Positions 1-33,274 of a DNA stretch of 33,274 nt are shown here, piece after piece; the stretch's first letter is position 1; each line of letters starts with the position of its first letter. This DNA comes from Verrucomicrobiota bacterium. GTDB lineage: Bacteria; Verrucomicrobiota; Verrucomicrobiia; Verrucomicrobiales; DEV007. The notes under the pieces were generated by a model, which was not told the DNA's origin, did not search any database, and saw nothing but the letters and a program-made list of their open reading frames with translations. The DNA lies in NCBI GenBank assembly GCA_045046875.1, contig JASFYY010000106.1, positions 1-33,274 on the forward strand, in the 5' to 3' direction. Made by a program: the position numbers and the translations under genes.

Positions 1-309
1 CGTGGCGTTCCAGGATGAGTGACAAAACTCCACCCGCTTTTTAATAGCCAAATCAGGACGTGAGGGAATGCATTCCCAGGCAGCTGCGATGAAATCCCAA
101 TCCTTGCCCACGTGCTCTCTGGTGAAAATAACAAATTTCCCCTGCCCGGCTTTTGCCTCTTCATCGGCAGACGGCGGAAATATTTTGCCAAGAGGTTTTT
201 GATTCTCTGGAATGACATTCTTCAATCCTCCTGCTTCTGCTAACCCCGCCCACAGCAAAAACACCGCTACCACCATCACAGGGCCATTAAAATGAACATC
301 ATCACTCAT
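1..309 (-). CDS. Hypothetical exported protein, N-terminal part (runs off the left edge)
   Basis: Hand translation: MSDDVHFNGPVMVVAVFLLWAGLAEAGGLKNVIP..., open to position 1. The ATG at 309 overlaps the peptidase TGA (ATGA coupling). Signal-peptide-like hydrophobic stretch ending in AEA. Confidence 0.6.
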   Translation of the reverse strand, partial: MSDDVHFNGPVMVVAVFLLWAGLAEAGGLKNVIPENQKPLGKIFPPSADEEAKAGQGKFVIFTREHVGKDWDFIAAAWECIPSRPDLAIKKRVEFCHSSWNAT

Positions 310-2537
310 TTTCTCACCGCCAATTTATTAATCGCCTCTATCCTCTCCGACATCCGGTCAATCACCTGTGCGGCAATCTCCACCTGCCCGGCCACCTCTT
401 TGTATTCACGCTGCTCGATTGCTTCACGTACACCGGGAATCGTTTTGACTCCATAACCGGTGTAAAAACCGGGTGCATAAATGTGATGTTTATACCATTT
501 CCGTCCCTTCAAGCCTTCGTCGCGTGTCAACAAACGCTCACTGGTGTATAACAGTTCATTGATCTTTTCGCTGGCGACAAACCCTTTGGTAACAGCTGCC
601 TCATAAGCATCCGCCGCAGTCTGCAAACGTCCAAGCGCATTTTTAAGCGGAGCAAAATTAAAATGCGGCACAGCCTTCTCGCGCTTCGGTGGACCGAGCG
701 TTTTGTTCGGATCAAGCGCTGCCGCATAAGTTCCGTCGTCGATTTTCTCATTGGTCTGCTCGGTGGTCTTGCGCATGGTATCAGCCAATTCTTCAAGCTC
801 GGTCACATAGAGCTCAATGTTGTCCGAGAAGCCTCGAAACTCAAAAGGTAGGCGCGGCGCATTGGCCAGGCGCAATGTCGCCCGACCACCCAACTGTGAC
901 AACGTAACTCCATAAAGCAAACCGGGGTCGTTCCATTTGATGTGATGTTCGTAAGTATCATACAAAGTGTGATAACTCCCGCCCGCAGCCTCCCCGCCAA
1001 AACCCATGTTCGCGGAAGCGATGCCAAGATGTTGCAAAAACGGCGTGTAGTCGGAACCCGATCCCAACGGATAAATGCGCAGATCTTCACGACGGCTTTC
1101 TTTTATCAATTTTTCATTTGTCGCATGAAGCTTGAGATAAGCACGGCGTCGATCTTTCACTGAAATATCCATTCGCGGATCCTTCACGTCTTCCATGATC
1201 TGATTGAAAAACCGCTCCAGCACATGACTGCCACCGAGCCGGACAAACCCCCGGCTGTTGCCGTCGGAGTTCAGATAAGCGACCGCTTTTTCCTTCAACT
1301 CTTTGCCATGATGTTCCGCCCATTCAGTCGAACCAATCAAACCTGGCTCTTCGACATCCCAGGCTGCATAAATAATGGTTCGCAAAGGCCGCTTGCCGGC
1401 TTTTGCCAGTTCTCCTATAGCCTTTGCTTCGGCCATCAGGGTGATCTGTCCCGACAACGGATCGTTCGCCCCATGGTTCCAACCATCATGGTGATTGCCA
1501 CGAATCACCCACTCATCGGGGTATTTGCTGCCTTCGAGTTTAGCGATCACATTATAAGCGGTGATCATGTCCCAGCTGAACTTCACCTTAAGCCTCACCC
1601 TCGCCGGCCCCGGACCAAAATGATAAGTGATTGGCAACGCTCCGCTCCATTCCGGCGGCACGACCGCACCACCCATCGCTGCAAGCAAAGGCAGCGCATC
1701 ACGGTGTGAAATCGGTATTACGGGGATTTTTGTGATCGTCGACGCTTTGTCAATCGCGAGACGCTTGGCGTCTTTCGTCGCACCCACACCCGGGGTTAAA
1801 ACATCGCCAGGGTAAGTTGGCATATCCATCACCGAACCCCGCTGCACTCCACTTTCATGCTTGAACGGCCCCTTGGGATAAACATCCCCCGCAGCGTATC
1901 CATCATCCGCCGGATCCGAATAAAGGATCGTTCCAATCGCCCCCTTCTCACCAGCCAGTTTTGGTTTGATACCGCGCCATGACTTGCCGTATTTGGCGAT
2001 TGCGATTTTACCCTTCACACTGATACCGTTGCGTTCGAGAATTTCGTAGTCCTCGGGAATACCGTAATTCACAAAAACCAACTCACCTTCGACTTCGCCA
2101 TCAACTGAAAAAGCGTTGTAAGGGGGCAATAAATTATCCCGCACTGACGAGCTCGCATCGTCCTTAAGCGAATCCTCTCTTAAAGACGCTTTGAATTTAA
2201 TCGGCGCGATGAGTTCCAACTCCCGCTCCACTGGAGTAGGCAGCAAAATCTGATACTCCGCTATTTCGACTTCGTATCCCCAGGCTTCGAATTTTTCGGC
2301 GATAAATTCCGCTACCTGCTTGCTCTCTATCGAACCCGCATGATGCGGTTTAGCTGACATGTGCTTGAGCCATGCGTCCATATCTTCAGCCTTCAAGCTC
2401 GCATCAAATTTCTTTTCGAGGCCACGCTGAGCCCTAGAGCTCGCATCGTCGAATCCTAACAAGTCTTCAGCGCACCCCTTTCCCGCCCCGGCAATCAGCA
2501 GGACCACACACAATATATTACCCAGGTGGTTTTTCAT
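306..2537 (-). CDS. M28 family peptidase, glutamate carboxypeptidase II/NAALADase-like (PA domain plus transferrin-receptor-like dimerisation domain)
   Basis: Zn/catalytic motifs NHHDGW, GANDPLSG, WDVEEPGLIGSTEW, YLNSD, GSGSDY, YHTLYD, and C-terminal WYKHHIYAPG. Start placed at MKNHLGN (2537), which gives a signal peptide and sits just after the upstream stop. Confidence 0.92.
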   Translation of the reverse strand: MKNHLGNILCVVLLIAGAGKGCAEDLLGFDDASSRAQRGLEKKFDASLKAEDMDAWLKHMSAKPHHAGSIESKQVAEFIAEKFEAWGYEVEIAEYQILLPTPVERELELIAPIKFKASLREDSLKDDASSSVRDNLLPPYNAFSVDGEVEGELVFVNYGIPEDYEILERNGISVKGKIAIAKYGKSWRGIKPKLAGEKGAIGTILYSDPADDGYAAGDVYPKGPFKHESGVQRGSVMDMPTYPGDVLTPGVGATKDAKRLAIDKASTITKIPVIPISHRDALPLLAAMGGAVVPPEWSGALPITYHFGPGPARVRLKVKFSWDMITAYNVIAKLEGSKYPDEWVIRGNHHDGWNHGANDPLSGQITLMAEAKAIGELAKAGKRPLRTIIYAAWDVEEPGLIGSTEWAEHHGKELKEKAVAYLNSDGNSRGFVRLGGSHVLERFFNQIMEDVKDPRMDISVKDRRRAYLKLHATNEKLIKESRREDLRIYPLGSGSDYTPFLQHLGIASANMGFGGEAAGGSYHTLYDTYEHHIKWNDPGLLYGVTLSQLGGRATLRLANAPRLPFEFRGFSDNIELYVTELEELADTMRKTTEQTNEKIDDGTYAAALDPNKTLGPPKREKAVPHFNFAPLKNALGRLQTAADAYEAAVTKGFVASEKINELLYTSERLLTRDEGLKGRKWYKHHIYAPGFYTGYGVKTIPGVREAIEQREYKEVAGQVEIAAQVIDRMSERIEAINKLAVRK

Positions 2538-2538
2538 T

Positions 2539-4068
2539 TTATTTATCCCGGTTCGCGCCCCGGTTCTCAGCGTTGTTATTGACCGCTTTTGCATCTTTCA
2601 AAGATTGGCGTTGCTGCTCAGTGTAAAAATCCGTTGTGAGGTTTTTCCTTTTTTTGCCGCCTGAAAGTTTTTCCAGCATACCCAACAGCGTATCCACAAT
2701 TTTAGGCTCGGCGTTCACCTCAAGGCCAGCGGTGCGTGAAGGCCAGGTAGTGTAGCCACCAAGGTAATGTTGTTCCGGAGGAGGAATGTATCCTGCCGCG
2801 CCGTTGGCAAGTGACAAATTGAAAGTAGCTTTGAATGGACTCTGGGCTTTCAGCTTAAGACCTGTCACGCCGTAAACTTCATTCGGCATTGCGGTGAGGG
2901 CGATCTCCCCCAGCCGGATCACCTGAAGCACCAGTTCTTCATCCTGATTCTGATCGATCCAGGTAACCTGCTCCGCATAAACTTCTGGCGTATTTCCCGG
3001 ACGTTTGTCTCCCCTCACCTGATTGATTTTTTCAGCCCAGGCTAACCTTTTTTTGCTGGGCAGCCGACGCGTGATCAGCAGTTTGGATTCAAGCATGCTT
3101 AGAGGGATTTTCTCTTTGTATTCGATCTTTTGATAAGCCTGATAAGCAACATCTGCCAACCGGGTAGAGTATTCCTGCATCTTCGGGTACTTGGAAGGGC
3201 CGGCATGATTTTGCCAACCGCAGTCACCGCTCGTGCCCTGTGACATCGCAACCAACATATTCCCGGCGGCTTCATTTTTCGCTACGATTTTTTTGGCCAG
3301 AGTATCACTGAACAGTCCGAAATAATCTGCCGAAAATCCTCCCGGTTTGTAACGAAAATAGTGCATCGAAAAATTCGCCAGTAAAGCGATCGGCTGATCA
3401 CCTTCCAGAGAAACAAAACTCAGCAGAGACAACTGCTCATCCACCGGACCCGCGGCATGTTTCGCTTTCCCGAGGGAAGCCCGCACTGTCATCTCGCCAA
3501 AAGGGTCGCGCTGGTATTTACCCGCTTCCCGTACCCAACGCCGGCAATGGGTGAATTCCGGCGCATCAAAAACCGTCCAGCCCATCTTTGCAGGCTTCAA
3601 TCTGACATGCGCCAGGGCAATTCCGTCCGCTATTTTCGCCGCCAACATTTTGGCGTAAGCTTCATCGGCGCTTAGCCCCAAGGCAAAATTCATCACGCTC
3701 GGAGCCGCATGGGTGTGGGTGGCGGAAATCAAAATGCGATTGATCGGAATCCCGGTTAACTCGTGAGCCTTTTTTTTCGCCTCATCACAAACCGAACGTG
3801 GAATCATATTGGAATCCACAATGACCAACGCCAATGTGATCTCTTTATTTTCAATCACAATGCAGCGGGCGGAAAGCGGGTCAAGCACCTTGTCATACCA
3901 CAACTCCACCATCGTCCCCCCGCAAATGGACGGAAAATTTACCGGAGTGATATCCGTCTGGGCGGCGCCGACTTTAAGAGCTGCGACATCCTGAGCGGAC
4001 ACTGATGCAGATGCCCCGGCAAAGCCGAGTATTAAAATCGTGATTATATAATATCGCAATGCCTTCAT
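2539..4068 (-). CDS. Neutral/alkaline ceramidase-like secreted hydrolase
   Basis: Motifs GAAQTDITP, DPLSARCIV, ISATHTHAAP, NFSMHY, QGTSGD, PNEVY, LANGAAGYIP. Signal peptide from MKALRYY (4068). Confidence 0.8.
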   Translation of the reverse strand: MKALRYYIITILILGFAGASASVSAQDVAALKVGAAQTDITPVNFPSICGGTMVELWYDKVLDPLSARCIVIENKEITLALVIVDSNMIPRSVCDEAKKKAHELTGIPINRILISATHTHAAPSVMNFALGLSADEAYAKMLAAKIADGIALAHVRLKPAKMGWTVFDAPEFTHCRRWVREAGKYQRDPFGEMTVRASLGKAKHAAGPVDEQLSLLSFVSLEGDQPIALLANFSMHYFRYKPGGFSADYFGLFSDTLAKKIVAKNEAAGNMLVAMSQGTSGDCGWQNHAGPSKYPKMQEYSTRLADVAYQAYQKIEYKEKIPLSMLESKLLITRRLPSKKRLAWAEKINQVRGDKRPGNTPEVYAEQVTWIDQNQDEELVLQVIRLGEIALTAMPNEVYGVTGLKLKAQSPFKATFNLSLANGAAGYIPPPEQHYLGGYTTWPSRTAGLEVNAEPKIVDTLLGMLEKLSGGKKRKNLTTDFYTEQQRQSLKDAKAVNNNAENRGANRDK

Positions 4069-4300
4069 GGGAGTAAGATGCAGACAAATAGTCACGCCGC
4101 AGAACCGTGCAGGTCAAGTTATTAGACGGGATAAAAGGGTGGATGAAAGGGGTCGCACCCCCAATGAATACTATCTTGAGCCGCCCTGAACCCCTTATAT
4201 CAAAGGAACAGAATGAGTGGGCCGAACCGTTTGCAACCCGCTTTGTAACACATCCGTCAAAAATAATACCGTGTCAGATCGACCCAATTCAGCCTTCCAG

Positions 4301-6259
4301 TTAGGCCAGGCGCACGTCGATATCCTGCTCCAACCACGTCCACAAGCCCTGCAAAGATCCACCCACCGCATCTTTGATGCCCGGCAAATCCGCTGCCGCA
4401 AAGCTCTCTCCCTGCGCGGGCAGCTGCTTGCCGTAGAGATAATATTTGATCTTCGGCTCGGTGCCTGAAGGGCGCACCGCGAATGATCGCCCGTCTTCCA
4501 ATTTCACGATCAACATGTTTTCCTTGGGCAAAGTATCACCCTCTATGTCCTCAATCTGCTGGGTGGCAAAATCCAGCACTTCGCTAACGGGTGACCCGTC
4601 CACTTCCTGCGGAGGATTACTGCTGTAAGACTTCGCCAGGTTTTGGATTTTGCCCGCGCCTTCCGCACCTTCCATCACCACCGAATGCAGTTGCTCTTGA
4701 AAATAACCATACTGCAAATAAATCTGATCCAACAACTGCGCTATGCCCAGTCCTTGCGATTTGGCATAAATCGCCAGCTCGGCAAACATCACCACCGCGC
4801 CATTACCATCCTTGTCGCGCACCACATCCGAACCGAGGTAACCGTAACTTTCCTCTCCACCAAAAACAAAAAACGACGAGTGCTGCAGACGCAAAGCGCG
4901 CGTTTCCAACTCGGTCAGGTCCTGATAATTTCTACGCAAGTCGGCAGGGATCTGCTTTTCGTACTTACCCAGTTTTTCACCTATGTATTTGAAACCCGTC
5001 AAAGTATCCACACAACGAATGCCAAAAGCATCCGCGATGACTTCCTGCAAACCGGTGGTGACAAAAGTTTTCACCAGCACGGCATTTTTACGATTCTCTT
5101 CATTGAGCACGCCCTGATCAAAAAACGTTTTGATCCGGTACCAGCCCATCAGCGATCCGATTTGATTGCCTGTCAGCAATTTCATCTCATCACCATCGCG
5201 CACCGCCACACCCATGCGATCACAGTCAGGATCGGTGGCGATCACCAGATCCGCGCCATCCCTTTGAGCCTGTTCAACACCCATTGCCAAAGCAGGCGCA
5301 TTTTCCGGGTTAGGCGAATCCACCGTCGGGAAACGTCCGTCCTCGATATCCTGCTCCGCCACCGTATCACAATCAAAACCCAAACGCCGCAGCATCGCCG
5401 GCGCGATCCGACCCCCGGTGCCGTGCAAATTCGTGAACACAATTTTCAACGAATCTTCACTCGCCACTTTTTGTGGATCGAGCAACAGCGTCTCCAGCGT
5501 GTCCATGTAAGCGGCGTCAATTTCTTCACCCACTTCAGTGACCTTGCCCACCTCATGCTCTGACAATGAAGGCTCGTCGCCCTCCGTGACCGCATTCACC
5601 TGGGCAATGATATTGCTCGCATGTGGCTCGACCACTTGCGCACCGTCATTCCAATAAACCTTATAGCCACTGTCATGCGGCGGATTGTGACTGGCGGTCA
5701 GCACGATCCCTCCGGAGGCATTCAGATGACGCACCGCAAAAGACAACTCCGGGGTCGAACGCGGGGCGGTGAACAAATACACATCCACCCCGTTCTCATT
5801 CGCCACCCTGGCCACATGAGCGGCAAACTCTTCGGCAAAATGGCGTGTGTCATGGGCGATGACGATTGATGTCCTGCCTCCGCCGTTTTCCGCTTGAGCC
5901 GCTTTCAAACAGCGCACATAACCCGCCGTCGCGCGTTTCAAATTATAAAAATTCAGCGCATTGGTGCCCACACAGGGGAACTCCGGACGTCCCAGATCAT
6001 TGGGCGTGCCACGCTCCGCGGCGGTGACGATCTTGCCGATACTGCGTCCGCGCAGACCACCGGTGCCGAATTTCAGCGTTTGATAAAAACGGTCATTCAA
6101 CTCCGCCCACTGTTTTTGATCGACCAGCTCACTCACACTGTCGTGATATAGCGGCAAATCACTCGAAGCCAGCAAATGACGGATATTCTCCGCACTGGAT
6201 GATAAAAGGAGGCCGTCGGCAACGGCTTGTTCGATAGTCTGGCTAAGTTCGGCTGTCAT
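4301..6259 (-). CDS. pgm: Phosphoglucomutase/phosphomannomutase (alpha-D-phosphohexomutase)
   Basis: FGTGGLRG, catalytic TASHNP, metal-binding DPDCDR, GEESYG and RPSGTEPKIK motifs. Confidence 0.95.
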   Translation of the reverse strand: MTAELSQTIEQAVADGLLLSSSAENIRHLLASSDLPLYHDSVSELVDQKQWAELNDRFYQTLKFGTGGLRGRSIGKIVTAAERGTPNDLGRPEFPCVGTNALNFYNLKRATAGYVRCLKAAQAENGGGRTSIVIAHDTRHFAEEFAAHVARVANENGVDVYLFTAPRSTPELSFAVRHLNASGGIVLTASHNPPHDSGYKVYWNDGAQVVEPHASNIIAQVNAVTEGDEPSLSEHEVGKVTEVGEEIDAAYMDTLETLLLDPQKVASEDSLKIVFTNLHGTGGRIAPAMLRRLGFDCDTVAEQDIEDGRFPTVDSPNPENAPALAMGVEQAQRDGADLVIATDPDCDRMGVAVRDGDEMKLLTGNQIGSLMGWYRIKTFFDQGVLNEENRKNAVLVKTFVTTGLQEVIADAFGIRCVDTLTGFKYIGEKLGKYEKQIPADLRRNYQDLTELETRALRLQHSSFFVFGGEESYGYLGSDVVRDKDGNGAVVMFAELAIYAKSQGLGIAQLLDQIYLQYGYFQEQLHSVVMEGAEGAGKIQNLAKSYSSNPPQEVDGSPVSEVLDFATQQIEDIEGDTLPKENMLIVKLEDGRSFAVRPSGTEPKIKYYLYGKQLPAQGESFAAADLPGIKDAVGGSLQGLWTWLEQDIDVRLA

Positions 6260-6306
6260 TTCGTTTGCATTGTAGTTCTTCGCTGTGAGAATTCAATGCA
6301 AACGAA

Positions 6307-7203
6307 ATGAACGAATGGGAATCCCAACTGAATCGCATGCCCAACGCCCACACCACCGCTGGGCGTGTCCTGCATGGCACGGCAATCGAGCGTGACGATG
6401 TGCGCATCGATCAATACGACGGCCACTGGGTGGTGCAGACCCGTGGCGGCGACTTCCCCGATGAATTACGTGGGCTCTGCCCCCGGCTCGCACGCTCGCT
6501 GTGGTGGAAACAGCTCGACAAAACCTCCAAAACCGCGCCCGAATGGATCGAAGGGGAAAAGTTGGATCAAAAATTCCTGGTAGCGGAAAATGACGCACGT
6601 TACCTGATCGATTTCCAAGCCGGCTACTCACAAGGCCTGTTTCTCGACCAAAGGCTCAACCGCGAGGAATTGATCCGCCGCATCCAGCCCGAAGACCGCA
6701 TCCTCAATTGTTTTGCCTACACCTGCTCATTCTCGGTCGCCGCCGCGCGCGCCGGCGCTATCACCACCAGCATGGATTTGTCCGGGCGTTATCTCGACTG
6801 GGGTAAGGAAAATTTCCGCGCCAACCAACTCGACCCTGATGATCACTACTTTTGCAAAGGCGACGTGATGGATTGGCTCAAGCGTTTTGCCAAACAAGGC
6901 CGCCGCTTTGCTGGCATCATCCTCGACCCCCCGACTTTTTCCCGCAATGGCAAAAAAGTATTCAAAGTCGAAAAAAACTACGCCGAACTTGTTCAGCTCG
7001 CGGCCAATATCTTAAATCAAGACGGCGGCTGGTTGCTGTGTTCGACCAATCACCACAGCTTGCAAGAATGGAGTTTCGAAAGCATGCTCTACGAAGGCGT
7101 CGATCTCGCCGGACGTGAACTGGTCCAATCCAAAGCTGGCAAAATGCCACCCGAATTCCGAGGTGACGATTATTTGAAATCCTTCTGGCTTGATGTTGAA
7201 TAG
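6307..7203 (+). CDS. Class I SAM-dependent methyltransferase, RlmI/RlmK-like (apparently without the N-terminal PUA domain)
   Basis: GLFLDQRLNR, LNCFAYTCSFSV, DLSGRYLDWGKENF, ILDPPTF and YLK motifs. Confidence 0.85.
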   Translation: MNEWESQLNRMPNAHTTAGRVLHGTAIERDDVRIDQYDGHWVVQTRGGDFPDELRGLCPRLARSLWWKQLDKTSKTAPEWIEGEKLDQKFLVAENDARYLIDFQAGYSQGLFLDQRLNREELIRRIQPEDRILNCFAYTCSFSVAAARAGAITTSMDLSGRYLDWGKENFRANQLDPDDHYFCKGDVMDWLKRFAKQGRRFAGIILDPPTFSRNGKKVFKVEKNYAELVQLAANILNQDGGWLLCSTNHHSLQEWSFESMLYEGVDLAGRELVQSKAGKMPPEFRGDDYLKSFWLDVE

Positions 7204-7256
7204 AGTTTATCTCATAAACGGGGCAAGCGCTGCGCTCGCCCTACAAAATTGCGACC

Positions 7257-8549
7257 ATGTCTTTTATTTCCTACCAACAGAAAAATTTCAAATCGGCGAT
7301 CAAAAAATTGTCGCGCCGCTCGCAACCTCTTGCCGAAGTGGAGAGCACGGTCAATCAAGTCATCGCCGAGGTCAAAAAAGGCGGTGACAAAGCCTTGCTC
7401 GCACTAGGTAAAAAATTCGACCGAGTCGATTTCCGCAAAGGCAGTGATCTTAAAGTCAGTGCTGCCGAGCTCAAAAACTCTGCTTCAGCCCTGAGCGCCA
7501 GGGAAAAGCGAGCCATCGCCGCTTCGCGCAAAAACGCGACCTTCTTTGCCAAGCGCAGCCTGCGCAAAAACTGGAGCGCCAAAAATGCCCAGGGCGCTCA
7601 AGTCGGCGAAGTTTTCCAACCCTTCGAACGGGTCGGCATTTATGTTCCCGGCGGCACCGCACCACTGGTCTCCACCGTCAACATGACCGTGGCCCTCGCC
7701 AAGGCCGCAGGCGTTCCCGAGATTGTCGTCTGCACCCCACCCGGTCCCGACGGATCGATCAATCCCGCCCTGCTCTATGCCCTGCAACAAGCCGGCGCGA
7801 CCGAGGTTTACAAAGTCGGCGGCGCTCAGGCCTTGGCCGCACTAGCCATCGGCACCCGCACCATCGCCCCCGTCGCCAAGGTTTTTGGCCCTGGCAACTC
7901 CTACGTAGTCGAAGCCAAGCGTCAACTCTTCGGCCTCGTCGCTGTCGACCTGCTGCCCGGCCCCAGCGAGATTCTGGTGCTCTGTGACAGCTCGGCCAAA
8001 CCCGCCTGGATCGCCACCGACCTGCTTGCCCAAGCTGAGCACGGCGCCGACAGCCTGATGGTTCTTGTCAGTGACAGCAAAAAAATCTTAGACGCCGTAC
8101 AAGAGGAAGTGGTCAAACAAGCCGCCACCCTCAGCCGCCAGAAACCCCTGCAAGCGGTGCTCAAAAAAGGTTCGACCTATGTCTTGGTCGAAAACATGGA
8201 AGACGGTGTGCAGATCTGCAATGACTTTGCCCCCGAACACGTCTTGCTGATTTCCCGCAAAGAAAAAAGCCTGATCCCAAAAATCAAAACCGCGGGTGCG
8301 ATATTTCTCGGCAACTACTCACCGGTAGCCGTCGGCGATTTTCTCGCCGGCCCCAGTCACGAACTGCCCACCGGTGGTGCCGGCAAATCTTTCCCCGGCC
8401 TCACCGTCGATCAGTTCCAACGCCGCACCAGCATCGTCAAACTCGACCGCACCTCAATGGAAAAATCCGCCCCCATCGTCGAAGTGTTCGCCCAAATGGA
8501 AGGCCTCGACGCCCACGGCCGCTCCGCCTCGATCCGCTTGGAAAAGTAA
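7257..8549 (+). CDS. hisD: Histidinol dehydrogenase
   Basis: GIYVPGG, VGGAQA, GPGNSYV, GPSE, DLLAQAEH, APEH, GDFLAGPSHELPT and EGLDAH motifs. Confidence 0.95.
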   Translation: MSFISYQQKNFKSAIKKLSRRSQPLAEVESTVNQVIAEVKKGGDKALLALGKKFDRVDFRKGSDLKVSAAELKNSASALSAREKRAIAASRKNATFFAKRSLRKNWSAKNAQGAQVGEVFQPFERVGIYVPGGTAPLVSTVNMTVALAKAAGVPEIVVCTPPGPDGSINPALLYALQQAGATEVYKVGGAQALAALAIGTRTIAPVAKVFGPGNSYVVEAKRQLFGLVAVDLLPGPSEILVLCDSSAKPAWIATDLLAQAEHGADSLMVLVSDSKKILDAVQEEVVKQAATLSRQKPLQAVLKKGSTYVLVENMEDGVQICNDFAPEHVLLISRKEKSLIPKIKTAGAIFLGNYSPVAVGDFLAGPSHELPTGGAGKSFPGLTVDQFQRRTSIVKLDRTSMEKSAPIVEVFAQMEGLDAHGRSASIRLEK

Positions 8550-8595
8550 AAAGCTCTTACAAACAAAGCGTCGCTTTATAATGGCCACTGCATCC

Positions 8596-8618
8596 CAATG
8601 AGAGGTAATCTCTCATTG
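8596..8618. promoter_or_regulatory. Perfect 9-bp inverted repeat between hisD and the ABC ATPase (terminator-like hairpin or operator)
   Basis: CAATGAGAG-gtaat-CTCTCATTG with only a weak T tail. Confidence 0.35.
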
Positions 8619-8644
8619 TTAAGATTAATGCAGAAAGGTTAAAA

Positions 8645-9428
8645 ATGATTAAAGCATGCAATTTGGTTCACCACTACGGCGTTCGCCCTATTCTTCGCAA
8701 CGTCAGCCTAAAAGTCAGACAAGGTGAACTGGTGGTTCTGATGGGAGCCAATGGCTGCGGGAAAAGCACTCTACTTGGCACCATGGCCGGCTTGCTCTGG
8801 CCGATTGAAGGCCACGTCGAAATTGATGGCCTGCAACGACGCAGCTGTGTGAAAGCTGAGATCGCGATCCGCAAAAAGGTGGCCTATTTGCCCGATCACC
8901 CCTGGTTGCCCCTCTCTAGAACAGGACGAGAATATCTCATGGCCGTCGGACAAATTTACGATCTGCCCACAGCACACATCATGGATCACATGGAACGCCT
9001 GTTGGAGTTGTTTCATCTCACCGACAAAGGAGACTCGACCATGCAATCCTATTCCAATGGGCAGCAGAAAAAAATTGCCATCGCCGCCACCCTGATCACT
9101 GAAGCTCCCATATTATTGCTCGACGAGCCCTTCACCGGCGGTCTCGATCCCTCCGCCATTTTGGCACTGAAGAATGTTTTGAAAAACCTGGCGCAGAGAG
9201 AGGATACCACCGTAGTAATGGCTTCCCAATTACCCGAAATAGCCGCCGCCACTGCTCACCGCATAGCAGTTATTCAGGATGGGGTAATTTTACATTATGA
9301 CAGTCCAACCGATTTAATAAAATCGCAGAACTCAGAGAATCTCTGAAACCGCACTGAGTGATATACTCAACCCTGAAACCGAAGATCTCCTAAAAGCTTA
9401 CTTTAAAGGAAAGGAACTCTCTAAATGA
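8645..9428 (+). CDS. ABC transporter ATP-binding protein (ABC-2 type) with an apparent 1-nt frameshift at ~9344; as read it stops at 9346
   Basis: Walker A GANGCGKST, signature YSNGQQKK, Walker B LLLDEP. A shifted frame from 9345 gives ETALSDILNPETEDLLKAYFKGKELSK, ending at TGA 9426-9428, which overlaps the next ATG. Confidence 0.85.
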
Positions 9429-10591
9429 AAAATACCTTAATAAAGTATTTCATTTGGCTATTCGTCACCTTAGCTGCCTGTCTGTTTATGCGTTTGGGTT
9501 TATTGCTTATAGTTGCCGTAGTCGCTTTTAAGAATGACATGGACATTTGGCAATTCATACAACAAATGATATCCGAACGATGGGCTCACAACACTGTTCC
9601 CGACGCGGTCGCCCTGCTCCTACTCACGCTGCTTATTGCGACTTTAAAATCCTCCCATTGTCCTGAACTTGCTAGATCCAAACGCAGCGATTGGTTAAAA
9701 ACATCACCGTGGACATTGGGAAAAACCTTGCCTTGGGGTGATTTCCAAATTGGCTTACCGGAAGGCATTATCCTTTTAGTGATAGATGCTTTATTGCATT
9801 TTTTGGTCGACTGGCCTTTCGGCATCACTCTCTACCTCTTCGCCTGCTATTATTTTGGCCGACTGTATTTATCGTCTCTTCATGAGGCTGCTCCTCAAGA
9901 TTTTTTCGCCACAGGCATAGTGCTCGCCATACCCTTACTCTTTATCCCGTATTTTTCCTGGTTGATCATCCCTGTATTTTTCATCTGTGCAATGATCACC
10001 ATTCATGCTCAAAAACAAAACTGGAAACTCTGGGTAGGCTTGGATGGAGATCTGCACGAAGCCATAAAAATCACAGGTAAAAAAGAACAGGTAGGCTGGC
10101 CTTTTTGCACCATCGTCGAGGTCACCGATGAGGAAATATCGAGCAATAACAAATTGCTCAATCTTCTCTTGAGCTGCTGGGTCTTTATCTGGATCTTCAC
10201 CCTCATCCGCCTATTTCCTGTCGAAGAAGGGGTTCAAATAATGAATTTTTGGTATATTCCTACCTTTTTCTTCGCCTTGATCCATAGGGTCGCATACAGC
10301 ACCATAGGCACATCCCCCATCAGTTTGTTAGGCCGGATCAAATTACGAAAATTTATCATTCCCGATTATGATAAAGTTTATCTTGCTCCTGTTTTTTCCA
10401 TCCTTGGTGGAATCATCATGTATCTGGTCGCATCAAGCCTGGGTAACATCCATGGCCTCGCTGAAAGCCTCGCAATCGCCACCAGCCTGCAGATCATCCT
10501 CTCGGCACGGCCAACGATTCGTGAGTGGACCTACACCGGCCAATACCAAGCCCATCGTCCTGCTTTCACCCCTCCGTCACAAATAAAATAA
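9425..10591 (+). CDS. Multi-pass membrane protein, probable permease partner of the ABC ATPase
   Basis: 388 aa with many hydrophobic segments, directly coupled to the ATPase gene. The sequence looks more AT-rich than the flanking core genes. Confidence 0.7.
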   Translation: MKNTLIKYFIWLFVTLAACLFMRLGLLLIVAVVAFKNDMDIWQFIQQMISERWAHNTVPDAVALLLLTLLIATLKSSHCPELARSKRSDWLKTSPWTLGKTLPWGDFQIGLPEGIILLVIDALLHFLVDWPFGITLYLFACYYFGRLYLSSLHEAAPQDFFATGIVLAIPLLFIPYFSWLIIPVFFICAMITIHAQKQNWKLWVGLDGDLHEAIKITGKKEQVGWPFCTIVEVTDEEISSNNKLLNLLLSCWVFIWIFTLIRLFPVEEGVQIMNFWYIPTFFFALIHRVAYSTIGTSPISLLGRIKLRKFIIPDYDKVYLAPVFSILGGIIMYLVASSLGNIHGLAESLAIATSLQIILSARPTIREWTYTGQYQAHRPAFTPPSQIK

Positions 10592-10824
10592 GCCTTCCTC
10601 GCTGACTCCTAACTCTCTAATCATTCGACCAAATACTCAATAAACTCTACTAAGCCCATTGCGCTAACTGACTCTGATAAGGGGTAAGCCTCCCCTTGCG
10701 GTATAACAAAATACCCTCTTGTCGCATTCAGCGTTTTCATGAGATACTTCTACCTTACCTAACCATTCACCCCCCCCCACAAGTGAAATAAGTTTTTCTC
10801 GCAATGACTCACTCCTCACCAAAA

Positions 10825-11676
10825 TCAAGATCTCGGCGCAGGAAAGCTACCTAGAATTCTAACCGTCTTCCCGCTTTCCGTCAGCAACGTCACTGCCTTC
10901 TCGATATTCTCCGCCGTCTGATGCCCTTGCAGCTCCACAAAAACGCAGGACGGTTTTCCTGGCTGCGTTTCCTGGCGGCCATCAATCTGGGTCAGCGTCA
11001 GCTCCAGGTCCGCGAAGACTTTCATCGAAGCAGACAAAACCTCGCCCGCTTCGCCATGAATCAAGAGAGCCGTGATATCATTCCCCGTCGGCGGACATGA
11101 ATTATGACACAAAACCAAAAACCGTGTCGCCGCCGATGAAGCGTCGTGGTCACCTAACAAAGTAACCTGAGCGCAAATCTGCAAACTCGAATCAACAAAA
11201 TAATCCAGCGTGCGGCTCACTTCGCCATCGGTAGAATTGCCAATCGGCACCACACCATAATCCGCGTGACGACTAGCGACCTTGTCAAACACATCCGCCA
11301 AGCTCGCCTGTGGCACGTATTCAACACTGGCTCCGAACTTATTCCTCGCCGCCTGATGAGTCCATGTGCCTTCCGGTCCGAGATAAGCAATTTTCAGATT
11401 TTCCTCCAAAGCCAAAGCCGCCGACATGATCTCGCGATAAATCGCGCGAATCGATTTTTCCGGCAGCCGACCCTGGCTCTTTTTCACCAACGCTTGCAAA
11501 AGTTTCTCCTCCCGCTCAGGCGCGTAGATCTCCAGACCGTTTTCCTTTTTGATCTCTCCCACCCCATGCACCAGATCGGCCCGTTCATTCAACAGCTCTA
11601 ACAAACGCGTATCCACCGCGTCAATTTCCACCCGCAGCTCGTCGAGCGTCTTGCCTGTGCTTCCAGCTTGTTTCAT
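10825..11676 (-). CDS. pheA: Chorismate mutase / prephenate dehydratase-like P-protein (dehydratase domain internally shortened) with a C-terminal ACT-like domain
   Basis: AroQ motif LDELRVEIDAVDTRLLELLNERA...PEREE; PDT start IAYLGPEGTWTHQAA; TRFLVL; end ILGSFP. Start at MKQAGS (11676), just after the scpB stop. Confidence 0.85.
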   Translation of the reverse strand: MKQAGSTGKTLDELRVEIDAVDTRLLELLNERADLVHGVGEIKKENGLEIYAPEREEKLLQALVKKSQGRLPEKSIRAIYREIMSAALALEENLKIAYLGPEGTWTHQAARNKFGASVEYVPQASLADVFDKVASRHADYGVVPIGNSTDGEVSRTLDYFVDSSLQICAQVTLLGDHDASSAATRFLVLCHNSCPPTGNDITALLIHGEAGEVLSASMKVFADLELTLTQIDGRQETQPGKPSCVFVELQGHQTAENIEKAVTLLTESGKTVRILGSFPAPRS

Positions 11677-11695
11677 TTTTCCCCAGTGCCCCGAA

Positions 11696-12631
11696 TTATT
11701 CCTCTTCGCCAGCCGCTTTGGCCAATTCTTCTTCCTCCGTCGCCACACCCTCTTCTTCTGCAAGGTCCTGCTCAGTCACTTCAGCTTCGACTTCATCACT
11801 TTCTTCCACCGGCGCTGCCTCGTCCCCAGTAGCTGGCTGGCCCTCCTGCGCACTCTCCTCTGCCCCCTCAGCATCATTATCCCCCGCTTGCGCGCCAAGT
11901 GAAAGTTGCTCATCCGCCTCGCTCTCACCCTCCAGTGCCAAGTCAGCCGTCGGTAATTCCACCCGCTTCAGTTCGCTGGAGTTCGGCAGGTCATCAATAT
12001 TCTTGATCCCGAAATGCTCGAGAAAGGTCTCCGAAGTTTCATACAGCAGCGGTTTTCCCGGCAGCTCCGCCCGTCCGGCTATTTTGACCAAACCCTTGTC
12101 GATGATCTTGTTCAACACTCCGTCCACGCTCACCCCGCGCACCGCCTCGATGTCTGCCTTGGTGATCGGTTGACGGTAGGCAATGATGGCCAGAGTCTCC
12201 ATCGCCGGACCGCTGAAACGCTCCGGTTTCACCTCTGGCATCAGGCTGCGAATGTAAGGCGCATAATCCGTGCGGGTATAAAATCGCCAACCACTGGGGC
12301 CTTCCTGCAGATGCATCGGACGTCCGGTCGCATTGTAGGTTTCATTGATCTCATCAATAATCTCGTAAATCTGCTTGGCCGATATTTTCTGCAACACTTC
12401 CGGATCGGTTTCCGTTGGTTCCTTGATCTTTTGTTTTTTCGCCCGCCCCTTTTTCTTGGGCGGCGGGGTTTCCTCAACATCCGCTTCAGCCTCGGCGAGT
12501 AGGGCAGCGGCCTCCGCTTCCACCGCCAAAGCGGCTTTTGCGGTACGGCGCAAAGCACGCGCCACATCCTGAGCCGTCACCGGATCCGGTGAGGCAAAAA
12601 TAATAGCTTCAACTATCTGAACTAAATCCAT
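11696..12631 (-). CDS. scpB: SMC-Scp complex subunit ScpB with an acidic C-terminal tail
   Basis: VEAIIFAS, ETLAIIAYRQPITKADIEAVRGV and GRAELPGKPLLYETSETFLEHFG motifs. Confidence 0.95.
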   Translation of the reverse strand: MDLVQIVEAIIFASPDPVTAQDVARALRRTAKAALAVEAEAAALLAEAEADVEETPPPKKKGRAKKQKIKEPTETDPEVLQKISAKQIYEIIDEINETYNATGRPMHLQEGPSGWRFYTRTDYAPYIRSLMPEVKPERFSGPAMETLAIIAYRQPITKADIEAVRGVSVDGVLNKIIDKGLVKIAGRAELPGKPLLYETSETFLEHFGIKNIDDLPNSSELKRVELPTADLALEGESEADEQLSLGAQAGDNDAEGAEESAQEGQPATGDEAAPVEESDEVEAEVTEQDLAEEEGVATEEEELAKAAGEEE

Positions 12632-12673
12632 ATGAAAATCCAGGTTGTGGTGACAATCTCGATGCTAGCACGG

Positions 12674-13408
12674 TTACAGATTCTCGTTGCGATGCAACTC
12701 GATATCGCCAAGCCGCCCGTCTTGACGAACGGTGAAATGGTTGAGTTTCATCAACTCCAACATCGCCAAAAAGGTAACAATCACCTCCGCTTTGGTGGTC
12801 GCATCTTCAAACATCGTCGAAAATTGAATACTGCCGCCCGGCGGCACCGTTTTCAGCAAATAATCTATCTTATCCCCAACGGTGAAGCGATCGTCGATGA
12901 TCTCACCCAAATCGCTTTCATCCTGAAAACGATCCAGCACGTTCTGGAAAGCACGAATCAGATCAAAAATGCCCACATCCGCCATCGGACGTTCGCCCTC
13001 CGGCTCATCCGCCTCGATATCCTCTGGGTGATGCGGGAAAAAATCCTGCATTTCCTGCTCGCGATGGGACAAAAAGCCCGCCGCATCTTTGAATTTTTTG
13101 TATTCGATCAGCTGCCGGATCAGATCCCAGCGCGGATCGTCGTCATCGGTCTCATCCTCCGGCGGTTGATGGTGCTTGGGCAACAAATTGCGGCTTTTGA
13201 TATAAATCAAATTGGCCGCCATCACGATGAATTCGCTGGCCAGAGTTATATTCAACACCTTGAACGTATCCACGTAGGTCAAATACTGCTTGGTGACGCG
13301 CTCGATGGAGACATCATAAATGTCCACCTCTTCCTTTTTGATAAGATAGAGCAACAAATCGAGCGGCCCCTCGAATATCTCCAACTGAACTTTATAATCT
13401 GCTTCCAA
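12674..13408 (-). CDS. scpA: Segregation and condensation protein ScpA
   Basis: FEGPLDLLLYLI, EFIVMAANLIYIKSRNLLP, LIEYKKFK and VTFLAMLEL motifs. Probable TTG start at 13408 (LEADYKVQLE); the longer ATG extension is not family-like. Confidence 0.93.
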   Translation of the reverse strand: MEADYKVQLEIFEGPLDLLLYLIKKEEVDIYDVSIERVTKQYLTYVDTFKVLNITLASEFIVMAANLIYIKSRNLLPKHHQPPEDETDDDDPRWDLIRQLIEYKKFKDAAGFLSHREQEMQDFFPHHPEDIEADEPEGERPMADVGIFDLIRAFQNVLDRFQDESDLGEIIDDRFTVGDKIDYLLKTVPPGGSIQFSTMFEDATTKAEVIVTFLAMLELMKLNHFTVRQDGRLGDIELHRNENL

Positions 13409-13659
13409 AATTTTTGAGACTGAATCTGATCCCGTCCGGCTCCCACTAGGAAATTCACCGTTCAGAATGCGCAGTTTAACCACGGGCAAGCCACAGGCGC
13501 AAGTCATCCTATCAGGAATGTTCAAGATTCTCCGCAAGCTGGAATAGGAAAAGACTGCTAAAAGCGGTGTTATTGCCAGAGGCAAGAACCTATCCATGCG
13601 GTTTTCATGGTCTTTTTTTATCTGCGCAGCATTTTTTGATCTTCCTCTCTTTTGCTATT

Positions 13660-14667
13660 TCACGGAATGAGCTGCTTTTTCTCTTCAAACACCACTGTGC
13701 CTTTTAAAAAAACAAGATCCATCAAATCCTGTTTTTTGTATTCACCTTTCCCGCTAGGGCGAAAAGCTCCAATCAGCCGGGTCTGACCGCTGATCGTTGT
13801 TATTTGCGTTCTGATGACCTCCCGGTGAAAAACCGGCAGGGACACAGCAATCATCTTGCTGTTATTTGGAAGAAGCATTTGACTGGTATGGTTCGTAGGT
13901 GGCGCGGTGTGATGCTCCAATAACAAATCCACGATCATGGTATATTCATTCGTTCCCAATATTGGATCGATATGGAAAACAGTGCCTACTTTCCGTTTTT
14001 CAAATATAGGCACCGCTGCATGAATGCCGTCTTGCCACTCATATTGCTGCAAATAACGATACTCCCTCACATCTTCATATTCCGCACGCTGCCCGCTGCG
14101 AGCATCAAGAATAATACTGCTGATCAGTTGAGCCTGTTCTTTTTTCACCAACTTCACTACAGCATCACGCTCAGGACTGTGATTCACTTGTGTTTCAATA
14201 CTTCTCTGAACTTGCTGTGCCAATACCCCGGGCAGTCTATAAATCTCGATTTGATAGCGCATGCTTTTTTCCGCTTTGCCATAAATGCTTTCCATATAAG
14301 CTTCGATCAATTCCATTCCTGAAGGGTAATGTTTCACGACTAACTGACCTAAGTGGTCTATATATATAGCACTGGTTCCTTCGGGAAATCTCACGCCAGC
14401 TTCTTCCAAAATGCTCTTTGCTGATCGCCGCTTGCTGTTTTTGTGTGACTCAGCGGGAGGGCAGCATGCGTATGAAATGATTTTAAATGTGCGGGTGTAA
14501 ATCTTGTTTGGATCTTTAGGAACAGGATTTTCACGCACATCCTTCCTGACAAGCGGCTTCCGTTTGATATTCAATTTTGGCAACTCTTCTGCCGGGGTTG
14601 TGAGTAGCGCAATATAACAGGACATGGCCACCATAAAGATCACTTGGAGATTGTTTGTCCGTTTCAT
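13660..14667 (-). CDS. Short secretin-like exported protein (third of three paralogs in transcription order)
   Basis: Signal peptide; ILEEAGVRFPEGTSA (N3-like); RSGQRAE; VGTVFHIDPILG; TQITTISGQTRLIG. Resembles verrucomicrobial PilQ/GspD-like proteins (recalled, not searched). Confidence 0.6.
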   Translation of the reverse strand: MKRTNNLQVIFMVAMSCYIALLTTPAEELPKLNIKRKPLVRKDVRENPVPKDPNKIYTRTFKIISYACCPPAESHKNSKRRSAKSILEEAGVRFPEGTSAIYIDHLGQLVVKHYPSGMELIEAYMESIYGKAEKSMRYQIEIYRLPGVLAQQVQRSIETQVNHSPERDAVVKLVKKEQAQLISSIILDARSGQRAEYEDVREYRYLQQYEWQDGIHAAVPIFEKRKVGTVFHIDPILGTNEYTMIVDLLLEHHTAPPTNHTSQMLLPNNSKMIAVSLPVFHREVIRTQITTISGQTRLIGAFRPSGKGEYKKQDLMDLVFLKGTVVFEEKKQLIP

Positions 14668-14693
14668 GAGGGTTGTTTGAAAGAGACCATTGC

Positions 14694-15716
14694 TTAATCC
14701 CGAATGATATCTTTCAGCGAAAATATCGGTTTTTTACTCGAAACCACGAATCCCTTGAGAAAAACAACTTCCATCAAATCCTTTTTCTGGTGTTCCTCAT
14801 CGCCGGTAGGGCGATAGACACAAATTATTCTTGTAGTGCCCGATTGCATGGTGATCTGAGTGACGACCTTTTTACTGTGAAACACAGGCACAGGAAACTC
14901 AATATTGCTTTCACTATTAGGTAAACGAATCTGGGTCATTTTTTGATCAGGAGGGGCGGTGTGATGCTCAAAACTAAAACTAACATCCATCGTGCTGTCA
15001 TCCGCACCCAAAACCGGGTCAACTTCAAACACCGTGCCTACATCTTGAATCATAAAGACCGGAAGAATCTTTTGGCTCTTCTCATCCCATTCATAACGAT
15101 CCAAATATCGGTATTGCTGCCCATCTACCATCGTTGCTCGCTGTCCACTGCGACATTCTAAGCTTAGACTGCCTATCAAGTTAGCATGTTTCTTTTTTAT
15201 CAGATCATAAACGGCATTCCGTTCTGGGGTATGGTCGGATTGTTCACTCGCACTCTGCTGCAATTCGAGAACCAACAAAGCAGGCAAGCGATAAATCTCC
15301 AATTGAAAACTCAGGTGCCGTTCGGCACGGGAAGAAACCCTGTCGATATAGGATTCGATTAATAACATGCCATCTGGCTTTTGCCACACCGTTAGCAGCC
15401 CTGTGCCCCAATCAAATTCGACGCTGGTACCTTTTGGGAATTCTATGCCCGCTTCCTCGAAAATTTCCTGCGGCGTGCGCCCTGTTCGTTTTTCTTTTTC
15501 ACTCGGAGGGCAGCAAGTCGGAAGAGTTTTGAATACCCGCTTATAAATCTCTTCAGGGTCTCTGAGTTTGAATTTTGATGGTGGTATTTTCACTTCGGCT
15601 TTAGACCGTTTGATTTCCAGCTTGGGAAGGGACTGAGCAAAAATGGGATGAGGATTTCCTATCAACCCCGTCAACAAAATCACTGCTATCAAATATATTC
15701 TTTTCTGTTCCATCAT
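14694..15716 (-). CDS. Short secretin-like exported protein (second paralog)
   Basis: Signal peptide; IFEEAGIEFPKGTSV; RSGQRAT; VGTVFEVDPVLGAD; TQITMQSGTTRII. Clearly paralogous to both neighbours. Confidence 0.6.
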   Translation of the reverse strand: MMEQKRIYLIAVILLTGLIGNPHPIFAQSLPKLEIKRSKAEVKIPPSKFKLRDPEEIYKRVFKTLPTCCPPSEKEKRTGRTPQEIFEEAGIEFPKGTSVEFDWGTGLLTVWQKPDGMLLIESYIDRVSSRAERHLSFQLEIYRLPALLVLELQQSASEQSDHTPERNAVYDLIKKKHANLIGSLSLECRSGQRATMVDGQQYRYLDRYEWDEKSQKILPVFMIQDVGTVFEVDPVLGADDSTMDVSFSFEHHTAPPDQKMTQIRLPNSESNIEFPVPVFHSKKVVTQITMQSGTTRIICVYRPTGDEEHQKKDLMEVVFLKGFVVSSKKPIFSLKDIIRD

Positions 15717-16732
15717 GGTGTTTGTGAATATTTTTTGCGTTTGATTTTCTCTAGCGAAGCTTGGAGAAATACAAATTCCATCATTCCCCTTTTGTCATCA
15801 TTGTGACTGACGACGGGATAAGAACCAAGCAGTTTGACCTCGTTAATCTTCAGCGTCATTTTTTTATCACTGACAAATTTGACCTTATGATATTCTGTAA
15901 GTTCTACGCTGACGATTTTGGTGGAGTTTGGGAAATGAAGCTGCGTATTTTTCACAGTGGGCTCTGCAAAATCATGGTCAAAGCTGTATTCAAAGGTGAT
16001 CAGCGAATCACCCTGCAAAACAGGGGAGCTGATGCTGACACGGGTTCCTACCTTGTCGCTTTCAACAAGAGGCATCATTTGTTTGCTGGTTTTGTCCCAG
16101 GAGTATTTTTTAATAGCCCGGTATTCGCGCCCTTCTGCCATTTCCGCTGATTGATTTTCATCGACCTGTAGTTTGATGATTTTAATCAGTTCGCCCTGTT
16201 TTTTATCCTGCCATGCAGAGACAAGCTCTCTCTGCAAACGGTTCTGCTGCCCTTGTTCTGATCTTTCCAGCAATTCCTGTGCAAGCGGCATCGGCAGCCT
16301 GAATATTTCAAAACGAAAGTGAAAAGTAATGTTTGCTTTGCCTCGAATTTTTTCCAAAAAAACCTCAATTTTGGCAAGTTCTCCCGGTGTTTGATTCACC
16401 GTCAATAAAGACGTAGCTGGATTATAAATGGCAGCAGTTCCCTCAGGAAATAATATGCCGGCTGCTTCAAGAATGTGTTTAGCTGATCGACGCCTCAGAT
16501 TGGTATTGGATGCAAAAACATCATTGCTCAAAAAAGTAGGCGCTACCGGGTATTCACGACTAATGATAGCCTCTGGATCCATTGGCTTTTTGACGCTGGG
16601 TTTTATCTCTATCTCTGCAGCTTTGCGAATGATCTCTAGTTTAGGCAAATCCTTAGCCTGCATGGTGATACTGCTGAAAAACACAGCGATCACCATCCAA
16701 ATAACTACAGAAAATATAAGTCTTACCTTCAT
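15713..16732 (-). CDS. Short secretin-like exported protein (first and most diverged paralog)
   Basis: Signal peptide from MKVRLIF; YPVAPTFLS, ILEAAGILFPEGTAAIYNPATSLLTVNQT, VGTRVSI. Its stop overlaps the next ATG. Confidence 0.6.
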   Translation of the reverse strand: MKVRLIFSVVIWMVIAVFFSSITMQAKDLPKLEIIRKAAEIEIKPSVKKPMDPEAIISREYPVAPTFLSNDVFASNTNLRRRSAKHILEAAGILFPEGTAAIYNPATSLLTVNQTPGELAKIEVFLEKIRGKANITFHFRFEIFRLPMPLAQELLERSEQGQQNRLQRELVSAWQDKKQGELIKIIKLQVDENQSAEMAEGREYRAIKKYSWDKTSKQMMPLVESDKVGTRVSISSPVLQGDSLITFEYSFDHDFAEPTVKNTQLHFPNSTKIVSVELTEYHKVKFVSDKKMTLKINEVKLLGSYPVVSHNDDKRGMMEFVFLQASLEKIKRKKYSQTP

Positions 16733-16804
16733 TGTAGGCCTAGAGCCTATAAAAAACCTACCCAAATTCCAAGATCAATCGAATTCTAATAGCTGATAAA
16801 TCAC

Positions 16805-16833
16805 AAAAAAAGGGCGACCTCGCGGCCGCCCTT
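16805..16833 (-). terminator. Rho-independent terminator after ppdK
   Basis: Minus strand AAGGGCGGCC-GCGA-GGTCGCCCTT followed by TTTTT; GNRA loop; about 25 nt after the ppdK stop. Confidence 0.85.
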
Positions 16834-16856
16834 CCTTTTGATTTTAAAAACCAAGC

Positions 16857-19625
16857 TTACGCTTTGTCTTTCAGCGCTTCCTGCGCAGCTGCCAATTTGG
16901 CAATCGGGATGCGGAAGGGGCTGCATGAGACGTAGTTCAATCCAGCGCGATGGAAGAACTGCACTGACTTGGGATCGCCACCGTGTTCTCCACAGATACC
17001 GATCTTGAGATCCTTGCGTCCTTTACGTCCGAGCTTGACTCCCATCTCTACCAACTTACCAATGCCGCCTTGGTCCAAGGTAGCAAACGGGTTGGTGGTG
17101 ATGATGTCTTCTTCTTCGTAGTGAGGAAGGAAACCAGCACTGTCGTCACGGCTCATGCCGAGTCCGGTCTGAGTCAGGTCGTTGGTTCCAAAGCTGAAGA
17201 ACTCAGCTGACTTAGCAATCTCGTCTGCAGTGAGACAAGCACGTGGAATTTCGATCATGGTGCCGACCTGGTATTTCAACTGGCTCGCACGCAATCCGTT
17301 TTCCTTACGCACATCTGCGGCCACCTGATCGATGATCGCTTTTTGCAGTTCGAATTCTTTAGCGAATCCAACCAATGGAACCATCACTTCAGGTTTCACT
17401 TTGATGCCTTTTTTCTGCACTTCGACAGCGGCTTCAAAAATCGCGCGTGCCTGCATTTCGGTGATCTCAGTGTAAACGATACCCAAACGGCAACCACGGT
17501 GACCCAGCATTGGGTTGAACTCGTGCAACTCTTCCACACGACGAAGAATGTCGGCTGGTTTGAGCTTGAGTTTTTTGGCCAATTCCTTCTGCTGCTCCTT
17601 GGTGTGCGGCAGGAATTCGTGCAGTGGTGGATCCAGCAAACGAATAGTCGCTGGACGACCGTCGAGTGCTTCGAAGATGCCGATGAAGTCTTTCTTTTGG
17701 AAAGGCAGCAATTTTTTCACTGCTTTACGGCGATCCTCTTCGTTGTCAGCCAGGATCATCTGACGCACCGCGTCGATGCGGTTGCCTTCGAAGAACATGT
17801 GCTCAGTGCGACAGAGGCCGATGCCTTCAGCACCAAAAGCAATGGCGTTGCGAACCTGCTCCGGAGAATCGGAGTTGGTGCGGATGCCAAGCTTGCGGAA
17901 TTTGTCCGCCCAAACGATCAGCTGAGCATACTTTTTGTAAGTCGGGCTCTTGAGCGCTTTTTTGTCGCCTTCGAGCACTGCTTGAATCACTTCCGAGTCT
18001 GCTGTTTTGAGCTCACCAGCGTAGATTGCACCCGAAGTTCCGTTGACGGAGATGTAATCCCCTTCTTTCAACTTCACGCCGTTGGCGGTGACGGTCTTTT
18101 TGTTGTAGTCGATTTCCAGATCGGAAGCACCACAGACGCAGATTTTGCCCATCTGACGAGCGACCAAAGCTGCGTGAGAAGAAACACCACCACGTGAAGT
18201 GAGGATGCCTTCCGCTGCGATCATGCCGCGCAAATCTTCCGGAGAAGTTTCGATACGAGTCAATACCACCTTGTCGCCTTTAGCCGCTGCTTTCACTGCG
18301 TCTTCAGCGTGGAAGAAAATTCTTCCCGAAGCTGCACCCGGGCCAGCTGGCAATCCTTTGGCGATGCGTTTGGCTTTTTTCTCTGCAGTGCTGTCAAAAA
18401 TAGGCGCCAACAGTTGGTCCAAATCTCCAGCAGGAATTCGCGCAACCGCTTCTTGTGGTTTGATCAATTTTTCTTTGACCATATCCACTGCGATGTGAAC
18501 CGCAGCAAATCCAGTGCGTTTGCCGTTACGAGTCTGCAGCATCCACAGCTTGCCTTCTTCAACGGTGAACTCGACGTCCTGCACGTCACGGAAATGTTTT
18601 TCCAACTTGGTGCGAACTTTCAACAACTCTTTGTGAGAAGCTGGCAAGTCCTTCGCCATTTTGATGATTGCTTTGGGTGTGCGCACACCGGCCACCACGT
18701 CTTCGCCCTGAGCGTCGATCAGGTATTCACCGTAGAATACGTTTTCACCTGTCGCAGGGTCGCGAGTGAATGCCACACCCGTTCCTGAAGTTTTTCCGGT
18801 ATTACCAAATACCATCGCCTGCACGTTCACAGCCGTTCCCCAGGAAGCGGGAATGTGGTATTTGCGGCGATACACTTTTGCCCGGTCGTTATTCCAAGAA
18901 ATGAACACCGCACCAACGGCTCCTTCGAGCTGTTCGCGTGGGTCTTGTGGAAAATCGCAGCCAGCACGTTTTTTGATCAATGCTTTGAACTTAGCGACCA
19001 CGTCCTGGAGATCCGCCACTTTCAATCCACTGTCGATTTTGACACCCGCTTTTTCTTTAGCGGCGTCGAGAATAACTTCGTAGGGATCATGATGCTCGCC
19101 GGCTTCGGCTTCCACACCCATCACCACGCTGCCATACATCTGCAAAAAGCGACGGTAGGAATCCCAGGCAAATTTTGGATTGCCGGTTTTTTTAGCGAGA
19201 GCTTCGACCACTTCATCATTGATGCCGAGGTTGAGGATGGTGTCCATCATACCGGGCATCGACTCGCGAGCACCGGAACGAACGGAAAGCAAAAGGGGAT
19301 TTTCCAAATCACCGAATTTTTTGCCCATGACTTTTTCCGTCGCGGCCAAAGCAGCGTCGATTTCATTAGTCAGTGAAGTCGGGTATTTTTTACCGTGATC
19401 GTAAAAGTAAGTGCAGACCTCGGTGCTCAGAGTGAAACCAGCAGGAACGGGCAAGCCGATTCTGGACATCTCTGCCAAATTGGCACCTTTGCCGCCAAGC
19501 AAAGCTTTTTGAGAACCGTCACCTTCGGATGTTTTGCCTCCGAAATTATAGACGTATTTTTTTCCTGCCCGACGTTTAGCCGCTGCCCGTTTTTTTGGTG
19601 CAACTTTTTTCTTGGTAGTAGCCAT
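16857..19625 (-). CDS. ppdK: Pyruvate, phosphate dikinase
   Basis: [27 protein letters not shown], phospho-His motif [45 protein letters not shown]. Start at MATTKKK (19625). Confidence 0.97.
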
Positions 19626-19765
19626 AGTACTCTGTTGTTTTATGTGTGATTCCTGAAACGCCGGAGCTCTTTTTTTTCGAACCCATATCCCCCCCAAATT
19701 TTTCGGAGACGTTCCAAAATAAGGCGCAACCTTAGCAGAGCCCGCGCCACTGTCAAACTAGTGTC

Positions 19766-22054
19766 TCAGCCAGCCAACTCAAAGTTGATGAACTGCCTTT
19801 CGTGATCGATGTCCCGCAGGCGCACCCGAATCGTATCGCCGGCTTTGATCAGAAAGTCCGACCCGCTGGCCGTGACCTCTTTCAAAGAGCTGTCGATAAA
19901 GTAGCGCTCCCCTCGCGGCAGGTCATCCTTGCGGATCAAACCTTTGATATTCAAATCTATAAGTTCGACAAATAAACCCAGCGGTTTGATGTCATAAACC
20001 ACCGCCTCGAAAGTTTTATCCGGCTGCTCCTTCGCCACCCAGGAAATATATTCCATCAATTTCAGACGGCGGGTTTCCTGCTCGGCGGCAGCAGCGGTGC
20101 GCTCGGTTTCGGAAATGTGTTTAGCAATTTCCGTCAGCCGGGCGATCTTAGGCACTTTGACTTTATCCGTTTGTGTTCCGCGTTGGCTCAGTTTTCTTAA
20201 CACCCGGTGAACCACCAGATCTGCGTAGCGTCGAATCGGACTGGTGAAATGGGTGTAGTTGTTTTTTGAAAGTCCGTAGTGACCCAAAGATTCCACACTG
20301 TATGCGGCTCTTTTTAAACTTTTGAGCAAGGCGATTTTCAAGGTGTGCTCCTCGGGTTTTCCTTTAATCGATCGCAACAGGTTTTGCAACAAATCCCGGT
20401 TAGTGAGATCGCCCGCTTTGTATCCGTAAGCACGAGCGAGATCACGAAATTCCAACAACTTCTCCGGATCGGCATCTTCGTGTATCCGGTAGAGACTAGG
20501 AGCCATTTTACTCTTAGTTGCTTTAGCCACCGCTTCATTGGCTACCAGCATGCACTCCTCGATCAGCTGATGCGACTCATCATAAAATACTTTTACAATG
20601 TCCCGCGCCCGCCCCTTGTCATCCAGGATCACCTTCACCTCGGTGAAGTCCATGTCCAAGGCTCCTTGCTGAAAACGACGTGTGCGCAATTGTTCCGCCA
20701 GGCGCCAGGCTTCATGTAATTGACGGGTGATCGCAGCTTCCGCTGCAGGCAAAGCTTTGATATCATCGGGCGACATTTTCAACGACTTCAATGCCTCTTC
20801 GTAGGTGTAACGTCTTTTGCTATGAATCACCGCCGAAGTGAATCGTTCCGACACCGCCTTGCCATGTTGATTAAATCGAATGATCACCGCCTGCGTCAAA
20901 CGATCCACATCCGGGCGCAAACTGCAAATTCCATTGCTTAGCTTTTCGGGCAACATCGGCACCACCCGATCCGCCAGATACACACTGTTGCCACGCGCAA
21001 TCGCTTCTTTGTCCATCGCTGTGCCCGGCTCGACATAATGCGAAACATCGGCAATGTGTACCGCCAACTCCCAGCCCCCGGCCGCTTTGCCGTGTTTGGG
21101 ATCATCATCGATACGCGAAACATGGATCGCATCATCAAAGTCCTTGGCATCACTCGGATCAATCGTAAAAACATCACGATCGCGCCAGTCCTCGCGTCGC
21201 TCTATTTCAGCCTGCGGGATTTTTTCACTGATCTTCTCGGCTTCAGCCTGCACCGCAGCCGGGAATTCCAACGGAAGCTGAAATTTTCTGATAACCGACA
21301 TGATGTCTACACCAGGATCATCCACCTCGCCGAGAATCTCAACCATGCGCGCGCACGGGTAACGTTTAGAGCTATCCCACTCGACAAACTCCGCCACCAC
21401 CTTCAATCCCTCTTTGGCTCCAGGCAGCACCTCGATCAAGTCAATGGTGCGTGGCAAAGCCGGATCGTCAGGTCTCAAGCTAGCGTATTTCCCCTGTTGT
21501 TGAAAAACTCCCACAAAATGAGAACTCGGACGCTCAAGAATTTCCTCCACCCGCGCCACCACTCGTGTTGACGATCGACGTGATCTGGCGGGTTTGCCTT
21601 TTTGTCCTCGACCCCGGCTTTGTTTTTTATCCCGTTCAGGTGGTCGATCCATGATCAAAGACACCCTGACTCGATCCCGGTTCAGGGTCTGGCCCGTATA
21701 ACGTCCTGGCACAAGAATGCGGTCGTCGCGCAAGGCATTTTGGATTTCTTCTGGTATCGAACTGTCGGCATCGGCAATGAAATGCGCACGCAATTCTTCA
21801 TCACGTCGACGAAAGAAGATGGATCCCGTCGCCGGCACGCCGCTCGCTTTTCTGTTCTTCGGCCGCAGGGCATAACGCCCGCGCCTGAGGCGAATGATAA
21901 GGCCCTGTTTGAGCATTTCAGCCAAAGCTTGACGCAAAGGTTCACGCTGACGCGGAGGAATTTGTAACTTCCGCGCGAATTCGTTTTTATTAAGGGGTTG
22001 ATAGTCTGGCTCGCGAATCACTGATTCGATGGCCTGTTGTAATGATTTTGACAT
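19766..22054 (-). CDS. rnr: Ribonuclease R (RNB domain, C-terminal S1)
   Basis: FTIDPSDAKDFDDA, VHIADVSHYV, YTHFTSPIRRYADLVVHR. Start at MSKSLQ (22054). Confidence 0.93.
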   Translation of the reverse strand: MSKSLQQAIESVIREPDYQPLNKNEFARKLQIPPRQREPLRQALAEMLKQGLIIRLRRGRYALRPKNRKASGVPATGSIFFRRRDEELRAHFIADADSSIPEEIQNALRDDRILVPGRYTGQTLNRDRVRVSLIMDRPPERDKKQSRGRGQKGKPARSRRSSTRVVARVEEILERPSSHFVGVFQQQGKYASLRPDDPALPRTIDLIEVLPGAKEGLKVVAEFVEWDSSKRYPCARMVEILGEVDDPGVDIMSVIRKFQLPLEFPAAVQAEAEKISEKIPQAEIERREDWRDRDVFTIDPSDAKDFDDAIHVSRIDDDPKHGKAAGGWELAVHIADVSHYVEPGTAMDKEAIARGNSVYLADRVVPMLPEKLSNGICSLRPDVDRLTQAVIIRFNQHGKAVSERFTSAVIHSKRRYTYEEALKSLKMSPDDIKALPAAEAAITRQLHEAWRLAEQLRTRRFQQGALDMDFTEVKVILDDKGRARDIVKVFYDESHQLIEECMLVANEAVAKATKSKMAPSLYRIHEDADPEKLLEFRDLARAYGYKAGDLTNRDLLQNLLRSIKGKPEEHTLKIALLKSLKRAAYSVESLGHYGLSKNNYTHFTSPIRRYADLVVHRVLRKLSQRGTQTDKVKVPKIARLTEIAKHISETERTAAAAEQETRRLKLMEYISWVAKEQPDKTFEAVVYDIKPLGLFVELIDLNIKGLIRKDDLPRGERYFIDSSLKEVTASGSDFLIKAGDTIRVRLRDIDHERQFINFELAG

Positions 22055-22168
22055 AAAATATTTGATGTGTTGTGAATGCCCCCTGCTCCAAATACCTAAA
22101 ATTCGGGGCATTTATTGAAAAAATGCTCTGCTTTATAACAAAAGGGAGCGAAAGGGGGCGAAAATGAT

Positions 22169-22190
22169 TGACATTGTTATTACAATGTCA
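22169..22190. promoter_or_regulatory. Palindromic operator candidate overlapping a TTGACA hexamer in the divergent rnr/prepilin intergenic region
   Basis: TGACATTGT-tatt-ACAATGTCA is a perfect 9-bp inverted repeat; TTGACA lies at 22168-22173. Confidence 0.5.
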
Positions 22191-22294
22191 TTGCATATGA
22201 CTAGAACATCTGCTGAAATCGATGGAATATATTCGTCTCCGCAGCGTAATGAGGCTTGCCTCACGGCACCTTAACACCTCAAATTCAAAAAGCT

Positions 22295-22879
22295 ATGAAA
22301 GTTTACTCAATACCTCAACATAAATCCCCGCGCGGTTTCACCCTGATGGAGCTGCTTGTAGTCATCACCATTATCGGCATCCTGGCTACCATGGCATTCC
22401 CTGGCGCTAAAGGCGTGCTCGACCGGGCACGTAAAGCCAGCACAGAAAACATGGCCTTGCAGGTGCGTTCATCCATTTCAGCCTATTACACTGAATACCG
22501 TCGCTACCCTCTGCCTAAAGGATCCTCCGGGGGAGAAACCACCGTACGCACGGATAATACCTTGATGGATATTCTGCTCGGCGCCAGCGGTAACAAATAC
22601 AACCCGCGCGGCATCACTTTTTTTGCTGGTAAAAAAGCCAAAGGCGGCAAAGGCGGCCTGATCATGAGTGGCAGTGGAGGAGGCAGACTGGTCGACCCAT
22701 GGGGACAGCTGTTTTACGTTATCATGGACACTGACTACAACAACCGCGTCATTGCCCCCTTTGCCAAAGCAGGAGATTCCTCAGGCAGCAATGAGATCCC
22801 CCAAAACGTGATTGTTTGGAGCACAGGGCCTGATGGACCGGATTCTGACACCGTGAAGGATAATATCACCACTTGGTAG
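22295..22879 (+). CDS. Prepilin-type N-terminal cleavage/methylation domain protein (type II secretion pseudopilin / type IV pilin-like)
   Basis: Class III signal RG|FTLMELLVVITIIGILA; DPWG; GspG-like C-terminus WSTGPDG...DNITTW. Start at MKVYS (22295). Confidence 0.9.
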   Translation: MKVYSIPQHKSPRGFTLMELLVVITIIGILATMAFPGAKGVLDRARKASTENMALQVRSSISAYYTEYRRYPLPKGSSGGETTVRTDNTLMDILLGASGNKYNPRGITFFAGKKAKGGKGGLIMSGSGGGRLVDPWGQLFYVIMDTDYNNRVIAPFAKAGDSSGSNEIPQNVIVWSTGPDGPDSDTVKDNITTW

Positions 22880-22890
22880 TAGGGGCTCTT

Positions 22891-23778
22891 TCAGAGCCAG
22901 CCTAGGCTTTCTAAAAAACGGGTTACTTTTTTTAAAGTGTCCTTGTGATCCTTACGGCTTCCGGGGCCGTAGTAAAATTCGTGCCCCCGGGCAGAATAGG
23001 TGTGATAAGTGATCTTCCCGGAATCGAGTGATTTGGCTTTTTCTACAAAAGCAGTAACTGACTGCGCAGGCACTACGGGGTCCGCCAAACCCTGAAAAAT
23101 CACCGTCGGTGGCAAAGCCCGCGAAAGCTGCTGATAAGGTGATATCTTCAGCAAACGAATCATTTCATCTTCGCTGACTCGCTTGCGAATTTGCGGGATA
23201 TCCATATCCACAACCGGATTGAACAAAATCAAGGCCGCGGGTCTGGCGCTGATGGCTACAGCATCCGTTGCCTCATTCGCGTCGCTGAATACCTCACAGG
23301 CAAGCGCTAAATGACCACCGGAAGACCCTCCTGCTGCTGCGATTTTGTCTTCATCAATGCCCAGTTCATCCGCATGAGTTTTCAACCACCGCATCGCCGA
23401 ACGCGCATCCTCGACACTTTCAAAAGGACTGCTGCCATGTCGACTCTCCACGCGATAATCGGCCACTATCGATACCAGCCCTCGTTTGGCGAAATATTTT
23501 GACTGCGAGACGAACTGTTGCGGACTGCCCACTTTCCATCCACCTCCGTAAAATCACAGCACACAAGGACGAGCGTCACTGGGCTTCCAGCCCTTGGGTT
23601 TATAAATCCATAGTGCCAATTCCACTCCATCAATCAATTTATAGACCTGCCTCTCTGCCCCGCTCCTCGCTGATCGCCCCAGCATGACAGACAAAAGCCC
23701 CGCCAAAACCCCGCCGATCAAGACCACGAAAAACAAACCTTTGAGCAAATCCTTCAAGTTTCTTTTTTTTGTTTTCAT
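22891..23778 (-). pseudogene. Alpha/beta hydrolase (esterase/lipase-like) interrupted by one in-frame TGA at 23554-23556
   Basis: The ORFs 23554..23820 and 22891..23532 share a frame: ...YKPKGWKPSDARPCVL*FYGGGWKVGS... Nucleophile GGSSGG, Asp in GLADPVV, His in RGHEF, N-terminal membrane anchor. Confidence 0.85.
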
Positions 23779-23826
23779 GCCAAAATTGACGCCGCGCCTC
23801 AATTTCATTATGGTCAGCACATTTCT

Positions 23827-24366
23827 ATGAGCAGTGTATCACCAAAAGGCACTCGTCCACAATGCAAAGCATCTAACAACCCGCTGGCTTCACGGCTCTG
23901 GATTGCAACGCTGGGTCTGTCGCTCTGCCTGATGGGGCTCGCAGGTGGCACCTACCTGTGGCTATCGTTCCAAAAAGCGCGCAAAACAGATCAATGGGTT
24001 GAACAAGGCGCCACCGTCATCGTGTCCATGATCGACAACAGCGCTCGCACCCAACACAATGATGTGAAATACCTGCTCGAAGTTCACTACCGCTACCATT
24101 TCGAGGGAGAAAAATACCTGTCCTCCAGAGTCAAAATTCTCCCGGTTGCCAGTCGTGACAAAAAAAAGATCCGTAAGTGGCAACAGCGCTATCCGGTTGG
24201 CAAACAAGTGACTTGTTACATCGATCCGAAAAACCCATCGCGTGCGGTCTTGATCAAACCCACCAAAGCCGCAATTTACTCCATTTGGTTTCCCTCTCTA
24301 CTGATAGTATTTGGGCTCAAAATGATCTGGGGTATCTTCTCAACAAAAGCCGAAGAGCAACGTTGA
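23827..24366 (+). CDS. DUF3592-like membrane protein
   Basis: Two terminal TM helices around W...ATVI...YRYHFEGEKY and YPVGKQVTCYIDPKNPSRAVL. Confidence 0.75.
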   Translation: MSSVSPKGTRPQCKASNNPLASRLWIATLGLSLCLMGLAGGTYLWLSFQKARKTDQWVEQGATVIVSMIDNSARTQHNDVKYLLEVHYRYHFEGEKYLSSRVKILPVASRDKKKIRKWQQRYPVGKQVTCYIDPKNPSRAVLIKPTKAAIYSIWFPSLLIVFGLKMIWGIFSTKAEEQR

Positions 24367-24395
24367 CCTTCCTCCACAAACAGCCAAGCTACCCT

Positions 24396-24914
24396 ATGGC
24401 ATCGACCCTATTTGAAACCGTTAAAAAAACATTCGCTGATCAAGACTGGGCTTTCACCGAAGTCGAGGATCGCGAAGTTATCCTTGCCGGATTTGAAGGC
24501 CAGCACCTGAAGATCAATATTCATGTGCAGGTCTTTGATGAAATCGGCGGCATCAGTGTGGTATCCGAATCCGAAAGACCCACCTACTCCGCCGCCTTGC
24601 GTGAACGCCTGGCCGAACTCATCCTGCGCACCAACCAAACCCTCACCATCGGCAACTTTGAAATGTTCTGGGATGAAGGACGCATCGTTTTTCGCGCCAG
24701 CAACCTCTTTCCCGAAGGTGTAGGCGACGACAGCATCATCGCTGGCATGGTTCATTCCACCATCAGTGAGATGGATCGACTGGCCCCCATGCTGGAGGTT
24801 CTCTTCGATGCCGAAAAATGCACCGACGGCGAACTCGCCGCGCTCAACATCCCCCTGCTGATGGAAACTGACGAACAAACATTGCCCGCCGCGCCACAGA
24901 AGGAAAATGAATGA
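24396..24914 (+). CDS. YbjN-domain (T3SS-chaperone-like fold) protein
   Basis: LAELILRTNQTLTIGNFEM...EGRIVFR pattern. Start at MASTLF (24396), after the upstream stop. Confidence 0.7.
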   Translation: MASTLFETVKKTFADQDWAFTEVEDREVILAGFEGQHLKINIHVQVFDEIGGISVVSESERPTYSAALRERLAELILRTNQTLTIGNFEMFWDEGRIVFRASNLFPEGVGDDSIIAGMVHSTISEMDRLAPMLEVLFDAEKCTDGELAALNIPLLMETDEQTLPAAPQKENE

Positions 24915-25941
24915 GTATTACCATGTCTTCAAGCATGGGCAAAAACGCGGCCCCTTTTCTCTCGACGACCTGCTCAACGAAATCGAAAGCGGACGTCTCG
25001 ACTATGAGGATTTCTGCCTGCGCATCGGAGCATCGACCTGTGAAAAAATACGCCAAACCCTCGATTGGGAAGACTCCCACCTACTAACAAACTCCTTGGC
25101 TGATGAAGTTGATTCACCGAGTGCAACCAATGCTTCCAACGGCGGGGAAACCCTCGCAGATTCTGACGAATTCGAATCCGAAAAGCACCGCCTAAGTCTC
25201 GACGACGACGAACAGGATCCAAGCGAGCTCGATGACAACCCTGACTGTAACGAAGAGCCCCATCCCGACTCCATAGAAGGTGATGACATTGATCCTGAAG
25301 CTTTCCAATTTGCATACGATGAGGACGACCGAAGCGTAGATGAGCCTATCGATGACAGCAAAACTCCTCTCAGCGATTACCCTGAAGAAACCTACTCCGA
25401 CGACGATGATAACGAGCACCGTTTTGAACCTGACTCGCAACAAGGTTATGACGAGGATTTCTTGTCAGATGAAGACGATGATGAGCCACGAGACGGCCCT
25501 CCAGAGGATTCCACCGCCATCCTTTATTCGGGTCGACCTTCTTTACTAAGCTACCCCTACAGCTTACTCCTCATAGCTCTCAGCCTGTTTGCCGGCATCT
25601 GGTTGCGCCATCAATTTGACTGGGTTCTGTTTGCCGGCCTCTCGCTGGCTTTGATTGTATTTATTCAACTTCAATTCCGCCGCTCACGGTATCAATATTA
25701 TATCACGCCCAGACAAGTGGAAGTGATCCATGGACTTATTCTGGAAAGCTCCCGGGAAATCTGTATCGAAGACATCGGCGCTATTTATATCCGCCAGCGA
25801 GGGCTACAAGGTCTGCTCGGTTTGGCTACTATCCAATTTGCTGCCGCAGAATCCCCCATGCCGATTCTTGTGTTTCACAATATCCGCCGCGCCCGACGAA
25901 TCAAAGACCTCATCCGTCGACTACAAGATGCATTGGAGTAG
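24907..25941 (+). CDS. Membrane protein with an N-terminal GYF_2-like domain, a long acidic linker and a C-terminal bacterial PH (bPH_2-like) domain
   Basis: YYHVFKHGQKRGPFSLDDL...SGRL; D/E-rich middle; two TM helices; YYITPRQVEVIHGLI...IYIRQRGLQGLLGLATI. Confidence 0.7.
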   Translation: MNEYYHVFKHGQKRGPFSLDDLLNEIESGRLDYEDFCLRIGASTCEKIRQTLDWEDSHLLTNSLADEVDSPSATNASNGGETLADSDEFESEKHRLSLDDDEQDPSELDDNPDCNEEPHPDSIEGDDIDPEAFQFAYDEDDRSVDEPIDDSKTPLSDYPEETYSDDDDNEHRFEPDSQQGYDEDFLSDEDDDEPRDGPPEDSTAILYSGRPSLLSYPYSLLLIALSLFAGIWLRHQFDWVLFAGLSLALIVFIQLQFRRSRYQYYITPRQVEVIHGLILESSREICIEDIGAIYIRQRGLQGLLGLATIQFAAAESPMPILVFHNIRRARRIKDLIRRLQDALE

Positions 25942-25944
25942 CCA

Positions 25945-26403
25945 TCAACCCGCTCCACTCAAGGTGATCTGAGCTTTGGCCACCACTGCTCCCTCACTCC
26001 CTTCCGAATTGAGCAAGCACACCTGCCCCTCAGCCTGAATCAGTCCCCCCATCCTCGCAGTGATCTCAACCCTGATCATCAACTGATCACCTGGTCGTGC
26101 CGCGGAAAAAATCTTTGCCTGCCTCACCGCCGCCAGACGCAAATTAATAGCCGCCGCAAAATCCCCCTGCTGAGCCGCTACTCCCGCCAGTTGAGCAATA
26201 GCTTCCACCAAAATCACCCCAGGCATCATCGGATCCCCCGGAAAATGGGCCGCAAGAAAACTCTCCGTGCCTTTGATCAAATAAAGCGCCCGCGCCGACG
26301 CACCCGGCTGCCATTCGATCAACTCATCCACAAAACGGAATGCCTCGCCATGAGGCAAGGATTCCAAGGCCTTTGTTAAGTCCACACTCATCGCTGATAA
26401 CAT
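25945..26403 (-). CDS. FabZ/FabA-like 3-hydroxyacyl-ACP dehydratase (hot-dog fold)
   Basis: LPHGEAFRFVD and AHFPGDPMMPGVILVEAIAQ (catalytic His/Glu), PGD. Confidence 0.85.
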   Translation of the reverse strand: MLSAMSVDLTKALESLPHGEAFRFVDELIEWQPGASARALYLIKGTESFLAAHFPGDPMMPGVILVEAIAQLAGVAAQQGDFAAAINLRLAAVRQAKIFSAARPGDQLMIRVEITARMGGLIQAEGQVCLLNSEGSEGAVVAKAQITLSGAG

Positions 26404-26553
26404 TTTCTAAAATTAGATCACTGCTGGATCACCACTGTAATCTACCCTGCTACCAATAACAGCCCACCCGTAAACAAACAACACCAGCGACTTACGAACA
26501 TTCTCATCCGCGGATAGATGACATACTTTCACTCCAACAAAAAGACCAAACAC

Positions 26554-26680
26554 AAAAAAACCGACGCCCCGGATAAATCCGAGACGCCGGCGGTATCACA
26601 CCCCTTTCACTAGGTCAGGGGCTGTCTGGTCTTGCTTTCACTGATTCTCCCGAGCAGCTCAAGCAGTTTCCAGGTGAATT
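26554..26680 (-). ncRNA. Structured repeat unit C (93-nt core 26588-26680 plus intrinsic terminator 26554-26590), family unassigned
   Basis: Homologous to units A and B. Terminator CCGGCGTCTCGGA-ttta-TCCGGGGCGTCGG-TTTTTTT; its G-U wobbles only work on the minus strand. Confidence 0.6.
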
Positions 26681-26748
26681 TTTATCGTCCTTGTTTTTTA
26701 TAACGAAATTTTTCTTGTAATCCCTGTTGAATTTTTATTACTTTGTTA

Positions 26749-26911
26749 GAAAAGAAACCGATGATCTTGAAGATCGTCTGTTAGGAACTTTTTTTCATAA
26801 AGAAAAACTCCAAGACATCGGCGGTATCACACCCTATCCACTAGGTCAAGGGCTGGCGGAACTTGCCTTCACTGATTCTCCCAAACAGCTCAGGGCGGTC
26901 CCAGGTGAATT
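26749..26911 (-). ncRNA. Structured repeat unit B (93-nt core 26819-26911 plus terminator 26749-26821), family unassigned
   Basis: Hand count 77/93 identical to unit C. Terminator arms CCGATGTCTTG / CAAGATCATCGG followed by TTTCTTTTC. Confidence 0.55.
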
Positions 26912-26953
26912 GTTTTACATAAGTTGTTATTGTTAAAGTTAGTTACGTTTTTC

Positions 26954-27114
26954 AAAAAGGAGCCGACGCCTTGAAATTCTCCCTTCGGGTATTTTATATT
27001 ATTAAAATATCCCAAGGCGTCGGCAGTATCACACCCCCTTCACAAGGTCGGGGGCTATCTGGTCACTGCTTTCACTGATTCTCCCGGTCAGGTTAAGCAG
27101 TTTCCAGGTGAATT
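26954..27114 (-). ncRNA. Structured repeat unit A (94-nt core 27021-27114 plus terminator 26954-27024), overlapping the 3' end of the 152-aa ORF
   Basis: Hand count 10 mismatches plus 1 indel versus unit C. Perfect 12-bp arms GCCGACGCCTTG / CAAGGCGTCGGC followed by TCCTTTTT. Confidence 0.55.
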
Positions 27115-27487
27115 GATTGCCATACTTACCGTATTGGCTTAAAAATTCTCGCGCAGGTAAACCTGCATTTGTCACAACTTCTAAAATTTCCGTAGAGGTC
27201 ACCGGCACTTCGATCAACTCTCGCCCCGGTAAACTGGAGGCACTGACCGCAAAAGCCAAAGTAAACATCAAACAGTGGCTCATCGCCAAATCCCTCTTAC
27301 TCATGCCTTCGAAATCTGATGCTTCCTCACCGAATTGACCCTTCGCCCAAGACAGATCGGCCGCACTTTGCTCATAGATCAGACGCAAATCCTCGGGGTA
27401 AGTCGAGATAGTCGCTTCCAACCTGGCCAGCATGGACTCGAGCGTATTCTGGTTTTGAGTAGAGATTTCTAGTGCGGCAGCAGTCAT
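27029..27487 (-). CDS. Hypothetical protein (152 aa); the last ~28 codons lie inside repeat unit A
   Basis: ATG ORF preceded by an AT-rich leader and co-oriented with the 95-aa ORF. No motif recognised. Confidence 0.55.
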   Translation of the reverse strand: MTAAALEISTQNQNTLESMLARLEATISTYPEDLRLIYEQSAADLSWAKGQFGEEASDFEGMSKRDLAMSHCLMFTLAFAVSASSLPGRELIEVPVTSTEILEVVTNAGLPAREFLSQYGKYGNQFTWKLLNLTGRISESSDQIAPDLVKGV

Positions 27488-27528
27488 TTCAGTCAGAGGT
27501 TAAAATTTATCGAATAGTAAAAAATTTG

Positions 27529-27816
27529 TTATTGGGAATTGGGTAGATGCACCACCGAAATCACCGGCAGTTGCAAATCATAAAGTGTGTTTAAAACTCC
27601 AGACAAGGCGGCTTGATCCGCCAGAGATCCGGTGAGGACCGTCATCGCCGTCTCCACTGTGGTTTCGAGCTGCATCCCTCCCAATTTTTCAGACCAACTG
27701 TTGTCGAGATTTCCTCGCACTCGAATCTGATAAACGGCAGGACCCGCCATGGTCAAACCGGGAAACTTCTCAGGCTTCTCCAATTCTGGGATTTTCATAA
27801 TGTTGCTCTCTGTCAT
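27529..27816 (-). CDS. Small conserved hypothetical protein (YxIRVRGxL...W...DQAALxGVL type)
   Basis: YQIRVRGNLDNSWS and TVLTGSLADQAALSGVLNTLYDLQLPVISV match a recurrent uncharacterised family, recalled from memory. Confidence 0.75.
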   Translation of the reverse strand: MTESNIMKIPELEKPEKFPGLTMAGPAVYQIRVRGNLDNSWSEKLGGMQLETTVETAMTVLTGSLADQAALSGVLNTLYDLQLPVISVVHLPNSQ

Positions 27817-27952
27817 GGTGTTACTACAATGACCCTCTTTTCAGGGGTACACATCAGCCCAAAGGGTACAAAGTGGGGTGTAGATGAAAAAAAAAGGCTG
27901 CGCAATTCTTGCTCTTTTTGCGCTCAAATCCCCACCCGACAAGGATTTAAGT

Positions 27953-28462
27953 TCAATTCAGGTAAATCCGCTGGGTCACCTCGCTGAGAAACTTTTCTGT
28001 GCAAGCCAACAAAGTGGAGCCAGCAGCGAACTTAATCGGGGCATTTCCCGCTAATTGACGATTATTGCTACCCGTATAGGACAACAACCTTTTCCTGTCC
28101 TTGTTGCTGATCCCACTGAACAAACCCGTGACCAGGTAAACCGGCTGCCCTGCGCTCCCGTGCCCCATTTTGGATTCCACCACGATGACTTCCAAACTGA
28201 TAAAAACGCTACTGCGCTGCCCCACCGACCCGGGCGAAGATAATTCGACACCCTGCGGAAGCTTTTCCTGACTGCCGTCGCAGTGAAGATGAAAGCCCAG
28301 CACAATCGTCGAACCCACCTCGAAACCACACAACATCTCCATCACCAAACCATGGTCATCCATCGCAGCTATATTCAAAAGCGGACAAGCAGGCGCCACG
28401 GCAGCCTTGTTCAGGGTATCCTGAGCAGGAAAAAAGGGGGTATTTTGCTTCTGGAACTTCAT
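27953..28462 (-). CDS. Hypothetical protein, possibly a degenerate PilZ-like beta-barrel
   Basis: Pattern HGLVME..FEVGSTIVL...LEVIVVE...YLVTGLFSGISNKDRKRL; no RxxxR motif. Confidence 0.5.
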   Translation of the reverse strand: MKFQKQNTPFFPAQDTLNKAAVAPACPLLNIAAMDDHGLVMEMLCGFEVGSTIVLGFHLHCDGSQEKLPQGVELSSPGSVGQRSSVFISLEVIVVESKMGHGSAGQPVYLVTGLFSGISNKDRKRLLSYTGSNNRQLAGNAPIKFAAGSTLLACTEKFLSEVTQRIYLN

Positions 28463-28628
28463 TTTTGCAAGGACTCCAGTCTTGAGATAAATTTACCCGC
28501 TGCACAAATTCTGTCAAATCATCCCTCCCAGCCCCGCAAGTAATAAGGCCAACAATGAAGCCGCTTAGCAAATAAATTGAATTTAGTCGGGCTTTGTGGC
28601 AGAACTTGAAGCTCTCCAAGCACAAGTT

Positions 28629-29558
28629 ATGCATATCACCGACATTTTTTCCAATCGCCGCACGACGATTTCATTCGAATTTTTTCCACCGAAAAGCAAC
28701 ACCGGCTGGGAAAACCTCTATCGGACCATCCGCGACCTCGAACCCCTCAAGCCGTCTTTTGTCAGCATCACCTATGGCGCCGGTGGATCCACCCGCGAGC
28801 CCACTCACGACCTGGTGGTGCGCATCAAAAACACCACTTCGCTCGACCCGGTGCCGCATCTCACTTGTGTCTGTCACAGCGAAGAAGAAATCGATTCCAT
28901 CCTCACCCGTTATGCCGAAGCCGGAGTCAGTAACATTCTTGCCCTCGGCGGAGACCCTCCGCGAAATCTCGAAAACTATGATCGTTCCAAAGATGCCTTC
29001 CAACACGGCAAGGATCTGGTTGCCCACATCAAACGTTTTAATCAAAGTGGCCAACACTCCGATACCCGCGGTTTCGGAATAGGAGTCGCCGGTTTTCCCG
29101 AAGGCCACCCTACCACTCCTAATCGCCTGCAGGAAATGGACCACCTCAAAATGAAAGTCGACGAAGGCGCCGATTATATCATCACCCAGTTGTTTTTTGA
29201 AAACCGCGCCCTGCTCGATTTCCGCGACCGCTGCGAACTCGCCGGCATCACCATCCCCATCATCGCCGGCATCATGCCGATCACCTCCGCCAAAGGCATG
29301 AGACGCATGGCCGACTTTGCCGCCGGTACCAACTTCCCCGCACGCCTACTGCGCGCCATCAATCGCGCTGGCGACGACAGCGAGGCCGCTGAACGCATCG
29401 GCATCAGCTACGCCACCGAGCAGTGCCTCGACCTACTCGAGAACGAAGTCAGCGGCATCCACATGTACACCCTGAACAAATCCAAGGCTACTCGCGAGAT
29501 ATACGCCAACCTCGGTTTGCGCGATACCTCCAGTTTGGGAAACAGAATTCAGGAGTAA
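28629..29558 (+). CDS. metF: 5,10-methylenetetrahydrofolate reductase
   Basis: ISFEFFPPK, FVSITYGAGGST, PHLTC, GFPEGHP, GADYIITQLFF, IIAGIMPI and HMYTLNK motifs. Start at MHITD (28629). Confidence 0.95.
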   Translation: MHITDIFSNRRTTISFEFFPPKSNTGWENLYRTIRDLEPLKPSFVSITYGAGGSTREPTHDLVVRIKNTTSLDPVPHLTCVCHSEEEIDSILTRYAEAGVSNILALGGDPPRNLENYDRSKDAFQHGKDLVAHIKRFNQSGQHSDTRGFGIGVAGFPEGHPTTPNRLQEMDHLKMKVDEGADYIITQLFFENRALLDFRDRCELAGITIPIIAGIMPITSAKGMRRMADFAAGTNFPARLLRAINRAGDDSEAAERIGISYATEQCLDLLENEVSGIHMYTLNKSKATREIYANLGLRDTSSLGNRIQE

Positions 29559-29621
29559 GAATACAGAAGTTAGGATTCAGAATTTATCATCAGACTCCTG
29601 GGTCCTGAATTCCGCCTCCTG
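29543..29621. repeat. Degenerate 7-bp tandem repeats arranged as an inverted pair
   Basis: cagaatt/caggagt/aagaata/cagaagt/taggatt/cagaatt (29543-29584), then actcctg/ggtcctg/aattccg/cctcctg (29594-29621). Confidence 0.65.
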
Positions 29622-29637
29622 GATCCTTCCTAAAAAA

Positions 29638-30696
29638 GTGAAACGCTCCCGTAAATTCCCAAAGCGATACGCGATCTACGCGGTCGCCGTGGTTTACCTT
29701 TTCTGCGACCTAATCTGGCTCAAAGGCCCCATCTCACGTAAAGTCGCCTACCGCAAAAACACCGAATTGCGATCACGACAAGCGATCAAAGAAGGTCGCT
29801 GGGTGGCAAACGTCAATACTCACCCGCTCACTCGTCAGCAACTCGATCTCAGCACCCGGGTTTACCTTTACCGCCGGGGCGAGAACGCTGACACCATGAG
29901 CGAGTCCAACCTGCGCATCACTCGCCGGGCCGTGATGCAACAGTTGATCAACGACGAACTGGTACGGCAATACGCCAAAGCCGAAAAGTTCCAGGCTGAT
30001 CCCGAAGCGGTGAAAAGACGCCTGGCTGAATTCAAAAGCCAGTTTGCCAACCCAGAATACATGCAGCAGCGCATGGCCGCCCAGCAGCTTGACGAACAAC
30101 AGCTCAGCGAGCTCATACAACAACACGTGACACAACAACTGTGGTTGGAAAAAAGAATCAGCCCCGCCACCCAAATCACTGAACAGCAAGCCCGTGACTG
30201 GTTCGAAAAAAATCGCAAACTCGAAAAAGCCCACGGCTTCAACATTCCCGAAGTGATCCGCGCCCGCCACATTTTCATCAGCACCATCGAAGAAAACGGC
30301 GAGCAACAAAAAACCTTAATCGATGACCTGCATCGCAAACTTACCAAGGAGGAATTGGATTTCGGTAAACTTGCCCGGCAATACTCTGAAGACGAACGCA
30401 GCAAAAAACACGGTGGGGATCTCGGTTGGTTCAGTCGCGAGCGAATGCCCGCCGACTTTATCAAACAGGTTTTCCCCCTACCACAAAATCAAATCAGCGC
30501 CCCCTTCCACACCAAGCTCGGATGGCACATCGTAGAAGTCACCGACAAAAAAGCTGCTCGGGATTTGAGTTTTGAAGAGCTCCAGCCTGAAATCACCGCC
30601 TGGCTCAAAAACCAGCGCAGCAAAGAAGTCCTGCAAATTTTCCTGCTCAAACTACGCAAAGCTTCCAACATTGTCATCTACCCCGAAAATATGTAA
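29638..30696 (+). CDS. Parvulin-type (PpiC/SurA/PrsA-like) peptidyl-prolyl isomerase/foldase
   Basis: N-terminal anchor, SurA-like helical region, IRARHIFI, FGKLARQYSED, GGDLGWF and ISAPFHTKLGWHIV motifs. Confidence 0.9.
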   Translation: MKRSRKFPKRYAIYAVAVVYLFCDLIWLKGPISRKVAYRKNTELRSRQAIKEGRWVANVNTHPLTRQQLDLSTRVYLYRRGENADTMSESNLRITRRAVMQQLINDELVRQYAKAEKFQADPEAVKRRLAEFKSQFANPEYMQQRMAAQQLDEQQLSELIQQHVTQQLWLEKRISPATQITEQQARDWFEKNRKLEKAHGFNIPEVIRARHIFISTIEENGEQQKTLIDDLHRKLTKEELDFGKLARQYSEDERSKKHGGDLGWFSRERMPADFIKQVFPLPQNQISAPFHTKLGWHIVEVTDKKAARDLSFEELQPEITAWLKNQRSKEVLQIFLLKLRKASNIVIYPENM

Positions 30697-30749
30697 CTTG
30701 GGATGCAAGTTCAAAGCCACCCCTTTTTCCAGTCCAACCAGCACCCACC

Positions 30750-31622
30750 ATGTTCTCAGAAAACCAAAATAAAGTCGGCGTCATCGGACTTGGCATCATC
30801 GGCAAACGTGTTGCCAAAAATTTACGCGAAGCCGACTGCCACACTTATCTGTGGAACCGCTCACCTAAAACCGAACCCAACTTCCTCGGTTCACCCGCAG
30901 AAATCGCCGACGTCGCCGACGTGATCCAGATTTTCATCCGCAATGGCCAGGATCTGGTCGAAGTGGTCGAAAAAATGAAAGAGCACATCACCTCTCGCCA
31001 CGTCATCATCAACCACGCCACCGTCGATCCCGAATCAACAAAAACCGCCGCCAATATCGTCGCCGATGCCCATGGTGCCTTTTTGGACGCCCCCTTCACC
31101 GGTAGCAAAATGGCAGCGGAAAAAGGCGCGCTGGTTTATTATGTCGGCGGCGACCCCGCTGTGCTCGACCGGGTGCGACCACTGCTCGAGATCTCCGCCA
31201 AAGAAATCCTCTACCTCGGTGACATCGGCGACGCCACCATTTTAAAAATCATCACCAACATGATCACCGCCTCCACGGTGGAAGTGCTGGCCGAAGCGCT
31301 CGCGCTCACCCGCGCCCAAGGCATCGATCCCGACAAATTGGCCCAGGCTCTCGAACACAACGCCTGCGGCTCCACCCTCACGGCGATGAAACTGCCCACC
31401 CTCATCTCCGCTGACTACGACGCCCACTTCTCCCTAGATAACATGTTCAAAGACACCCAGTTCGCACTCGATCTGGCCAACGAGCAGGGGCTCGACCTGC
31501 CCTCCCTGTCCACCACCGCCAATGTCATGTTCAACGGTATCCAAAACGGCGACGGCGATGCGGATTTCTCCGTCATCGGCAAACGTTTCAACCCCGATCC
31601 TTACCCCACGAGTGAAAATTGA
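30750..31622 (+). CDS. NAD(P)-dependent oxidoreductase, 3-hydroxyisobutyrate dehydrogenase family
   Basis: GVIGLGIIG, WNRS, FLDAPFTGS, catalytic KIITN and FSLDNMFKD motifs. Confidence 0.9.
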   Translation: MFSENQNKVGVIGLGIIGKRVAKNLREADCHTYLWNRSPKTEPNFLGSPAEIADVADVIQIFIRNGQDLVEVVEKMKEHITSRHVIINHATVDPESTKTAANIVADAHGAFLDAPFTGSKMAAEKGALVYYVGGDPAVLDRVRPLLEISAKEILYLGDIGDATILKIITNMITASTVEVLAEALALTRAQGIDPDKLAQALEHNACGSTLTAMKLPTLISADYDAHFSLDNMFKDTQFALDLANEQGLDLPSLSTTANVMFNGIQNGDGDADFSVIGKRFNPDPYPTSEN

Positions 31623-31772
31623 TGCAAAGGCGGCTTGTCAGCACCACACAAATGACTAAACTGGCCACAGTGCTCGAAGCCACTCAATTATTTTAAATCG
31701 CTACACGACATTTTTAATTTAAAAATACAAGCTCTGACACACATTACTTTTCAACTTGAACTCTTCTTCTCT

Positions 31773-31798
31773 ATCAGTGTTCATCAGTGAAATCAGTG
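31773..31798 (+). repeat. Three ATCAGTG direct repeats at 9-10 bp period
   Basis: atcagtg-ttc-atcagtg-aa-atcagtg, in an intergenic region. Confidence 0.6.
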
Positions 31799-31871
31799 GT
31801 GCTAAACTTTTTCATCTAATAGTGCGGTTTCGCACCTACCATTCTCAAATTCAAACCGACTTAACATCACC

Positions 31872-33041
31872 ATGAACATCCAGACTTTTCTGCCCCTGCT
31901 CACAGCGGCGCTGCTCATCGCCCCACTTCAGCCAGCTGGTTTTGCCGCTGATACCACCAGCACCGTCACTCTCAGAGTCGACGTGCACGGCACCACCCGC
32001 GACATCGTCATCGAACTGGACGAAAAAAACGCCCCCAAAACCAGCGCCAACTTCAAAAAACTCGCTGCCCAGGGATTCTATGACGGCATCGCTTTCCACC
32101 GGGTCATCCCCAACTACATCGTGCAAGCCGGTGATCCGCTCACTAAGGACGCCTCGCAAAAAGCCCTGTGGGGAACCGGAGGCCCCGGCTACACCATCCA
32201 AGCCGAACTCGGCCTGCCCCACAATCGTGGATCAATCGCCATGGCCCGCCTGGGAGATGCCTCCAACCCCAACAAGTCCTCCAGTGGCAGCCAGTTTTAT
32301 ATCGCCCTCGCCCGTCTGCCCAAATTGGATCGCGAATACACCGTCTTCGGCAAAGTGATCTCCGGACTCGAATACCTCGACCAAATCTCCAAATCAGCGA
32401 CCGACAGCAACAACAACCCCAGCGAACGCATTGAGATCGTTGTCAGCTCCGCTACCGGTGGAGTTGCCCCGTCGACCAGCAACACCCCCGCCGTTGCCAG
32501 CTCAAGCCCAACCCCCGCCCCACCAAGCAAAAAAGCAGACAGCGCGCCCAAGATGGACAAAACCAGCAGCACTGCCAGCGCAGAGCCGGAAAAAAAGAAA
32601 AAATCCTGGCTCAAACGTAAATTTTCCAAGAAAGACAAAAACAGCGAAAAAATGGCCGCCGCGGATGTGGACGAAAGCACCCCGGCTCCCACCCCTGCAG
32701 CAGCACCCGCACCTAGTCCGGCAAGCAAAAGCAGCAAAAAAGCAGCAACTAAACCGCTTGCCCAAGGAAGTCCAGCAGCCGCGAACGACAGCAATGTCAG
32801 CAATACCGGCAGCGATGGAGCTCCCAGTTACCGCAACGACAACAAAGTCGATTCCCGCTCAGCCATGATCGGCTCCAGCGATCCCGCTGGCACCGCCAGC
32901 TCCTCCAACAGCGCCGGCGACGCTAGTGGCAGTGAATCACTTGCCAATCAAATGAAAGTATCCACTCCTAAGGGAGATGTCGACGTACGAGAAGAAAAAG
33001 AGCGCGGACTGATTGGTCGTTTTCTCTACCGTTACTGGTAA
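31872..33041 (+). CDS. Cyclophilin-type peptidyl-prolyl isomerase with a signal peptide and a long S/A/P/K-rich tail
   Basis: APKTSANF, FYDGIAFHRVIPNYIVQAGDP, GSIAMAR, SGSQFYI and YTVFGKVISG motifs. Confidence 0.92.
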   Translation: MNIQTFLPLLTAALLIAPLQPAGFAADTTSTVTLRVDVHGTTRDIVIELDEKNAPKTSANFKKLAAQGFYDGIAFHRVIPNYIVQAGDPLTKDASQKALWGTGGPGYTIQAELGLPHNRGSIAMARLGDASNPNKSSSGSQFYIALARLPKLDREYTVFGKVISGLEYLDQISKSATDSNNNPSERIEIVVSSATGGVAPSTSNTPAVASSSPTPAPPSKKADSAPKMDKTSSTASAEPEKKKKSWLKRKFSKKDKNSEKMAAADVDESTPAPTPAAAPAPSPASKSSKKAATKPLAQGSPAAANDSNVSNTGSDGAPSYRNDNKVDSRSAMIGSSDPAGTASSSNSAGDASGSESLANQMKVSTPKGDVDVREEKERGLIGRFLYRYW

Positions 33042-33191
33042 TTAAAGCGCTCTGTTTTGTTAATACAGTGACTCATTTTGCCCCCAACAGGTAATAACCG
33101 CCCCGAAGCTGTAACTTTTCCTTGCAAAACCCATTTTAAGCGCCATTTATAAGCGCTCCACGATCACGCAGCTAGCTGCGTCCGAGGAACC

Positions 33192-33273
33192 GGGTAGGTA
33201 CCGAAGCGGTCAAACGGGGCAGACTGTAAATCTGCTGGCTCAGCCTTCGAAGGTTCGAATCCTTCCCTGCCCA
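33192..33273 (+). tRNA. tRNA-Tyr (GTA)
   Basis: Acceptor stem GGGTAGG/CCTGCCC, anticodon arm GCAGA-CTGTAAA-TCTGC, long variable arm, T arm GAAGG-TTCGAAT-CCTTC, discriminator A. The window ends one base later. Confidence 0.97.
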
Positions 33274-33274
33274 C

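Follow-up and report, generated by a model that had tools for sequence, protein, structure and literature searches.

An uncatalogued structured RNA in the coding tail of an orphan gene, with tandem non-coding copies, in one genus of Verrucomicrobiales

The locus lies on the minus strand of the window, that is, of the whole 33,274-nt stretch of DNA analysed, in a source genome (G000) of 5.59 Mb that is 94.7% complete, and all units are read on that strand. From upstream to downstream, the following features were found:

27845..27886, minus strand: conserved upstream motif (CATCTACACCC...TGTACCC...GATG), containing TACACCC/TGTACCC repeats and having CATC...GATG at its ends
27529..27816, minus strand: small hypothetical gene, 95 aa, upstream of the orphan gene with a gap of 41 nt
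27029..27487, minus strand: orphan gene (P0001), 152 aa, all-helical, hosting unit A; its last ~20 residues form a low-confidence tail
27021..27114, minus strand: unit A, a three-way-junction RNA that overlies the last 28 codons and stop of the orphan gene
26962..27024, minus strand: terminator-like hairpin A, beginning 4 nt past the stop codon; tail TCCTTTTTG
26912..26961, minus strand: U-tract and A-rich spacer 1, 50 nt, 24% GC
26819..26911, minus strand: unit B, a non-coding, more diverged copy with a 1-nt deletion and a re-paired lower stem
26757..26822, minus strand: terminator-like hairpin B
26681..26756, minus strand: U-tract and A-rich spacer 2, 76 nt, 24% GC
26588..26680, minus strand: unit C, a non-coding copy, 93/93 identical in G005
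26560..26591, minus strand: terminator C, 14 bp, then a U-tract
25945..26403, minus strand: fabZ-like dehydratase gene, downstream of the units

The original prediction had placed three copies of a structured RNA on the minus strand at these positions and spacings, and this was borne out, the offsets being 202-203 nt from A to B and 231 nt from B to C and the likeness lying far beyond chance, as an nhmmer profile of the three units recovered them at E values of about 1e-26 to 1e-28, with the next match in the genome at E 0.25. Pairwise identities are 83/94 (A/C), 77/93 (B/C) and 69/94 (A/B), where about 83-88% identity to unit C had been counted by hand, and the 1-nt indel said to separate B and C from A was confirmed as a deletion in B and C. 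The ascription of a terminator to every unit holds as well, each being followed by a stable hairpin (-28.8, -23.5 and -24.3 kcal/mol behind A, B and C respectively) and a T-rich tail with 6-7 T in the next 9 nt; a simple terminator scan flagged C alone, A and B being absent from it probably because of their long loops. The arms of these terminators vary in concert, for example in the extra copies G002_x1 and G003_2, in line with the covariation reported for them. The spacers, on the other hand, had been called unrelated and are weakly related instead (A-B versus B-C, z 3.1; B-C versus a spacer of G001, z 5.2); across loci they measure 45-78 nt at 20-32% GC, are A-rich and are weakly alike. A promoter scan returned 4 sites against 2.3 expected.

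All six other loci that extend far enough have the 95-aa gene upstream of the orphan gene, a paralog of which intervenes in L024, and the 95-aa and orphan genes probably form one operon. The 95-aa protein matched no Pfam (E 0.1) or NCBIfam family, resembles, in a feature comparison, unnamed clusters from Chloroflexota and other groups (score 0.90-0.91) and may adopt an ACT-like fold. The exact 11-nt start of the upstream motif recurs in six of nine loci; this start is absent in G004, L005 and L023 end before it, and a fuzzy scan of G000 gave no convincing second copy. This motif, which is assumed here to be of LuxR/NarL-type likeness, is likely a promoter or regulator site of the operon. On the other side of the units, the fabZ-like gene follows directly in G000, G005, G002, G004, L023 and L024 (L025 ends too early), and between the RNA copies and fabZ stand one other gene in G003 and several in G001. 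Constant across the loci are the upstream motif, the 95-aa gene, the orphan gene and the unit or units.

The intervening gene of G003 (L029, 7015-8010) encodes 331 aa and is L,D-transpeptidase-like by eye, and the stretch between the RNA copies and fabZ in G001 (L027, 6863-11012) holds what are taken, by eye, to be an IS21-type helper fragment and roadblock-, globin- and hemerythrin-like genes, with a presumed nickel superoxide dismutase-like gene upstream. A 169-aa orphan gene (27953-28462, minus strand), divergent from metF (MTHFR; 28596-29558, plus strand), is found upstream of the cassette in G000, G004, G005 and L025. Elsewhere in the window, an alpha/beta hydrolase gene (22891-23820, minus strand) appears split into frames of 88 and 213 aa where G005 has a single frame of 305 aa, which reflects either a frameshift or an assembly error, and the only tRNA, tRNA-Tyr(GTA) at 33192-33273 on the plus strand, sits at the very end of the contig about 6 kb from the units.

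The open reading frame at 27029-27487 terminates within unit A, to which it contributes its last 28 codons and stop, and the stop codon itself (UGA, 27029-27031) sits on the 3' side of P1, the closing stem. Within the genus, the orphan protein is present in 5/5 other genomes, although G002, which is 73% complete, shows copies only, its contig stopping before the gene. It was found in 0/55 other genomes with a single query and in 0/128 other genomes of the family with a profile, and twelve database proteins match it, query included, under source names or record titles of Verrucomicrobiales or Verrucomicrobiota. Searches gave no Pfam (E 0.1), NCBIfam or PADLOC family for the protein, one of 15 alignment members matching PDC-S06 at E 0.075, and likeness to any RNA-binding family was not found. 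The predicted model is a helical bundle with a mean pLDDT of 77 and values below 50 for residues 142-152; neither Foldseek (best E 0.49), VIA (helical bundles, best Z 7.3, rmsd 4.8, 122 aligned) nor ESM Atlas gave a clear fold match.

Distant relatives of the protein end in a hydrophobic stretch at the position of its tail, read by eye as a putative membrane anchor. A paralog lies directly upstream of the orphan gene in L024 (616-1086; hhalign 98.3%, aligned to about residue 133), and positions 1-167 of L023 hold the end of a paralog with a hydrophobic C-terminus, also directly upstream of the orphan gene. A tblastn search of G000 that used related proteins did not find an anchored paralog, nor did the DNA profile find an RNA unit in the L024 paralog. 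Since the relatives and the paralog end in a hydrophobic stretch instead, the 5' part of the RNA would be old coding sequence, and the tail would have been reshaped.

The fold was examined over 17 units in nine loci, 16 of which were aligned (G005_C, identical to C, was left out). The tested fold is the minimum-energy fold of unit A, with which RNAalifold largely agrees, and is a three-way junction in which P1 closes the structure, P2 is the long stem and P3 is a short one bearing an 11-nt loop. P2 carries two purine-rich internal loops, which are alike (in G001_A, GAAA stands opposite UGAC at each), and an apical loop containing GGGAG; the conserved letters concentrate in the loops and junctions of this compact fold, the loop types being GGGAG (apical) and GACCUnGUGRA. 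Over the 16 copies, 90.1% of 395 cells are paired and two-sided changes occur at 9/25 pairs, among them the U-A to C-G change that had been noted in the long stem of B and was located at pair 23-49. No shuffle out of 500 scored as high and slid controls pair at 33-47%, kinship among the sequences inflating this control. In a kinship-reduced test on disjoint pairs of existing copies, which used 12 of the 16, the three non-coding pairs yielded 6 two-sided changes where 1.5 would be expected (p 0.002), and the three gene-copy pairs 4 where 0.95 would be (p 0.009). In L025, the synonymous changes ACC to ACT and CAG to CAA re-form one pair. The minus strand is favoured as the RNA, as G-U cells (24, in 11 pairs) exceed A-C cells (6, in 2 pairs). 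On the opposing side, the plus strand of unit A folds equally well (-36.1 kcal/mol), no two-sided change was seen in P1 among the 16 copies, most single copies have modest folding z-scores, and unit B alone misses the consensus fold (z +0.46), as does G005_B. At the level of compared sequences, the pairing counts show the fold to be under nucleotide-level selection in the gene and in the non-coding copies.

Codon usage in the gene end was compared over seven gene lineages, G005 being omitted because it nearly duplicates G000. Where two lineages share a residue, its codon was identical in 501/1236 cases in the gene body, 144/316 in the 20 codons preceding the unit and 325/400 in the unit (pairwise counts, which are non-independent), and invariant residues were written with a single codon in 2/27 body columns and 7/12 unit columns. 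The invariant run CTG ACC GGG AGA ATC includes GGG, which makes up 19% of Gly codons in the long frames of G000, and AGA, which makes up 6% of Arg codons. The same codon constraint is seen in the single-copy lineages G004, L023 and L024, and as these have no extra copy before fabZ, conversion from copies is not its cause. Comparative evidence of this kind shows selection acting on the nucleotides of the unit. The earlier claim that conservation is not at the protein level needs correction for unit A, which lies inside a conserved protein-coding gene; that of an RNA under structural selection with no match in Rfam is supported by the codon bias, the pairing over 16 copies and the non-coding pair test.

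Gene and RNA strictly co-occur in 6/6 genomes of one genus of Verrucomicrobiales and were found nowhere else. A covariance model (R1), of the kind that had been proposed, finds homologs in this one genus: it scores 77-119 bits in the genus genomes, which are the genomes from which it was built, and in G000 it matches the three units only. The three matches of 22-23 bits among 128 other genomes of the family look like chance, 150 genomes of the order and 150 of the phylum gave nothing outside the genus, viral contigs gave 1 and 12 pattern matches with a best R1 score of 13 bits, and blastn against phages and plasmids gave nothing at E 1. Rfam 15 at the gathering threshold returned only the tRNA at 33192-33273 in the window and no family for the units; six matches below threshold (E 1.3-6.8, 14-19 bits) lay mostly on spacers and terminators. 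A dispersed MITE or REP-like element, raised beforehand as a refuting possibility, is ruled out by a single locus in each of the six genomes, the terminator-arm pattern recurring at only two other places in G000. T-box, hammerhead, FMN, PyrR, RAT and integron attC candidates were dropped by eye against their consensus motifs, Rfam agreeing where they are represented. The literature listings searched showed no paper on this RNA and no such RNA in the phylum; the supplementary motif lists of comparative-genomics screens could contain it. The unit is an uncatalogued RNA family, absent from Rfam and of narrow range.

Units number three in G000, G005 and G003, two in G001, at least two in G002 and one in G004; G004, L023 and L024 have the gene-embedded copy only. 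Units B and C are non-coding copies that derive from the end and terminator of the orphan gene. The candidate ncRNA array proposed beforehand is not a free-standing row of three equal RNA genes, the first unit being a coding gene end from which the others derive and the number of copies ranging from 1 to 3. In the frame of the gene, five of the seven extra copies carry a frameshift or an early stop and two are open up to the stop, and changes in the extra copies lean to third codon positions (46 versus 30 and 30). Summed over the seven, 150 pairs are kept versus 136.8 and two-sided changes number 10 versus 2.3; the signal comes from G002_x1, G002_x2 and G003_2 (36 differences from its own gene, 23/25 pairs kept), G000_B, G000_C, G001_2 and G003_3 being singly non-significant. 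Extra copies are about as close to their own gene (0.753) as to the genes of other species (0.759), and they diverge faster between species (0.734) than the gene copies do (0.82). Five of the seven share CTC in the apical loop, most carry loop letters absent from every gene copy, and unit B has TTT where every gene copy has ACC; a tree of the 16 units is mostly without resolution. Being no nearer to their own gene and sharing loop letters, the extra copies would be old duplications kept by selection. No conserved short peptide was seen by eye in other frames of the copies, since the AUG or ACG found 9-10 nt before most units opens different frames of different lengths and B has AUG-UAA.

The reading preferred here, at a rough probability of 0.45, is that of a protein-binding RNA whose dose would be raised by its tandem copies. 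This reading is favoured because conservation lies in the loops of a compact fold, no long seed is present, neither Hfq nor CsrA was matched in 5/5 genomes tested, a conserved antiterminator overlapping the aptamer was not seen under equilibrium folding, and gene and RNA co-occur. The structured RNA would have arisen within the last 28 codons of the orphan gene and been amplified by tandem duplication of gene end, terminator and spacer together. Transcription of the operon would start from the upstream motif, and a ribosome that has reached the stop codon, within P1 and 4 nt ahead of terminator A, would weaken that terminator and let RNA polymerase read through into B and C. In E. coli, terminators a few bp past a stop codon are reported to be almost fully repressed (PMC4824070). 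Terminator B would let little read-through reach C, unless C is served by a promoter of its own, and internal promoters in the AT-rich spacers may be an alternative source of B and C. Cleavage in the A-rich spacers would then release units of about 125-165 nt, acting as a protein ligand or decoy with no base-pairing action, and the extra copies would increase the ratio of this RNA to the mRNA. As its partner, the protein of the same orphan gene would be the first candidate.

Other explanations account for part of these observations. The unit might be a cis-acting module at the 3' end of the mRNA, involved in stability or translation termination, with copies that are back-up terminators or slowly decaying duplicates with inherited pairing, though this is unlikely: three lineages are single-copy, terminator A is badly placed directly behind the stop so that back-ups could be favoured, and the extra copies diverge faster and retain a third-position bias. 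Back-up termination, however, would not preserve the junction upstream of each terminator, and the two-sided changes between non-coding copies, including those of G003_2, speak against mere decay. Base-pairing sibling sRNAs from the mRNA 3' end, with the apical GGGAG or the P3 loop as seed, are also unlikely. Tandem siblings behind a small gene have a precedent in CcsR1-4 (PMC8034643), and the apical and P3 loops are both conserved in sequence; on the other hand, the apical loop is Shine-Dalgarno-like in sense and not anti-SD as in CcsR, a long single-stranded seed is lacking, no genome of the five has an Hfq match, and the longest matches elsewhere in the genome, whether exact (16 nt) or with gaps or mismatches (up to 29 nt), all have an E of at least 0.34.

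A row of riboswitches or attenuators, with one terminator apiece, that control the downstream fabZ-like gene would fit the compact junction with a terminator immediately after it, the direct adjacency of fabZ in the six genomes and loci listed above and a small alternative hairpin over the stop codon and terminator base in the G003_2 fold. This explanation is quite improbable: P1 shares no nucleotides with the terminator, in 17/17 units it costs 11-20 kcal/mol to block the terminator under equilibrium folding, back-pairing of the 5' arm in truncated transcripts gains 0-5.1 kcal/mol with no common pattern (9/16 units), G001 and G003 keep 2-3 copies despite genes intervening before fabZ, and no Rfam riboswitch matches. 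Elements acting at the DNA level, whether cassettes swapping the C-terminus, template and variable repeats of a diversity-generating retroelement (DGR) or attachment-site scars, are highly improbable, even though the copies duplicate the gene 3' end, two extra copies stay in frame and the spot accepts differing cargo genes. For a DGR, the 11 mismatches between units A and C show no adenine specificity (2 or 3 have an A, counted by eye) and no reverse transcriptase (RVT_1) match was found in G000 or G001, those of G003, G004 and G005 being on other contigs. Moreover, no copy stands at the far cargo end in G001 or G003, five of the seven copies are out of frame, and the G-U bias favours one strand. 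No unit-swapping joint was seen in 4 DNA runs (contigs of one study, close strains) apart from two one-contig joints, which look like a relative's unit mapped to two copies.

Returning to the protein-binding RNA, a more specific version of it is unlikely: a formerly membrane-anchored protein would have lost its C-terminal anchor, its last codons becoming an RNA that binds or neutralises the protein, with the tandem freed copies supplying surplus RNA and the ribosome at the stop melting the RNA and opening terminator A, so that translation would set the amount of partner RNA. If it is true that the RNA binds its own protein, the locus would be a new RNA-controlled module. In any case, one genus shows stages in the birth of a non-coding RNA, from RNA-less relatives through overprinted genes to genomes with one or two freed copies, and the origin of a small RNA from coding sequence becomes testable by comparison, with a reach limited to one uncultured genus.

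Several known systems share parts of this arrangement. With TnpB, the RNA partner of the protein (omega RNA or reRNA) overlaps the 3' end of its own coding sequence, and unit A likewise overlaps the 3' end of a coding sequence; unlike TnpB, there is here no nuclease fold, transposon ends or variable guide, and a terminator follows the unit. In the RtT/tyrT repeats, tandem units copy the end and terminator of the host gene. In E. coli, RtT RNA is released from behind a gene (PMC4986893). The host of RtT is, however, a tRNA operon, whereas here it is a protein gene with the nearest tRNA of the window about 6 kb off, and the Rfam scan gave no match to RtT. Antitoxins of type III toxin-antitoxin systems and of AbiF (RCd22) also have repeated structured RNA motifs beside a gene, and the RNA neutralises the protein by direct binding (bioRxiv 10.1101/2025.04.15.648962). 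Here, in contrast, the RNA overlaps and follows the gene 3' end, and no ToxN, AbiQ, CptN, TenpN or Abi_2 toxin was matched by the orphan protein in Pfam, NCBIfam or PADLOC.

The ccaF1-CcsR1-4 locus of Rhodobacter sphaeroides, a gene for a DUF1127 protein followed by cuckoo sRNAs, has the same succession of a small gene and tandem homologous structured RNAs, and its RNAs are bound by the protein and released by RNase E (PMC8034643). The CcsR RNAs are located in the 3' UTR, their loops are CCUCCUCCC, and a single terminator is shown at the end (PMC8034643), whereas the present locus has a coding first copy, one terminator per copy and a three-way-junction fold, neither the 152-aa nor the 95-aa protein matches DUF1127, and the loops are of the GGGAG and GACCUnGUGRA types. 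Taken together, the locus, which lacks the defining features tested of each of these closest systems, resembles a gene-tail RNA array and looks like a small RNA that was born in the tail of a gene and then multiplied.
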